This document shows, in pieces, positions 1 to 64,000 of a DNA stretch of 64,000 nucleotides. Each line of letters begins with the position of its first letter. Positions within the stretch are counted from its first letter, which is position 1. The stretch is taken from assembly GCA_002492295.1 (NCBI GenBank), contig DKYC01000132.1, positions 6,085 to 70,084 of the forward strand, given 5' to 3'. Origin of the DNA: Lachnospiraceae bacterium UBA7110 (GTDB lineage: Bacteria > Bacillota > Clostridia > Lachnospirales > Lachnospiraceae). Under the pieces are notes generated by a model, which did not search any database, was not told the DNA's origin, and worked only from the letters and a program-made list of their open reading frames with translations. Made by a program: the position numbers and the translations under genes.

Positions 1-1
1 G

Positions 2-883
2 CGGTATAATTATAATGAAAATAAGCGGCTTGCGATTATCAAGGCAAAGCCATGTGACCCGAATATTCTCGGACTGGTGGGCGACTTTGTCCTGCAGGTG
101 GACAGTATTGACGTGTGCATTATTTTTAATGAGCTTCCGGAAGGATATAAGCTTTCCGTCAGGAGCTGCAGTCCGTATGTCACGGCAAACGATATGGCGG
201 CGTATTTGGTTACGGATATCGGAAACGGCGGCGGACATCTGAACAAGGCGGGCGGATTCATCAGCAGAAGTAAATATAAGGAAAAATATGGGGATTTGGG
301 GATAGACACCTATATTTTTTCAAAATCAGAGGAATATTATGACAGCTGTGATGTGGTGTATGCCAGCGAGGGAATCAGGGATACGGAGGGCTTTGCACTG
401 TACAAAAAGCTTCCAAGTGTGTGCGGTTATGTGAAAACGCTGAATTTCCTGGAGCCTGGAACGGAGTGTAAGATACGGACCTATGAGGGGGATGTAGCGG
501 TAAAGGCGGCGGAGAATATTTATGTGATGATTGGACTGTTCGGGGAAGTATATCCGATTGAGCGGGATAAATTTGAGCAGAAATACCGGGCGCTGGAAGA
601 AGTGTTTTACAAAGAATATGAGTATGCGCCGTCTGTCGTGGATGTGGTAAAATCAAAGAAGTATGAGCTTTTGCCATATGCGAAAAAGTGCATTAGGAAA
701 GAGGATTCCTGTATTTACGCCAAACGGCTTACAGTTCCTGCGAAGGTTTTTTCAAAATGGAATTATGAGAATTACATGTACGGGAAAACGGGAGATTACA
801 TTTGCTATTTACCGGAGGATAAAACGGATGTGTATATAGTAAAAAAAGAAATATTTGAAGAAACATATGTTCCGCAAAAATAA
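2..883 (+). CDS. DHH-family phosphoesterase, C-terminal part (DHHA1 domain followed by two PGDYG-like repeats); 5'-truncated by the window edge
   Basis: Frame is open from nt 2 (RYNYNENKRLAIIKAKPCDPNILGLVGDFV...). DHHA1 motifs KLSVRS and GNGGGHLNKAGG. Tail repeats TYEG..G..GEVYP...F...Y and GDYICY...VYIV...F..TY. Confidence 0.75.
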   Translation, partial: RYNYNENKRLAIIKAKPCDPNILGLVGDFVLQVDSIDVCIIFNELPEGYKLSVRSCSPYVTANDMAAYLVTDIGNGGGHLNKAGGFISRSKYKEKYGDLGIDTYIFSKSEEYYDSCDVVYASEGIRDTEGFALYKKLPSVCGYVKTLNFLEPGTECKIRTYEGDVAVKAAENIYVMIGLFGEVYPIERDKFEQKYRALEEVFYKEYEYAPSVVDVVKSKKYELLPYAKKCIRKEDSCIYAKRLTVPAKVFSKWNYENYMYGKTGDYICYLPEDKTDVYIVKKEIFEETYVPQK

Positions 884-929
884 CGGATAAAAGGTTTTGC
901 TGTCAGGTGAAACCTTTTATCCGTTTTTA
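882..929. terminator. Bidirectional intrinsic terminator between convergent genes
   Basis: Inverted repeat AACGGATAAAAGGTTT / AAACCTTTTATCCGTT with A and T tracts on either side. Confidence 0.8.
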
Positions 930-935
930 TTAAAA

Positions 936-1772
936 CTACTCCACTGAGCTTACGCAGTTATACATCAGCATTGCAATCGTCATAGGTCCCACACCGCCGG
1001 GGACAGGTGTGATTGCACTTGTATGCGGTGCGACCTTTTCAAAATCGACATCGCCGCAGAGCTTGTTGTTTTCATTCCTGTGGATGCCGACATCAATCAC
1101 TGCAGCGCCTTCTTTTACATAGCTTTCATCAATAAACTTCGGCTTCCCGACCGCCACAATTAAGATATCTGCCTGTTTTGTAATCTCCTTAATATTCTGC
1201 GTGCGTGAGTGGCAGATGGTAACCGTGCCGTTTTCCCGCAGCAGCAAAAGAGACATCGGCTTTCCGACGATATTGCTTCTGCCGATGACTACACAGTGCT
1301 TTCCGGAAATTTCCACCCCGGAGCGCTTTAAAAGCTGTATAATGCCAAGCGGTGTGCAGGACACATAGCCCTTGCTGCCAACACACAGTGCTCCGACATT
1401 CTTCTCGTTAAAGCCGTCCACGTCTTTTTCGGGGGCAATGGCCTGAATGACCTTTTTTTCATCAATCTGCTTCGGAAGCGGAAGCTGTACGAGGATGCCG
1501 TTTATCTTGTCGTCTTCGTTAAGTTTTCTTACAAGGTCTAATAGCTCCTCCTGCGTTGTCTCTTCAGGCAGCTCATACGCAAGCGACTCAATTCCGATAT
1601 AAGCGCACGCCTTTTTCTTGTTTCCCACATACACACTTGATGCGGGATCACTGCCCACCTGGATTACGGCAAGGCAGATGCTTTTTCCTTCTGCTTTCAG
1701 GGCAGTTACTTTGTCCTTGAGCTCATCCTTAATTTCCTGTGATATTTTCTTTCCGTCAATAATCTGATACAT
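936..1772 (-). CDS. folD: Bifunctional methylenetetrahydrofolate dehydrogenase/cyclohydrolase
   Basis: Motifs YVGNKKKAC, GILVQLPLP, KDVDGF, GRSNIVGKP, TPVPGGVGPMTIAMLM. The GGAGG spacing favours the ATG at 1772 over 1778. Confidence 0.97.
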   Translation of the reverse strand: MYQIIDGKKISQEIKDELKDKVTALKAEGKSICLAVIQVGSDPASSVYVGNKKKACAYIGIESLAYELPEETTQEELLDLVRKLNEDDKINGILVQLPLPKQIDEKKVIQAIAPEKDVDGFNEKNVGALCVGSKGYVSCTPLGIIQLLKRSGVEISGKHCVVIGRSNIVGKPMSLLLLRENGTVTICHSRTQNIKEITKQADILIVAVGKPKFIDESYVKEGAAVIDVGIHRNENNKLCGDVDFEKVAPHTSAITPVPGGVGPMTIAMLMYNCVSSVE

Positions 1773-1802
1773 ACGCATCCTCCATTCTTTTTTGCAGATT
1801 TT

Positions 1803-3860
1803 TTATTTTACAAGAATATCATCCAATCCCGCCGTATCGGAAACCGGGTTTGTCTCACATACAATGACTTGAAGCTTTGGCAGGTCTGCAAGCGGTTCCA
1901 GTGACGTAACATAGTTGTCCATGATATTAAGCATTTTCAACTGTTCCATCCCTGCCGCAAAGTCCACACTGTCTATTGTCAAATCCTCAAGCGTCAATTC
2001 TTCCATGCCGCGTAGCTTTGCAAGTGCCTCCTGAAGCTTTTTGACCTCAATATTCTCCTTATCTGCCCACTGATCAGTATTGTACCTGTAAATCATTGCA
2101 TTGCCCATATCAAGAATGCGCAGATGATCATTTTCCGCAACATTCTCCGTATTCAGCATAAAGGAAGTATAATCAACGTGCAGTTCTTTCAGATTTGGCA
2201 TATTCATAATCGGACTGATGTCGCTCCAAAGATAGCTGGAATACATATCCAAATATTCAAGCCCTTCAGCCTCAGATATCTGTTGTAGCATTTCAGGCGA
2301 AACAGAACTGTTTTTCACGGTAAGGGAACGCAAGTTCGGGAGCTGTAAAAGGGAATTACTGCTTCCGAAATCCCCGTAGCCGCCGTCATCAATAACCAGC
2401 TCCTCGACATTTGTCATATATTTCAGGTTGTCAAAGCTTTCAAAATTTCCAAGATAAAGCTTCGTCACATTGCTAAGTGCCGAAAAATCAGGCATATCGG
2501 AGTCGTCAAAATTAAAGCTTGTCATCAGACCAAATTCCTTCAGTCCTGTTAAACCTTTGACAAATTCATAATCCGTCGTTTCGTAATTTTCCAAAAGATA
2601 AAGGCTTTCCAGATCCGTGCATTCCGCAAGCGGCGTAAAATCAAGAACCTTGCTTCCAACCACGGTAAGTTCTTTCAGATTGTCAAATTTCGTTAAAAAG
2701 CTGACATCCCGAAGCGAGTCTGATTCGATATAAAGCGATTCCAACTGTGTCGCCTGATACAATGCGGAAAGGTCGTCAATATAATCGCCGTCCATAATGG
2801 TAAGCCTTTTTAAATTGGGAAGCTCGGAAATTCCGTTAATATCCGAGAGCATTGTGCTGCCTAAGTAAAGGCTTTCAACGTTTGTAAAAGCGCTAAGCCC
2901 GGAGACGGAAAAGCGGACATCGTAAAGGCCAAGCTCCGTTATCTGCTCAGGGGGAATGGTGCTTTCAATATCGCTTATGTAGCCGTCATAGTAGAGCGTA
3001 TGCAGCTTTTCAAGCCCGTCCAGGTTCAAATTGCCGGATGAGTACACCTTTAAGTAAAGCTCCTCAAGGTTTACAAAACAGGTGAGATCCTTGCTTATGT
3101 CAGGTTTTTGTGAGGCGGGATAAACCGTGCCCTGCGTGCCGTCCGAGAGCGTATAGTCCACTGCCAGGTAATCATACCCTACCTCGTAAACATGCAGGGA
3201 AATAATCTGCTCGGAATCCGACGCAGTTAACGCTTCAGCATCCTTTTCAAAGATAAGCCCCATCATTTGGCTGAAAAACTCGGACTGCGGAACTGCCAGG
3301 GTAATTTTTTCCAACGCAGGCTCTTCATCAGAACCGTCCGAATCGGAGGAGTAGCGTCCCGATCCCGCCCGGTTTGCGGACTCCTGATCCTCCTTTGATG
3401 CCTTGGAGCTGTCTTCATGGCGCGACGCGGCAAAAAAGCTTGAAACTACAAGGAACAGGATTATCAGAAAGACAGCGATTAAAACAAAGCAGACAACCAA
3501 AATGCCATTGGTGGATTTTTGCTTTTCATCCCCGTAGAGCGCCCGCCGTTTTTCCGTAATTTCGGCAAAGCTTGGAGTCGGGGAAGTGCCGCTGTTTTGT
3601 TGGTTTAAGTATTGCTCGTAAGGTCTTGGATTACTTTGGTTATTTTGCGTGCTGCCCGTCTGTCCTAAGCCTTGGTTTTGGTAAATCGAGCGGGAACTTT
3701 CGCTTGTGTTTGCAGTCGTACCTGTCGTTTCGCCGGAAGCGGAGGTGGTATAGGATGCGTGGCTAAAGGAATCGTTGTAGCCACAGTCGGGGCAGGTAAG
3801 CACCCCGTTTACCTTGCTCATTTTTGCACTGCACAGGGGACATTTTTTCTGAAATGCCAT
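1803..3860 (-). CDS. Membrane-anchored leucine-rich-repeat protein with N-terminal zinc ribbon
   Basis: CPLC..CPDC at the N-terminus, an S/T/Q/N-rich linker, one TM helix (ILVVCFVLIAVFLIILFLVV), then many LxxLxL repeats. Confidence 0.85.
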   Translation of the reverse strand: MAFQKKCPLCSAKMSKVNGVLTCPDCGYNDSFSHASYTTSASGETTGTTANTSESSRSIYQNQGLGQTGSTQNNQSNPRPYEQYLNQQNSGTSPTPSFAEITEKRRALYGDEKQKSTNGILVVCFVLIAVFLIILFLVVSSFFAASRHEDSSKASKEDQESANRAGSGRYSSDSDGSDEEPALEKITLAVPQSEFFSQMMGLIFEKDAEALTASDSEQIISLHVYEVGYDYLAVDYTLSDGTQGTVYPASQKPDISKDLTCFVNLEELYLKVYSSGNLNLDGLEKLHTLYYDGYISDIESTIPPEQITELGLYDVRFSVSGLSAFTNVESLYLGSTMLSDINGISELPNLKRLTIMDGDYIDDLSALYQATQLESLYIESDSLRDVSFLTKFDNLKELTVVGSKVLDFTPLAECTDLESLYLLENYETTDYEFVKGLTGLKEFGLMTSFNFDDSDMPDFSALSNVTKLYLGNFESFDNLKYMTNVEELVIDDGGYGDFGSSNSLLQLPNLRSLTVKNSSVSPEMLQQISEAEGLEYLDMYSSYLWSDISPIMNMPNLKELHVDYTSFMLNTENVAENDHLRILDMGNAMIYRYNTDQWADKENIEVKKLQEALAKLRGMEELTLEDLTIDSVDFAAGMEQLKMLNIMDNYVTSLEPLADLPKLQVIVCETNPVSDTAGLDDILVK

Positions 3861-4111
3861 TCGTGTATCGTTCCTTTCCTATTTAAATATGTTTTGTTTA
3901 AATTTGTTTTGAATATGTTTTCAAGTTTAAGTATGCTGGTAATATGGTTCATATCCGATTGCCCATATCACATTTGTTTTCAAGTATAACACAGATTATT
4001 ATGGATTGCATTAAAAATATAAAGACTTGCTTAGATTTGTATCGATATACATAGAAACAATTTAAAACTGCAGCCGGGGAATTCCTGCCCCAAAAGCAGA
4101 TATCTTACCAG

Positions 4112-4140
4112 TTGCCAAGAATTTTTAACTATGCTATGAT
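4112..4140 (+). promoter_or_regulatory. sigmaA-type promoter for the diguanylate cyclase
   Basis: TTGCCA-N17-TATGAT with an extended TG. Confidence 0.55.
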
Positions 4141-4200
4141 AAAAAAGGTAAAGGAAAACAAGGAGGAAAATCATCCTAAAAGAAACAGGAGGATAATCTG

Positions 4201-5451
4201 TTGAAAGAAACAAAAGGAGGCATACGCAAAAAGCTTCTCCCCATTGTCATATTACCGATTATTTTATTGAGCTTTCTGATTACGGTCGTCGGTGTAACGC
4301 TATTTTACAGTTTTTATACACAGAGCATTCGGGATGAACTGATATCCACGACGGATACACTGATTGACTGTCTGGACTTTGCAATCAGCGGCGACTATCA
4401 ATACATAAATGAAATGCTGTTTAAGGGAGATTTGAATATTACGGATTCAACAATGCTTTTGCGGATTAAAGAGCAGTCGGAGATTGATACCACATTTTTT
4501 TGGAACGATTTGCGTATCATGACCACGATAGAAGATGAGTATGGTATATCCGCCGTAGGGACAAAAGCGGACAGTCGGGTGTCAGATGTCGTATTAAAGC
4601 AGGGGATGAGCTATTCGTCGAAGGACTTATCAATCAATGGGAAGAACTATATCGGATATTATGTTCCGCTGAAAAATACAGGCGGAGAAGTTGTGGGCAT
4701 GATTTTTGCCGGGAAGCAGAAGGATTTGGTTTACCATAAAATAACAGAAGTTATTATATGGTTTGCCGTATTTTCCGTTCTTATGATTGCTTTTTCCCTT
4801 TTGATTACGCTCAAATTTTCGTCAAGCATGATTGCGGATATTAACAGTATTAACAGCTTTCTGAAGGCGATTTCGGAAGGAAATTTAAGGTCGAGGCTCG
4901 GAAACCGTGTTGTGAACCGTAAAGATGAAATCGGCTCTATTGGTCTTTATGCACTCAAGATGCGGGATAATCTTCAAAAGCTGATTGAGCGGGATGCCCT
5001 GACGGAGCTTTATAACAGAAGAAGCTGTCACAATATGCTGTCTGCAATTTCACAGAAAAATGAATTATACTGCGTTGTCATGTGTGATATTGATTTCTTT
5101 AAGAAAGTAAACGATACTTATGGACATGATGCAGGAGATTACGTGCTGCAGGAGGTGTCTGGTTTAATCAGGAAAAATGTTTCGGAGTACGGTTTTGCAA
5201 GCCGTTGGGGCGGGGAGGAATTTCTGCTTGTGTTCAGGCTTGGATATGAGGATACGGTTGCAAGGACACGGCAGCTGCGGCAAAGTATTCTGGAGCATGA
5301 TTTTACATATGAAAAAACGAAAATGGACATTACAATGACGTTTGGCGTTGCGGATGGAACGGAGTTTATCCGGTACGAGAATGTGATTAAGAAAGCGGAT
5401 GAGAAACTTTATATAGGAAAAAACAATGGTAGGAATCAGGTTGTTGCATAA
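4201..5451 (+). CDS. Diguanylate cyclase (TM-Cache-TM-HAMP-GGDEF)
   Basis: DALTELYNRR, DIDFFKKVNDTYGHDAGD, RWGGEEF, TMTFGVA; two TM helices flank a Cache-like region; TTG start after GGAGG. Confidence 0.92.
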   Translation: MKETKGGIRKKLLPIVILPIILLSFLITVVGVTLFYSFYTQSIRDELISTTDTLIDCLDFAISGDYQYINEMLFKGDLNITDSTMLLRIKEQSEIDTTFFWNDLRIMTTIEDEYGISAVGTKADSRVSDVVLKQGMSYSSKDLSINGKNYIGYYVPLKNTGGEVVGMIFAGKQKDLVYHKITEVIIWFAVFSVLMIAFSLLITLKFSSSMIADINSINSFLKAISEGNLRSRLGNRVVNRKDEIGSIGLYALKMRDNLQKLIERDALTELYNRRSCHNMLSAISQKNELYCVVMCDIDFFKKVNDTYGHDAGDYVLQEVSGLIRKNVSEYGFASRWGGEEFLLVFRLGYEDTVARTRQLRQSILEHDFTYEKTKMDITMTFGVADGTEFIRYENVIKKADEKLYIGKNNGRNQVVA

Positions 5452-5465
5452 CAGGAGAAGCACAT

Positions 5466-6257
5466 ATGAGAAAAAATATTACGAAAAAGCTGCTGTTAAT
5501 CGTACTGGCTTGTATGATGGCGTTTGTTTCAGGCTGTGGAGAGCAGCCGGTTGCAAATATGGTACAGTCGCTGGATGATTTGGAAGGAAAAAAGGTAGGA
5601 GTCCAGCTTAAGACAACAGGAGACGTCTATGCCAGCGACATTAAGGATGCGGAGGTTGTACGGTTTAACAGGGGGATTGATGCCGTGACAGCACTGAAAA
5701 AGGGTGTGGTCGATGCGGTTATCATCGATGATGCGCCTGCGAATGTGTTTGTAGGCGAGGTCGGCGGCTTAAAGCTGCTTGACGAGCCTTTTGCGGATGA
5801 GGAATACGGTATTGCCGTAAATAAAAACAATCCTGGGCTGTTGGCGGATATTAATGAGGCATTGGAAAAGCTGCAAAACGACGGCACCCTGGACAGCATA
5901 AAGGATTCCTGGATTATGGGCGACGTGCAGGAGAGTGCTTATGAAAGAAAGCAGGGGGCACATGCAAACGGCGTTTTGAAAATGATTACAAACGCGGAGT
6001 TTCCGCCGTATGAAAGTATGACGGAGGATGGCAGAATTGTAGGAATGGATGTGGATATCATGGCGGCGGTCTGTGATGAGCTGGATATGGAGCTTGAGGT
6101 GCAGAATACGTCGTTTGATTCCGTGATTGCGTCTGTGGAGAAGGGGGCGTCGTCGGTGGCGGTATCCGGCATCACAATCACGCAGGAGCGGATGGAGCAT
6201 GTGGACTTTTCGAATCCGTATACGAAGGCAAAGCAGGTGGTTATTGTGCGGGAATAA
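5466..6257 (+). CDS. Polar amino-acid ABC substrate-binding lipoprotein (family 3), circularly permuted
   Basis: Lipobox VSGC. Motifs DLEGKKVGVQLKTTG, VDAVIID and EEYGIAV come before TNAEFPPYE, GMDVDI and ITQERMEHVDFSNPY. Confidence 0.9.
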   Translation: MRKNITKKLLLIVLACMMAFVSGCGEQPVANMVQSLDDLEGKKVGVQLKTTGDVYASDIKDAEVVRFNRGIDAVTALKKGVVDAVIIDDAPANVFVGEVGGLKLLDEPFADEEYGIAVNKNNPGLLADINEALEKLQNDGTLDSIKDSWIMGDVQESAYERKQGAHANGVLKMITNAEFPPYESMTEDGRIVGMDVDIMAAVCDELDMELEVQNTSFDSVIASVEKGASSVAVSGITITQERMEHVDFSNPYTKAKQVVIVRE

Positions 6258-6307
6258 TGTTCGGAAGTGCAATAATGGTTTGAAGAAGAAAGGAGCACAG
6301 ACACAAA

Positions 6308-9300
6308 ATGACTGGAAAGATGAAAAAATGCATTGCATTCATGCTGGCACTGGTTCTTATGGTATCACCGCTTTCACAAACGAGAGTATATGCGGCGGAA
6401 ATGCAGGAAAGTCCGACTGCGGATGATACAAAAGAGTCGGAAAATCCGGCAGATGAAGAGAGCGAAAGGGCGTCCGAAACGGAGTCTGGGACAAAGGATG
6501 CTGTGACGCAGGAGCCGGAAACAAATACCGAACCGCAGAGCAGTGCGCAGGATACGGCAGAAGAGGAAAGTCCTGCTGAAGTGGTATCGGAAGAGGAGAG
6601 CGTGACTGAGGCAGCATCGGAACCGGAAACTGTGTCTGAGGCAGTGCCGGAAGAGGAAAGCGCGTCCTTGACGGAATCGGAGTCAGGTTCGGAAATGGAG
6701 ACGGAAAGTGTCCTTGAAACGGAATCTTTGGAAGATAACGGCGCCGGGGAAGAAATCGAGTATGCGCACCCCGAAGCGTTGGAACCGGAAAATGTCCCAT
6801 ATGATGAAAATCAGGATGCGTTTACAGATAAGCTTGTAAACAGCAGAAAGGCAAGGAGCGCTATTCCGGCAAAGTATGATGCGCGCGAGGAAGGTTATCT
6901 GCCCGCAATCCGGAATCAGGGAAGCTGGGGGGCATGTTGGAGTTTTTCCCTGCTTGGTGCGATGGAAGTAGCAGCAGTCAGAGATTTGGGCGTGTCCGCA
7001 GGCAGTATTGACTTGTCGGAGCGGCATCTTGCATATTTCGGATATCATACGGGATATGATGCACTTGATAATGCAAACGGGGATACGATGACCAGTAATC
7101 CTGCGGAATATTATCTGAAGCAGGGAGGTAATGATATCAGGGGCGTCGTGCGCCTGATGAACTGGAATGGCGGAGCGGATGAAAAGGAATATCCTTATTC
7201 AACAAGTTCGCTGCCTGGTGCATTGGACAGAACGGCGGCACAGGATGCCAGACTGTATCTTGAGAATGCATACCGCTATGATTTTAAAGCCGAAGGAAAT
7301 AAAAGTGAAGCAATCAAAGTTGTCAAGAAAATGATAATGGACTATGGCGCAGTGTCATGGTCATATTATAATGATTCGAAATATGTAAATGCGTCTAACG
7401 GAGCATATTATAATAATGTCGGAGGCTCCGGTAAGGCGGTGACAAACCATGCAATTATGGCAGTAGGATGGGATGACAGTTATCAAAAGGAGAACTTCCG
7501 GGAAGATAACCAGCCTGAAAATGACGGCGCATGGATTATCAGAAACAGTTGGGGAGAAAGCAATGGAGACGACGGATATTATTATATCTCTTATGAGGAT
7601 AAGTCCCTTGGTTCCGGAAATCCAGTGTATGCTTTTAGCGTCTGTGATACCGAAAAATATGACAACAATTATTTTTATGGAAATACGGCATATTCCGGTT
7701 CTACAATTGCCGCGAGAAGGGCTGCTCAGGTATATCAGATTAAGAGCGAAAATGCATCACGAGAAAAACTGACAGCAGTGTCATTTTTGAGCGGTACAGC
7801 CGATGTGGATTATGAACTTCAGTTATATAAAAATCCGGATATGGAAAACGGTGTAGTGACAAATCCGACAAGCGGAACAGCGCTGCTTGATACGCCGCAG
7901 AAAGGCACAACGGACTATGCGGGACTTTATACGATAGAGCTTGCGTCTCCGGTTATATTGGATACGGAAGATTATGTGTCAATTGTGCTTACGTTTCCGA
8001 ATACAAGACCTGCTTTGTACTTCGATAGAAGCTATACCTCCGATGATGGAAATTGTAAAGGGGAGCACATTGTTGCAAAAGGACAGAGCTTTTATGGTTC
8101 AAGCCTGACGTCATGGCAGGATAATTATGATAATAACAGAACGTTCCGAATCAATGCATTTACGCTGGATTGTGAGGATGTGCCGCCGGAAGTGGTCAAG
8201 ATTGACAGGATTGAATATGATTATGCAAATACGGCTGTCATTACATGGAGCGGCGGAGCGGGAGCCGATAAAGTTGCAATCTACAGAAGTGAAAATCCAT
8301 CAGACGAAGGTGAACTGATTGCGGATGTCCGTGTGAATTCGGACGAGGAAACATTCCATTATCAGGATAGTGTTCATAAAGGAAAGACATATTACTATAA
8401 TCTGGTTCCGATTTTAATCAATAAAAAAGGAACTGAGGTAAGAGGGCAGACCACAAAGTCTGACGAAATTTTAACGTTCCCTGAAGCTGTAATGCTGGAG
8501 ACAGCGCAGTATGCTGAGGGTACCGGTGTCAGCCTCACATGGAATCTGGCAAAGGGTGCGGAGGGATACCGAATCGAACGAAGCGACAACGGCGGTGATT
8601 TTGCGGAGCTTACTACGGTAGAAGACAGCGCTGTGGTAACATATACGGATTCGTCAGTGCAGGGAGGAAACCGTTACGGTTACCGTGTCCTTTGCTATTA
8701 TACGGCGGAGGATCAGGGCAGGGCTGTGGTTTCGCCGCTCAACGAAAGGAACGTGGAAATCCTGCCGGAACCCGTGAAGATTTCCGGAATTACGGAGCTT
8801 AAACGTGAGAACAACACAACCCGTGTCAGCCTTTCATGGAACAGGGTGGAAAATGCGCAGTCATATGCAGTATACCGGAGCGTGGCGGCAGACGGTTACG
8901 TTTGCATTGCGGAGAACATTACGGATGTGCAGTATGTTGACGATGCGGTTTCCCCGGATACCTCTTACAGCTATAAGGTGATAGTTACTGTAAACGGATT
9001 GAGCTCGGAAAGCGGGAAAACACAGGAGGCGGTGATTCTTACAAAACCGGTCCTGACAGCACTTAAGATGCCGGTATCAGAGCTGGAGCTGAATAAAGAT
9101 AACGCACAGGAGTTTAAAATAACGCCGGTACCGGAAAACTATCCTTATGAAAAGGAGCTTGTATGGTCCGCATTTGACGAGGATGGCAATCCGCTTGAGG
9201 TTGTGCAAAAAAATGACACGATTGTCATAAATGGCACTGACGGCAGGGAGGTTCTTCATCTTTCCGGCAATAAGATTTATGCAGCCCGTCAGTCTGATAC

Positions 9301-10654
9301 GGTAAATATCACATTGCGCGCCCAAATTGATAATATTAGCGCGGAATGCGGCATTTTTGTATACAGTAATGATTTTTGGGTAAGCGGTGTAAAGAATCTC
9401 ACGTATACAGGTGCGCGGCTGACGCAGGATATCAGGGTCTATGACGGGAAAAAGCTTTTGACAGAGGGAATTGATTATACAGTCAGCTATCGAAATAATA
9501 TCAATGTCTCACAGAAAGAGACCTCTGATGCAAAAAAGCCCGCGGTTATAATCAGGGGAAAAGGCAGTTACTCAGGTACACAGACAATTTATTTTGAGAT
9601 ATTGCCGGAGCCTGTTTCCGATGCCGATAAGCGCTCAATCCTGAAAGCAAAAGTAAAAAGTATCAAAATTTTCGAATATGAAGGAACGGCAGTGACGCCG
9701 AAGCCTGTTGTCACTGACGGAAAGAAAACACTTGTGGAGGGCACGGATTACAGGCTTACTTATAAAAATAACAGAAGTGCCGGAAAGGCAGAAGTGATAA
9801 TAAGCGGAATCAATGCTTATAAGGGTACGCGGAGCGAAGCTTTTACGATTAACTGTAATCTTGCGAAGGAGGGAATGGTTCGCGTGGCGCTTGACACACG
9901 GGATGTTCCTTATGCGAAAGGCGGTGCAAAACCCACCCTGCGTGTATACTGCGGGAACAGGCTGCTTAGGGAAGGCACGGATTACAGGCTTACTTATAAA
10001 AATAACAAAGCGGTTGCAAGTGCGTCAGCATCAAAGGCACCCACGGCAGTTCTTTTGGGAAAAGGATTCTATAAAGGCAAAAAAGAGATTTCTTTCAACA
10101 TTGTACAACAGGACATCGGGGAACTGACGCTGACGGCAAAGGACAAAGTCTATACCGGAAAAGCCGGGAAAAATACGACAAGCTTTGTGATTACCGACAA
10201 GGACGGCAAAAATCTGTCGGCAGGCAGGGATTATGACAGGACATCCGTCGTATATACTTATGCGGAAACCGGAGAACCTGTTGGGGATGCGGATATTTTG
10301 GAACGCGGAACAAGGGTGCGCATAACCGTGAAGGCTGCACAAAAAGGATTTTACAGCGGGACGATAAGCGGCGAATACAGGGTTGCGTCATATGATATTG
10401 CGAAAGCAAGGGTAACGGTTGAGGCACAGACTTATACCGGCAGTGCGGTTGAGCCGGATTCCGGTACCGGGGTCAAGGTGACATACAGGGGACAAAGCGG
10501 TACGCTTACGGAAGGCGTGGATTATATTATCACGGGTTATGAGAATAATATCAATAAAGGTACGGCGAAACTGCGTATTGTGGGAATCGGTGATTATTGC
10601 GGCACGAAGACGGCGAGCTTTAAAATAAAGACAAAAATCTTTCGGTGGTGGTAG
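6308..10654 (+). CDS. Secreted papain-like (C1 family) cysteine protease with acidic linker, lectin-like domain, FN3 repeats and C-terminal beta-rich repeats
   Basis: Signal peptide. Catalytic motifs RNQGSWGACWSF (Cys), NHAIMAVGW (His), WIIRNSWG (Asn). FN3-like W/Y repeats; repeated GxDYxxxYxNN..G.A units. Confidence 0.9.
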   Translation: MTGKMKKCIAFMLALVLMVSPLSQTRVYAAEMQESPTADDTKESENPADEESERASETESGTKDAVTQEPETNTEPQSSAQDTAEEESPAEVVSEEESVTEAASEPETVSEAVPEEESASLTESESGSEMETESVLETESLEDNGAGEEIEYAHPEALEPENVPYDENQDAFTDKLVNSRKARSAIPAKYDAREEGYLPAIRNQGSWGACWSFSLLGAMEVAAVRDLGVSAGSIDLSERHLAYFGYHTGYDALDNANGDTMTSNPAEYYLKQGGNDIRGVVRLMNWNGGADEKEYPYSTSSLPGALDRTAAQDARLYLENAYRYDFKAEGNKSEAIKVVKKMIMDYGAVSWSYYNDSKYVNASNGAYYNNVGGSGKAVTNHAIMAVGWDDSYQKENFREDNQPENDGAWIIRNSWGESNGDDGYYYISYEDKSLGSGNPVYAFSVCDTEKYDNNYFYGNTAYSGSTIAARRAAQVYQIKSENASREKLTAVSFLSGTADVDYELQLYKNPDMENGVVTNPTSGTALLDTPQKGTTDYAGLYTIELASPVILDTEDYVSIVLTFPNTRPALYFDRSYTSDDGNCKGEHIVAKGQSFYGSSLTSWQDNYDNNRTFRINAFTLDCEDVPPEVVKIDRIEYDYANTAVITWSGGAGADKVAIYRSENPSDEGELIADVRVNSDEETFHYQDSVHKGKTYYYNLVPILINKKGTEVRGQTTKSDEILTFPEAVMLETAQYAEGTGVSLTWNLAKGAEGYRIERSDNGGDFAELTTVEDSAVVTYTDSSVQGGNRYGYRVLCYYTAEDQGRAVVSPLNERNVEILPEPVKISGITELKRENNTTRVSLSWNRVENAQSYAVYRSVAADGYVCIAENITDVQYVDDAVSPDTSYSYKVIVTVNGLSSESGKTQEAVILTKPVLTALKMPVSELELNKDNAQEFKITPVPENYPYEKELVWSAFDEDGNPLEVVQKNDTIVINGTDGREVLHLSGNKIYAARQSDTVNITLRAQIDNISAECGIFVYSNDFWVSGVKNLTYTGARLTQDIRVYDGKKLLTEGIDYTVSYRNNINVSQKETSDAKKPAVIIRGKGSYSGTQTIYFEILPEPVSDADKRSILKAKVKSIKIFEYEGTAVTPKPVVTDGKKTLVEGTDYRLTYKNNRSAGKAEVIISGINAYKGTRSEAFTINCNLAKEGMVRVALDTRDVPYAKGGAKPTLRVYCGNRLLREGTDYRLTYKNNKAVASASASKAPTAVLLGKGFYKGKKEISFNIVQQDIGELTLTAKDKVYTGKAGKNTTSFVITDKDGKNLSAGRDYDRTSVVYTYAETGEPVGDADILERGTRVRITVKAAQKGFYSGTISGEYRVASYDIAKARVTVEAQTYTGSAVEPDSGTGVKVTYRGQSGTLTEGVDYIITGYENNINKGTAKLRIVGIGDYCGTKTASFKIKTKIFRWW

Positions 10655-10659
10655 AAGTG

Positions 10660-11172
10660 ATGCCAAATAGGACGGACGAAGACGAAAAGTATATGAAAGA
10701 TGCCTACAGACAGGCAAAAAAGGCATATGCACTGGGGGAAGTCCCGATTGGCTGTGTGATTGTGCATAAGGGAACGGTCATTGGCAGAGGCTATAACCGC
10801 AGGAATACAGACAAAAATACGCTTGCCCATGCTGAAATTACGGCGATAAAGCGTGCGAGTAAAGTTATCGGCGACTGGCGGCTTGAGGAGTGCACCATGT
10901 ATGTCACCCTTGAGCCATGCCAGATGTGCGCCGGTGCGATTGTGCAGGCGCGTATACCGCGTGTGGTCATGGCATGCATGAACCCAAAAGCAGGGTGCGC
11001 CGGCAGCATTTTAAATATCCTTAATATGCCTGAGTTTAATCATCAGGTGGAGGCAGTGCGCGGCGTGATGGAGGAGGAGTGCGCTGCACTTCTCAAAACG
11101 TTTTTTAAGGAACTGCGCATCCGGAACAGGCTGGAAAAAGAAGAAGAAAAACAAAAAATGATATCAGAATAA
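10660..11172 (+). CDS. tadA: tRNA adenosine(34) deaminase
   Basis: GEVPIG, HAE, YVTLEPCQMCAGA. Confidence 0.95.
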   Translation: MPNRTDEDEKYMKDAYRQAKKAYALGEVPIGCVIVHKGTVIGRGYNRRNTDKNTLAHAEITAIKRASKVIGDWRLEECTMYVTLEPCQMCAGAIVQARIPRVVMACMNPKAGCAGSILNILNMPEFNHQVEAVRGVMEEECAALLKTFFKELRIRNRLEKEEEKQKMISE

Positions 11173-11185
11173 AGGAGACAAAAAT

Positions 11186-12121
11186 ATGGACGAAATTGCA
11201 GTGCTGATACCGTGCTACAACGAAAGCAGGACAATTGAAAAGGTAGTAACGGATTTTAAGGCTGCCCTGCCAAACGCGACAATATATGTTTATGACAACA
11301 ACTCCGAGGACGGTACGGATGAGATTGCCAAAAAAGCAGGCGCAATCGTGCGGTATGAGTATCGGCAGGGAAAGGGAAACGTCATAAGACGGATGTTCCG
11401 CGAGATTGACGCGAAGTGCTATATTATGACGGACGGTGACGACACGTATCCTGCCGAGGAGGCGCCGAAGCTGTGCGAGGCGGTTTTGGGGCGGAACGCG
11501 GATATGGTAGTGGGGGACAGGCTTTCCTCCTCTTATTTTGAGGAAAACAAACGTCCCTTCCATAATTTTGGAAATTCACTGGTGCGCGGTGCAATCAACA
11601 GCATGTTTAAAAGTGACATCCGCGACATTATGACAGGCTACCGCGCGTTCAGTTATCAGTTCGTGAAATCGTTTCCGGTGCTCTCCAAAGGGTTTGAAAT
11701 TGAAACAGAGATGAGCATTCACGCGATTGATAAAAACATGCAGGTGGAAAATGTCATTATCCAGTACCGTGACAGACCGGAGGGCAGCGTATCAAAGCTG
11801 AACACATATTCGGACGGAATCAAGGTGCTGATGACCATTGTGAAGCTTTACAAAAATTATAAGACGCTGAAATTCTTTACATGGATAGCAGTATTGCTTG
11901 CGGCGCTTTCAACGGCGTTCCTTGCACCTGTATTGGGGGAATATTTTTCGACGGGATTTGTGGACAGGTTCCCGACGCTGATTGTCTGCTGCTTTGTATA
12001 CCTTGCATCTATGCAGGCATTCTTTGCGGGACTGATTCTTTCCACCATAAACCAAAAAAACAAACAGGATTACGAGATGAACCTGATTTATCTTGATACG
12101 GAATATAAGAGTAAATTATAA
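11186..12121 (+). CDS. GT2 glycosyltransferase (polyprenol-phosphate glycosyltransferase-like) with two C-terminal TM helices
   Basis: VLIPCYNE, YDNNSEDGT, DGDDTY, DIMTGYRAF, GFEIETEM. Confidence 0.9.
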   Translation: MDEIAVLIPCYNESRTIEKVVTDFKAALPNATIYVYDNNSEDGTDEIAKKAGAIVRYEYRQGKGNVIRRMFREIDAKCYIMTDGDDTYPAEEAPKLCEAVLGRNADMVVGDRLSSSYFEENKRPFHNFGNSLVRGAINSMFKSDIRDIMTGYRAFSYQFVKSFPVLSKGFEIETEMSIHAIDKNMQVENVIIQYRDRPEGSVSKLNTYSDGIKVLMTIVKLYKNYKTLKFFTWIAVLLAALSTAFLAPVLGEYFSTGFVDRFPTLIVCCFVYLASMQAFFAGLILSTINQKNKQDYEMNLIYLDTEYKSKL

Positions 12122-12891
12122 TGATGACGCAGATACCAATGAACTATGTCGTTTTCGATGTGGAAACAACGGGATTAAATCCTAAATATGAAAAAATAAT
12201 TGAGATTGGCGCCGCGAGGGTGCGCGGCGGCGAGGTAAGTGATACTTTCTCGTCGTTTGTCAATCCGGGAAAAGGGCTTCCGGAGCGCATTACGGAGCTT
12301 ACGGGAATTTATGACACGGATGTCATAAATGCGCCGTATATTGAGGAAGTACTGAATTCGTTTATCGGCTTTTTGGGTGACGATATTCTGTTAGGGCACA
12401 ATCTGATTTTTGACTATTCCTTTGTGAAAAAAGCGGCGGTCAATCAGAAAAAGAGGTTTGAACGTAAGGGAATTGATACGCTTTGGATTGCAAGACGGTT
12501 TCTTCCGGATTTGGAGAGCAGGAATCTCGGTTTTTTGTGTGAACACTATCAGATTCATCTGCAGGCGCACAGGGCGCTGAACGATGCACTTGCCACACAT
12601 GAGCTGTATCAGAGGTTTGTGTGCGAGTTCGCCGACAAAGAGGCGGATGTGTTTTTGCCTAAAGAACTGGTATACCAGGCGAAAAAAGAAGGACCGATTA
12701 CGCCAAAACAGTATGAATTGCTGTTAAAGCTTGCAAAACAGTACCGTCTTGGAACGCGTGCGGGAGGGGATGACAGTGTAATATTATACCCGGTCAAGGA
12801 TGTGACAACCCAGGACACGGATTTAAAGCGGCTGACAAAAAACGAAGCGAGCCGCCTTATTGATAAACTTCTGTCAACCTTTGGACGATAG
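12121..12891 (+). CDS. DEDDh 3'-5' exonuclease (PolC/DnaQ-like)
   Basis: FDVETTG, GHNLIFD, HRALNDA. Confidence 0.9.
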   Translation: MMTQIPMNYVVFDVETTGLNPKYEKIIEIGAARVRGGEVSDTFSSFVNPGKGLPERITELTGIYDTDVINAPYIEEVLNSFIGFLGDDILLGHNLIFDYSFVKKAAVNQKKRFERKGIDTLWIARRFLPDLESRNLGFLCEHYQIHLQAHRALNDALATHELYQRFVCEFADKEADVFLPKELVYQAKKEGPITPKQYELLLKLAKQYRLGTRAGGDDSVILYPVKDVTTQDTDLKRLTKNEASRLIDKLLSTFGR

Positions 12892-13465
12892 TGTCTTTTA
12901 TCATGGAGTTGATGCCTTGGGCAGCGTCAATCAGGGCGCTGATTTTTTCCGGCGTGCCGTTTTTGGAATACAGGTCGGCAAGCAGATAATAGGACTTGCT
13001 TACGTCGGTTCCGGTTGATACCGCAAATTCAAGCGTGGCGGCAGCGAGGGCGTCTTCCCCGTTTTCATGAAGCAGCTCCGCAAGCTTTTGCAAAAGCGTT
13101 ACGAGATTTGTGTAATGTAAATCAAAGTCACTTAATATAGTAATATTAGCAGTACCATATTCGAGCTTTAAATCGGTGTTGGTATAGCCGGTAAGGTTCA
13201 CAATCTGGTATTTGGACAAGTCGTTCAATTCTTGGATGCAGGCAGACAGGGTCTCTGTTGGGGAGGCGGGCTTCATATTTAAAAGTTCCTCGGGAATTGT
13301 GATGTAATTTAAGCCGTCAAGGGGCTTGCGTCTTACGAAATTGGCGCGTTTTTCCCGTTCCCAAAATTCGCGGTCACGCGCTTCTTCAATCCGCGATGCA
13401 CGTTTACGTGCGAAAAAAAATACAATTGAGAATACTAAAAAGCTTGTAATGATTACAAAATTCAT
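12857..13465 (-). CDS. Hypothetical protein with N-terminal TM anchor and helical C-terminus
   Basis: Long ORF. AAAGGA RBS precedes MNFVIITSF at 13465; hydrophobic N-terminus. Confidence 0.7.
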   Translation of the reverse strand: MNFVIITSFLVFSIVFFFARKRASRIEEARDREFWEREKRANFVRRKPLDGLNYITIPEELLNMKPASPTETLSACIQELNDLSKYQIVNLTGYTNTDLKLEYGTANITILSDFDLHYTNLVTLLQKLAELLHENGEDALAAATLEFAVSTGTDVSKSYYLLADLYSKNGTPEKISALIDAAQGINSMIKDTIVQRLTEVYQ

Positions 13466-13500
13466 ATATAATATCCTTTCAGAAAAGGGGTGAACAGCAC

Positions 13501-13611
13501 ATGATGAACATGAATAATAAGAAAACCCAACGTACAATCGCGGCTGTCATTGCGGTTATTTTAGTGCTTTGTATGGTAATACCCTTGGTTGTAAGTGTTG
13601 TGGGATATTAG
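13501..13611 (+). CDS. Small single-TM protein (36 aa), absent from the ORF track
   Basis: MMNMNNKKTQRTIAAVIAVILVLCMVIPLVVSVVGY*, preceded by AAAAGGGGTG; basic N-terminus then a hydrophobic helix. Confidence 0.55.
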   Translation: MMNMNNKKTQRTIAAVIAVILVLCMVIPLVVSVVGY

Positions 13612-13689
13612 AATACCATTTGATATTATAATACATTCGTTATGTAAATTACAAGCCATTCGGATAATTAATTTGAACATGGGAAAGGC

Positions 13690-15255
13690 ATGGTTATTGT
13701 TATGAAAAAATATTTCAGGATTCTGTGGACGTTTGCACTGGTACTTGTGCTTGCAGGCACCTTTGGCGGTGTTGCGGTACAGGCGGGAGAGGGGAACGAT
13801 ACCATACTGAGCGGCGTTTATGTCGGCGATGTCGACCTTTCGGGGATGACGGTCGATGAGGCGGCGCAGGCGGTCAATCAGTTTGTGGAAGGCTTAAAAA
13901 GCAGGAATGTGACGTTTGGCGTGGCGGGAGACTGCTATGTGGCGGTAACGGTAGGTGATTTGGGACTGAAATGGGAGAATCCCGATGTGCTGACAGAAGC
14001 GGCGTCAGTTGGCAAAAAGGGGAATTTCATTAAGCGGTATATCGCGATACAGGATTTGAAAAAGGGCAATAAGGTATATGACCTTGAACTGTCGCTTGAC
14101 GAAAACGCTGTAAAAGCGGTGCTTGAGGAGCAGTGCACGGAATATAATATTCCGGCTAAAAACGCGACAATGACACGTGTTGACGGCTCTTTCCAGATTG
14201 AGGAGGGGCAGGCAGGCGAAGCGGTGAATGTCGAGGAATCGCTTTTGGAAATATCGGATTATTTTACGCAGAATACGTGGGATTATCAGGATGCAGCGAT
14301 TGATCTGGTGGTGGACGTGACAGAGCCAAGGGGAAGCGCGGAGGAGCTTTCCAGGCTTACCGACGTGCTGGGGACATTTACGACAAGCTACTCTACCAGC
14401 AGCGCGGCAAGATGCAAAAATGTAGAGAACGGATGCAGGCTGATTAATTCAACAATCCTGTATCCGGGCGACGAATTTTCAACATATGAGGCGATTAAGC
14501 CTTTTACCGAGGCAAACGGATATTTCCCGGCAGGCTCTTATCTGAACGGAAAGGTTGTGGAGAGTCTGGGCGGCGGAATCTGCCAGGTTTCGACAACACT
14601 TTATAATGCGGTACTCTTGTCAGAGCTTGAGGTGACGGAGCGCAACAACCATTCGATGATTGTGGCATATGTGGAGCCTTCCATGGATGCTGCAATTGCG
14701 GAGTCGTCCGGCAAGGATTTTAAGTTTGTCAATAATCTGAACAATCCGGTTTATATAGAAGGCCATACCGAGGGCAAGCAGATTACGTTTACGATATATG
14801 GCGTTGAGGAGAGAGCCCCCGGACACAAAGTACGCTATGAGAGTGAAACACTGTCAGTGACGCGTCCCGACCATGAGGTGATTACGGCAGCACCCGGCCA
14901 GGGAATCGGATATATCAGTGTGGAATCCGCACATATCGGATATACGGCGCAGTTGTGGAAGATTGTGGAAGAAAACGGCGTGGAGGTAAGCCGCGACGTG
15001 ATTAATAAAAGTACTTATAAGGTGTCGCCCAGAACGGCAACCGTGGGGGTGAACACGGACAATCCGGTACATGCGGCACGGATTCAGGCGGCAATTGCTT
15101 CAGGGAGCATTGATACATGCAAGGCAGAGGCGGCGGCTATTCAGGCGGAAATTGCGGCAGCTGCGCAGCAGCAGGCGGATTTGGAGGCTTATTATCAGGC
15201 ATTGCAGCAACAGCAGCAGGCACAGCTGGAAGCACAGCAGCAGGCAGAACCGTAA
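13690..15255 (+). CDS. VanW-family protein with putative peptidoglycan-binding domain
   Basis: GGGICQVSTTLYNAVL, ERNNHS, GKDFKFVN; N-terminal signal/TM; Q/A-rich tail. Alternative start at 13702. Confidence 0.88.
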   Translation: MVIVMKKYFRILWTFALVLVLAGTFGGVAVQAGEGNDTILSGVYVGDVDLSGMTVDEAAQAVNQFVEGLKSRNVTFGVAGDCYVAVTVGDLGLKWENPDVLTEAASVGKKGNFIKRYIAIQDLKKGNKVYDLELSLDENAVKAVLEEQCTEYNIPAKNATMTRVDGSFQIEEGQAGEAVNVEESLLEISDYFTQNTWDYQDAAIDLVVDVTEPRGSAEELSRLTDVLGTFTTSYSTSSAARCKNVENGCRLINSTILYPGDEFSTYEAIKPFTEANGYFPAGSYLNGKVVESLGGGICQVSTTLYNAVLLSELEVTERNNHSMIVAYVEPSMDAAIAESSGKDFKFVNNLNNPVYIEGHTEGKQITFTIYGVEERAPGHKVRYESETLSVTRPDHEVITAAPGQGIGYISVESAHIGYTAQLWKIVEENGVEVSRDVINKSTYKVSPRTATVGVNTDNPVHAARIQAAIASGSIDTCKAEAAAIQAEIAAAAQQQADLEAYYQALQQQQQAQLEAQQQAEP

Positions 15256-15288
15256 AAACGTACGTTTGACATTGAGGGGATTTTGGGT

Positions 15289-16377
15289 ATGAATTACGGA
15301 AAACTGAACGAGGATGTTTACGGGCGTTCGGTCGTTAAGGTGATGAAGGAAACACAGAATAAGAATTTTTACAATGGCGCAGAGATAGGGGATTTCTGCG
15401 CTGTTTTCCCGTGTGGGGGTCATGCGGGTGCGGATAGACCTGCAAAAGGCTTTATAAGTGCACAGGCATCGGCAGGTGGGAAAAATGCCGTTATCAGGTC
15501 ATACGAGGCGGCGCTGAACGGTATTGTGTCAAAGGGGGTAGTCCCCGGCAAAGATGATAATGCATATGCCAGCATCACCCTTTTTATTCCAAAGAAGCTC
15601 CGCGAGGCAAAGGTGCGCGCGATGCTTGCGGAGACGGCGAAGAGAGCCGGCGAGCTGCAGATTCCGGTTTTAGGCGTCGCGGTACAGGTTTTGCCGTGGG
15701 TGGACGTGGAAACTGCAAACTGCGTTGTACATATGGAGCTGGATGGGAAGGCAAAGGGGAAAGGGGCGTCGCCGGGTGACGATATCGTGATGACGAAATG
15801 GATAGGCCTGGAGGGAACTGCGCTGATTGCAAGAAGCAGTCGTGACAGGCTTAGGGAACGTTATCCGTCGGATATTGTGGAAACGGCGGCTGGTTTTTTG
15901 GATGATATTTCCGTTTTGCCGGAGGCCGCCACCGCCGTGGAGTCCGGCGCAAGTGATATGCAGGCAGTAAGGGAAGGCGGTCTTTTTGGCGGACTTTGGG
16001 AGCTGGCTGCAAAGAACAGTGTCGGACTGGTCGCAGACTTAAAACGCATACCTGTAAGGCAGGAAACCATTGAGGTATGTGAATATTTTGACTTGAACCC
16101 TTATGAGCTTATGGCGGCTGGAAGCCTGCTGATTACGTGTCCAAAGGGAAACGCTATGGTAAAAGCACTTGCGGACCGCGGGATTGCCTCGGCTGTTATC
16201 GGAACGGTTACACAGGGGAATGACAGGATTGTCCGCCATGCGGACGAAAGCAGATTTCTGGAGCCTGTGCGGGGGGATGAACTCTACAGGTATTATGAAA
16301 AGAAGGATGGAAAGGAGCACAGTTATGAAAATGAGGGAGCAGATTTTAGCGATTATAGAAAAGAACAGCAGAATTGA
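15289..16377 (+). CDS. AIR-synthase/HypE-like family protein
   Basis: PGDDIVMTKWIGLEGT, EGGLFGGLWELA, PYELMAAGSLLI, IGTVT. Confidence 0.8.
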   Translation: MNYGKLNEDVYGRSVVKVMKETQNKNFYNGAEIGDFCAVFPCGGHAGADRPAKGFISAQASAGGKNAVIRSYEAALNGIVSKGVVPGKDDNAYASITLFIPKKLREAKVRAMLAETAKRAGELQIPVLGVAVQVLPWVDVETANCVVHMELDGKAKGKGASPGDDIVMTKWIGLEGTALIARSSRDRLRERYPSDIVETAAGFLDDISVLPEAATAVESGASDMQAVREGGLFGGLWELAAKNSVGLVADLKRIPVRQETIEVCEYFDLNPYELMAAGSLLITCPKGNAMVKALADRGIASAVIGTVTQGNDRIVRHADESRFLEPVRGDELYRYYEKKDGKEHSYENEGADFSDYRKEQQN

Positions 16378-16813
16378 TTTGAAGGAACTTGCAATTATTC
16401 TCGGCGTTGACGAGGTGACAATCGTCAATGAAATGGCAAAAATGGAGCAGGAGGGCGTAATCTGCGGTTATCACACGCTGATTGACTGGGAAAAGACGGA
16501 TGTGGAGAAGGTGAATGCACTGATAGAGGTGCGCGTTACGCCGCAGCGCGGAAACGGATTTGACAGCGTGGCGGAGCGCATTTATAAATACCCGGAGGTT
16601 CATGCAGTATATCTGATTTCGGGCGGTTACGATCTCCTTGTAACACTGGAGGGAAAGTCGCTCAAGGAGGTATCGCGCTTTGTTTCGGAAAAGCTTTCGA
16701 CGCTGGAAGCCGTCATCAGCACGGCGACACACTTTATTTTAAAGAAATACAAGGATCACGGAACAATCCTTGGAAAGAAAGAAACGGATGAAAGGATGCA
16801 GATAACACCATGA
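16325..16813 (+). CDS. Lrp/AsnC-family transcriptional regulator
   Basis: ILAIIEKNSRIDLKELA HTH; GVICGYHTLIDW; LISGGYDL. Confidence 0.92.
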   Translation: MKMREQILAIIEKNSRIDLKELAIILGVDEVTIVNEMAKMEQEGVICGYHTLIDWEKTDVEKVNALIEVRVTPQRGNGFDSVAERIYKYPEVHAVYLISGGYDLLVTLEGKSLKEVSRFVSEKLSTLEAVISTATHFILKKYKDHGTILGKKETDERMQITP

Positions 16814-17982
16814 GAAACCCATTATCAAGTACGATTACACAGATAAAGCCTTCGGGCATCCGCAAGTTTTTTGATATTGTCAGTGAGATGAACGATCCTG
16901 ACGTAATTTCGCTTGGCGTCGGCGAGCCGGATTTTGAGACGCCGTGGCATATCCGGGATGAGGGCATTTACTCCCTTGAACGGGGACGCACGTTTTATAC
17001 CTCCAATGCGGGACTTGTGGAGCTTCGTGAAGAAATCAGCAAATATTTAAAAAGGAGATATAACTTAAGCTATGATGCCAATCATGAGATGCTGGTGACG
17101 GTCGGCGGATCGGAAGCAATTGATATCGCGCTGCGTGCGATGGTTGACCCCGGTGATGAGGTGCTGATTCCGCAGCCCAGCTATGTTTCCTATGAGCCGT
17201 GTGCTGTGCTTGCAGGCGCAAAACCCGTGATTATTGAGCTGAAGAACGCGAACCAGTTTCGGCTGACTGCGCAGGAGCTTGAGGATGCGATTACGGATAA
17301 GACGAAAATTTTGATTTTGCCGTTTCCGAACAATCCGACGGGCGCGATTATGGAGCGCAAGGATTTGGAAGCGATTGCCGAAGTAATTAAAAGGCATGAT
17401 TTGTTCGTGCTTTCCGATGAGATATATTCAGAGCTTTGCTATACAGAAAAGCATGTCTCAATTGCAAATATTGACGGTATGTGGGAGCGCACGGTTTTGA
17501 TTAACGGTTTTTCCAAATCGCACGCAATGACCGGATGGCGTCTGGGGTATGCATGTGCCCCGGCACATATTATCGAACAGATGTATAAAATACACCAGTT
17601 CTGCATTATGTGTGCGCCGACGACCTCGCAGTATGCGGCGATTGATGCGATGCGAAACGGCGATGCGGATGTGCAGATGATGCGGGAGTCTTATAACCAA
17701 AGGAGGCGTTTTTTGGTACATGCCTACCGTGAGATTGGGCTTGAGTGCTTTGAGCCGTTTGGTGCATTTTATACATTTCCGTGCATTAAGGAATTTGGCA
17801 TGACGAGTGATGAGTTTGCGATGAAATTTTTGGATGCGGAGAAAGTTGCGGTGGTGCCGGGTACGGCGTTTGGCGACTGCGGTGAGGGATTTCTGCGTAT
17901 TTCGTACGCATATTCCATCGAAAAACTGAAGGCTGCAATCGAGCGGCTGGAGCGCTTTATCACAAAGCTGCGAAACGCATAG
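16810..17982 (+). CDS. Class I/II PLP-dependent aminotransferase
   Basis: SLGVGEPDF, PNNPTG, SDEIY, NGFSKSHAMTGWRLGY. Confidence 0.95.
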   Translation: MRNPLSSTITQIKPSGIRKFFDIVSEMNDPDVISLGVGEPDFETPWHIRDEGIYSLERGRTFYTSNAGLVELREEISKYLKRRYNLSYDANHEMLVTVGGSEAIDIALRAMVDPGDEVLIPQPSYVSYEPCAVLAGAKPVIIELKNANQFRLTAQELEDAITDKTKILILPFPNNPTGAIMERKDLEAIAEVIKRHDLFVLSDEIYSELCYTEKHVSIANIDGMWERTVLINGFSKSHAMTGWRLGYACAPAHIIEQMYKIHQFCIMCAPTTSQYAAIDAMRNGDADVQMMRESYNQRRRFLVHAYREIGLECFEPFGAFYTFPCIKEFGMTSDEFAMKFLDAEKVAVVPGTAFGDCGEGFLRISYAYSIEKLKAAIERLERFITKLRNA

Positions 17983-17992
17983 GAGGCGTAAG

Positions 17993-18499
17993 ATGAACAT
18001 TGTACTGTATCAGCCGGAAATTCCTGCAAACACAGGGAATATCGGGCGTACCTGTGTTGCGACGGGGAGTGTGCTGCATTTAATCGAGCCGCTTGGATTC
18101 CGGCTGACAGGCAGGGAACTGCGCCGTGCGGGAATGGATTACTGGGAGCACTTGGATGTGCGGAGGTATATGAATTTTGCGGAGTTTTTGGACAAAAATT
18201 TTACGGACAACCCTGACGCGAAGCTTTGGATGGCGACGACAAAGGCAAAAAAGGTGTATACGGAAGCGGTGTTTGGCGGACAGGACTTTATTATGTTCGG
18301 CAGGGAAAGTGCGGGTATTCCGGAGGAAATTCTTGTGGATTATGAGGACACCTGCATCCGCATTCCGATGCTCGATAAAATACGGAGTCTGAATTTGGCA
18401 AACAGTGTGGGCATTGTTTTGTATGAGTCGCTGCGGCAGCAGGGATTTCAAAATATGCAGATGGAAGGGGCGCTGCATCATAGGGAGTGGCGGTCATGA
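17993..18499 (+). CDS. trmL: tRNA (cytidine/uridine34-2'-O)-methyltransferase
   Basis: PEIPANTGNIGRTC, RRAGMDYW, FGRESAG, RSLNLAN (SPOUT). Confidence 0.93.
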   Translation: MNIVLYQPEIPANTGNIGRTCVATGSVLHLIEPLGFRLTGRELRRAGMDYWEHLDVRRYMNFAEFLDKNFTDNPDAKLWMATTKAKKVYTEAVFGGQDFIMFGRESAGIPEEILVDYEDTCIRIPMLDKIRSLNLANSVGIVLYESLRQQGFQNMQMEGALHHREWRS

Positions 18500-19080
18500 A
18501 CATGGATATTTATGAGATGGAAATAAAAGAGGGAAGAGACCTGATTTATGAGCTTGAAAAACTCCGGTGTATTCGCAAAAAGGGAAATGTGACGGTGAAA
18601 TGTGCGGAAAAGCAGAATAACTGGATGGAATACCTCAGACGCCAGTATCTTTTAGGGAACGATTTAAGAAAAGCATTTTATGAGGCAAGCAGCTATTATA
18701 TGTTTGTCGGTGACAATACGGTAGCGGTTTCGGCAATATATGATGTCTGTCATATTGTGTATTACCTGCGCGGGGAAATGGACTGGAAGCTGATTGAAGT
18801 GGAAATCCTGTCGCTTCCATACTGCATCAGTATGGATGAAATCTGTGATAAGGTTGCAGGGCGCGTGGAGGCAATTACACTTCTGATGCTTGCGGAGCTT
18901 TCCCATCAGTATGGATTCAGCAGGGTGTTTAAGCACGAGTCTCCGGAAAACCTAAGAAAGTTGTTCAAAGAGATTGTCAACAATAAAGTGCTGAACGAGA
19001 ATGATTTGAATTTGAGAACAAAGATTGCAAAGCTGATATCCAGGAACGGGATGCGGGAGGAATTTGTTACAAGGATTTAG
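18496..19080 (+). CDS. Hypothetical protein
   Basis: ORF overlapping the trmL stop and followed by a terminator; no family recognised. Confidence 0.65.
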   Translation: MNMDIYEMEIKEGRDLIYELEKLRCIRKKGNVTVKCAEKQNNWMEYLRRQYLLGNDLRKAFYEASSYYMFVGDNTVAVSAIYDVCHIVYYLRGEMDWKLIEVEILSLPYCISMDEICDKVAGRVEAITLLMLAELSHQYGFSRVFKHESPENLRKLFKEIVNNKVLNENDLNLRTKIAKLISRNGMREEFVTRI

Positions 19081-19100
19081 TACGAATATAGGAAAAGACG

Positions 19101-19134
19101 GCAAAAGGAACGCTGGGTCAGGCGTTCCTTTTGC
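19101..19134 (+). terminator. Intrinsic terminator
   Basis: GCAAAAGGAACGC / GCGTTCCTTTTGC perfect stem. Confidence 0.75.
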
Positions 19135-19156
19135 TGTATAAAGACAGACTTTATAT

Positions 19157-19255
19157 GTGAAATACTCCAATGCCAATATCCTGGCACAGGTAGGAGAATC
19201 TATGCTTGCGCAGGCGAATCAAAACAATCAGGCGGTGGTCAGCCTGCTTGGATAA
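19157..19255 (+). pseudogene. Flagellin C-terminal (D0) remnant
   Basis: Translates to VKYSNANILAQVGESMLAQANQNNQAVVSLLG*, the typical flagellin C-terminus. In-frame stop at 19139-19141 upstream, no RBS. Confidence 0.85.
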
Positions 19256-19267
19256 AAATGAAACACG

Positions 19268-19326
19268 AAAACAGGCATAAGGGAAACAGATGACATTGCG
19301 GTTTCCTTTATGCCTGTTTTATTTTT
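19268..19326 (+). terminator. Intrinsic terminator after the flagellin remnant
   Basis: AAAACAGGCATAAGGGAAAC / GTTTCCTTTATGCCTGTTTT stem followed by a T run. Confidence 0.8.
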
Positions 19327-19337
19327 CCATATTATGC

Positions 19338-19366
19338 TTGACCGTGCCCGTGCACGATGATATAGT
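19338..19366 (+). promoter_or_regulatory. sigmaA-type promoter for xylB
   Basis: TTGACC-N17-TATAGT with upstream TG. Confidence 0.6.
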
Positions 19367-19426
19367 TAAACTATGAATAACGGTTCGGAACAATAAAAAT
19401 TTAACAGTGAAAGGACGGGTGCGGAT

Positions 19427-20902
19427 ATGTATTATATTGGTGTGGATTTAGGAACGTCGGCGGTGAAGCTTCTTTTGATGGAGGGGAACGGAAAGATTGT
19501 GAATGTTGTGTCAAAGGAATACCCTCTTTATTTCCCGAATCCGGGTTGGAGTGAACAGAAGCCGGAGGACTGGTGGAGTGCGGTAAAGGACGGACTAAAG
19601 GATTTAACGGATTCCTTTGATAAGGCGCAGATTGCGGGAATCAGCTTCGGCGGCCAGATGCACGGGCTTGTCATTTTGGATAAGGATGACAATGTAATCC
19701 GTCCGGCTATTCTTTGGAATGACGGCAGGACGCAGGCGGAAACGGATTACCTGAACAATGAAATCGGGAAGGATAAGCTTTCCAGGTATACGGCAAATAT
19801 TGCATTTACGGGATTTACTGCACCAAAGATTTTGTGGGTAAAAAATAACGAGCCTGGGAATTTTGCTAAAATAGAAAAAATCATGCTTCCGAAAGACTAT
19901 ATTGCATATATGCTGACAGGGAGCTTTTGTACGGACGTGTCGGATGCTTCAGGTATGCTTTTGTTTGATGTGGAGCACAAGTGCTGGTCGAAGGAAATGA
20001 TAGAGATTTGCGGCATTCGGGAATCGCAGCTTGCGAAGATTTATGAGAGCTATGAGGCTGTTGGGACACTGAAACCGGATGTGGCGGAGAAACTTGGTTT
20101 CCCTGAGAGTGTCAAAGTGGCGGCGGGCGCAGGAGATAATGCGGCGGCGGCAATCGGAACCGGGACAGTCGGCGATGCAAGGTGCAATATTTCCCTTGGG
20201 ACAAGCGGTACGATTTTTATTTCCAGCAAGACCTTTGGTGTGGATAAGAACAATGCGCTGCACTCATTTGCCCACGCGGATGGCAGCTATCACCTGATGG
20301 GCTGTATGCTGAGTGCGGCGTCATGCAATAAATGGTGGATGGAGGAAATATTAAAGACGACGGATTTTGCAAAGGAGCAGGAGCCGATTACGGATGATAA
20401 GCTGGGGAATAATCATGTGTATTTCCTTCCGTATCTGATGGGTGAGCGCTCGCCGCACAATGACGCGAATGCGAGGGGGACATTTATCGGAATGACAATG
20501 GACTCTTCGAGGGCGGATATGTATCAGGCGGTTTTGGAGGGCGTTGCGTTTGCAATCCGTGATTCGTTTGAGGTGGCAAAGAGCCTTGGCATTGATATTA
20601 GGGCGTCGAAAATCTGCGGCGGAGGTGCGAAGAGCCCGCTTTGGAGAAAGATTTTTGCGAATGTTCTGAATATCCGTCTTGACATCATAGAGAGCGAGGA
20701 AGGTCCCGGATATGGCGGGGCGATTCTTGCGGCGGTGGCGTGCGGAGAGTATGCTTCGGTGCAGGAGGCAGCTGACAGGCTTGTGAAGGTGGTGGATACG
20801 GTAGAGCCGGACACGGAGATTGCAAAGCGGTACGAGGAGCGGTATCAGAAGTTTAAAAAAGTGTATCCGGCGGTGAAAGGAATCTTTGCGGAGATTCAAT
20901 AA
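19427..20902 (+). CDS. xylB: Xylulokinase (FGGY family)
   Basis: IGVDLGTSAVK, GQMHG, WNDGRT, TDVSDASG, GAGDNAAAAIG, YLMGERSPH. Confidence 0.93.
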   Translation: MYYIGVDLGTSAVKLLLMEGNGKIVNVVSKEYPLYFPNPGWSEQKPEDWWSAVKDGLKDLTDSFDKAQIAGISFGGQMHGLVILDKDDNVIRPAILWNDGRTQAETDYLNNEIGKDKLSRYTANIAFTGFTAPKILWVKNNEPGNFAKIEKIMLPKDYIAYMLTGSFCTDVSDASGMLLFDVEHKCWSKEMIEICGIRESQLAKIYESYEAVGTLKPDVAEKLGFPESVKVAAGAGDNAAAAIGTGTVGDARCNISLGTSGTIFISSKTFGVDKNNALHSFAHADGSYHLMGCMLSAASCNKWWMEEILKTTDFAKEQEPITDDKLGNNHVYFLPYLMGERSPHNDANARGTFIGMTMDSSRADMYQAVLEGVAFAIRDSFEVAKSLGIDIRASKICGGGAKSPLWRKIFANVLNIRLDIIESEEGPGYGGAILAAVACGEYASVQEAADRLVKVVDTVEPDTEIAKRYEERYQKFKKVYPAVKGIFAEIQ

Positions 20903-20925
20903 GAAGTTTGTACACCTCTCTTATA

Positions 20926-20954
20926 TTGACGCGATTAGGGGAATATGGTATCAT
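20926..20954 (+). promoter_or_regulatory. sigmaA-type promoter for the hybrid kinase
   Basis: TTGACG-N17-TATCAT. Confidence 0.5.
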
Positions 20955-21011
20955 GATATTTACAGGCGCAGTGACAGAGAATGCAAAGCGGTTGATATGG
21001 AGGGCGGGCGT

Positions 21012-23597
21012 ATGGATTATTCAAAAAAACTTCTTGAACGGACTGGCGAAAACGTTTCGGCCAATGCAAACCGTGGGCAGCATAATGATATGAAAAATGT
21101 TCAGAATTTGGAGGCTGTCATCAATGAGGGGCTTCGTGTCGCCCTGCAGGAGGAGATGCCGGACCGGACACTGGAGGTGCTGCTGGAGCATTTGGGAAAA
21201 GCGCTGAATGGGGACCGTACTTATATATTTGAGCAGAATGAATCCGGCGGCGATGATAACACTTATGAATGGGTGGCTGACGGGGTGGAACCGGAAAAAG
21301 AGAATCTTCAGGATGTACCTCCTGAGGTATGTGCGTCCTGGTATCGGAATTTCAGTATTGGCAGGCACATTGTTATTGGATGCCTGGAAGATATTCAGGA
21401 GACGGACCCTTTGCAATATGAAAATTTGAAAAGACAGGACATACATTCCCTTGTGGTTGTTCCTCTTTATAATGGTGAAAAGATTATAGGCTTTTACGGT
21501 GTGGACAATCCTCCCGTGAAGTCGTTGGAATACGCATCAAATATGCTTCAGACGGCGGCATATTTTATTGTATCTTCCTTAAGACAGCGTAATTTGGTTC
21601 GTGAACTGCAAAAACGGAGCCATAAGGTTCTTCATGCCCTAAGCGTTGATTATCTGGGTATATATCAGGTGAATTTTGATACAGGTGAATACGAAATATA
21701 CCGCAACAGCAAGCGATTGGACATGGATTGGGGCGTTGCGCTTGCGGATGGCTATCAGGCAGCTATGGAACGGTATATCTCCCGGTATGTGGTTGCCCGC
21801 GATCAGGAACGGCTTCGCGCCATGACGAAAAAGAATTATGTACTTTCCCAGCTTAGGACAAAAAAGAAGTTTTCTGTCCGGTATCAGGTAAAAGACATCG
21901 CCTCAGGGTTAAAGCATATGGAGATTCATTTTTCCATTGCGGAAAAGACGGGTGAGGGTAACTCTGCAATTTTTGCCCAAAGGGATGTCAATGCAGTGGT
22001 GGATCAGGAAGAAAAGAATAAGCTGGAAGCAAGGCGGAGCCTTGAGGATATTTTAGAGGGGGCAAAAACCGGAATTTGGACGATTGAGCTTGAGGAGGGC
22101 TGTCAGCCAAGGATGTATGCGGACCGGACCATGCGGATTCTTTTGGGAGTGCCGGATGACATCGAACCGGAGGCATGTTACCGGCATTGGTTTGAAAATA
22201 TTGAATCGGATTATGTGGAAATGGTGCAGGAGGCTGTGAAGGAGATATTGGAGAACGGGCGCTCCGAGGTCATTTACCCGTGGAATCATCCCGAGCTTGG
22301 GAAAATATATGTCCGCTGCGGCGGTGTCCCGGACAAAGCATTCAAAAAAACGGGCGTCTGCCTGAGCGGATACCATCAGGATATCACGGAAATTACGGTG
22401 GCGAGGAAGAAGCAGGAGCAGGCAATTATGGAGCTGCTGGAGAAAGTGAGACGGGCAAATTCAGCAAAAAGCGAATTCCTTTCCCATATGTCGCACGATC
22501 TTAGGACTCCTATCAACGGTATTTTAGGAATGCTTGCAATTATGGAAAAAATCGAGGATGATCCCGAGCAGCAGAAAACATGCCGAAAAAAAATCCGTGT
22601 GGCAACGGAGCATTTGCTGTCTTTGGTCAATGATGTTCTTCAGGTCAGCAAGCTGGAGAGCGGAAGACCTGCGGAGGTTGAGGAACCTTTTGAACTTCAC
22701 GATGCATTGGATGACTGTATTACGATTTTGTCCGCCCGGGCGCAGGAACAGGGAATCCGGCTGGTGCTTGAGGAGGTTGACCTGCAGCATGGCAGACTGA
22801 TTGGAAATCCGCTGCACTTAAGACAGATACTGATGAATGTCATTGATAATGCCATTAAATATAATCACCCTAATGGCTCCGTGTTTGTCCAGGCGAGGGA
22901 GATTGCATGCAAAGACGGGATTGCGGAATACCGATTCGTGATTGAAGATACAGGAATTGGAATTGGGGAAGAATTTAAAAAACACATTTTTGAACCGTTT
23001 ACCCAGGAGCAGCAGGGTGCAAGAACGCACTATAATGGCGTTGGACTTGGCATGTCTATTGTGAAGAAGCTGATAGATCAAATGAAAGGGACGATTGAGA
23101 TAGAGAGCCAGGTTGGCGAGGGAAGCGTGGTTCGGATAATGCTGCCTATCCGGGTTGATGAAGCGTGGAGTGCGCAGCCCGTGGATGAGGAGCGGAATTT
23201 CCAAAGCAGTATTGCCGGAATGCGGATTCTTTTGGTGGAGGACAATGAAATCAATTGTGAAATTGTAGAGTTCATGCTGAAGGATGTCGGTGCGGAGGTT
23301 GTAACTGCAAATGACGGAAAAGCTGCTGTTGATGCGTTTGCGGCATCCGATCCGGGAACATTTGACTGTGTGCTCATGGACCTGATGATGCCTGTTATGA
23401 GCGGATATGAGGCGACCCGTGTGATTCGCAGTCTGGATCGGCCGGATGCAAAAGACGTACCTATCATAGCGTTGTCGGCGAACGCATTTGAGGAGGATGT
23501 TACAATGGCAAAGGATGCCGGGATGAATGATCATTTGGCGAAGCCTGTGGACATCAATAAAATGTTTAAGGTAATAAGCCGGCTGAAACACCGATAG
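21012..23597 (+). CDS. Cytoplasmic hybrid sensor histidine kinase (GAF-PAS-PAS-HisKA-HATPase-REC)
   Basis: H-box FLSHMSHDLRTPINGI; NVIDNAIKY; DTGIGI; GVGLGMSIVK; receiver LLVEDN...DCVLMDLMMP; no TM helix. Start could be 20997. Confidence 0.92.
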   Translation: MDYSKKLLERTGENVSANANRGQHNDMKNVQNLEAVINEGLRVALQEEMPDRTLEVLLEHLGKALNGDRTYIFEQNESGGDDNTYEWVADGVEPEKENLQDVPPEVCASWYRNFSIGRHIVIGCLEDIQETDPLQYENLKRQDIHSLVVVPLYNGEKIIGFYGVDNPPVKSLEYASNMLQTAAYFIVSSLRQRNLVRELQKRSHKVLHALSVDYLGIYQVNFDTGEYEIYRNSKRLDMDWGVALADGYQAAMERYISRYVVARDQERLRAMTKKNYVLSQLRTKKKFSVRYQVKDIASGLKHMEIHFSIAEKTGEGNSAIFAQRDVNAVVDQEEKNKLEARRSLEDILEGAKTGIWTIELEEGCQPRMYADRTMRILLGVPDDIEPEACYRHWFENIESDYVEMVQEAVKEILENGRSEVIYPWNHPELGKIYVRCGGVPDKAFKKTGVCLSGYHQDITEITVARKKQEQAIMELLEKVRRANSAKSEFLSHMSHDLRTPINGILGMLAIMEKIEDDPEQQKTCRKKIRVATEHLLSLVNDVLQVSKLESGRPAEVEEPFELHDALDDCITILSARAQEQGIRLVLEEVDLQHGRLIGNPLHLRQILMNVIDNAIKYNHPNGSVFVQAREIACKDGIAEYRFVIEDTGIGIGEEFKKHIFEPFTQEQQGARTHYNGVGLGMSIVKKLIDQMKGTIEIESQVGEGSVVRIMLPIRVDEAWSAQPVDEERNFQSSIAGMRILLVEDNEINCEIVEFMLKDVGAEVVTANDGKAAVDAFAASDPGTFDCVLMDLMMPVMSGYEATRVIRSLDRPDAKDVPIIALSANAFEEDVTMAKDAGMNDHLAKPVDINKMFKVISRLKHR

Positions 23598-23970
23598 GGG
23601 CTTATATAAAGAATAGAAGTTTAAGAAAATTATAAATTAGCTCAAAACCTTGTTGAGGATAATATACTGATATTGACTTTAGTCGATACCGGAGCGCATG
23701 CGGATTTGTTTCCGTGAATGTTGCTTTGGAGAGTGGCAGAATAGACAGGAAGTTGACGGGAAATTCAAAAGTGGATATTGAATCATACAAAAGTCCGGAA
23801 GGCATTCGCTGAAAATGTGGGTGTCTTTCGTTTTTTTGTTATAGGAAATTATAAGCTTTGCGGCGCCGTTCGGGGAAATAACCGAATATAAAGTAAAAAC
23901 CTTCAAAAAATGTGCAGTTTCACGCAAAATAAAATAAAGTTGTAGAAAGTTTTTTATAAAAAATTTATAA

Positions 23971-32700
<8,730 letters not shown>

Positions 32701-32709
32701 GGATAAACT

Positions 32710-32742
32710 AACGGGGCAGGAGCGCAAACTTCTGCCCCGTTT
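32710..32742 (+). terminator. Intrinsic terminator after the GH53 gene
   Basis: AACGGGGCAGGAG / CTTCTGCCCCGTT stem. Confidence 0.7.
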
Positions 32743-32766
32743 GCCATCGGGTAAGTCTTTGGGTGG

Positions 32767-32795
32767 TTGACTAAGCGGAGCTTTTTGGGTATAAT
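32767..32795 (+). promoter_or_regulatory. sigmaA promoter for ispE
   Basis: TTGACT-N17-TATAAT. Confidence 0.75.
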
Positions 32796-32836
32796 CAAAT
32801 AAATTGTACTGGAAAAAATACAAAAAGGGGAGCGGA

Positions 32837-33724
32837 ATGGATTCATTAAATTATAAGGCAAGAGCTAAAATAAACTTAGGTTTAGACGTTTGCAGACGGC
32901 TGGAAAACGGTTATCATGAAGTAAAAATGATTATGCAGACCATTGATTTGTATGATGAGCTGGTTTTAAGAAAAAGACAGGAACCGGATATCGTGCTGTT
33001 GATTAACAGTGTGGACAACCTCGGAAAACCTGAGGACAATTTGATTTATAAAGCGGTAAAATGTATGCGGGAACGTTATCATATCGAACAGGGAATCGAA
33101 GTAAGCCTGAAAAAGAATATCCCTGTGGCGGCAGGAATGGCGGGAGGCAGCACGGACGCGGCGGGCGTTATGCTTGCCATCAATGAGATGTTTGCGCTTG
33201 GAAGCAGCAGGGAGGAGCTGATGGAGCTTGCCCTGCCGCTTGGCGCCGATATTCCATTCTGTATTATGGGCGGTACGGCGCTTGCGGAGGGAATCGGTGA
33301 AAAACTAACGCCGCTGCCAAAGCCGCCCCATGCGGATATTGTGGTGGTAAAGCCGCCGATTATGGTGTCAACGAAAAAAGTATACCAGAGCCTTGATTTG
33401 GGGAAAATGGAAACACACCCCGATATTGACGGTATGGTAAAGGCGCTTGCGGACGGCGATCTGAAAGGGATTACACAACGCATGGAAAATGTGATGGAGA
33501 CTGTTACGGAGAAGGAATTTCCAATTATCACGGATATTAAGAAAATGCTGACGGGCAACGGTGCGCTGGGTGCAATGATGAGTGGGAGCGGACCAAGCAT
33601 TTTTGGCGTATTCCAGGATACCGCGACAGCCGCTGACGCAGCGGAATATGTGCGCAGGACACTGGAACAAAAGGGTATTTATGCGCAGATCCATGTCACG
33701 ACATTTTACAATCAACAGGAGTAA
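32837..33724 (+). CDS. ispE: 4-diphosphocytidyl-2-C-methyl-D-erythritol kinase
   Basis: AKINLGLDV, KNIPVAAGMAGGSTDAA, LGADIPF, MMSGSGPS. Confidence 0.96.
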   Translation: MDSLNYKARAKINLGLDVCRRLENGYHEVKMIMQTIDLYDELVLRKRQEPDIVLLINSVDNLGKPEDNLIYKAVKCMRERYHIEQGIEVSLKKNIPVAAGMAGGSTDAAGVMLAINEMFALGSSREELMELALPLGADIPFCIMGGTALAEGIGEKLTPLPKPPHADIVVVKPPIMVSTKKVYQSLDLGKMETHPDIDGMVKALADGDLKGITQRMENVMETVTEKEFPIITDIKKMLTGNGALGAMMSGSGPSIFGVFQDTATAADAAEYVRRTLEQKGIYAQIHVTTFYNQQE

Positions 33725-33743
33725 GAGGGAAAGGAGAGAATGT

Positions 33744-34427
33744 ATGAGCATGATTATGGACGACGAGTATCTGCCGCTTCGGGATGTGGTGTTTAACACA
33801 CTGAGGCAGGAAATACTCACAGGGAAATTGAAGCCGGGCGAACGACTGATGGAGATACATCTTGCAAACAAGCTCGGCGTAAGCCGTACGCCCATAAGAG
33901 AAGCAATCAGAAAACTTGAACTGGAAGGGCTTGTGATTATGATACCGCGCAGAGGTGCGGAAGTCGCGCAGATTTCATGGAAAAGTTTAAAGGATGTACT
34001 TGAGGTGCGCAGCGCGCTTGATGCGCTTGCGATAGAGCTTGCCTGTGAACGTATGGGGCAGGAGGAGCTGGAGCTTCTTTACAAAGCATGTGAGTGCTTT
34101 GAGGAGGCGACAAAGACAAAGGATACGAGGCAGATTGCAGAGGCGGACGTGGCGTTTCATGATATCATTGTTGCATCAACAGGAAATAAGAGGTTAATTC
34201 AGCTTGTGAACAATTTGTCCGAACAAATGTACCGGTACCGCTTTGAATATATCAAGGATGACAGTCAGCACCAAGTGCTTGTGCAGGAGCACAAGGAGAT
34301 GTACAGATGTATCCAAAGCAAGGATAAAAAAGCGGCTGCGTGTGTGGCAAAGAAGCATATTGACAATCAGGAAGAGGCGATTATCAGGCAGCTGCAGCTT
34401 GAAAAAGTGGAAAAAAGGCATCGGTAG
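33744..34427 (+). CDS. GntR-family (FadR/FCD) transcriptional regulator
   Basis: PGERLMEIHLANKLGVSRTPIREA; FCD-type ADVAFHDII. Confidence 0.93.
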   Translation: MSMIMDDEYLPLRDVVFNTLRQEILTGKLKPGERLMEIHLANKLGVSRTPIREAIRKLELEGLVIMIPRRGAEVAQISWKSLKDVLEVRSALDALAIELACERMGQEELELLYKACECFEEATKTKDTRQIAEADVAFHDIIVASTGNKRLIQLVNNLSEQMYRYRFEYIKDDSQHQVLVQEHKEMYRCIQSKDKKAAACVAKKHIDNQEEAIIRQLQLEKVEKRHR

Positions 34428-34491
34428 TGAATAAACTGCCAAAAGCCGTCCATACTCCATGGTAGAAAACCTGTTGAGGAGGTATGGATAA

Positions 34492-34728
34492 ATGCGGAAT
34501 ATGTTATTGATGCTTGGAGTAGTGCTTTGGATTGGCGCGCTTTCCCCGGAGATATTTATTGATGTGGCTGACGGCTGCATTTTTGATGAGGCGGGAAACG
34601 AACTGAACCGCGAAGAAGCGCAGGAGTTTATGGAATCATATTTTTACAGTAATCAGACAGACGGCGGGGAGGGTCCGAAGCTGGAGTTTAAGCTTGGAAT
34701 TGCGAAGCTGTTTGGCAAAAGGGAATAA
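34492..34728 (+). CDS. Small membrane/secreted hypothetical protein, possibly related to the SpoIIR C-terminus
   Basis: 78-aa ORF with GGAGG RBS and hydrophobic N-terminus; lies downstream of ispE-GntR. Confidence 0.7.
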   Translation: MRNMLLMLGVVLWIGALSPEIFIDVADGCIFDEAGNELNREEAQEFMESYFYSNQTDGGEGPKLEFKLGIAKLFGKRE

Positions 34729-34752
34729 GGAGTGGCCAAAGGGAGGTTAACT

Positions 34753-35235
34753 ATGACAAAAGATGTGCTGGTGTCCGTTAAGGGGCTGCAGTTTGCGGAT
34801 ATTGACGTGAGGGAGACGGCAAGTGACGAGGAGCTTGACAGCATAGAAACGATTTGCCCCGGTGAGTATTATTTTAAGAATGAAGGGCATTTTATCGTTT
34901 ATGAAGAGCTTGTGGACGGGTTTGCAGGCGCTATTAAAAATATGATAAAGTTAAGGGACAGAGAGTTTACGATTTCCAAAAAAGGTCCCGTGAATGTACA
35001 GATGGTGTTTTCTGAGGGAAAGAAAACGATGGCGGATTATCATACTCCTTTCGGAAACATTATGGTTGCGCTTGACACGAGAAAAGTCGAAACGCAGGAA
35101 ACAGAGGATAATATCAGTATCTCAATCGAATACGGACTTGAGGCGAATTACCAGTTTATTGCGGACTGCAATATCGCGGTACATATCACATCAAGGAATG
35201 CCGTCCTGCGGCAGGATAAAAGCCAGACCATGTAA
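34753..35235 (+). CDS. DUF1934/YwiB-family protein
   Basis: All-beta pattern: GEYYFK..HFIVYEE, MVFSEGKKT..YHTPFG, Y.LEAN. Confidence 0.75.
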   Translation: MTKDVLVSVKGLQFADIDVRETASDEELDSIETICPGEYYFKNEGHFIVYEELVDGFAGAIKNMIKLRDREFTISKKGPVNVQMVFSEGKKTMADYHTPFGNIMVALDTRKVETQETEDNISISIEYGLEANYQFIADCNIAVHITSRNAVLRQDKSQTM

Positions 35236-35250
35236 ACCGGTCTGGCTTTT
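35218..35250. terminator. Bidirectional terminator
   Basis: AAAAGCCAGACC / GGTCTGGCTTTT. Confidence 0.7.
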
Positions 35251-35281
35251 AGAAAGGAGAAAAAGCTGCTAAAATACAAAT

Positions 35282-35992
35282 TTACAGGATGGGCTCCTGC
35301 GGATTATCCTTTCGCGCCTCATCAAGGAGATGCTTCATGCGCCGTTCCATCTCGGAAAGTTCGGCAGAGTAATTTTGGAATGCGTCCGTTGTTTCCTCGG
35401 AAGTTTCCCCTTTGTAACAGATACGGTGCTCCATACTTGCCCATAAATCCATCGCAAGTGTGCGGAACTGGATTTCCACAGGATAGTACTGCATTCCTTC
35501 AATGCGGTATACCGGTACGCCAAGCACCATATGGTAGCTTTTGTATCCGCTGCTTTTCGGATAATGGATATAATCACTTTCCTTTAAAATCAATAAATCG
35601 GTTTGGGTTCTTACCAAAGAAAGAATGTTGAAAATATCTTCCACGAAATAACAGATGACACGGATTCCCGCAATATCAGTTAAATTATCCTTGGCAGTGT
35701 ATGCCGTAACCGGAAGATTCCGGAACGATAGTTTTTTCTCAATGCTCTTTCTGCTTTTGATGCGAGCCTGTATATTATGTATTGGGTAGTCGCGGTATTT
35801 TTTTCTGTAATCTTCATTCAAACCGTTCATGCGGACCTCAAGGCGTGTCATTGCCTCTTTGTAAGGCTCTACCAGCTGATCGTATTCCTCTTGGGAGATA
35901 CGCTCGGTTTTCGTGGAGGCGGCTACAAAGGAAAGTGCGGTATTTACTTCTTTTATCAACTCTGACGAGTAATCATTTTTCCTTGCTATCAA
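35282..35992 (-). CDS. Small alarmone synthetase (RelP/RelQ-like GTP pyrophosphokinase)
   Basis: ARIKS..SI..K, DIAGIRVIC, GYKSYH, EIQFRT.AMD.WAS.EH..CYK. Confidence 0.92.
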   Translation of the reverse strand: MIARKNDYSSELIKEVNTALSFVAASTKTERISQEEYDQLVEPYKEAMTRLEVRMNGLNEDYRKKYRDYPIHNIQARIKSRKSIEKKLSFRNLPVTAYTAKDNLTDIAGIRVICYFVEDIFNILSLVRTQTDLLILKESDYIHYPKSSGYKSYHMVLGVPVYRIEGMQYYPVEIQFRTLAMDLWASMEHRICYKGETSEETTDAFQNYSAELSEMERRMKHLLDEARKDNPQEPIL

Positions 35993-36286
35993 TTTTTATA
36001 CCTCCCTGCTGACTGTATCAATAAGTAAAACGTATCCTATATCTTTACTATATCTCAAAAGTCCGTTGAAAGCAATTAAAAATGTATAAATTTCACAAAA
36101 ATTTTTGAAAGTGGCGAATTTTTTTATAAAGTATTCCAAAAAATAGCATTATTATGTAAATCGACAGGCGCAATGAGAAAATTGCAGTAAGGGAAATTCA
36201 AATAAATAGTGGTATTCATGGGGGGATTGGTGCTATACTTAAAGTATCGCTGAATACAAATAAAAAACGGAAAGGAAGATGTAAAC

Positions 36287-36925
36287 ATGAAAATCGCATT
36301 AATCAATGAAAATAGCCAGGCTGCAAAAAATGCCATGATTTGTGAAACGCTCAAAAAGGTTGTGGAGCCGATGGGGCATGAGGTATTTAATTACGGCATG
36401 TATACGGCGGAGGATGAGCATCAGCTTACTTATGTGCAGAACGGCATTCTCGCCGCGGTTTTATTAAATTCAGGCGCCGCGGATTTTGTTATCACGGGCT
36501 GCGGTACGGGCGAAGGCGCAATGCTTGCCTGCAATGCATTCCCGAAGGTGCTCTGCGGACATATCGAGTCACCGCTTGACGCTTATCTCTTCTCACAGGT
36601 AAATGACGGAAACTGCGTGGCGCTTCCCTTTGCGGAAAACTTCGGATGGGGCGGGGAGTTAAACCTTGAATATATATTCGAAAAGCTCTTCTGCACACCG
36701 GGTGGCGGCGGATACCCGAAGGAGCGCGTTGTACCGGAGCAGAGAAACAAAAAAATCCTTGACGAGGTAAAGACCGTGACACATGCCGACCTTTGCGACA
36801 TTCTGCCGAAGCTTGACAGGGAGCTTTGTAAGGGTGCGTTAAGTGGCGAGAAGTTTCAGGAATACTTCTTTGCAAACTGCAAGGATGAAAAAATCGCTGC
36901 GGCAGTCAAAGCGGTTCTGGCATAA
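36287..36925 (+). CDS. RpiB/LacA/LacB-family sugar-phosphate or uronate isomerase (DhuI-like, long C-terminal extension)
   Basis: MKIALINENSQAAKN, TGCGTGEGAMLACN, GWGGELNL. Confidence 0.85.
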   Translation: MKIALINENSQAAKNAMICETLKKVVEPMGHEVFNYGMYTAEDEHQLTYVQNGILAAVLLNSGAADFVITGCGTGEGAMLACNAFPKVLCGHIESPLDAYLFSQVNDGNCVALPFAENFGWGGELNLEYIFEKLFCTPGGGGYPKERVVPEQRNKKILDEVKTVTHADLCDILPKLDRELCKGALSGEKFQEYFFANCKDEKIAAAVKAVLA

Positions 36926-36936
36926 AGGATATTGCT

Positions 36937-37113
36937 ATGCTGTTGGACAGGATTTATTACACGGTGGACAGCCTTGAGGGAGATTATGCCTATCTGAAAC
37001 GGGAGGATGATGCGTCGGCGGAACCGAAATGTGTCGCAAGGGCACTGCTTCCTGCGGAGATTACGGAAGGCGCAAGGCTGTTGTACGAAATGATGGAATA
37101 TACCTTACTTTAA
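36937..37113 (+). CDS. Small hypothetical protein (58 aa, DUF3006-like), absent from the ORF track
   Basis: MLLDRIYYTVDSLEGDYAYLKREDD...VARALLPAEITEGARLLYEMMEYTLL*; AAGGA RBS; followed by a hairpin. Confidence 0.7.
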   Translation: MLLDRIYYTVDSLEGDYAYLKREDDASAEPKCVARALLPAEITEGARLLYEMMEYTLL

Positions 37114-37118
37114 GCAAG

Positions 37119-37152
37119 CGCGGCAGCTCCTGACAAGGAACTGCCGTGTTTT
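37119..37152 (+). terminator. Intrinsic terminator
   Basis: GCGGCAGCTCC / GGAACTGCCGT stem followed by a T run. Confidence 0.6.
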
Positions 37153-37259
37153 TGAACTGCCAAAAAAGGCACGCGGAGTTTACAAAAGCCGCTTCTTATG
37201 ATAAAATGGGCGTTAATATTAATAAGAACGAACGAAACAAAGAAAGGCGATGAAAATTA

Positions 37260-39263
37260 ATGCAGAATAAAGGGAAATATTATATTACAACGGCGATTGC
37301 CTATACGTCAGGCAAGCCGCATATCGGAAATAATTATGAAATCGTGCTTGCGGACAGCATTGCGCGGTATAAAAGAAAAGACGGCTATGATGTTTTTTTC
37401 CAAACGGGAACGGACGAGCATGGGCAGAAAATTGAGCTGAAGGCAGCAGAAGCAGGCGTGACGCCGAAGGAATTTGTGGATAAAATAGCGGGCGTTATAC
37501 AAGGCTTGTGCGATATGCTGGACATTTCCTATGATAAGTTTATCCGGACAACGGACGGTTTTCATGAAAAACAGGTACAAAAGATTTTCAGGCGCCTTTA
37601 TGAGCAGGGCGATATTTATAAAGGTGCATACGAGGGACTTTACTGTACGCCCTGTGAGTCGTTTTGGACGGAGTCGCAGCTTGTGGACGGTAAGTGCCCC
37701 GACTGCGGGCGTGAGGTGAAGCCTGCAAAGGAAGAAGCTTATTTCTTTAAAATGAGCAAATATGCGGACCGGTTAATTGACCATATTAATAAGCACCCCG
37801 AGTTTATCCAGCCTGTGTCAAGAAAGAATGAGATGATGAATAATTTCCTTCTTCCGGGTTTACAGGATTTATGTGTTTCGCGTACTTCTTTTCAGTGGGG
37901 CATTCCGGTTGATTTTGACGATAAGCATGTCGTTTATGTATGGCTTGACGCGCTGACAAATTATATTACGGGGATTGGATACGACGCGGATGGAAACAGC
38001 ACGGAGCAGTTTAAGAAGCTTTGGCCTGCCGATCTGCATTTGATAGGAAAGGATATCATCCGTTTCCACACGATTTACTGGCCGATTTTCCTGATGGCGT
38101 TGGGTGAGGAGCTGCCGCATCAGATTTTCGGGCACCCGTGGCTTTTGCAGAACAATGACAAAATGAGCAAGTCAAAGGGAAATATTATGTATGCGGATGA
38201 CCTTGCGGAGATATTTGGCGTGGACGCGGTGCGCTATTTCGTGCTGCATGAAATGCCGTTTGAAAATGATGGATCGATTACGTGGGATTTGATGGTGGAG
38301 CGGTTGAATTCCGACCTTGCAAATACGCTTGGAAATCTTGTCAACCGAACGATTTCCATGAGCAACCAGTATTTTGGCGGCGTGGTTACGGATAAGGGCG
38401 TTGCGGAGGCAGTGGACGAGGATTTAAAGAAAGTTGTGACAGGGACGTATGATAAGGTTGAGGCGAAGATGGACGGTCTGCGTGTTGCCGATGCATTGAC
38501 GGAAATTTTCAACCTGTTTAAGCGCTGCAATAAATATATTGATGAGACACAGCCGTGGGTGCTTGTGAAGGACGAGGCGAAAAGGGACAGGCTTGCGACG
38601 GTGCTGTATAATCTTGTGGAAAGCATTTCGATTGGGGCAGGCTTGCTTGAGCCGTTTATGCCCAATACAGCCGCACGGATTATGAAGCAGTTAAACAGTG
38701 ATATTCGGGATTTTGATTCAACAAAAACTTTTGGCGTTTATGTGTCTGGAACGAAAGTTACGGACACGCCGGAGATTTTGTTTGCACGTCTGAAACCGAA
38801 GGAGATTGATGAAAAGGTTGAGGAAATTGCAAAAAAGCAGCAGGCAGAGGCAGGTGGCGGTAATCCGCAGAAAAATGACACGAGTGTCATAAATAATGAC
38901 GGCAGTGACAATACTGTTATGGACATGGAGCCGAAAGAGGAAATCACGTATGAGGACTTTGCGAAAATGCAGTTCCAGATTGGCGAGATTATCTCGTGCG
39001 AGGCGGTGCCGAAGTCAAAGAAGCTTTTATGCAGTCAGGTAAAGATTGGCTCGCAGGTGAAACAGATTGTGTCAGGGATTAAGGCGCATTATACGCCGGA
39101 AGAGATGGTCGGCAAAAAGGTAATGGTGCTTGTGAACCTAAAGCCGGCAAAGCTTGCGGGCGTGATGTCGGAGGGAATGCTTTTGTGCGCGGAGGATGCG
39201 GACGGCAGGCTTGCGCTGATGACCGCTGAAAAGCCGATGCCTTCGGGAGCAGAGATACAATGA
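37260..39263 (+). CDS. metG: Methionine--tRNA ligase with C-terminal tRNA-binding domain
   Basis: TTAIAYTSGKPHIG, GTDEHGQKI, CTPCE..CPDC knuckle, KMSKSKGN, C-terminal OB fold (NLKPAKLAGVMSEGM). Confidence 0.97.
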   Translation: MQNKGKYYITTAIAYTSGKPHIGNNYEIVLADSIARYKRKDGYDVFFQTGTDEHGQKIELKAAEAGVTPKEFVDKIAGVIQGLCDMLDISYDKFIRTTDGFHEKQVQKIFRRLYEQGDIYKGAYEGLYCTPCESFWTESQLVDGKCPDCGREVKPAKEEAYFFKMSKYADRLIDHINKHPEFIQPVSRKNEMMNNFLLPGLQDLCVSRTSFQWGIPVDFDDKHVVYVWLDALTNYITGIGYDADGNSTEQFKKLWPADLHLIGKDIIRFHTIYWPIFLMALGEELPHQIFGHPWLLQNNDKMSKSKGNIMYADDLAEIFGVDAVRYFVLHEMPFENDGSITWDLMVERLNSDLANTLGNLVNRTISMSNQYFGGVVTDKGVAEAVDEDLKKVVTGTYDKVEAKMDGLRVADALTEIFNLFKRCNKYIDETQPWVLVKDEAKRDRLATVLYNLVESISIGAGLLEPFMPNTAARIMKQLNSDIRDFDSTKTFGVYVSGTKVTDTPEILFARLKPKEIDEKVEEIAKKQQAEAGGGNPQKNDTSVINNDGSDNTVMDMEPKEEITYEDFAKMQFQIGEIISCEAVPKSKKLLCSQVKIGSQVKQIVSGIKAHYTPEEMVGKKVMVLVNLKPAKLAGVMSEGMLLCAEDADGRLALMTAEKPMPSGAEIQ

Positions 39264-39370
39264 AAAGATTTTCTAAGCCGCCAAAGGACGCCGGTTAAGA
39301 AAATCTAAGTTTCATTGGGCAAACTTGTGTCTGCGCCCAAGTTTGCAGGTTTTGACAGGAATGGAGAGTT

Positions 39371-40015
39371 ATGATGAAAGCAGAAGCAATAATATTTGAT
39401 TTGGACGGAACGATGTGGGATGCGGTAGGAGGCATTTTACTGACATGGAATCAGGTTGTGTCAAACCATCCGGAATGCAGGAAGGAGCCGATTTCGCCTG
39501 AGGAGTTGAGCGGCTGTCTGGGGCTGCCAATGACGGAGATTGGAGCCAGACTGTTTCCTGATGTGCCACAGGAAAAGCAGCAGATGCTTTTGGACGAGTG
39601 CTGTGCGCTGGAAAACCAGTATTTGAGCGAGCACGGGGGTATTTTATATCCGAAGCTTGAAAAGACGCTGCTTGCGCTCAAAAAGGACTATAAGCTTTTT
39701 GTGGTCAGCAACTGCCAAAAGGGGTATGTTGAGAGCTTTATCAAAGCGCACAGGCTTGAAAAGTGTTTTGACGATATCGAGTGCTGGGGGAATAACCTTT
39801 TGCCGAAGGGTGAGAATAATAAGCTTATTATGAAGCGAAACGGTGTGACGCGGGCGGTTTACGTCGGTGATACTGCGGGCGACGAGGAATCGGCAAGAGT
39901 GGCGGGAATCCCGTTTGTATATGCGTCGTACGGTTTTGGCGAGGCAAAGGCGCCCGATTACGTGCTGACGGAGTTCGTCAAACTGCCGGAGGTTATGGAA
40001 AGAATAACGTTTTAA
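39371..40015 (+). CDS. HAD-family hydrolase
   Basis: FDLDGT, VVSN, YVGDTAGD. Confidence 0.9.
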   Translation: MMKAEAIIFDLDGTMWDAVGGILLTWNQVVSNHPECRKEPISPEELSGCLGLPMTEIGARLFPDVPQEKQQMLLDECCALENQYLSEHGGILYPKLEKTLLALKKDYKLFVVSNCQKGYVESFIKAHRLEKCFDDIECWGNNLLPKGENNKLIMKRNGVTRAVYVGDTAGDEESARVAGIPFVYASYGFGEAKAPDYVLTEFVKLPEVMERITF

Positions 40016-40027
40016 AACGATAGTATT

Positions 40028-40071
40028 AAAAAACAGGAGTATCTGCCGGCTGCAGAGGTACTCCTGTTTTT
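40028..40071 (+). terminator. Intrinsic terminator
   Basis: AAAAAACAGGAGTA..CTG / CAG..TACTCCTGTTTTT. Confidence 0.8.
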
Positions 40072-40121
40072 GCTTTTTTCAGGAAGGATTGTTATTTGTT
40101 GAAATGGTTGTTCGAAAAGGG

Positions 40122-40149
40122 TAAAAAAAGGAAGATATTTTGCCGATAT
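40122..40149 (+). promoter_or_regulatory. sigma28 (SigD/FliA)-type promoter
   Basis: TAAA (40122-40125)-N16-GCCGATAT (40142-40149), matching the SigD consensus, just downstream of a terminator. Confidence 0.8.
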
Positions 40150-40215
40150 AAATATATAGGATAAAAGAAGCAAATGGAATTGCGCAAAAACTCAACGGAA
40201 TGAGGAGGGATTTTT

Positions 40216-41517
40216 ATGCAAATCAGAATGTTTACAGATAATAATATGAATATAACGCTTGGCAGTGCGGCGCAGGAGAAACGTCAGCATGTGCAGACGC
40301 AGAACGGACCTTTTGACGGACCGCAGTGCAGGGTTACGATTTCAAAAGAGGGAAGAAGGCTCAGTGAGCAGTCAGACGGACATGCACAAAAGAGTGTACA
40401 GTTACTGAAAGCTGAGAGGATGATGCGGCAGGAGGCGGATGAAAAAGAGCTGTCAGAGGCAACGCAGAGTGAATATTACGACTTGATTAAGGAAATAGAT
40501 AAGACTATAAAATCAATGAGAAACTCCAATATGGCAGGGGAGGATTTGGAAACCATCCAAAAAAAGCAGGACGCAATCCGCGCTATAAGCGAGCAGAAAC
40601 AAAAGCAGCAGGAGGAAAATCAAAAGAGGGCAAAAGAGGCACAGCGGATGGCAATGCAGTCGTCGGAAATGCAGGATGAGATTGATCAGGGGAACCGAGA
40701 TTTGCTGATTATGCTAAAGAGCATTGAGGAGTCTGAGAAAGCGGAAGAAGAGCGTGAGGGCACAAAATCAGGCGATGACGGCGGTAGTGATACAATCGCG
40801 GATTCGGCAACACAGTTTGCGGCTTCTTCGAGAAAGCGCGAATTGGATGTAGTGGGTATCATTAATCAGTTGAGTGAGGACGGATACAGCTATCTTGCCC
40901 GTGCAGATGAGATTGCTCAGAAGGTATTGGATGAGGCGAAAAGCTTAAAAGAGCTGCTTCATGACGAGAATACTTCAGATGCGGAAAAAAGGGAAGCTGT
41001 AATGAGCTATGGCTTGAAAATGGCGCCAAAAGCATCTGCCGAATTGGAAATCCTGCTAGGCAGGGGCCACTCCGAGGAAGAAAAGGAAGAGGCATTAAAC
41101 AGATACCGTAGTATGATTGTATCAGACAGCGATTATGCCGATTACCGACGGCGCGGTCAGCAGATGATCAGGGATGCCAAGGAGTGTAAAAGCGAGCACA
41201 TAAAAGCCAATCCGCTTCAGGGTATGGAGGAGACGAGGGACAGCATGATCCAGTCGGCTGTGGATGCTGCTTTCAACGAGGCTTCACAGGGCAGGCTTGA
41301 CGAGGATTCGCAGAAGCTTAAAGATGAGGTAAAGGATTTAATTGATGAGCGCAACGATATAGACCATGTAGATTCCGAGGAGAAAAAGGACGAGGAGGAA
41401 GAAAAGGAAATCGGGGATTTGCTTGAGCCGAAGGAGGAGACGGAAAATACCGATAAGAACCCTGATGAGGCTGACGAAGAAAAGTCCGGGGAAAAAATAA
41501 TTGTGACACAAGGATAG
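40216..41517 (+). CDS. Hypothetical acidic coiled-coil protein
   Basis: 433-aa ORF with GAGGAGG RBS; rich in E/Q/K/D; no signal peptide or TM helix. Confidence 0.85.
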   Translation: MQIRMFTDNNMNITLGSAAQEKRQHVQTQNGPFDGPQCRVTISKEGRRLSEQSDGHAQKSVQLLKAERMMRQEADEKELSEATQSEYYDLIKEIDKTIKSMRNSNMAGEDLETIQKKQDAIRAISEQKQKQQEENQKRAKEAQRMAMQSSEMQDEIDQGNRDLLIMLKSIEESEKAEEEREGTKSGDDGGSDTIADSATQFAASSRKRELDVVGIINQLSEDGYSYLARADEIAQKVLDEAKSLKELLHDENTSDAEKREAVMSYGLKMAPKASAELEILLGRGHSEEEKEEALNRYRSMIVSDSDYADYRRRGQQMIRDAKECKSEHIKANPLQGMEETRDSMIQSAVDAAFNEASQGRLDEDSQKLKDEVKDLIDERNDIDHVDSEEKKDEEEEKEIGDLLEPKEETENTDKNPDEADEEKSGEKIIVTQG

Positions 41518-41545
41518 TGGAAGCGTTTCAAAAGGATGTGATTTT

Positions 41546-42130
41546 ATGAAAGTCGGGGAAGCAACAAAGCTGTATCGGGCGCAGCGGGCAGCCATTATTG
41601 ATCGGCGCAGAAAACTCGTCAAAAAGAAGGAGGAGGCTGACAGGAAGGTCAGGACTGCTTTTGATCCGGAGAAAAAGGAGATTTATGCGAATGGGGCGGC
41701 AACCTTGGAGCTTACGATTGGAGCGCTGAATGAAAAGTTTGATGAGAATCAGGAGGTGCTTGACAGGCTGACAGAACAATATGTATCTGTTTTTAATGCG
41801 GAGGTTTCCAAACAGCAGAAGGATGCGATGCAGGATGCCGCTGTGGAGATGAGCAGGATTTTGGAGACGGCAAGGCGCATCGGTAAGGGTGCAAGGGTTC
41901 CAGCTTCCGATGAAAAAAAGGTGATGGAATATAGCATGGAGCTGTATCTTGCTGCAAAGAATCTTGCGATGCTCAACAAAATGAACCGGAAAAAGAAGGA
42001 AAAGTATGATTCCCTATGGGATGACGAGGAAGAAAAGCAGGAGTATGATCCGGAAGGCAAGGCAGAGAATGCAGAGACTTCCGTTGAGGCACCGGAAGAG
42101 CTTGGAGACCTTGGTCTGATACAGGAATAA
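41546..42130 (+). CDS. Hypothetical helical protein
   Basis: 194-aa ORF 28 nt downstream of the previous gene, with AAGGA RBS; motif ARRI..G..VP..DEKK.MEY..ELY.AAK. Confidence 0.85.
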   Translation: MKVGEATKLYRAQRAAIIDRRRKLVKKKEEADRKVRTAFDPEKKEIYANGAATLELTIGALNEKFDENQEVLDRLTEQYVSVFNAEVSKQQKDAMQDAAVEMSRILETARRIGKGARVPASDEKKVMEYSMELYLAAKNLAMLNKMNRKKKEKYDSLWDDEEEKQEYDPEGKAENAETSVEAPEELGDLGLIQE

Positions 42131-42232
42131 CAAATGTTATTAAATACGTAACGAAAAATATACAAAGAATATGGACAGGCAGTTTTTATAAAGTGAAACG
42201 ACAAGAAAGCTGCGGTCAAATGGAGGTTTATT

Positions 42233-42544
42233 ATGGTAAAGAAAATCGAAGATAACAATATGAGTGAAGCCTTGGAAAGCAGCCTTGCACTGGTTGATTT
42301 TTCCGCGACATGGTGCGGCCCGTGTAAGATGCTTGCGCCCGTGCTTGAGGAAATATCCGAGGAGTTTACGGGAAAGCTTGCCTTTTTCAATGCGGATGTC
42401 GATGCGAATGACGCGCTTGCGTTAAAGTATGGCATTCAGAATATCCCCGCGCTTGTTATTTTTAAAAATGGCGAGATTGCCGGCAGGAGCGTAGGATTCC
42501 AGTCAAAGGAGAAGCTGAAGGCGTTTATCAATGAGCATATGTAA
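42233..42544 (+). CDS. trxA: Thioredoxin
   Basis: DFSATWCGPCKM. Confidence 0.95.
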   Translation: MVKKIEDNNMSEALESSLALVDFSATWCGPCKMLAPVLEEISEEFTGKLAFFNADVDANDALALKYGIQNIPALVIFKNGEIAGRSVGFQSKEKLKAFINEHM

Positions 42545-42784
42545 GCCGTGGAAATAGAAGACGATACTGTAAAAGGTGCGAAAAGAAAGGTATATCCTGT
42601 CAGGGATGTATCTTTTTTTATCCGGTAAAATGCGGTTGCAAAAGACCTTGGCATCCGGTCTGCAAAGGACAAAATTTTAGGGTGTAAAAATGATGGAAAT
42701 CTGTTATAATCAGAATGAAGGTATTTTGCAGGCATAAAAATTGTAAAAAGGGTATTGAATGATAACGGAAAGGAAATAGAAAGA

Positions 42785-44269
42785 ATGATGAAACAGGCGG
42801 ATAAAAGAAACCTTACAATGGTAATGGATTTGTACGAGCTTACGATGGCGAATGGCTATTTCAATGACGGTGACATGGAATCACGGGTGGCGTTCGACGT
42901 GTTTTACAGAAAGAATCCCGACAGAGGCGGTTTTACGATTTTTGCCGGACTTGAGCAGATTGTGGAGTATATTGAAAACCTTCACTTTTCAGAGGAAGAC
43001 GTTGCATACCTGCGCTCCCTGAATACTTTTACGGACGCGTTTTTGGACTATTTAAAGGATTTTACGTTTCACGGAGATATTTATTCCTTTCCGGAGGGCA
43101 CCATCATGTACCCAAATGAACCGATTATGACGGTAGTAGCGCCCCTGATTGATGCGCAGATAGTCGAGACGGCAATTTTGGCACAGGTCAATCACCAGTC
43201 GCTTGTGGCGACAAAGACGGCGCGTATTGTGAAAGCGGCGGCAGGAAAGCTGGTGTCGGATTTTGGCGCAAGGCGCGCACACAATATGGATGCCGCGGTA
43301 TACGGCGCAAGGGCGTCCTACATAGGCGGTGCGGCAGGAACTGCGACCGTGCTTGCGGGACAGATGTTTGGCATTCCGGTGAGCGGGACAATGGCACATA
43401 GCTGGGTGATGTATTATCAGGATGAGTTCGAGGCGTTCAAAAATTATGCCGTAAACTATCCCGACAATACCGTGCTTTTGGTGGATACTTACGATACCAT
43501 GCAGTCGGGCATTCCGAATGCAATCCGCGTAGCGCATGAAATTCTGGAGCCGATGGGGAAGCGTCTTAAGGGCATCCGTATCGACAGCGGCGATCTCGCG
43601 TACCAGTCAATCAAGGTACGCCAAATGCTCGATGAGGCAGGGCTTGACGACTGTAAAATTATCGTGTCAAACAGTCTGGACGAGCATACAATCTCTTCCT
43701 TGAACACGCAAAAGGCATGTATTGACAGCTATGGCGTGGGCGAGCGTCTGATTACGGGCGCGACAAGCGATTATTCGGATGACACGCTTGCACTTTTGGG
43801 GGCGGTTTATAAAATTGCGGCGGTTGAGGAAAATGGCACATTTGTACCGCGCATTAAGATTTCGGGAACCGTGGAAAAAATCACGAACCCGGGACTGAAA
43901 AAAGTATACCGGATTTATGACCAAAAAGGAAAGGCAAAAGCAGACCTGATTGCAAAAGCCGATGAGGAAATTGACTTAAGTAAAGATTTCCGGTTTGTGG
44001 ATCCGCAGATGCCCTGGCGTAATCTTAAATTTACCAACTGTACCGCAAAATCTTTGCAGATTAAAGTGTTTGAAAACGGTAAGAGAGTGTACGAGCTTCC
44101 GGCACTGGAACAAATCCGCGACTATGTGAAGAAGCAGCTGAGCGAGGAAATATGGGAAGAGGAACAGCGCTTTATCAACCCCCATGTACATTATATGGAT
44201 ATGACGCCGGACTATTATGAGCTTAAAATGAGTCTGCTCCATGAAAAAGGAATGACGGGAGAAAAATAA
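42785..44269 (+). CDS. pncB: Nicotinate phosphoribosyltransferase
   Basis: DLYELTM, DFGARRAH, GTMAHSW, LVDTYD, GIRIDSGD; ATG 42785 follows an AAGGA RBS. Confidence 0.94.
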   Translation: MMKQADKRNLTMVMDLYELTMANGYFNDGDMESRVAFDVFYRKNPDRGGFTIFAGLEQIVEYIENLHFSEEDVAYLRSLNTFTDAFLDYLKDFTFHGDIYSFPEGTIMYPNEPIMTVVAPLIDAQIVETAILAQVNHQSLVATKTARIVKAAAGKLVSDFGARRAHNMDAAVYGARASYIGGAAGTATVLAGQMFGIPVSGTMAHSWVMYYQDEFEAFKNYAVNYPDNTVLLVDTYDTMQSGIPNAIRVAHEILEPMGKRLKGIRIDSGDLAYQSIKVRQMLDEAGLDDCKIIVSNSLDEHTISSLNTQKACIDSYGVGERLITGATSDYSDDTLALLGAVYKIAAVEENGTFVPRIKISGTVEKITNPGLKKVYRIYDQKGKAKADLIAKADEEIDLSKDFRFVDPQMPWRNLKFTNCTAKSLQIKVFENGKRVYELPALEQIRDYVKKQLSEEIWEEEQRFINPHVHYMDMTPDYYELKMSLLHEKGMTGEK

Positions 44270-44761
44270 CGGCAGCAACTGTCTGCCAGGAAACAGAATG
44301 CGCCTGCATATATGCATAAATGCAAATATTGCAGAAAAATGAAACTTTTGCCCAATAAAGCAATAGCTGTATAAGTACTGAAAATACAGTATAGTATCAC
44401 GTGTTATTTGAAATGAGAGGGAAAATGGAAAAATCAAGTTTGAAAATGCAGGAAAAATTTCACATACGGAAACGGATGACCGGCACAACCATTATAAATA
44501 TCACACGTTACGAAAAAATGTTACAGATGAAATAAACTAGAACACATTAAAATAAAATACGTTATTTTAAAACCTTATAAAGAAGAAAACGGAAAAGGGC
44601 TGCACCGAATAGCAGCTCTTTTTTCATCATAAAACATGGACGCCCAAAGGAAACTTGTCAGCAAGTTCAACTTTATTGTAAAAAAAGAGAGATAAAAACT
44701 ATTATGGTCATATTTTGGTAATTGACAGTGTGACTTTGTGAAAAGAAAGGAAAGTTGATTT

Positions 44762-45865
44762 ATGGCAAGACACGGTGAAAACATAAGGAAAAGGAAAGAC
44801 GGACGTTGGGAGGGGCGCTATTCTGTATACAGTGCAGAAAAAGGAAAAAGGGTTTATTATTCCGTATATGGAAAAAATTATGAAGAGGTACAGCAAAAAA
44901 TGACTGCGAAGAAAAATTTGATAAAGGATCAAATTGAAAAAGATGGAACCGAAATTGCCTTTGCGGAAGCGGCACAGGGCTGGCTCGCGCAGATTAAGGA
45001 AAAAAGAAAGCCCTCTACTTATATAAAGTACAGTCTTGTTTATCAGAAATACGTTGAAGAACGATTTGAAGATGCCGCACTGGACCAAATGACAGATTCC
45101 TTTGTGCGGGAAAGGCTGTCTGATGCATCATCGGACAGTGTACGCAAAAGCGTTTACAGTGTATTAAAACAGATTCTGAAATATGCATCTGTCCATTACT
45201 CCCTGATGATAACCCCCTTGGGAAATCCTGATTCCGAATACCATAACAAGCCCGTAAAGGTACTTTCGAGGGGGGAGCAGAGGCTGCTGATACCGGTTCT
45301 TTACTGTAAGATGAATTTGTTTAAAATGGCAGTACTGCTGGTATTGCTTACAGGCTTGAGGCTTGGCGAATTATGTGCACTCAAATGGACGGATATCGAT
45401 TTTGAAAATAAAATTCTTGCAGTGAACCGGACGGTACAGCGGCTTTATGCCGAAGGCTACCGGACAAAAACAATTCTTATGGAAACAGCTCCTAAAAGTG
45501 AACACTCCATAAGGGAGATACCGCTGTCTGCCATGCTGTCTGAGCTGCTCGCAAAATTCCAAAACGGAAAGGAATATATATTCGGCGGCAATAAACCAAT
45601 GGAGCCAAGGACAATGCAGTATCATTTCAAGGGGATATTAAAAGAGGCAGGTCTGCCTGATATGAACTTTCATATCCTGCGTCATACATTTTCCACAAAC
45701 TGTATCGAGGACGGCATGGATGTGAAAAGCCTGAGTGAAATGCTGGGTCATTCGGATGTGCAGATTACACTGAACCGGTATGTGCATCCTTCTATGGACA
45801 CGAAGCGTAAATATATGGACAGTCTGTCAGAATTTTACGGTCAGATTTACGGTCAGGTCGGATAA
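44762..45865 (+). mobile_element. Stand-alone tyrosine recombinase/integrase with arm-type DNA-binding N-terminus
   Basis: N-terminal ENIRKRKDGRWEGRY; catalytic TGLRLGELCAL (R), PKS (K), FHILRHTF (HxxR), LGH, RYVH (Y). Confidence 0.9.
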
Positions 45866-46116
45866 TGGAAGCCTTTGCCTATTCTTTTTGTGTGCAAAAA
45901 CGCCGTCGCAAAAGCTAAAATTTGTAAAAAAAGTATACACAAATTGACAAATAATTGAGCGGTACTTATACTATAAAGAGAAGCAATCAATGATATAATG
46001 TCTATAATTACCAAAATATTATCACTAATTTCTGAAAATTTTACCGCTTTAGAAGGAATACCAAAAAAATGCATGCAAATAAAGCGGTCAGAGAGGAAAG
46101 GAGCTGCAGGCTACAG

Positions 46117-47130
46117 ATGAAAAAAGTGACAATACAGGATATTGCGGCACAGATGGGCTTAAGCCGCAATACGGTTGCAAAGGCACTCAACGGAGGTCTT
46201 GTTTCCCCGCAGACGAAACAGGCGGTGGTGCAGAAGGCGTGGCAGATGGGATATGCAAAGCTGGACGAAAACCTGTTGGAGGAAGTCAGGAGCATTCACA
46301 GAAAAGTTAACACCGGCACGATTTTGGTGCTGTTTAACCATATGCAGTCCGTTTTTTGGACGAGGGCGCTTGCCGGAATCAGCAGTGCGGTAAATGACGA
46401 GGGCTACCGTATGCAGCTGCACGTTGTCGATGAAAACGATAAGGATGGCAGCGAAACGCTGCGGCTGATAGCTGATGACGTGAAGGGAATTATTTTTCTT
46501 TGTATTTTTCCGATTAAATTTGTAAAAGGCGTCAGCAGGGTAAAGCTTCCGATGACGTTTTTCAATACCCCCGTCAATGCGCAGGAATATATTGAGCTTG
46601 GCGATATTGTAAATATGGAAGGCTTTTATTCCATGAACCGCCTGACGAATTATATTATTTCACAGAAGGGTTGCCAGCGGCTGGGATACATCGGCTATGC
46701 GGAAGGTTCGCGCATGATACAGGCAAGGTACCTTGGTTTTCTGAATGCCTGCAACCAAAACAGGATACAGCTTGACGCAAAAATCCAGTACACACATCCG
46801 CTTGGTCAGGATAGCTTCAGCTATGCAGTGGTGGAGGAAATTATAAACAACATGCCCTATATCCCCGACGCAATTGTCTGTGAGGATGACGACGTGGCAA
46901 AGCATGTGTCGCTCGCGCTGCTCCAGCGGGATGCGCAGGCGGTGAAAAATACGGTAATCACAGGATTTAACAATACACTTGAGTCTGATTTTTTCAAAAA
47001 CGATATTGTTACGGTTGATGTGCGTATCGAGGAGATGGGCAGGAGGCTTGTAAAATCCGTGGTTGACAGGGTGAATAATCCCACGATTGATTTGGCGTTC
47101 CATACGCTTGCCACGTATCCGCGCTTTTAG
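46117..47130 (+). CDS. LacI-family transcriptional regulator
   Basis: VTIQDIAAQMGLSRNTVAKALN HTH; sugar-binding-like C-terminus (PDAIVC..D, TGFNN). Confidence 0.9.
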   Translation: MKKVTIQDIAAQMGLSRNTVAKALNGGLVSPQTKQAVVQKAWQMGYAKLDENLLEEVRSIHRKVNTGTILVLFNHMQSVFWTRALAGISSAVNDEGYRMQLHVVDENDKDGSETLRLIADDVKGIIFLCIFPIKFVKGVSRVKLPMTFFNTPVNAQEYIELGDIVNMEGFYSMNRLTNYIISQKGCQRLGYIGYAEGSRMIQARYLGFLNACNQNRIQLDAKIQYTHPLGQDSFSYAVVEEIINNMPYIPDAIVCEDDDVAKHVSLALLQRDAQAVKNTVITGFNNTLESDFFKNDIVTVDVRIEEMGRRLVKSVVDRVNNPTIDLAFHTLATYPRF

Positions 47131-47256
47131 GTTTTGCGGAAGGGAGCACAACACGGCGTAACCTGAAAAAAGACATAGCACCTCTGACAATAATATGTTA
47201 GAATAAAGGCAAATGAATTTATATAGTTATATATAGAAAGAACGAGGAAAGTGAAC

Positions 47257-48195
47257 ATGTCAAGTGTAAGCATTGAACGCGTAATCGAAAAACTCAAGCT
47301 CACCAATCTCACTCCTGAGATTGACGTTTCGAGCATCAAAATCCACCAGCCGGATATTAACCGTCCTGCGCTCCAGCTTTCGGGGTATTTTGAACATTTT
47401 GAAGAAACAAGGCCGCAGATTATCGGTTTTGTGGAATACTCTTATATGGAGCACATCAGCGACGAGAAAAAAAGAGAGGTTTATCCGCGTGTCATTTCGG
47501 AAAAGACGCCGTGCATCATTTTTTGCAGAAACCTGATGCCGGATCCTCTTTTTGTCGAATGTGCGATGAAAAACAATGTCCCTCTTCTAAAAACAAGCAA
47601 GCCGACATCGGCGTTTATGGCGGAGATTATCCGGTGGCTCAATGTTGAGCTTGCACCGTGCATTTCCGTGCATGGCGTGCTGGTCGATGTTTACGGCGAA
47701 GGTGTGCTGATTACGGGCGAGAGCGGCATCGGTAAAAGCGAGGCTGCGCTGGAGCTGATTAAGCGAGGACACAGACTGGTGTCGGACGACGTGGTGGAAA
47801 TCAGGAAAGTGAGTGATGATACGCTGGTCGGAAAAGCGCCTGACATCACAAGGCATTTTATCGAGCTGCGCGGTATCGGTATCATAGATGTAAAGACGCT
47901 TTATGGTGTGCAGAGCGTTATGGACACCACAAACATTAACCTTGTCATACGTCTGGAGGACTGGGACAAAGAGAAAAATTACGACCGTCTTGGTCTTGAG
48001 GAAAACTATACGGAATATCTTGGAAATAAGGTGGTCTGCCACAACATCCCTATTAGACCGGGAAGAAACCTTGCGATTATCTGCGAGTCGGCAGCAGTCA
48101 ACCACCGTCAGAAAAAGATGGGTTACAACGCGGCGCAGGAACTGTATCAGCGTGTGCAGAATTCACTGTCAAAGCCTAGGGAAGATGAAATGTAA
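47257..48195 (+). CDS. hprK: HPr kinase/phosphorylase
   Basis: INRPALQL, HGVLVDVYGEGVLITGESGIGKSE, LVSDD, IELRGIGII, PGRNLA. Confidence 0.97.
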   Translation: MSSVSIERVIEKLKLTNLTPEIDVSSIKIHQPDINRPALQLSGYFEHFEETRPQIIGFVEYSYMEHISDEKKREVYPRVISEKTPCIIFCRNLMPDPLFVECAMKNNVPLLKTSKPTSAFMAEIIRWLNVELAPCISVHGVLVDVYGEGVLITGESGIGKSEAALELIKRGHRLVSDDVVEIRKVSDDTLVGKAPDITRHFIELRGIGIIDVKTLYGVQSVMDTTNINLVIRLEDWDKEKNYDRLGLEENYTEYLGNKVVCHNIPIRPGRNLAIICESAAVNHRQKKMGYNAAQELYQRVQNSLSKPREDEM

Positions 48196-48212
48196 AAAGG
48201 AGATTAAAGCGA

Positions 48213-49160
48213 ATGGGTAAGTATTGTTTTGGAGTAGATTTAGGTGGGACAACGGTAAAAATCGGACTTTTTTCGCCGAAAGGAGAGGTCCTTGAAAAAT
48301 GGGAAATTCCTACGAGAACGGAGAATGGCGGAACAAATATTCTCCCCGATATTGCGGACGCAGTGCAGGCAAAAATGAAGGAGCGTGGGATTGCGAGGGA
48401 AGAGGTTATCGGCGTAGGCATCGGCGTACCGGGACCGGTTGACGACGCGGGTATGGTCTACCGCGCAGTCAATGTTGGATGGGGTGTGTTTAACATCAAC
48501 GAAACGCTGGGCGGTCTTCTTGGCGTTCCCGTAAAAGCGGGAAATGACGCCAATGTGGCGGCACTTGGCGAGATGTGGTGCGGCGGTGCAAAGGGCTATA
48601 AGGACATTGTGCTTGCAACACTCGGAACGGGTATTGGCGGAGGAATTATTTCAAACGGAAAGATTGTCACGGGTTCAAGGGGGGCAGGCGGCGAAATCGG
48701 ACATATGCATCTTGTGGATGACGAGCCGGACGCGTGCGGATGCGGTAATCACGGGTGCTTTGAACAGTATGGCTCCGCGAGCGGAATTGTGCGCCTTGCA
48801 AAGCGCAGACTTGCAGTGTCAAAGGAAGACAGTGTGCTAAGGAGTGCGCAGGAGCAGGATGCATTAAGCGCGAAGGCAGTGTTTGATGCGGTGAAGGAGG
48901 GCGATAAGGTTGCCTGTGAAATTGCGGAGGAGTTCGGCGCTTACCTTGGAAAGGGATTTGCCGTAATTGCAGCAGTTGTCAATCCGGAAGTGTTTGTGAT
49001 TGGCGGCGGAGTGTCGAAGGCAGGCGAAATTTTGTTCGACTATATCGCAAAGAATTATGAAAAATATGCTTTCCATGCCTGCCAGAACGTGACGTTTAAG
49101 CTTGCTACGCTTGGCAATGACGCAGGAATTTACGGTGCGGCAAAGCTTGTGTTGGAATAA
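48213..49160 (+). CDS. glk: ROK-family glucokinase
   Basis: GVDLGGT, NDANVAALGE, GTGIGGG, GEIGH, CGCGNHGCFE. Confidence 0.92.
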   Translation: MGKYCFGVDLGGTTVKIGLFSPKGEVLEKWEIPTRTENGGTNILPDIADAVQAKMKERGIAREEVIGVGIGVPGPVDDAGMVYRAVNVGWGVFNINETLGGLLGVPVKAGNDANVAALGEMWCGGAKGYKDIVLATLGTGIGGGIISNGKIVTGSRGAGGEIGHMHLVDDEPDACGCGNHGCFEQYGSASGIVRLAKRRLAVSKEDSVLRSAQEQDALSAKAVFDAVKEGDKVACEIAEEFGAYLGKGFAVIAAVVNPEVFVIGGGVSKAGEILFDYIAKNYEKYAFHACQNVTFKLATLGNDAGIYGAAKLVLE

Positions 49161-49170
49161 TAATAAATGA

Positions 49171-50100
49171 TTGCAGAGGTTGGATTTGTTGAAAAAAGAA
49201 TTAATTCATGAATTATCCCGCGTTCTTGCAGGAGGACGCGTTTCTACAAAGGAGCCGATGTCACTGCATACAACCTTTAAGACAGGCGGTGCGGTTGACG
49301 TGTTTGCGGAACCCTCAAGTGTTGAGGAGCTGAAAAGAGCGTTAGAACTGCTAAAGGGAGAACGCTTTTACCTGATTGGAAACGGGAGCAATCTTCTTGT
49401 AAGCGACAAAGGACTTCGGGGTGTGGCGGTTCATCTTGCCAAAGGCTTTGGCGATATTCGTGTGGAAGGAACGACGCTTATCTGCGGCGCGGCGGCAACG
49501 CTATCGCAGATTGCAAGGGCGGCGCTTGACCATTCCCTGACTGGATTTGAGTTTGCGGCAGGCATTCCGGGGAGCCTCGGCGGAGCGATTGTGATGAATG
49601 CGGGCGCTTATGACGGCGAAATGCGCCAGGTGGTAAAAAGCGTCACGCTCATTGATTATCAGGGCGGAATTGTCCAAAAGGGAGTGGAGGAAATGCGCTT
49701 TGGATACCGTCACAGTCTTTTAAAGGAAGCGGATTGGATTGTCCTTGAGGCAAAGCTTGTGCTGCAAAAGGGGGATGCTTCAAAAATCAGGGAAAAGATG
49801 GATGATTTGGCGGCAAGAAGACGTGCAAAACAGCCGCTGGAATATCCGAGTGCGGGTTCGACCTTTAAGCGTCCCGAGGGGTATTTTGCGGCGAAGCTGA
49901 TACAGGACGCGGGCTTAAGGGGGTTTTGCGTCGGCGGCGCACAGGTCTCGGATAAGCACTGCGGTTTTGTGATTAACAGGGAAAATGCCACATCTGCCGA
50001 TATTTACGCGCTTATCCGGGAAGTGCAAAGAAAGGTGAAGGAATGTTCGGGCGTTACGCTTGAGACGGAGGTCATTTGTTTGGGTGAATTTGATGAATGA
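49171..50100 (+). CDS. murB: UDP-N-acetylenolpyruvoylglucosamine reductase
   Basis: HTTFKTGG, GNGSNLL, GIPGSLGGA..MNAGAY, QPLEYPSAGSTFKRP, KHCGF; exact start uncertain. Confidence 0.95.
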   Translation: MQRLDLLKKELIHELSRVLAGGRVSTKEPMSLHTTFKTGGAVDVFAEPSSVEELKRALELLKGERFYLIGNGSNLLVSDKGLRGVAVHLAKGFGDIRVEGTTLICGAAATLSQIARAALDHSLTGFEFAAGIPGSLGGAIVMNAGAYDGEMRQVVKSVTLIDYQGGIVQKGVEEMRFGYRHSLLKEADWIVLEAKLVLQKGDASKIREKMDDLAARRRAKQPLEYPSAGSTFKRPEGYFAAKLIQDAGLRGFCVGGAQVSDKHCGFVINRENATSADIYALIREVQRKVKECSGVTLETEVICLGEFDE

Positions 50101-50136
50101 TGAAAAATACCAACAGAAAGGCAGGTTTGGTTTCAG

Positions 50137-50991
50137 ATGCGGTTTGTGATTGTAACGGGTATGAGCGGAGGCGGAAAATCAACAGCGATGAAGATGCTGG
50201 AGGACGCGGGATTTTACTGCGCCGACAATATGCCTGTGCCTTTGATTGAAAAGTTTATGGAGCTGCTTGCAATGCCGGATAACGGAATCCAAAAGGTGGC
50301 ATTGGGACTGGATGTCAGGACGGATCAGTCGTTTGAGGACGTAAACCAGCTCATTATAAGGCTCCGTTTGAGCTATACCTTTGAGATTCTGTTTCTTGAG
50401 GCATCGGACAATGTGCTGCTGAAACGCTATAAGGAGACGAGGCGTATTCATCCGCTTTCCATTGACGGGGATTTGATGAGCGGCATCCGGCGTGAACGGG
50501 AGCTGCTTGACAGCATCAGAAAAGTGGCGGATTACGTGATTGATACGACGAACCTTTTGACAAGGGAACTCAAAATGGAGCTTGACAGGATTTTTGTGAG
50601 TGGTCAGGCGTACAACAGCCTTATGGTAAATATTATTTCGTTTGGTTTTAAGCATGGTATTCCGCAGGATGCCGATCTGGTGTTCGATGTGCGCTTTCTG
50701 CCGAACCCGTTTTATATTGATGAATTAAAGAAGAAGACGGGACTTGACAAAGAGGTTCAGGATTATGTGATGGGCTTTCCTGAGGCGCATGAATTTATAA
50801 ATAAGCTTACGGATATGATTGAATTTCTGATTCCGAATTATATTAAGGAAGGGAAATACCAGCTTGTGATAGGCATAGGATGTACTGGCGGACAGCACCG
50901 CAGTGTGACGCTTGCGGGCGAGCTTTATAAACGGCTTAAGGATAAGGGCGATTACGGGCTGACCTTACGCCACCGCGACACGCTTGGTTAA
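50137..50991 (+). CDS. rapZ: RNase adapter / P-loop NTPase RapZ (YvcJ)
   Basis: TGMSGGGKS, SFGFKHG, DVRFLPNP, IGCTGGQHRSV. Confidence 0.95.
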   Translation: MRFVIVTGMSGGGKSTAMKMLEDAGFYCADNMPVPLIEKFMELLAMPDNGIQKVALGLDVRTDQSFEDVNQLIIRLRLSYTFEILFLEASDNVLLKRYKETRRIHPLSIDGDLMSGIRRERELLDSIRKVADYVIDTTNLLTRELKMELDRIFVSGQAYNSLMVNIISFGFKHGIPQDADLVFDVRFLPNPFYIDELKKKTGLDKEVQDYVMGFPEAHEFINKLTDMIEFLIPNYIKEGKYQLVIGIGCTGGQHRSVTLAGELYKRLKDKGDYGLTLRHRDTLG

Positions 50992-51004
50992 AAAAGGAGT
51001 CATT

Positions 51005-51628
51005 ATGTCATTTTCAGGAGAAATCAAGAATGAGCTGGAGAAAAAGACGTTTCCCAAAAATTCCGCGAGAGCGTTTCTGCGGGATGCCTTTTTGGAGACA
51101 GGCTCTATGAGTAATCCCGAAAAAGGATATCATTTGGAGTTTGTCTGCGAGGATGAACGCCACGCCCAAAAACTGATTGAGACCATGCAAAAGTATGAGA
51201 TTACGGCAAAGACGGTGCTAAGAAAACGCTATACCATTGTATATATTAAGGAGAGCGAGGATATCGTTAAGCTTCTGAATGTGATGGGTGCGCATAACTG
51301 CCTGATGAATTTGGAGAATCTGCGGATTTTGAAGGATATGCGCAATGCAATCAACCGGCAGGTGAACTGTGAGACAGCCAATATCTCAAAGACCGTCAGT
51401 GCGGCAAACAAACAGATTGCGGATATTGTGTATCTTAAGGAGCATTACGGATTGGACAATTTGAGTGAAAACCTGAGGGAAATGGCAGAAATCAGGCTGG
51501 AATATCCAGATGCGACGCTAAAGGAGCTTGGAGGTTATCTCGTTCCCCCCGTTGGAAAATCGGGGGTAAATCACAGGCTTCGGAAGCTCAGTGAATTGGC
51601 GGACAGTATAAAAGGAAAAGAGAAATGA
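51005..51628 (+). CDS. whiA: WhiA DNA-binding protein with an in-frame N-terminal domain deletion (207 aa)
   Basis: MSFSGEIKNEL joined almost directly to RAFLRDAFL..GS...P.K.YHLEF; C-terminal NRQVNCETANISKT and KSGVNHRLRKL. Confidence 0.88.
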   Translation: MSFSGEIKNELEKKTFPKNSARAFLRDAFLETGSMSNPEKGYHLEFVCEDERHAQKLIETMQKYEITAKTVLRKRYTIVYIKESEDIVKLLNVMGAHNCLMNLENLRILKDMRNAINRQVNCETANISKTVSAANKQIADIVYLKEHYGLDNLSENLREMAEIRLEYPDATLKELGGYLVPPVGKSGVNHRLRKLSELADSIKGKEK

Positions 51629-52542
51629 GTAAGAAAGCATTATTTATATTAAATCCCCACTCGGGAAAGGGACTGATTAAAAACCATCTTTTGGAGATTA
51701 CGGATATTCTTGTGAAGGCGGGATACGAGGTGACGGTGTATCCCACGCAAAGCCGCGGGGATGCGAAACGGCTGACACAGGAGCGCGACAAGGACTATGA
51801 GCTTGTGGTGTGCAGCGGCGGCGACGGAACGCTTGACGAAATTGTCACAGGCATGATACGGTCCGGTTTTAGGACGCCGATTGGATATATTCCGGCGGGA
51901 AGCACCAATGATTTTGCGAAGAGCCTGAAAATCCCGTCAACGATGAAGAAGGCAGCGGAGCTCATTGTACAGGGAAAGGAGTTTTCGTGTGATGTCGGAC
52001 GCTTCAACAAGGATATCTTCATCTATGTTGCGGCGTTTGGGATTTTTACGGAGGTTTCCTATGAGACGCCGCAGGAAATGAAGAACATGCTTGGGCATAT
52101 GGCATACTTATTGGAGGGCGTCAAACAGCTTGCCAATATCAAATCCTATTCGTTAAAAGTGACATATGTGTCAGAAAACGGCGGGGAGGAAGTGATTGAG
52201 GGCAATTTTATTTTCGGAATGGTGACAAACTCACATTCGATAGGCGGCTTCAAGAGTATCGCGGGAAATGTTTTTAAGGGCGATATTGATTTAAACGACG
52301 GGCTGTTTGAAGTGACCTTAATTAAAGTACCCAAAAATCCGATGGAACTCAATTCGATACTGGCGGCGCTTGCGATAGCGGATATTGACACAAAATATAT
52401 GTACAATTTCAAGTCGGGAAAGCTGATATTTGAATCGGAGGAGGAAGTTGCATGGACGCTTGACGGCGAGTACGGAGGAAAGCATACCAGGGTGGAGCTC
52501 TTAAACGACAGGGAGGCTGTGGACATCCTTGTAAAACAGTAA
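51625..52542 (+). CDS. Diacylglycerol/lipid kinase family protein (YegS/DagK/BmrU)
   Basis: ILNPHSG, CSGGDGTLDE, PAGSTNDFA, LDGE. Confidence 0.92.
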   Translation: MSKKALFILNPHSGKGLIKNHLLEITDILVKAGYEVTVYPTQSRGDAKRLTQERDKDYELVVCSGGDGTLDEIVTGMIRSGFRTPIGYIPAGSTNDFAKSLKIPSTMKKAAELIVQGKEFSCDVGRFNKDIFIYVAAFGIFTEVSYETPQEMKNMLGHMAYLLEGVKQLANIKSYSLKVTYVSENGGEEVIEGNFIFGMVTNSHSIGGFKSIAGNVFKGDIDLNDGLFEVTLIKVPKNPMELNSILAALAIADIDTKYMYNFKSGKLIFESEEEVAWTLDGEYGGKHTRVELLNDREAVDILVKQ

Positions 52543-52559
52543 ATATAAAACAACAGGCA

Positions 52560-52600
52560 GAAAGGAACGTTCCCGTTTTGTCCGGAAGCGTTCCTTTTTA
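52560..52600. terminator. Bidirectional terminator
   Basis: AAAGGAACG.TTCC / GGAA.CGTTCCTTT stem between convergent genes. Confidence 0.65.
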
Positions 52601-52629
52601 ATTCTTTCTTTATTACAAATTCATCCAAA

Positions 52630-53487
52630 TTATTCCAAATTCAGCCGCTTTGTCATCATATGCAGATTGATAATGTGCATAATCACCGAAACAACCACTG
52701 CCCAAAGCAGTGAGATTATCATTGTGGGCGAAATAACCTCAAACATTGGTATTGTCTCTGAAAGCGCCTCCGCCCGGAGCATTTTGGAGTAGGTCGGCAG
52801 CATGGCGATGTAAGAGATTACCTGCTGAACGCTGACAATCGCAAAGTAAGCGATAATTGCGCCGATAATGCGGTGCTTTGTGTAAAGCTGTCCAAGGGAT
52901 ACGCAGCCAAGTATAATCATAATGGATGAGATGCAGGCGATAATCATAAAGACGGTATAAAATGTAATAAAACCGCCAAGGCTGATGCCGTAATCCTCCC
53001 GGAAGGACATTGACATTTCCGATAACACCTCGCCAACCATGCGGTCGATATAAACCTTGTCATACCCGGAAAGATTGCTGACATGGATATAAATCGCGCC
53101 AAGTATAATCATAATTGTGGCAAATATCCCCGCAAGCATCGCCAAATAGCATAGAACAGCCGTAATCGTCTTTGCCGCAAGAAGCGTCGTGGACGTAACG
53201 GGCAGCGTATGTGTCAGGTATCCCTGATCCGTGTAGGTCGTTTTATAGAACCGTATGGCAATAATCAGCATGGTTCCGACGGAGCAGCCAATAATGCCGA
53301 AATAGTAAAGCAGGATACAAAGGACAAGCGACATTGTCGAAAATCCTGCGGAAACATTGTCCATTTTGGGATTTATCGTAAAAATAATCGCACATGTGAG
53401 CAAGGTCGTACCGCCCAAAATGCCAAGCATAATCAAAAGCGGAAGGCGAAGTCCCCTCCATTCGTATTTCATCAGTTTTCCTAACAT
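52630..53487 (-). CDS. ABC-2 type exporter permease
   Basis: MLGKLMKYE; six hydrophobic helices; GYLTHTLPV. Confidence 0.88.
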   Translation of the reverse strand: MLGKLMKYEWRGLRLPLLIMLGILGGTTLLTCAIIFTINPKMDNVSAGFSTMSLVLCILLYYFGIIGCSVGTMLIIAIRFYKTTYTDQGYLTHTLPVTSTTLLAAKTITAVLCYLAMLAGIFATIMIILGAIYIHVSNLSGYDKVYIDRMVGEVLSEMSMSFREDYGISLGGFITFYTVFMIIACISSIMIILGCVSLGQLYTKHRIIGAIIAYFAIVSVQQVISYIAMLPTYSKMLRAEALSETIPMFEVISPTMIISLLWAVVVSVIMHIINLHMMTKRLNLE

Positions 53488-54209
53488 GCGTATACCTCCC
53501 TGAAATAAGCGTCCACGGATTTATTCTGCTGGTCTCTGATGGCATCTACCGAGGTGTAGAGCATCAGCGAACCGTTTTTCATAAAAATCACATCGTCAAG
53601 CACGTTTTCAATATCGGAAATCAAGTGTGTTGACAATATAATCGTAGAATTCGGATTGTAATTCGTGATAATTGTACGTAAAATATAATCCCTTGCGGCA
53701 GGGTCCACGCCCGCGATTGGCTCATCAAGGATATAAAGCTCGGCATTGCGGCTCATCACAAGGATAAGCTGTACCTTCTCCTTTGTGCCTTTTGAGAGTG
53801 TTTTCAGCCTTGCCTCCGGGCTGATGCCGAGGGATTCCAGCATGGAGTATGCCTTTTCCTTTGAAAAATCCTCGTAAAAATCGCCGAAATAATCTACCAT
53901 CTGCCGTACCTTCATGCCGTTGTCGAGATAAGTGCGCTCGGGCAGATAGGAAATCACGCGCTTGCTCTGTGCGCCCGGAAACATACCGTTAATATATACC
54001 GTTCCGCTTGTTGGCGCAAGCAGTCCGTTAATCATTTTGATTAAAGTCGTCTTTCCGCAGCCGTTTGGTCCTAATAATCCGATAATCCGTCCGCGCGGAA
54101 TGGTCAGATTCATATGGAACACCGACATATAGCTGCCCATGCCGGGATAGCGTTTGCACAAATCATTAATCTGCAGAAGCGGCGCTGCATTCATATATTG
54201 TTCATTCAT
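53481..54209 (-). CDS. ABC exporter ATP-binding protein
   Basis: GPNGCGKTT, LSKGTKEK, ILDEP, STH. Confidence 0.93.
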   Translation of the reverse strand: MNEQYMNAAPLLQINDLCKRYPGMGSYMSVFHMNLTIPRGRIIGLLGPNGCGKTTLIKMINGLLAPTSGTVYINGMFPGAQSKRVISYLPERTYLDNGMKVRQMVDYFGDFYEDFSKEKAYSMLESLGISPEARLKTLSKGTKEKVQLILVMSRNAELYILDEPIAGVDPAARDYILRTIITNYNPNSTIILSTHLISDIENVLDDVIFMKNGSLMLYTSVDAIRDQQNKSVDAYFREVYAC

Positions 54210-54247
54210 TCTATAGTCCCTCCTCTTTTTAGTTTCCCTTGGAAAAT

Positions 54248-54628
54248 TTAAGTATTTGTGTTGTCTGCCGTATTTGCTGTCTGGTTCACCAGTGAAATGA
54301 TTTCGCCGTCGGAATATCCAAGCTGGCGCATATTTTCAAAAAAGCTGTTCATCTGCGTGACAGCCATCCGGTGCTTTGCGGCTTCAATCAACTGTACATC
54401 CTGCGTCACGACGCGTCCCATGTTCCGCTGTGTTATGACAAGCCCGCTGCGTTCAAGTTCCGTAAAAGCACGCTGCATGGTATTCGGATTGACACTTGCC
54501 TCTGCCGCCAAATCCCTGACGCTTGGAAGCCATTCTCCCGGCTTGTACGTTCCGCATACAATCCGTACCTGAAGCTTTTCCAAAATCTGCGCATAGATTG
54601 GACGGTCTGAATTTAATTCCCATGCCAT
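54248..54628 (-). CDS. GntR-family regulator, YtrA subfamily
   Basis: PIYAQI, LPSVRDLA..ASVNPNTMQRAF; short (126 aa), first gene of an ABC operon. Confidence 0.92.
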   Translation of the reverse strand: MAWELNSDRPIYAQILEKLQVRIVCGTYKPGEWLPSVRDLAAEASVNPNTMQRAFTELERSGLVITQRNMGRVVTQDVQLIEAAKHRMAVTQMNSFFENMRQLGYSDGEIISLVNQTANTADNTNT

Positions 54629-54647
54629 AAATTCGTCTCCTTCCTAA

Positions 54648-54671
54648 AGTGTATTAGATAAATAGTACACT
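54648..54671. promoter_or_regulatory. YtrA-type operator
   Basis: AGTGTA-N12-TACACT inverted repeat just upstream of the regulator RBS. Confidence 0.75.
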
Positions 54672-55039
54672 AACACAATAATACATGTTGCACGCTTTGT
54701 CAATACAAAAATAAAATTTATTTAAAATATTCATGAAAATTCCATTGTTTTTTTGTACAGAATGATAATTAAAATAGGAAAGGGTACAGGAAATGCATTG
54801 TTATAAGGCGTAATACTGCATAAAAACTGCATGGATATGCAGAAATTGTCAGTTTCTTCTATGCACGCAATATTGACAAATTTTTTTGATTAGTCTAATA
54901 TAAAAAAGAATATCGCGTTTTTAAGCACGGTATTTTCATTTTACTGTGACAAAATAGTAAAGGAAGTGTGCATTTGGACAATACAAATGTACATCGCATA
55001 CATTATGCGGAAAAAACGAAAAGATAGGAGTGAAAACGA

Positions 55040-55951
55040 ATGTTCCGATACATCGTCAAACGAGTCATTCTTGCTGTCGCTACAGTGTTTATTATCGCTG
55101 CAATTACATTCTTTACCATGAATGCAATTCCCGGCGGACCGTTCGCTTCGGAGAAAGCGCCGAGTGAATCCGTCAAAAAAGTTTTGGAGGCGCGTTATAA
55201 CCTCGATAAACCTGTCGGCGAGCAGTTCATCATCTATATCAAAAATTTCCTTCACGGAGACTTGGGCGTTTCTTTAAAGACCGGAAGAAGTATTTCCACC
55301 GTTATCGGTGAATCGTTCCCCATATCTGCAAAGCTTGGCGGAATGGCGGCGGTGACGGCAGCGATTGTCGGCTTAATCCTTGGAAGTATTGCGGCGCTCA
55401 AAAGAAACACATTCATAGACCGCTTCATTGTATTTATCACCACGCTTTTTACCGCAGTACCAAGCTTTGTGCTTGCAACGCTGCTATTATATGTTTTCTG
55501 TATCATATTAAAATGGTCGCCTGTATTTGATCCGGAGAGGACGCACTATGTTCTTCCCGTGATTGCACTTGCGCTGTATCCGATGGCATACATTACGCGT
55601 CTGACAAAGACAAGTATGCTTGATGCGCTCAGTCAGGATTATGTCCGTACGGCGAATGCCAAGGGTGTGGCAGGCTGGAAGGTTATTTTTAAGCACGCGC
55701 TCAGAAACGCGGTGATTCCGGTCATTACTTATTTTGGACCGATGCTTGCGTACATACTGACAGGCAGTCTTGTGGTTGAGAATATTTTCACAATCGGCGG
55801 ACTTGGCACGAAATTTGTTTCAAGCATTACAAACCGTGATTATACAATGATTATGGGAACGACGATGTTCCTTGCGATTATCATGGTAACGATGAATTTG
55901 ATTACGGACATTATCTATAGCATTGTAGATCCCAGAATAAAGCTTGATTAG
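55040..55951 (+). CDS. oppB: Oligopeptide ABC permease
   Basis: AIPGGPF, YNLDKP..EQF, SQDYVRTA.AKG, HALRNA. Confidence 0.92.
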   Translation: MFRYIVKRVILAVATVFIIAAITFFTMNAIPGGPFASEKAPSESVKKVLEARYNLDKPVGEQFIIYIKNFLHGDLGVSLKTGRSISTVIGESFPISAKLGGMAAVTAAIVGLILGSIAALKRNTFIDRFIVFITTLFTAVPSFVLATLLLYVFCIILKWSPVFDPERTHYVLPVIALALYPMAYITRLTKTSMLDALSQDYVRTANAKGVAGWKVIFKHALRNAVIPVITYFGPMLAYILTGSLVVENIFTIGGLGTKFVSSITNRDYTMIMGTTMFLAIIMVTMNLITDIIYSIVDPRIKLD

Positions 55952-55976
55952 AAAGTGGAAGTGAAAGGAGATAGGA

Positions 55977-57068
55977 ATGGCAGAACAGAACGCAATGAAA
56001 AGAAATGTGCTGAGCGCACAGGTCGATTTATCAAAATTTCATTTCGATGATTCCGTTTTTGAAAAAGCGACGGACGAGGAGAAAAAACAGCAGGATGTCA
56101 TGAGCGAGTCCACCACGTTTTTTAAGGACGGTATGAAAAAGCTCATGAAAAATCCGCTTGCCGTTGGCAGTATTATTGTATTGATTTTCATTATGAGCGT
56201 GATTATTGTCGCGCCGCATATCGTGCCGTACAGTTATTCGCAGATTATCAGCGTCAACGGAAGGCGTGACAAGACGGCAAAAAATTTAAAGCCGTTTGAG
56301 TATTCGGAGAACGAGCTGGAATATATCGCGGAAGGCGGCGAGGTTTTTCCTCATATTATGGGAACGGACGCGCAGTGCCGTGACTATTTTATCCGTGTTG
56401 TATACGGTACAAGGGTATCGCTTGCGGTCGGATTGTTTGCCAGTATTTTGGTGTTGATTATCGGTTTGCTCTATGGTAGTATTTCGGGGTACATGGGCGG
56501 TAAGGTCGATTTGATTATGCAGCGTATTGTTGACATTATCTATTCCCTGCCGGACATGCTTGTCATTATTCTTTTATCAGTGGTTTTGAATGAAACACTC
56601 GGTGAAAAGCTTGAGGGCACATCTTTTCAGAGCCTCGGTGTAAACATGATTTCACTGTTCATCGTGTATGGTCTTTTATATTGGGTAAGCATGTCGCGTC
56701 TGGTGCGCGGACAGATTCTGACGATTAAAAACAATGAATATGTGCTTGCGGCAAAAGCAACGGGCGCGAAGACCGGCAGGATTATTGCAAAGCATATTAT
56801 TCCGAACTGCATCAGCGTTATCATAATTTCGACTGCGCTGCAGATTCCGTCGGCTATTTTTACGGAGAGTTACCTGAGCTTTATCGGACTGGGTGTACAG
56901 GCGCCGATGCCGTCGCTTGGAAGTCTTGCAAATACGGCGAGGGAGGGACTTCAGAGTTATCCGTATAAGCTGATTTTTCCGGCAGTTGTTATCTGTCTGA
57001 TTGTGCTTTCGCTTAATCTGCTCGGAGACGGCCTGCGCGATGCGTTTGACCCGAAGCTCAAGAAATAA
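55977..57068 (+). CDS. oppC: Oligopeptide ABC permease
   Basis: H.MGTD...RD, EYVLAAKATGA, HIIPN, ESYLSFIGLG, GDGLRDAFDP. Confidence 0.92.
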   Translation: MAEQNAMKRNVLSAQVDLSKFHFDDSVFEKATDEEKKQQDVMSESTTFFKDGMKKLMKNPLAVGSIIVLIFIMSVIIVAPHIVPYSYSQIISVNGRRDKTAKNLKPFEYSENELEYIAEGGEVFPHIMGTDAQCRDYFIRVVYGTRVSLAVGLFASILVLIIGLLYGSISGYMGGKVDLIMQRIVDIIYSLPDMLVIILLSVVLNETLGEKLEGTSFQSLGVNMISLFIVYGLLYWVSMSRLVRGQILTIKNNEYVLAAKATGAKTGRIIAKHIIPNCISVIIISTALQIPSAIFTESYLSFIGLGVQAPMPSLGSLANTAREGLQSYPYKLIFPAVVICLIVLSLNLLGDGLRDAFDPKLKK

Positions 57069-57101
57069 GGAAACGTATGTTAAGATAAATGGAGGCTGAA
57101 A

Positions 57102-58109
57102 ATGAGTGAAGAATACATTTTACAGGTAAAGGATTTACATACATCATTTTTTACGGAGTCGGGTGAGGTCAAGGCGGTAAACGGCGTGAACTTTAATTTG
57201 GCACCCGGAAAAATCCTTGGCATTGTGGGCGAGTCCGGTTCGGGAAAGAGTGTTACGGCGTACTCGATTATGCAGATTTTGGCGTCAACGGGACGTATCG
57301 TGAGCGGTGAGGTGCTCTATCGCGGCGAGGATATTACGAAATATGATAAAAAACAGATGAAAAATTTCAGGGGAAAGTGCTGCAGCATTATCTTTCAGGA
57401 TCCGATGACAAGCCTTAACCCTGTATTTACGATAGGAAACCAGTTGATGGAGGCAATTTTGCTCCACACGGATAAGAACAAACAGCAGGCGAAAGAGCGC
57501 GCAATTGAAATGCTTGAGCTTGTGGGCGTGAATGAGCCGCAAAAGCGTATTAAGCAGTATCCGCATGAGCTTTCAGGCGGTATGCGCCAGCGTGTGATGA
57601 TTGCCATGGCGCTTGCGTGCGAGCCGGATATCCTGATTGCGGACGAGCCGACGACGGCGCTTGACGTGACCATTCAGGCTCAGATTTTGGAGCTGATGCA
57701 GGAACTGCAGAAAAAGCTCGGTATGGCGATTATTATGGTAACGCATGATTTGGGTGTGATTGCGGATATGTGTGATGAAATTATCGTGATGTATGGCGGC
57801 CGCGTGTGTGAACGCGGGACGGCGGAGGATATTTTTTACCGTCCTGGTCATGAGTATACGAAAGGGCTTCTGCGTTCCGTTCCGAAGGCGGACGGCAGTA
57901 AGGAGCGGCTTGTTCCCATTGCGGGTACGCCGATTAATCTGTTAAATATGCCAAAGGGCTGTGCGTTTTGTACGCGCTGTGACGAGGCGATGAAAATCTG
58001 CCTGACGGAGGTTCCGCCGCAGGTGCAGATGCCTGACGGGCATTTCGCGTCATGCTGGCTTGCGTTTAAGAAGCTGAAAGATGGCACACTGGAGGAGGGA
58101 CGGTCATGA
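57102..58109 (+). CDS. oppD: Oligopeptide ABC ATP-binding protein
   Basis: [37 protein letters not shown]. Confidence 0.93.
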
Positions 58110-59068
58110 GCAGTGAATATTTGATAGAGGTGGAGGACTTAAAGCAGTACTTCCCCATTAAGACAGGATTTTTCAAAACCACGCCCCTCAAAGCGGTGGA
58201 TGGTGTATCATTCAACATCAAACCGGGCGAAACATTGGGACTTGTTGGCGAGTCGGGCTGCGGAAAGACGACGGTCGGTCGTACGCTTCTGCGTCTTTAT
58301 GAGCCGACTTCGGGTACGGTCAAGTTTGACGGCAATGAGATTACCGCGAAAAATATGGCAGAGTACCGCAAAAACATGCAGATGGTGTTTCAGGATCCGT
58401 ATTCTTCCCTAAATCCGCGTATGACGGTAGAGGATATTATTGGGGAGCCGCTTGACGTGCACAAGATGTATTCAAATAAAAACGAGCGCCGCGAGAAGAT
58501 ATTAGGCCTGATGGAGCTTGTGGGCTTGAATGCCGAGCATGCGACGCGCTATGCGCATGAGTTTTCGGGCGGTCAGAGACAGCGTATCGGGATTGCGCGG
58601 GCGCTTGCGGTAAAACCACAGTTTATTGTCTGCGATGAGGCGGTAAGTGCGCTTGACGTTTCCATTCAGGCGCAGGTTATCAACATGTTTGAGGATTTAC
58701 AGGAAAAGCTTGGCGTGGCGTACTTGTTTATCGCGCATGACTTGCTGGTTGTAAGGCATATTTCAAGCCGTATTGCAGTGATGTATCTTGGAAAGGTTGT
58801 TGAGATTGGCGACGCGGACGAGGTTTATGAGCATCCCATTCATCCGTACACGGAGTCCCTTTTGAGTGCTGTTCCTATTCCGGATCCGATTCAGGCAAAG
58901 CAGAGCCAGCGGATTGTGCTTTCCGGCGATGTGCCAAGCCCGATGAATATGCCGACAGGCTGCGCGTTCCGCACAAGATGCCGTTTTGCGACGGATAAGT
59001 GCGCGGAGGTTTGCCCGACGCTTACGGATAAGGGCGGCGGACATATGGTGGCGTGCCATAATCGTTAG
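58106..59068 (+). CDS. oppF: Oligopeptide ABC ATP-binding protein
   Basis: [41 protein letters not shown]. Confidence 0.93.
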
Positions 59069-59205
59069 TATTTTACAATGTAAAAAGCTTAGAAAATGAG
59101 GATATTGACATTTCCCCGACGGTATTTTCCGAAAAGGGGGTGTGAATATAGATAAAATCTGTTTTATATTGTTTTAAAAATTTTTAAAGGAGGAAACACA
59201 TTATT

Positions 59206-61002
59206 ATGAAAAAGAAACAGGTATTGGCTCTTTGCCTTGCACTTGCGATGGCAATGGGGACACTGACAGCATGCGGTTCATCAAACAATGCACCCGCGGC
59301 TGATAATGCAGTGGACACGCCTGCCGAGACGCAGGCACAGGACGGCGCGGAAGCAGGAGCAGAGAATACAACGGATGCGGCAGACGCGGAGAACGCGGTT
59401 GATCCTGCAAACTGGGGAGAATACGACGCGTTAATTGAGGAAATCAGAACAACGACAGACTTTGTGGAGCGCGAGGCGCTGATGCATAAGGCTGAGGATA
59501 TGATTATGGAGACAGGCGCAATCCTGCCGATTTACTATTACAACAATATGTATTTACAGAAGCCGTACGTATCAGGCGTTTATGTAAACGGCTATGGTTT
59601 TAAATATTGGATGTTTGCCGAGACACAAGGCGATACGCTCAGACTGAATCAGGCATCTGAGCCGGACAAGCTTGATCCCGCATTAAATTCTACTGTTGAT
59701 GGTGCGTGTCTTGCGGTAAACAGCTTTTCAGGTCTTTTCACCTATGATGAGAATGCGGAAGTCGTTCCCGATCTTGCCGCAGATTATACGGTAAGCGACG
59801 ATGGCTTAACATATACTTTTAACTTACTTCCTGACTTGAAATGGTCAGACGGTTCTGAATTGAATGCAAACGATTTTGTCTATTCATGGAACCGTGCGGT
59901 TGCGGAAGAAACAGCGGCAGATTATTCTTATATGTTTGACGCGATTAAGCACAATGATGACGGTACTCTTGCAATAACGGCAAGCGAGGATGGCCAGTCC
60001 CTTACGGTAGAGCTTGGGGCGCCTTGTGCATATTTCCTTGACCTTTGTGCTTTCCCTGCTTACTATCCCGTAAAGCAGAGCGAGGTAGAGTCGGCAGCGG
60101 ATTGGCAGACGAATCCGGGTGCTTGGTGCCAGGAGGCAGGCTTTGTTTCAAATGGTGCTTATACACTGGAGTCATGGACACATGACGAGTCCATGGTATA
60201 TGTAAAGAACCCGAATTATCACAGAGCGGACGAGGTGAAGATTGAGAAGCTTCAGTTCATGCTGAGCGCAGACGACACGGCAGTTTTTGCGGCATACAAT
60301 GCGGGCGACCTTGATTTCGTGGCAGATACGATTCCGACAGATGAAATTCAGACGCTTTTGGGCAATCCCGAGTTCCATACCGTTGACCAGATTGGAACAT
60401 ATTATGTAGGCTTTAATGTAAAGAGCGACCTTTTTGCGGATAAGACGCCTGCGCAGGCAAATGCAATGAGACGTGCTTTCGCACTTTTGGTTGACCGTGA
60501 TTACATTGCCGAGAATATCGGACAGACGGGACAGAAGCCTGCAAATACCTTTATTCCTGCAGGAATGGCTGATGGTAATGGCGGCGTTTTCAAGGAGAAT
60601 GACGATGCGTATACCTACCCGGACGAAGCGACGACAGGCTACTATGATCCGGAAGCGATTGATGAGAACGTTGAGAAGGCAATTGAGCTTTTAGAGTTCG
60701 CAGGCTATGAGTTTACGGACGATGGTGTGCTTTCTGATGCTACGCCGATTTCGTTTGAGTACCTTACAAACGATACGACAACTCATGTGGCAATTGCAGA
60801 GGCATTGCAGCAGGATTTCGGCTTTATCGGAATTAACATGACAATTAAAACCGTGGACTGGAATGTATTCCTGAATGAGAGAAAAGCAGGAAACTATGAC
60901 ATTGCACGTAACGGTTGGGTTGCAGATTTTAATGACCCGATTAACATGCTTGAGATGTGGACGACAGAGTCAGGTAACAACGACTGTCAGTTTGGCAGGT
61001 AA
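59206..61002 (+). CDS. oppA: Oligopeptide ABC substrate-binding lipoprotein (family 5), circularly permuted
   Basis: Lipobox LTAC; SEPDKLDPA, LKWSDG..L.A.DFVYSW, NGAYTL..W, GWVADF.DP. The canonical C-terminal segment sits at the N-terminus. Confidence 0.9.
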   Translation: MKKKQVLALCLALAMAMGTLTACGSSNNAPAADNAVDTPAETQAQDGAEAGAENTTDAADAENAVDPANWGEYDALIEEIRTTTDFVEREALMHKAEDMIMETGAILPIYYYNNMYLQKPYVSGVYVNGYGFKYWMFAETQGDTLRLNQASEPDKLDPALNSTVDGACLAVNSFSGLFTYDENAEVVPDLAADYTVSDDGLTYTFNLLPDLKWSDGSELNANDFVYSWNRAVAEETAADYSYMFDAIKHNDDGTLAITASEDGQSLTVELGAPCAYFLDLCAFPAYYPVKQSEVESAADWQTNPGAWCQEAGFVSNGAYTLESWTHDESMVYVKNPNYHRADEVKIEKLQFMLSADDTAVFAAYNAGDLDFVADTIPTDEIQTLLGNPEFHTVDQIGTYYVGFNVKSDLFADKTPAQANAMRRAFALLVDRDYIAENIGQTGQKPANTFIPAGMADGNGGVFKENDDAYTYPDEATTGYYDPEAIDENVEKAIELLEFAGYEFTDDGVLSDATPISFEYLTNDTTTHVAIAEALQQDFGFIGINMTIKTVDWNVFLNERKAGNYDIARNGWVADFNDPINMLEMWTTESGNNDCQFGR

Positions 61003-61021
61003 TTGGGATTATATGTTCTTA

Positions 61022-61060
61022 TAAAAACGTACGCCATAAATGTGTGGTGTGCGTTTTTTG
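61022..61060 (+). terminator. Intrinsic terminator after oppA
   Basis: AAAAACGTACGCCA / TGGTGTGCGTTTTT stem. Confidence 0.6.
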
Positions 61061-61143
61061 TGTGCAAAATGCTTGTTTGACTGTGGGGGAAATGGTACAC
61101 TATAGATAAGATTACGTAAAACCACCATAGGGAGGCTGCACAA

Positions 61144-63063
61144 ATGGAACAGGATAGATTGTTAAACCAATTGATGGATGAAAAACTAAGATATTTAAGA
61201 CTGCTGGCGGAGAAATACCCTTCGATACCGTCAGTGTGCCGGGAAATCATTAATCTCAAGGCAATCTTAAATCTGCCGAAGGGTACGGAGCATTTTATGA
61301 GCGATATCCACGGTGAATATGAGGCATTTTACCATATTATGAACAATGCGGCAGGCGTTATCAAGGAAAAGGTGGACCTGCTGTTTTCCGACAGGCTTTC
61401 CGCGCAGGAGCGGCAGGAAATCTGTACGCTGGTGTATTATCCGGAGGAAAAAATAAAGCTGTTAAAACGCCAGAATATGGTGACACCTTATTGGTATCAG
61501 ACAAACCTTAAAAATTTGACGGAGCTTGCAAAGCTGCTTTCGTCAAAGTATACACGTTCGAAAGTGCGGAAGGCAATTCCGGAGGAGTTCAGCTTTATCA
61601 TTGATGAGCTGCTGCACGCGCAGCCTGACGAGGACAACAACCAGCTTGTCTATCATGAGAAGATTATTGAAACCATCATTGACATCGACAGTGCGGACGC
61701 GTTTATAGGAGCGTTATGTCGCCTGATTAAACGGCTTGCGGTTGACAGGCTGCATATTGTCGGGGATATTTACGACAGGGGACCGAAAGCGGATAAGATA
61801 ATGGATTTGCTCATTTCGCACCATTCGGTTGATATTGAGTGGGGAAACCATGACATTCTGTGGATGGGCGCGGCCTGCGGAAATGAAGCGTGCATTGCCA
61901 ATATTTTGCGAAATAATATCCGGTATAACAGTATCGAAATTCTTGAAAATTCCTATGCCATCAGCCTGCGTGTTCTGGCGCTTTTTGCGGAGCATACGTA
62001 TCCCGGGCTTGCGCCGATGGATGCGGCGACTAAGGCAATTTCCGTTATTTTGTTCAAGTTAGAGGGACAGATTATTATGCGCCATCCCGAGTATGACATG
62101 AACGACAGGTTGCTTTTGGACAAGATGGATTTGGAACGCGGTGTGGTACGCATTGGGGACAAGGAATACGAGCTGAACGATACCTATTTTCCGACTGTCA
62201 GCAAAGAGAATCCATATGCGCTTTCGCAGGAGGAGCAGGAGGTGATTGACGACCTGCGCGCGGCGTTTACAAACAGTCATATGCTGCGAAAACATGTTCG
62301 CTTCCTGTATGAGAAGGGAAATATCTATTTGTGCTACAACGGCAATCTGCTGTTCCATGGCTGTATTCCGATGGACGAAAACGGCGATTTTGACGGGATG
62401 CGGATTGGCGATACGATGTACCGCGGCAAGGAATACATGGACTATGCCTGTAAGATTGCAAGGCGTGCATTTTTCGACACCTACGACCAGTCAAACAACG
62501 ACTTTATGTGGTATTTGTGGTGCGGCAAAAAATCGCCGCTTTCCGGCAGAAACATGAAAACCTTTGAGCGGACGTTTGTGGTTGACAAATCGACCTACGA
62601 TGAGCCGAAAAATCCATATTACAGTTTTTACCAGCAGGAAAAATACTGCCGCAAAATTCTGCACGAGTTTGGCTTGGACAGCTCGATTTCCCATATTATC
62701 AACGGACATACGCCGATTAAGGTCGCAAAGGGGGAATCGCCGCTCAAGGCAAATAACCGCTTAATCGTCATTGATGGCGGGTTCTGCCGCGCGTATCAGA
62801 AAACGACGGGCATTGCAGGCTATACGTTGATTTACAACTCGCACGGAATGCGTCTGAAGGCACACCAGCCCTTTGAGAGTGTTGCCAAGGTGCTCTCGGA
62901 GAATAAGGACATTGAGTCGACCTCAAATTTCTTTGAGACGGAAAGTGACCGTGTCATGGTAAAGGATACGGACAACGGTAAGGTAATACTGGATACAATC
63001 AATGACTTGGAATTGCTGCTGCTGGCATATAGGCGGGGATTGATTAGCGTCGGAAAGGAATGA
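61144..63063 (+). CDS. fbp: Fructose-1,6-bisphosphatase class III
   Basis: LNLPKGTEHFMSDIHGEYEAF, GDIYDRG, WGNHD, NGHTP, DGGFCRAYQ. Confidence 0.95.
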   Translation: MEQDRLLNQLMDEKLRYLRLLAEKYPSIPSVCREIINLKAILNLPKGTEHFMSDIHGEYEAFYHIMNNAAGVIKEKVDLLFSDRLSAQERQEICTLVYYPEEKIKLLKRQNMVTPYWYQTNLKNLTELAKLLSSKYTRSKVRKAIPEEFSFIIDELLHAQPDEDNNQLVYHEKIIETIIDIDSADAFIGALCRLIKRLAVDRLHIVGDIYDRGPKADKIMDLLISHHSVDIEWGNHDILWMGAACGNEACIANILRNNIRYNSIEILENSYAISLRVLALFAEHTYPGLAPMDAATKAISVILFKLEGQIIMRHPEYDMNDRLLLDKMDLERGVVRIGDKEYELNDTYFPTVSKENPYALSQEEQEVIDDLRAAFTNSHMLRKHVRFLYEKGNIYLCYNGNLLFHGCIPMDENGDFDGMRIGDTMYRGKEYMDYACKIARRAFFDTYDQSNNDFMWYLWCGKKSPLSGRNMKTFERTFVVDKSTYDEPKNPYYSFYQQEKYCRKILHEFGLDSSISHIINGHTPIKVAKGESPLKANNRLIVIDGGFCRAYQKTTGIAGYTLIYNSHGMRLKAHQPFESVAKVLSENKDIESTSNFFETESDRVMVKDTDNGKVILDTINDLELLLLAYRRGLISVGKE

Positions 63064-63079
63064 TACAGCGGGGGTTTTT

Positions 63080-63544
63080 ATGGACAGACTGACAAAAGAA
63101 CAACGCCACAGAAATATGCAGAATATCAAAGGCAAGGATACAAGCATTGAAATCAAATTGCGCAAGGCACTGTGGCATAAGGGATACCGTTACCGGAAAA
63201 ATGTTCCCACACTTCCCGGGAAACCGGATATTGCCCTGACGAAATATAAACTGGCGATTTTTTGTGACAGTGAATTTTTTCACGGAAAAGACTGGGAAGT
63301 GCTTAAGCCCCGGTTGGAGCGTGGGAACAATGCCGCATTTTGGGTCAATAAAATTTCAAGGAACCGTGAACGTGATGATGAAGTCAATAAGCGTCTGCTG
63401 TTTATGGGGTGGACAGTCATCCGCTTTTGGGGAACTGAAATTAACAAGAATGTGGAATTGTGCGTTAAGGTCATTGAGGAGACGATATTTGAATTGAAAG
63501 TCGGCGTGGAGGAACCCGTTTCGGCAGATGAAATACTGGAGTAA
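63080..63544 (+). CDS. vsr: Very-short-patch repair endonuclease
   Basis: EQRHRNMQNIKGKDT..E, PGKPDI, FCDSEFFHG, GW.VIRFW. Confidence 0.92.
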   Translation: MDRLTKEQRHRNMQNIKGKDTSIEIKLRKALWHKGYRYRKNVPTLPGKPDIALTKYKLAIFCDSEFFHGKDWEVLKPRLERGNNAAFWVNKISRNRERDDEVNKRLLFMGWTVIRFWGTEINKNVELCVKVIEETIFELKVGVEEPVSADEILE

Positions 63545-63545
63545 G

Positions 63546-63582
63546 AAAAAAGTGCGCAATGCATATACGCTGCGCACTTTTT
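63546..63582. terminator. Bidirectional terminator
   Basis: AAAAAAGTGCGCA / TGCGCACTTTTT. Confidence 0.75.
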
Positions 63583-63595
63583 CCATTTAAAGTTT

Positions 63596-64000
63596 TTAAT
63601 TCTGCTCCTGTGCAAGCTTTATTTCCTGTTCCTTCTGAATATCCTCAAAAGCGGAAATCATCGGTTTTTCCTTTGAACCCTTAAAAATACGTGCAACATA
63701 ATTATTCGTAATCTTAATCACCGTACCTGAGAGCACCAGCACGCCAATCAGGTTGGGAAGTGCCATCAGACCGTTGAAGGTATCCGAAATATCCCATGCC
63801 AAATCAAGGTTCATGGTTGCGCCAAACACGATAAACACCACGAAAACAACCTTATAGATAATTGTCGCCTTTGTGCCGAATAAAAACTCCCACGCTTTTG
63901 TGCCATAGTAGCTCCAGCCAAGCACTGTCGAAAACGCAAAGAGCAGCACGGCGATGGCAATAAAAATGCCGCCGACATTGATATTGCCAAAATTAAATAC
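63596..64000 (-). CDS. Sodium:alanine/glycine symporter (AgcS family), C-terminal part, truncated by the window edge
   Basis: FAFSTVLGWSYYG, WDISDTFNGLMALPNLIG; frame open to nt 64000. Confidence 0.9.
   Translation of the reverse strand, partial: VFNFGNINVGGIFIAIAVLLFAFSTVLGWSYYGTKAWEFLFGTKATIIYKVVFVVFIVFGATMNLDLAWDISDTFNGLMALPNLIGVLVLSGTVIKITNNYVARIFKGSKEKPMISAFEDIQKEQEIKLAQEQN

What the first reader, a model, noticed from the sequence alone, without database searches (positions are those of the whole stretch)
40122..42130. sigma28-driven two-gene operon of uncharacterised coiled-coil proteins: candidate new flagellar-regulon or flagellar-export module
Seen: right after a terminator lies TAAA-N16-GCCGATAT, then a strong RBS and two ORFs (433 and 194 aa, 28 nt apart), far from any flagellar cluster. 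Protein 1 has no Trp, signal peptide or TM helix; it has a low-complexity N-terminus, a VTISKEGRRLS motif, long Q/E/K heptads, an internal repeat (SDAEKREAVMSY / SEEEKEEALNRY) and an acidic tail. Protein 2 is helical with ARRIGKGARVPASDEKKVMEYSMELYLAAK and an acidic tail. Established: this is the SigD/FliA consensus, and late flagellar genes and flagellar T3SS substrates lack Sec signals and have disordered N-termini; FlgM carries a similar V.IS..(A/G)..L motif. Inference: a late-flagellar substrate plus chaperone/partner, or a secreted effector pair, not named among standard flagellar genes.
Basis: partly seen in the sequence, partly recalled or inferred. Interest (0 to 1): 0.75.

Follow-up and report, generated by a model that had tools for sequence, protein, structure and literature searches.

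The report
Two unknown genes under flagellar control
Two uncharacterised genes in a motile gut Lachnospiraceae bacterium carry the same promoter and mRNA-leader signals as flagellin, and their families occur only in genomes that have flagella. They are very probably new accessory members of the late flagellar programme, but they are not an obligate pair and their function is still unknown.

Summary
A terminator, TAAA-N16-GCCGATAT (40122-40149), a strong RBS and two ORFs (433 and 194 aa) are present, and every cited protein feature checks out.

The sigma-28 (SigD) reading is well supported by comparison:
- The same box precedes flagellin, flgM and flaG in this genome.
- A matching -10 box sits at a fixed distance upstream of 22 of 30 P1-family genes, and upstream of 15 of 29 P2 homologs.
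- The P2 family was found only in FlhA-positive genomes: 36 of 36 Lachnospiraceae genera, against 162 of 301 overall, plus 5 of 5 other Clostridia.

New here: the leader holds two conserved hairpins with AnGGAA loops, the second abutting the Shine-Dalgarno sequence. P2 homologs keep ACAAGGAUGUG at their Shine-Dalgarno sequence. This is the architecture of a CsrA-repressed flagellin leader, and fliW-csrA is present in the genome.

The "substrate plus chaperone pair" idea is not supported:
- P1 occurs in 3 of 301 genera and P2 in 36.
- Each occurs without the other.
- P2 is usually a stand-alone gene.

Neither protein matches any Pfam, NCBIfam or PDB entry. P1 is fast-evolving and rich in paralogs, with a disordered N-terminus that resembles FlgM only in a short motif. 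Export through the flagellum is plausible but untested.

Verdict: new members of the late flagellar regulon, of moderate interest.

The parts
40029..40079 (+). Intrinsic terminator of the upstream HAD-family phosphatase gene (39371..40015)
   Evidence: The RNA fold gives -24 kcal/mol, z = -3.94, with the stem followed by UUUUUGCUUUUUU.
40122..40149 (+). SigD/sigma-28-type promoter: -35 TAAA (40122-40125), 16-nt spacer, -10 GCCGATAT (40142-40149). The predicted transcription start is near 40156.
   Evidence: It is the only match in the window, with 0.01 expected by chance. The same motif precedes flagellin, flgM, flaG, a GT11 gene and two DUF6033 genes in this genome. A -10 box sits 8-75 nt upstream of the leader hairpin in 22 of 30 P1-family genes, against 3% of control windows. 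The spacing fits the Lachnospiraceae consensus (PMC3720852).
40170..40183 (+). Leader hairpin 1, GCAA-AUGGAA-UUGC, with GGA in the loop. Putative CsrA site 1.
   Evidence: G13 C14 A15 A16 A17 ... G19 G20 A21 ... G25 C26 are invariant in 27 aligned leaders. The stem is paired in 90% of cells; the fifth pair covaries, CG in 7 sequences and UA in 7.
40191..40208 (+). Leader hairpin 2, CUCA-ACGGAA-UGAG, running into the Shine-Dalgarno sequence GAGGAGG (40202-40208). Putative CsrA site 2.
   Evidence: The motif (T)CAAnGGA.TG is invariant or nearly so. The stem is paired in 94% of cells. The hairpin appears in the centroid fold. Its GGA lies 21 nt after the first one.
40216..41517 (+). P1: a 433-aa acidic, helical protein with a disordered N-terminus (residues 1-38) and the conserved motif F.GPQC(R/K)VTISKEGR.LS
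   Evidence: ORF. 82 homologs, all from Lachnospiraceae or unnamed gut metagenome contigs where a source name is given. No Pfam or NCBIfam hit. AlphaFold2 mean pLDDT 72. No PDB fold match.
41509..41545 (+). P1-P2 junction with two GGA motifs: ACAAGGAUAG overlapping the P1 stop codon, and CAAAAGGAUGUGA serving as the P2 Shine-Dalgarno sequence
   Evidence: Sequence. P2 homologs in other genera keep ACAAGGAUGUG-type Shine-Dalgarno sequences, and several have an upstream hairpin with GGA in the loop.
41546..42130 (+). P2: a 194-aa conserved helical-hairpin protein with an invariant core (R111, G115, V118, P119, D122, E123, Y134, K138) and an acidic tail containing SLWDDEE
   Evidence: ORF. 417 close homologs. 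1252 cluster representatives match the profile. Alignment A1. AlphaFold2 mean pLDDT 91. No Pfam, NCBIfam or PDB match.

Best explanation
The locus encodes two unrelated, uncharacterised protein families that are accessory members of the late (SigD/sigma-28-dependent) flagellar regulon of Lachnospiraceae and some other Clostridia.

**Transcription (inferred from comparison, not measured).** In this genome both genes are transcribed as one unit from the SigD promoter at 40122-40149.

**Translation (inferred from motif resemblance).** Translation is probably gated in the same way as flagellin's. A CsrA dimer would bind the two GGA hairpins of the P1 leader, and the GGA motifs flanking the P2 Shine-Dalgarno sequence, and so block the ribosome. 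Once flagellin is being exported, FliW is freed and removes CsrA. The two proteins would then be made only while filaments are being built.

**What the proteins do is unknown.**
- P1 is fast-evolving, rich in paralogs, acidic and helical. It has a disordered N-terminal module that recalls the N-terminal half of FlgM. It is most likely a non-structural substrate of the flagellar type III export apparatus (inference).
- P2 is a well-conserved helical-hairpin protein. It is most likely a cytoplasmic or exported accessory factor that acts on a conserved flagellar partner rather than on P1 (inference).

**Not essential for flagella.** Neither is needed to build a flagellum: 126 of 162 flagellated genera lack P2 and 159 of 162 lack P1.
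For: **Promoter**
- The exact box is unique in the window, with 0.01 expected by chance.
- A genome-wide scan places the same motif upstream of flagellin, FlgM (PF04316), FlaG (PF03646), a GT11 glycosyltransferase, two DUF6033 genes and P1.
- [ACT]CGATA[AT] lies 8-75 nt upstream of the leader hairpin in 22 of 30 P1-family genes, against 3% of control windows (binomial p = 1e-27).
- NCGATA[AT] lies 20-170 nt upstream of 15 of 29 P2 homologs, against 10% of controls (p = 2e-8).
- The published Lachnospiraceae consensus is TAAA-N16-17-MCGATAa (PMC3720852).

**Distribution**
- All 36 P2-positive genera of 301 Lachnospiraceae genomes sampled (300 genera) are FlhA-positive, against 162 of 301 overall (hypergeometric 3e-11 if genera were independent).
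- Five P2-like holders in three other Clostridia families are all FlhA-positive.
- The three P1-positive genera are all FlhA-positive.

**Leader**
- 27 aligned leaders share invariant GCAAA.GGA.T.GC and CAA.GGA.TG.
- Both hairpins are 90-94% paired.
- P2 orthologs in other genera carry ACAAGGAUGUG at the Shine-Dalgarno sequence. Several also have an upstream hairpin with GGA in the loop, such as GUACAUGGAUGUAC or UUACAAGGAUGUAA.
- This genome's flagellin leader on C3 and one DUF6033 leader have the same design.
- fliW is present, and csrA follows it directly.
- The Hag-FliW-CsrA mechanism is described in PMC6529632.

**Proteins**
- Neither has a Sec signal or a transmembrane segment.
- P1 residues 1-38 are disordered.
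- Acetatifactor-type genomes hold tandem P1 paralogs. They also hold roughly 175-aa proteins that share only the leader and the first roughly 55 residues with P1.
- P1 diverges much faster than P2 in the same genomes, about 55% against 84% identity.
Against: - No transcription start, SigD dependence, CsrA binding or secretion has been measured.
- RNA evidence is thin. A few metatranscriptome contigs cover parts of P1 and P2. One 151-nt contig from a relative begins at 40153, which is suggestive only.
- Covariation in the leader hairpins is weak, because the stems hardly vary. The conservation could therefore serve another RNA-binding factor, or only the ribosome.
- A loose genome-wide search for GGA hairpins is very noisy and does not single out flagellar genes.
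- csrA is interrupted by a run of N in the assembly, so its integrity cannot be read.
- The co-occurrence counts are not phylogenetically independent.
- The -35 element is degenerate in many homolog loci.
- The resemblance to FlgM fails profile-level tests.
Confidence: 0.62

Rival explanations
1. P1 is a late flagellar export substrate, and P2, encoded just downstream, is its dedicated chaperone or partner. Alternatively, the two form a secreted effector pair.
For: The genes are adjacent and probably co-transcribed here and in the closest relatives, loci L039-L046. P2 is small, acidic and helical, like the flagellar chaperones FliS, FliT and FlgN. P1 has a disordered N-terminus.
Against: - P2 occurs in 36 of 301 genera and P1 in 3.
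- G234 has two P1 genes and no P2.
- In G213 the two genes lie on different contigs.
- All 29 sampled P2 loci from other genomes lack P1 upstream.
- 26 P1 loci of the Acetatifactor type lack P2 downstream.
- P2 evolves slowly while P1 evolves fast, which is not expected of a co-evolving pair.
- P2 does not hit any chaperone family model.
Confidence: 0.12
2. P2, and perhaps the motif region of P1, is a regulator of the flagellar checkpoint itself. It would bind SigD, FliW, CsrA, flagellin or the export gate, tuning late gene expression rather than being exported cargo.
For: - P2 is conserved and has an invariant surface motif, R..G..VP..DE...Y...K.
- It is under the same SigD and GGA-leader control as flagellin.
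- Short-type P2 homologs and a Clostridia homolog (G425) have FlgM-like N-termini: MKINSIDKNLY, about 30 aa, then DTLDISKAAY.
- The V.IS..G(K/R) motif of P1 aligns with the start of the sigma-28-binding region of FlgM.
Against: - Profile comparison of P2 with FlgM finds nothing (probability 1.9%).
- For P1 against FlgM only the motif aligns (probability 4.6%).
- The C-terminal sigma-28-binding helix of FlgM is absent.
- Most flagellated genera do without P2.
Confidence: 0.15
3. The promoter match and the leader are coincidental or serve another system. The genes would then be ordinary coiled-coil proteins, for example cytoskeletal or cell-envelope proteins, unrelated to flagella.
For: There is no functional annotation, generic helical folds give no informative structural hit, and the genes are not in a flagellar cluster.
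Against: - The -10 box is conserved at a fixed distance in homologs.
- The families are strictly confined to FlhA-positive genomes: 41 of 41 for P2 and P2-like genes.
- The same motif precedes known late flagellar genes in this genome.
Confidence: 0.05

Closest known systems
Late (class III) sigma-28/SigD flagellar regulon: Bacillus subtilis hag, flgM, yvyC; fliC promoters in Roseburia, Eubacterium and Butyrivibrio
   Same: The promoter architecture is TAAA-N16-17-(M)CGATA(T/A). The same box precedes flagellin, flgM and flaG in the same genome. The genes occur only in flagellated genomes.
   Different: The products are not any named flagellar protein, lie outside the flagellar clusters, and are absent from most flagellated relatives. 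SigD dependence is inferred, not shown.
Hag-FliW-CsrA translational checkpoint (Bacillus subtilis hag leader; Clostridioides difficile fliC; Campylobacter jejuni flaA)
   Same: The leader has two GGA motifs about 21 nt apart. The first is in a hairpin loop and the second is at the Shine-Dalgarno sequence. fliW and csrA are present in the genome.
   Different: The targets here would be non-flagellin genes. In Bacillus subtilis the system is described as running at about 1:1 CsrA dimer to hag transcript (PMC6529632). Binding has not been tested, and covariation is weak.
Campylobacter jejuni flagellar co-expressed determinants (FedA-D) and flagellum-secreted CiaI, FspA and FlaC
   Same: These are non-structural proteins that depend on sigma-28 and are made together with flagellin. 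Some are exported through the flagellum. They are dispensable for motility (PMC5223770).
   Different: No sequence relationship was sought or is expected. The phylum and host niche differ. Secretion and any role in the host are unknown here.
FlgM (anti-sigma-28 factor, PF04316)
   Same: P1, short-type P2 homologs and DUF6033 proteins share with FlgM a layout of M-(K/R/Q)-I..., about 25-40 low-complexity residues, then (V/L)-x-(I/L)-S-x-x-(G/A)-(K/R). All sit behind SigD boxes.
   Different: There is no HMM match. The profile-profile probability is 4.6% for P1 and 1.9% for P2. The C-terminal sigma-28-binding helices of FlgM are missing.
Flagellar export chaperones FliS, FliT and FlgN
   Same: P2 is small, acidic and all-helical, and belongs to the late regulon.
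   Different: P2 matches no family model. It is not linked to a substrate gene across genomes. It has a long asymmetric helical hairpin plus an acidic disordered tail, not a compact bundle.
DUF6033 (PF19498)
   Same: This is another uncharacterised Lachnospiraceae family behind SigD boxes with a GGA-hairpin leader. It is found only in FlhA-positive genera (87 of 87) and is sometimes adjacent to a P2-like gene.
   Different: It is a different fold family. Neither P1 nor P2 matches its model.

Membership tests
Sigma-28/SigD-dependent promoter class | -35 TAAA, 15-17 nt spacer, -10 (G/M)CCGATA(T/A) | tested here: met
   TAAA-N16-GCCGATAT at 40122-40149, with 0.01 matches expected by chance. The spacing fits the Lachnospiraceae N16-17 consensus.
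Sigma-28/SigD-dependent promoter class | The same element precedes known late flagellar genes of the same organism | tested here: met
   It is found upstream of flagellin, FlgM and FlaG on contig C131.
Sigma-28/SigD-dependent promoter class | The element is conserved upstream of orthologs | tested here: met
   22 of 30 P1-family genes against 3% of controls; 15 of 29 P2 homologs against 10% of controls.
Sigma-28/SigD-dependent promoter class | Transcription starts 7-8 nt downstream of the -10 box and is lost in a sigD/fliA mutant | not testable with these tools
   The only hint is one 151-nt metatranscriptome contig from a relative that begins at 40153.
CsrA-repressed leader (hag/fliC type) | At least two GGA motifs, one in a hairpin loop and one overlapping or abutting the Shine-Dalgarno sequence, 10-60 nt apart | tested here: met
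   GCAA-AUGGAA-UUGC (40170-40183) and CUCA-ACGGAA-UGAG-GAGG (40191-40208), with the GGA motifs 21 nt apart.
CsrA-repressed leader (hag/fliC type) | csrA and its antagonist fliW are encoded in the genome | tested here: met
   fliW lies at C131:23512-23883. The ORF just downstream reads MLALSRKKGEALMINND...VYRKEVYLQIQEANKE, which is CsrA-like but interrupted by a run of N.
CsrA-repressed leader (hag/fliC type) | The structure is supported by compensatory changes | tested here: inconclusive
   92% of cells are paired, but most pairs are invariant. Only 2 pairs change on both sides, and 13 of 500 shuffles reach the observed count.
CsrA-repressed leader (hag/fliC type) | Direct CsrA binding and translational repression relieved by FliW | not testable with these tools
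   This needs a gel-shift or toeprint assay and reporter fusions.
FlgM (PF04316) | Match to the family model, including the C-terminal sigma-28-binding helices | tested here: not met
   No PF04316 hit at E <= 1 for P1 or P2. hhalign against 23 Lachnospiraceae FlgM sequences gives probability 4.6% for P1 (motif region only) and 1.9% for P2.
Flagellar export chaperones (FliS, FliT, FlgN) | Match to a chaperone family model | tested here: not met
   None of the 36 P2-family members hits such a model at E <= 0.1, and there is no PDB sequence or fold match.
Flagellar export chaperones (FliS, FliT, FlgN) | Conserved linkage with the client gene | tested here: not met
   P2 is a stand-alone gene in variable neighbourhoods in 29 loci from other genomes. 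P1 occurs without P2 and P2 without P1.
Flagellar type III export substrates | No Sec signal or transmembrane segment; disordered N-terminus | tested here: met
   The maximum Kyte-Doolittle 19-residue window is 0.51 for P1 and 0.48 for P2. P1 residues 1-38 have pLDDT below 50. In the window's P2, however, the model is helical from residue 3.
Flagellar type III export substrates | Appearance in the culture supernatant that depends on flhA or the hook-basal body | not testable with these tools
   This needs secretome analysis.
DUF6033 (PF19498) | Match to the family model | tested here: not met
   P1 and P2 give no hit. The genuine members in this genome score E = 1e-74 and 2e-41.

The most novel reading that the evidence does not exclude
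Gut Clostridia, especially Lachnospiraceae, may use the flagellar type III apparatus to export a polymorphic set of non-structural proteins: the P1 family and its roughly 175-aa relatives, short-type P2 proteins and DUF6033.

These would be marked by a shared FlgM-like N-terminal module: M-(K/R/Q)-I, then low-complexity residues, then V-x-(I/L)-S-x-x-(G/A)-(K/R). Their synthesis would be licensed by SigD and by the FliW-CsrA flagellin checkpoint.

If so, commensal flagella would double as a secretion system, and CsrA in these bacteria would have a multi-gene regulon rather than flagellin alone.
Probability: 0.25. Interest if true: 0.8.

Novelty: new member of a known kind. Interest (0 to 1): 0.55.

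Why it matters
**A sizeable unstudied set of flagellar genes.** Lachnospiraceae flagella are major immune targets in the gut, yet almost nothing beyond the core genes has been studied in them. This work points to three unannotated or DUF-only families: P1, P2 (1252 cluster representatives) and DUF6033. All three are tied to flagella by promoter, leader and strict co-occurrence. They form a defined, testable list of candidate new flagellar accessory or flagellum-exported proteins.

**A possible wider CsrA regulon.** If the GGA leaders are real CsrA sites, the FliW-CsrA checkpoint controls more than flagellin in these bacteria. In Bacillus subtilis the checkpoint is described as a near 1:1 flagellin-specific circuit. 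A wider regulon would change how its stoichiometry must be understood.

**A possible new route of protein delivery.** If P1-type proteins are exported through the flagellum, that would be a new way for commensals to deliver proteins, and a new set of antigens produced together with flagellin.

Tried and rejected
- **Family searches found nothing.** Pfam and NCBIfam gave no hit for P1, P2, 36 P2-family members, P1 paralogs or the Clostridia P2-like proteins.
- **PDB sequence search.** The P2 profile against PDB sequences gave nothing below E = 0.2.
- **Fold searches.** Foldseek with both AlphaFold2 models against the PDB returned only generic helical bundles and coiled coils, with best E-values of 0.4 for P2 and 0.01 for P1 and low TM-scores.
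- **Rfam.** No family matches the leader.
- **P2 as a distant FlgM.** I suspected this because ARRI..G..VP..DEKKL looks like K..I..G.Y.V....A.KL. hhalign rejected it, at probability 1.9%.
- **P1 as a FlgM homolog.** Only the 12-residue motif region aligns, at P = 0.009 and probability 4.6%.
- **Genome-wide CsrA-site prediction.** Searches for a GGA hairpin plus a GGA at the Shine-Dalgarno sequence returned hundreds of hits. They were too noisy to define a regulon.
- **RNA evidence for the transcription start.** The public runs are held only as assembled contigs and cover the locus sparsely.
- **Neighbourhood analysis of 29 P2 loci.** No conserved neighbour emerged apart from DUF6033 in two genomes.
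- **Pfam search for CsrA in the genome.** It found nothing because the gene is interrupted by a run of N. Reading the DNA directly resolved this.
Full report
**1. What is in the sequence.**
The window holds two + strand ORFs: P1 (40216..41517, 433 aa) and P2 (41546..42130, 194 aa), 28 nt apart.

- Upstream, a HAD-type phosphatase gene (39371..40015) ends in a strong intrinsic terminator (-24 kcal/mol, z = -3.9, followed by a U-run).
- Then comes TAAA (40122), 16 nt, and GCCGATAT (40142-40149). This is the only exact match in the 64-kb window, with 0.01 expected by chance.
- A GAGGAGG Shine-Dalgarno sequence lies 7 nt before the P1 ATG.
- No convincing terminator follows P2. Thioredoxin starts 102 nt downstream.

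**2. The organism is flagellated, and its late genes carry the same box.**
The window is part of a 3.28-Mb, 172-contig genome. That genome has seven flagellin-N matches, FlhA, FliW and FlgM, none of them on the window's contig.

- Immediately downstream of fliW lies an ORF that starts MLALSRKKGEALMINND and ends ...VYRKEVYLQIQEANKE. This is CsrA, but it is interrupted by a run of N in the assembly, which is why the Pfam search missed it.
- A genome-wide scan for TAAA-N15-17-CCGATA(A/T) gave 40 matches.
- The matches that lie in intergenic DNA and are followed by an ORF precede flagellin, FlgM, FlaG, a family-11 glycosyltransferase, two DUF6033 proteins, a 229-aa unknown protein, and P1.
- The spacing seen here is equivalent to TAAA-N17-CCGATAT. 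It is the spacing published for sigma-28 promoters in Lachnospiraceae, TAAA-N16-17-MCGATAa (PMC3720852).

**3. Conservation of the promoter in relatives.**
P1 has 82 homologs. All that carry a source name come from Lachnospiraceae or Acetatifactor-like gut bacteria.

- In 34 loci fetched from species-representative genomes, the P1-family genes share a strikingly conserved leader. In 22 of 30 leader-bearing genes an [ACT]CGATA[AT] box lies upstream of the first leader hairpin, at a nearly fixed distance: 26-32 nt in most loci and 48-57 nt in the closest clade. The same motif occurs in 3% of control windows (p = 1e-27).
- P2 homologs in 29 other genomes usually stand alone, and 15 of 29 have NCGATA[AT] 20-170 nt upstream, against 10% of control windows (p = 2e-8).
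- A P2-like gene in another Clostridia family (G425) has TAAA-N16-CCGAcAA upstream.

**4. Distribution.**
I sampled 301 Lachnospiraceae genomes covering 300 genera.

| Family | Positive genomes | FlhA-positive among them |
|---|---|---|
| All genomes sampled | 301 | 162 |
| P2 | 36 | 36 |
| P1 | 3 | 3 |
| P2-like, class-level sample (three other families) | 5 | 5 |

- The hypergeometric probability of the P2 result is 3e-11. The genomes are not independent, so this overstates the significance.
- P2 and P1 are not essential flagellar parts: 126 of 162 flagellated genera lack P2 and 159 of 162 lack P1.
- They are not a pair. G234 has two P1 genes and no P2. G213 has them on different contigs. 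The same-genus genome G248 has no P1 and only a distant P2-like gene.
- P1-P2 adjacency is limited to the window's nearest clade. There the order is metG, HAD, P1 (one or two tandem copies), P2, trxA.

**5. A second layer of control: a flagellin-type leader.**
The 27 aligned P1-family leaders contain the invariant blocks GCAAA.GGA.T.GC and (T)CAA.GGA.TG.

- In the window these blocks form two small hairpins with six-base AnGGAA loops. The first is GCAA-AUGGAA-UUGC (40170-40183). The second is CUCA-ACGGAA-UGAG (40191-40204), which runs into the Shine-Dalgarno sequence. The two GGA motifs are 21 nt apart.
- The stems are 90-94% paired across sequences. They hardly vary, so covariation is weak: one pair splits CG in 7 sequences and UA in 7, and 13 of 500 shuffles reach the observed count.
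- P2 orthologs in other genera keep Shine-Dalgarno regions of the form ACAAGGAUGUG. That is the classical high-affinity CsrA consensus RUACARGGAUGU, as I recall it from the literature. Several also have an upstream hairpin with GGA in the loop, such as GUACAUGGAUGUAC, UUACAAGGAUGUAA or CAUGAAAUGGAUUUCAUG.
- In the window, the P1-P2 junction holds ACAAGGAUAG and CAAAAGGAUGUGA.
- This genome's flagellin leader on C3 (GGAAGAA-AGGA-UUCUUCU ... CACAAGGAGG) and one DUF6033 leader have the same two-site design.
- This is the design of the Bacillus subtilis hag leader. There a CsrA dimer occludes the Shine-Dalgarno sequence until FliW, freed by flagellin export, removes it (PMC6529632).
- I therefore infer, but cannot show, that P1 and P2 are CsrA targets. 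Rfam has no family for this leader. My loose genome-wide predictor of such sites was too noisy to help.

**6. The proteins.**
Neither protein, nor any of 36 P2-family members, nor the P1 paralogs, matches a Pfam or NCBIfam model.

P2:
- The AlphaFold2 model is confident (mean pLDDT 91). It shows a long asymmetric helical hairpin (residues 3-37 and 41-113), two short helices (120-146) and a disordered acidic tail.
- The invariant residues R111, G115, V118, P119, D122, E123, Y134 and K138 cluster at the hairpin end.
- Neither PDB sequences nor PDB folds give a significant match.
- The family is large, with 1252 cluster representatives at E <= 1e-3.

P1:
- The model (mean pLDDT 72) has residues 1-38 disordered, followed by long helices. 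No informative fold match was found.
- P1 evolves much faster than P2. In the same relatives, identity is about 55% for P1 against 84% for P2.
- In Acetatifactor-type genomes P1 is expanded into tandem paralogs. Proteins of about 175 aa share only the leader and the first 55 or so residues with it: MQ(I/V)K.IT.N...FGPE(C/Y).V(T/S)IS.EG+.LS.
- A conserved N-terminal module on variable bodies is what one expects of a targeting region.

**7. The FlgM resemblance.**
Lachnospiraceae FlgM proteins read MRIDAYNQI.Q.Y, then about 17 low-complexity residues, then D.LEIS..GKD.Q.AKQAV..., and then the sigma-28-binding helices (alignment A4).

- P1 has the same opening layout: MQIRMF..., about 30 residues, then CRVTISKEGRRLS.
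- So do short-type P2 homologs, for example ...GVVLEISEEAKA.
- So does the Clostridia P2-like protein of G425: MKINSIDKNLY...DTLDISKAAY.
- The DUF6033 proteins are similar...GIKLSDNAKNLL.
- Profile-profile comparison of P1 with FlgM aligns exactly this motif region and nothing else (P = 0.009, probability 4.6%).
- P2 against FlgM gives nothing.

I take the shared layout among several SigD-box proteins as a hint of a common N-terminal function. Export recognition is the obvious candidate, because FlgM is a flagellar export substrate. It remains only a hint.

**8. Explanation and odds.**

| Claim | My odds |
|---|---|
| Both families belong to the SigD late flagellar regulon | about 0.85 |
| Translational gating by CsrA/FliW | about 0.55 |
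| P1-type proteins are flagellar type III export substrates | about 0.35-0.45 |
| P2 is P1's dedicated chaperone | about 0.1 |
| The flagellar link is spurious | about 0.05 |

The closest functional analogy is the set of sigma-28-dependent "flagellar co-expressed determinants" and flagellum-secreted proteins of Campylobacter jejuni (PMC5223770). RNA data add little. A few metatranscriptome contigs cover P2 and parts of P1, and one read-length contig from a relative starts at 40153, next to the predicted start.

**9. Novelty and verdict.**
This is not a new kind of system. It adds new, uncharacterised members to the late flagellar regulon, with evidence that the flagellin-type CsrA leader is used by genes other than flagellin. 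That evidence comes together with the side finding that DUF6033 is also a flagella-restricted, SigD-box family. The result is a concrete, testable lead for flagellar biology in gut commensals, of moderate interest.

Noticed in passing
own genome: C101 (minus-strand position 7731) and C144 (plus-strand position 9973); outside the window: Two DUF6033 (PF19498) genes sit behind SigD boxes. One has a leader with a GGA-loop hairpin, AAAUGGCAAAACGGAUUUUCGCCAUUU. In the sample of 301 Lachnospiraceae genomes, 87 have DUF6033 and all 87 are FlhA-positive (hypergeometric 1e-30, not corrected for phylogeny). DUF6033 therefore looks like another flagellar-regulon family.
   Followed up: partly
G033:C45:130174-131365 (L032) and G002:C3:95161-96419: In two genera a DUF6033 gene lies directly next to a short-type P2-like gene. 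This is the only recurring neighbour of the P2 family that I saw.
   Followed up: partly
own genome, C131:22990-23480 (minus strand); outside the window: csrA lies directly downstream of fliW but is interrupted by a run of N (23096-23421), so the Pfam search reported no CsrA. The genome contains about 65 kb of such N runs, about 300 nt each.
   Followed up: yes
own genome, C122 (minus-strand position 33309); outside the window: A 229-aa Thr/Lys-rich protein with no family match (MSVTGINSNDISNVYTTGTTAK...) sits behind a perfect TAAA-N16-GCCGATAT box. It is another candidate member of the SigD regulon.
   Followed up: no
L061:3397, L048:1223 and L072:4001 (Acetatifactor-type loci): Proteins of about 175 aa share the P1 leader and the first roughly 55 residues of P1 but have an unrelated C-terminal part. 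They sit in tandem with full-length P1 paralogs. L065 has three leader-bearing genes in a row.
   Followed up: partly
L043:4001-6585 and L046:15-1591: In close relatives P1 is tandemly duplicated between the HAD gene and P2. The gene order metG, HAD, P1, P2, trxA is otherwise conserved in this clade.
   Followed up: partly
window 19157-19255 (+): A 33-codon ORF encodes VKYSNANILAQVGESMLAQANQNNQAVVSLLG, which is the C-terminal D0 helix of a flagellin. It is a flagellin remnant about 21 kb upstream of the operon and had been noted earlier by the scan.
   Followed up: partly
L031:335-1319 (G005): A 328-aa coiled-coil protein with no family match (MAISVQAGLPATNFGNTIDNEARK...) lies directly upstream of a short-type P2-like gene. 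The arrangement parallels P1-P2, but there is no detectable similarity to P1.
   Followed up: no
G213:C58:20525-21718: The P1 homolog in genus g214 contains one in-frame TGA. It may be a pseudogene or a sequencing error.
   Followed up: no
window 42131-42232: No convincing terminator lies between P2 and the thioredoxin gene (42233..42544), and P2-trxA adjacency is conserved in the closest relatives. Read-through from the SigD promoter into trxA is therefore possible.
   Followed up: no

Follow-up and report, generated by a model that had tools for sequence, protein, structure and literature searches.

The window analysed here is a 64,000-nucleotide stretch of contig DKYC01000132.1 from Lachnospiraceae bacterium UBA7110, a 172-contig MAG. 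It contains a peptide-transporter operon encoding OppB/C-type permeases and OppD/F-type ATPases (55040-59068), the last gene of which is an ORF of 598 amino acids plus TAA on the + strand (59206-61002). This is the sole binding-protein gene of the complete oppBCDF operon; a canonical paralogue is also present in the same genome. The features of the operon and of the binding-protein gene are as follows.

55040..55951, + strand: oppB-type permease, 303 aa (Pfam BPD_transp_1 and BPD_transp_1_N)
55977..57068, + strand: oppC-type permease, 363 aa (Pfam OppC_N and BPD_transp_1)
57102..58109, + strand: oppD-type ATPase, 335 aa (Pfam ABC_tran and oligo_HPY)
58106..59068, + strand: oppF-type ATPase, 320 aa, its start overlapping the oppD stop (Pfam ABC_tran and oligo_HPY)
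59186..59193, + strand: Shine-Dalgarno-like AAAGGAGG, 12 nt 5' of the ATG (direct reading of the sequence)
59206..61002, + strand: whole permuted OppA-type lipoprotein gene (ORF list, Pfam, phmmer, homologue alignment)
59206..59274, + strand: lipoprotein signal peptide MKKKQVLALCLALAMAMGTLTAC with lipobox L-T-A-C, Cys23 at 59272-59274
59275..59397, + strand: acidic low-complexity tether, residues 24-64, of varying length and sequence among homologues
59398..59622, + strand: transposed piece, residues 65-139, matching the canonical C-terminal two helices and beta-hairpin (DppE 443-512; B. subtilis OppA 456-520)
59617..59634, + strand: joint A-E-T-Q-G-D, the old C-terminus fused straight to the old mature N-terminus (comparison with canonical relatives)
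59623..60999, + strand: body, residues 140-598, matching canonical residues ~16-443 and ending in a variable loop after GNNDCQFGR (Pfam, phmmer)
60907..60927, + strand: motif R568-N-G-W-V-A-D574, aligning with R-x-x-W-x-x-D of OppA/MppA (phmmer: MppA, B. subtilis OppA)
61000..61002, + strand: TAA stop, its position conserved, after the C-terminus SGNNDCQFGR

Direct reading of the gene agrees with the first-pass annotation on the ORF, the lipobox, the acidic tether, the C-terminal segment moved to the front and the stop after SGNNDCQFGR. L20 and C23 are invariant across 32 aligned homologues, as expected of a Gram-positive lipoprotein. Residues 69-139 (59410-59622) read NWGEYDALIEEIRTTTDFVEREALMHKAEDMIMETGAILPIYYYNNMYLQKPYVSGVYVNGYGFKYWMFAE, and AETQGD links the transposed piece directly to TLRLNQASEPDKLDPA; in the canonical relatives P0128 and P0131 the chain ends in ...YFMYA(K/E)KTA and the mature domain begins with ...TTTL. 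At the other end, the loop in which the chain stops runs 7-17 residues further in canonical relatives, to W-x-E-Y-D, and the stop falls directly after QFG(R/K) in 15/15 species examined and in 32/32 aligned homologues. The reading of N-W-D-Y in another frame across the stop, which had been proposed as a vestige of a deleted copy, is attributable to chance: it shows no conservation across 15 related species and meets a stop after 9 codons. Promoter and terminator scans around 59206-61002 revealed nothing distinctive.

The order of the chain was tested by phmmer alignment of the 598-aa protein against PDB sequences. Residues 138-591 match B. subtilis DppE 16-443 (i-E 4e-50), and residues 65-132, which precede them in the chain, match DppE 443-512 (i-E 8e-8). 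B. subtilis OppA gives the same swapped pattern (query 143-594 with 20-450; query 72-136 with 456-520, i-E 9e-4), and the alignment with E. coli MppA is likewise non-collinear. The collinear match to canonical OppA that would have spoken against permutation was thus not found, and among the 80 PDB chains matched by sequence none spans the joint. The Pfam profile PF00496 (SBP_bac_5) scores 268.1 bits (cut-off 32.4), with residues 185-592 covering positions 1-367 of 368, and alignment of the doubled query traces a single full turn of ~537 residues with zero overlap. The protein therefore consists of two segments in swapped order, each of which occurs once and has significant similarity to the reference; the C-terminal helices and hairpin that come last in the canonical chain do not do so here. 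The two-block match is far beyond chance. The protein scores 216.3 bits with the NCBIfam OppA equivalog NF011684 (PRK15104), for which the cut-off is 947, and so is OppA-like and not an E. coli OppA equivalog. Judged from its sequence, the 59206-61002 product is an OppA-type family-5 binding protein that has genuinely been circularly permuted.

Structure prediction gave a consistent picture. The AF2 model built from 58 diverse same-order sequences (pLDDT 89.9, pTM 0.84) superseded a poor earlier run with 32 close homologues (pLDDT 61.9), and it is a confident OppA fold with the three domains expected. The moved piece is modelled at pLDDT 91-97 with helices at residues 71-82 and 86-103 and a strand region at 106-118; tether residues 20-56 lie below 50. 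The Foldseek top matches are OppA, MppA and DppE (probability 1.00, TM 0.73-0.76 on the target), the best being the closed liganded forms of B. subtilis OppA and E. coli MppA, with an rmsd of 2.4-3.6 Å over ~475 columns. A TM of ~0.75 is the value that a collinear aligner is expected to give with ~70 residues out of order. The high confidence of the model suggests that the moved piece would occupy the canonical C-terminal place. The proposal of the first-pass annotation, a circularly permuted OppA with its C-terminal end in front, is thus sustained by phmmer, homologue alignment, AF2 and Foldseek alike, the displaced part amounting to ~75 residues.

The arrangement is widely conserved. The moved segment and both ends are retained in 31 homologues of 70-93% identity and in 46 more distant clusters down to ~35% identity; the same order occurs in 120 clusters at ≥69% identity (coverage 89-100%, mostly 97-100%), in 13/151 genera of the family and in all 80 of the best GTDB species loci, hence in at least 80 species. 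When the 150 nearest representatives of clusters at 50% identity are considered, 57 have it. In 72 of these 80 loci, oppBCDF lies upstream of the permuted gene with the oppB-type permease on the same strand. Cultured or isolate carriers include Lachnospiraceae bacterium COE1 (93% identity) and Proteiniclasticum aestuarii (62%). The moved piece has a dN/dS of 0.075-0.11 and the remainder of the protein one of 0.03-0.05. By these measures the gene is intact and under purifying selection, and the topology is inherited and selected rather than a one-off.

We consider it highly probable that the gene encodes a functional, membrane-tethered receptor of cluster C (the OppA/DppE/MppA group), circularly permuted, for the upstream OppBCDF importer. 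In the proposed arrangement, a lipidated Cys23 would be followed by the ~40-residue acidic tether and then by the two helices and the beta-hairpin that normally form the last ~75 residues, from which the six-residue joint would lead into the normal mature N-terminus, and the chain would end in a variable surface loop after GNNDCQFGR. Homology would place this loop in domain III, so that both hinge crossovers would stay intact and only the anchoring point would shift, from domain I to domain III; the effect of moving the tether is probably neutral or mildly adaptive. The receptor would very probably capture oligopeptides or muropeptides and pass them to OppBCDF. Binding of peptides with free termini is suggested by the conserved R568/W571/D574 motif: R568, W571, A573 and D574 are invariant in the 32 aligned homologues, and R-x-x-W-x-x-D of OppA/MppA holds the ligand's termini, a role that R568...D574 may share.

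Two other readings of the gene were weighed against this one. That the source is a 172-contig MAG would fit an assembly artefact or a decaying gene, in which a truncated, non-functional oppA has acquired its 3' end from an upstream copy that has since disappeared, as its front part; this is extremely improbable and effectively refuted by the identical protein on 15 contigs, the same architecture and stop in 80 species with isolate genomes among them, the dN/dS of ~0.03-0.11, the conserved operon, and the confident and complete AF2 model. A permuted and functional protein might instead bind muropeptides, like DppE and MppA, or signalling peptides, like PrgZ, or serve mainly as a sensor, and so would not be a general oligopeptide receptor. 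This agrees with the fact that, of the PDB sequences, it is the murein-tripeptide binder DppE that matches best, with the OppA equivalog score far under its cut-off (216 vs 947 bits), and with the existence of relatives in which same-order domains are joined to Ser/Thr kinases and to other proteins outside transport. Yet the gene is the only one for a binding protein in a complete oppBCDF operon and retains the Arg/Asp motif for free peptide termini, and we regard a specialized role of this kind as rather unlikely.

Among the 150 nearest cluster representatives at 50% identity, five chain orders were found, and a follow-up search added a sixth non-canonical break, for seven orders in all. The tree of relatives requires ~21-23 topology changes, and a single origin for the chain order of the 59206-61002 product is rejected (AU p=4e-46). 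The recurrent permutation of binding proteins in this lineage that had been suggested at first is therefore stronger than claimed. Permuted and canonical forms are 55-89% identical in protein sequence, with several break sites coexisting, and some permuted/unpermuted pairs (up to 85-89% identical) occupy the same genomic position; at one orthologous locus pair (80-84% identical in nucleotides) the signal peptide is unchanged and the mature coding region that follows it has been rotated in situ. All full-length non-canonical examples that were read carry lipoprotein signal peptides, except for one with a truncated start. By homology, two of the break sites would fall on the two hinge crossovers, near q105 and q410, and some appear to cut a hinge strand. 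Elsewhere in the window, the amino-acid binding protein named in the first-pass annotation as a further case is permuted as well (5466-6257). In relatives, domains of the same order are also found fused to Ser/Thr kinases and to other non-transport proteins.

As to how the permuted chain arose, the data fit best with a route in which the mature domain was doubled in frame, head to tail, while the signal peptide stayed unchanged, and the redundant ends were then lost. This duplication-deletion origin, also put forward in the first-pass annotation, is an unproven model. Tandem head-to-tail binding proteins do occur among the relatives (two-domain P0178, P0244 and P0126; four-domain P0180 and P0208), and the search of relatives returned both unpermuted and permuted forms. 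However, no intermediate of more than one but less than two turns, with overlapping ends, occurs among 389 proteins, and in eight sister pairs the new chain ends are complementary within 0-11 residues and never overlap, which counts against the model because duplication followed by two independent truncations would not predict complementary ends. No second-copy remnant lies 3' of the young permutant L011, where the only downstream match is the end of a different, convergent binding-protein gene, and none follows the stop of the permuted gene in the comparison of 15 related species. In a one-step alternative, two segments of the mature region would be swapped by three-break re-ligation or a multi-template-switch replication error, instead of by duplication and two independent deletions. 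The same lack of end overlap, partial intermediates and remnants speaks for such a swap, as does the situation at orthologous loci, where the ancestral order places the new C-end next to the new N-start (L093, 2031|2035) and no extra residues are found at the head-to-tail joint. Against it stand the stable head-to-tail multi-domain proteins, which are the intermediates that duplication requires, and the fact that redundant DNA is quickly deleted in bacterial genomes; moreover, we know of no bacterial mechanism that often produces such segment swaps. We view the one-step swap as a rather unlikely alternative to duplication-deletion. A short duplicated motif common to both chain ends (NDxQF at the end, DPxNW at the start) was also considered and rejected, since canonical relatives carry both motifs in series with the 7-17-residue loop between them.

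The canonical cluster C proteins used for comparison were B. subtilis DppE (8ay0) and OppA (8are), E. coli MppA (3o9p) and S. typhimurium/E. coli OppA (1b05, 3tcf). The permuted protein has in common with canonical members PF00496 (E 1e-50 to 1e-61), the OppBCDF operon, the Arg...Trp..Asp motif and, as predicted, the fold of three domains, as well as the lipoprotein anchor of Gram-positive members; it differs in that its last ~75 residues come first, its end lies in the loop after GNND.QFGR and its tether sits on a different domain. Natural permutation has been described in other clusters. TpMglB-2 (Tp0684) of Treponema pallidum, of cluster Bc, is an ABC binding protein, lipid-tethered and naturally permuted, in which ligand binding and closure are retained; many Gram-positive gut bacteria share its topology, its authors suggest that tethering may favour a different topology, and its origin is unclear because its permuted parts are only ~13% identical to the canonical form (PMC4990184). 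That protein is a cluster B sugar binder with a single permutation, whereas the OppA-type series belongs to cluster C, with several break sites at 55-89% identity; all matches of the present protein are to cluster C and none to the type I fold or MglB, and the likeness is conceptual only. Circular permutation within the periplasmic-binding-protein fold has also been noted for OpuAC vs ProX, molybdate-binding proteins and CysB, cases of cluster F (type II) at <24% identity whose relationship was found by structure only (CPSARST, PMC2395249); they are not a young, repeatedly rotating family. Tandem-SBD proteins of the GlnPQ type (6h30) have head-to-tail domains like those of the multi-domain relatives above and are plausible raw material for permutation, but they are unpermuted, whereas the present protein contains every segment exactly once. 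Full-text literature searches, which returned the permuted cluster B and cluster F proteins, yielded no description of a permuted OppA or cluster C binding protein, and binding proteins do not feature in the CIRPIN survey of circular permutations.

The hinged 'Venus flytrap' proteins that serve ABC importers as binding proteins are favoured as biosensor scaffolds and are permuted by hand by engineers, and cluster C is their largest and most complex class. Its repeated natural permutation is a counterpart to this engineering. Annotation pipelines overlook it and report a plain 'peptide ABC transporter substrate-binding protein'. The permutants are also described incompletely by domain models that presume collinearity (Pfam 'SBP_bac_5 Middle', equivalog HMMs) and by fold searches of the same kind. 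The matched natural pairs would allow connectivity and tether position to be tested against folding, export and lipidation, affinity, closing dynamics and permease docking, and they offer a tractable case for how circular permutation arises in genomes. Having undergone at least six rotations among Clostridia relatives, the family provides a natural series for studying protein rewiring. We tentatively raise the possibility, still a doubtful one, that the OppA-type binding lipoproteins of Clostridia are a natural hot spot of circular permutation, in which the mature coding region would have rotated in place about twenty times among the nearest relatives, at six or more break sites, with signal peptide and tether unchanged and with exactly complementary ends. 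If so, either the rearrangement would take place in one step or along a strongly canalised route, or there would be selection on the attachment site of the lipid tether, and the family would be the best natural series in which to study the tolerance of a hinged protein to rewiring.

The gene under study is the fifth and final one of an opp operon, after oppB, oppC, oppD and oppF, all four of which show the expected Pfam domains, OppC_N and oligo_HPY included.

Genes of the opp operon
55040-55951, upstream of the permuted SBP gene, oppB
55977-57068, upstream of the permuted SBP gene, oppC
57102-58109, upstream of the permuted SBP gene, oppD
58106-59068, upstream of the permuted SBP gene, oppF
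59206-61002, + strand, permuted OppA-type lipoprotein gene, ORF of 598 residues

A AAAGGAGG site lies 12 nt upstream of the ATG of the permuted gene. The protein opens with a lipoprotein signal peptide (lipobox L-T-A-C23), and behind Cys23 an acidic low-complexity tether of ~40 residues is followed by residues 69-139, the segment quoted in the first-pass annotation, which lead into AETQGD and then TLRLNQASEPDKLDP; a long body terminates in SGNNDCQFGR-stop. Directly 3' of the operon lies a class 3 (Firmicute-type) fructose-1,6-bisphosphatase gene (61144-63063, +; PF06874, 927 bits), a neighbor that recurs in just 4 of 80 related loci. The ORF at 52630-53487 (−), 284 aa long and without a Pfam hit, overlaps the start of a gene for an ABC ATPase (53481-54209, −).

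The permutation is real. When the protein was compared with all PDB sequences using phmmer, alignments comprised two blocks in swapped order: residues 16-443 of B. subtilis DppE match 138-591 (i-E 4e-50) and DppE 443-512 match 65-132 (i-E 8e-8), upholding the first-pass claim that the canonical C-terminal segment had moved to the N-terminus. The two-block alignment to OppA proposed there repeats the swapped pattern with the B. subtilis protein (8are), and MppA of E. coli (3o9p) does likewise. The Pfam SBP_bac_5 model reaches only residues 185-592. No PDB chain crossing the joint was found with a joint-spanning query; all 80 chains matched place the two parts at opposite ends. A canonical-order paralogue (33% identity) is present in the same genome. 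The proposed C-terminus, SGNNDCQFGR, also stands, with the stop directly after QFG[R/K] in 15 of 15 loci read.

Structure prediction, likewise suggested beforehand, agrees with this assignment. The AF2 model from close homologues was poor; that from 58 diverse same-order sequences reached a pLDDT of 89.9 and a pTM of 0.84, with values below 50 confined to the tether, and the moved piece (residues 65-139) is predicted as two helices plus a hairpin (pLDDT 91-97). Foldseek against the PDB places liganded OppA, MppA and DppE first (rmsd 2.4-3.6 Å across about 475 columns), and the TM-score on target of about 0.75 is the expected ceiling because a collinear aligner meets ~70 residues out of order.

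The nearest canonical-order relatives, P0128, P0131 and P0151 (56-58% identity), carry a variable loop of 7-17 residues running from GNND.Q[FL]G[RKQ] to W-x-[EQ]-Y; the chain of the permuted protein ends where this loop starts, and its mature domain picks up where the loop finishes (…AVDPANW). Hardly any residues are added where the old termini meet (…FKYWMFAE-TQGD-TLRLN). On the domain limits described for S. typhimurium OppA, applied by homology, the cut would fall within domain III and leave both hinge crossovers intact; if so, the main physical change would be a lipid tether on domain III rather than domain I. The motif R568-x-x-W571-x-x-D574, invariant here, aligns with the OppA/MppA motif that presumably binds the peptide's termini. 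Across lineages, this type of break shows at least three distinct cut positions within the one loop. In a subgroup of homologues (P0206, P0176, P0196 and P0207), an EF-hand- or dockerin-like insertion (D-x-N-x-D-G-x-I-x-x-x-E) occupies the loop between GNND.QFG and W..YD, and the cut lies before or after it, depending on the lineage.

The gene is neither an artefact nor a dying gene. The encoded protein recurs unchanged on 15 contigs, and its order, with the moved piece first, is common to 120 further clusters (≥69% identity; coverage 89-100%, mostly 97-100%). In an alignment of 32 such homologues, conserved features are the lipobox Cys, the residues with which the moved piece begins (V65, D66 and W70), and GNND.QFG[R/K] at the C-terminus. 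Scanning one genome per GTDB species gave 80 same-order loci, among them cultured Lachnospiraceae bacterium COE1 (93% identity, 1.3-Mb scaffold), Proteiniclasticum aestuarii and Proteiniclasticum sp. C24MP (62%), and species of Acetatifactor, Blautia and Choladousia; 72 of them have oppBCDF upstream in the same orientation. A joint-spanning match occurs in 13 of 151 sampled genera of the family. Comparison with two relatives gives dN/dS values of 0.075-0.11 in the moved piece and 0.03-0.05 across the body (residues 140-598).

The protein was also searched against 1.84 billion cluster representatives, and the best 150 were re-aligned to it. The window's order occurs in 57 (46 stand-alone, 11 as the C-terminal domain of longer proteins), canonical order in 51, and other circular orders in 15, all of which keep the joint between old C- and N-termini.

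Other circular orders among the best 150 representatives, by query residue at the new start
near 250, break-250 order: P0194, P0210
near 291-305, break-300 order: P0237
near 410-420, break-410 order: P0177, P0189, P0225, P0250, P0257 and the ends of two giant surface proteins
near 486-517, break-500 order: P0169, P0220, P0267, P0213, P0236

Using P0237 as the query brought in P0271, a homologue with the order of P0237 (85% identity), together with 27 clusters whose order, the sixth non-canonical one, has its cut within the moved piece, immediately ahead of the PLYFY strand. In the thirteen full-length non-canonical examples read, a lipoprotein signal peptide directly precedes a mid-protein segment, except in P0194, whose N-terminus is truncated. 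Mapped onto the AF2 model, every break sits in a predicted loop between secondary-structure elements, and those near 105 and 410 would, by homology, match the two inter-lobe crossovers. Other permuted orders are likewise preceded by opp transporter genes: at L008 (GCA_023453725.1), oppBCDF precedes two tandem break-500 genes (3928-5598 and 6001-7674; 90% mutual identity), at L009, oppBCDF precedes a break-410 gene, and at L011, an oppF-type ATPase gene precedes a break-300 gene.

Several relatives embed the domain in larger proteins. P0139 and P0145 are Ser/Thr protein kinases, P0124 is a DUF6709 protein and P0121 is a long helical apolipoprotein-like protein; their C-terminal, window's-order binding domains are probably sensor modules. 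P0216, a >3000-aa surface protein (Big_2, BspA-type LRR), terminates in a break-410 domain, as does P0258 (also >3000 aa). At L010, a BTAD-domain gene (2262-3491, −) adjoins the break-250 SBP gene P0210, followed by T2SSE and T2SSF (type II/IV secretion-like).

Permutation recurs in this lineage, as the first-pass annotation had suggested. By direct BLAST, some proteins that differ in order are far more similar to one another than to proteins sharing their order: P0236 and P0255 (63% identity, both blocks), P0196 and P0206 (64% and 74%), P0220 and P0192 (54% and 59%), and P0199 and P0232 (59% and 49%). On trees built after restoring all sequences to one common order, 23 (FastTree) or 21 (IQ-TREE) order changes are needed, versus about 52 for shuffled labels. 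For groups named after the trees were built, AU tests rejected monophyly both of the window's order (delta lnL 858, p 4e-46) and of the break-500 order (delta lnL 552, p 9e-38). The separate claim that the SBP gene at 5466 is permuted was borne out: the 263-aa SBP_bac_3 lipoprotein (5466-6257, +; amino-acid-binding family) aligns to AncQR (4zv1) in swapped blocks (residues 165-262 to 6-103, 32-150 to 108-231). A GGDEF-like gene (4201-5451) adjoins it.

One set of orthologous loci captures rotation in place. Between L011 (P0237) and L093/L094 (P0272/P0273), the upstream oppF is orthologous (78% nt) and the signal-peptide DNA collinear, and L011 and L094 also align across the tether DNA. What follows, the mature coding region, is rotated, with L093 2035-2986 matching L011 1534-2485 (84%) and L093 1387-2031 matching L011 2488-3129 (80%). 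The head-to-tail joint of L011 connects the ancestral gene's final sense codon with the codon that opens the mature domain of that gene, and the new C-end and N-start of L011 are neighbors in ancestral order. Across eight sister pairs these new ends lie 0-11 residues apart and overlap in none.

The textbook route, in which a duplication precedes deletion of the two redundant ends, is favored by the existence of stable head-to-tail two-domain and four-domain relatives (P0178, P0244, P0126, P0180 and P0208). Three observations speak against it: the search suggested in the first-pass annotation recovered unpermuted, permuted and tandem two-domain forms, but no partial-overlap intermediate among 389 proteins; no remnant was found behind the stop; and two independent truncations do not predict exactly complementary ends. 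Because the tandem relatives must be set against these missing overlaps and remnants and the complementary ends, a one-step swap is rated unlikely, though it merits real weight beside the duplication route. Among the tandem forms, P0180 has four SBP_bac_5 domains head-to-tail, and P0208 is a BTAD and AAA_16 regulator followed by four more.

Natural circular permutation is documented in binding-protein classes other than cluster C (PMC4990184, PMC2395249): the TpMglB-2 lipoprotein and its Gram-positive relatives ('cluster Bc') are permuted and retain glucose binding (PMC4990184), and glycine-betaine binders, molybdate binders and CysB are permutation-related at <24% identity (PMC2395249). A full-text literature search found no permuted OppA or cluster C protein, and binding proteins go unmentioned in the 2026 CIRPIN survey. 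The window's protein scores far under the OppA equivalog cut-off and its best sequence match is DppE, a murein-tripeptide binder; it is most likely a tethered protein that captures oligopeptides or muropeptides and supplies them to OppBCDF. Its status as a circular permutant of an OppA-type lipoprotein, conserved and to all appearances functional, is confirmed, and its chain order is a new topology within a known protein kind, a finding made more valuable by how often related proteins have rotated in recent evolution.
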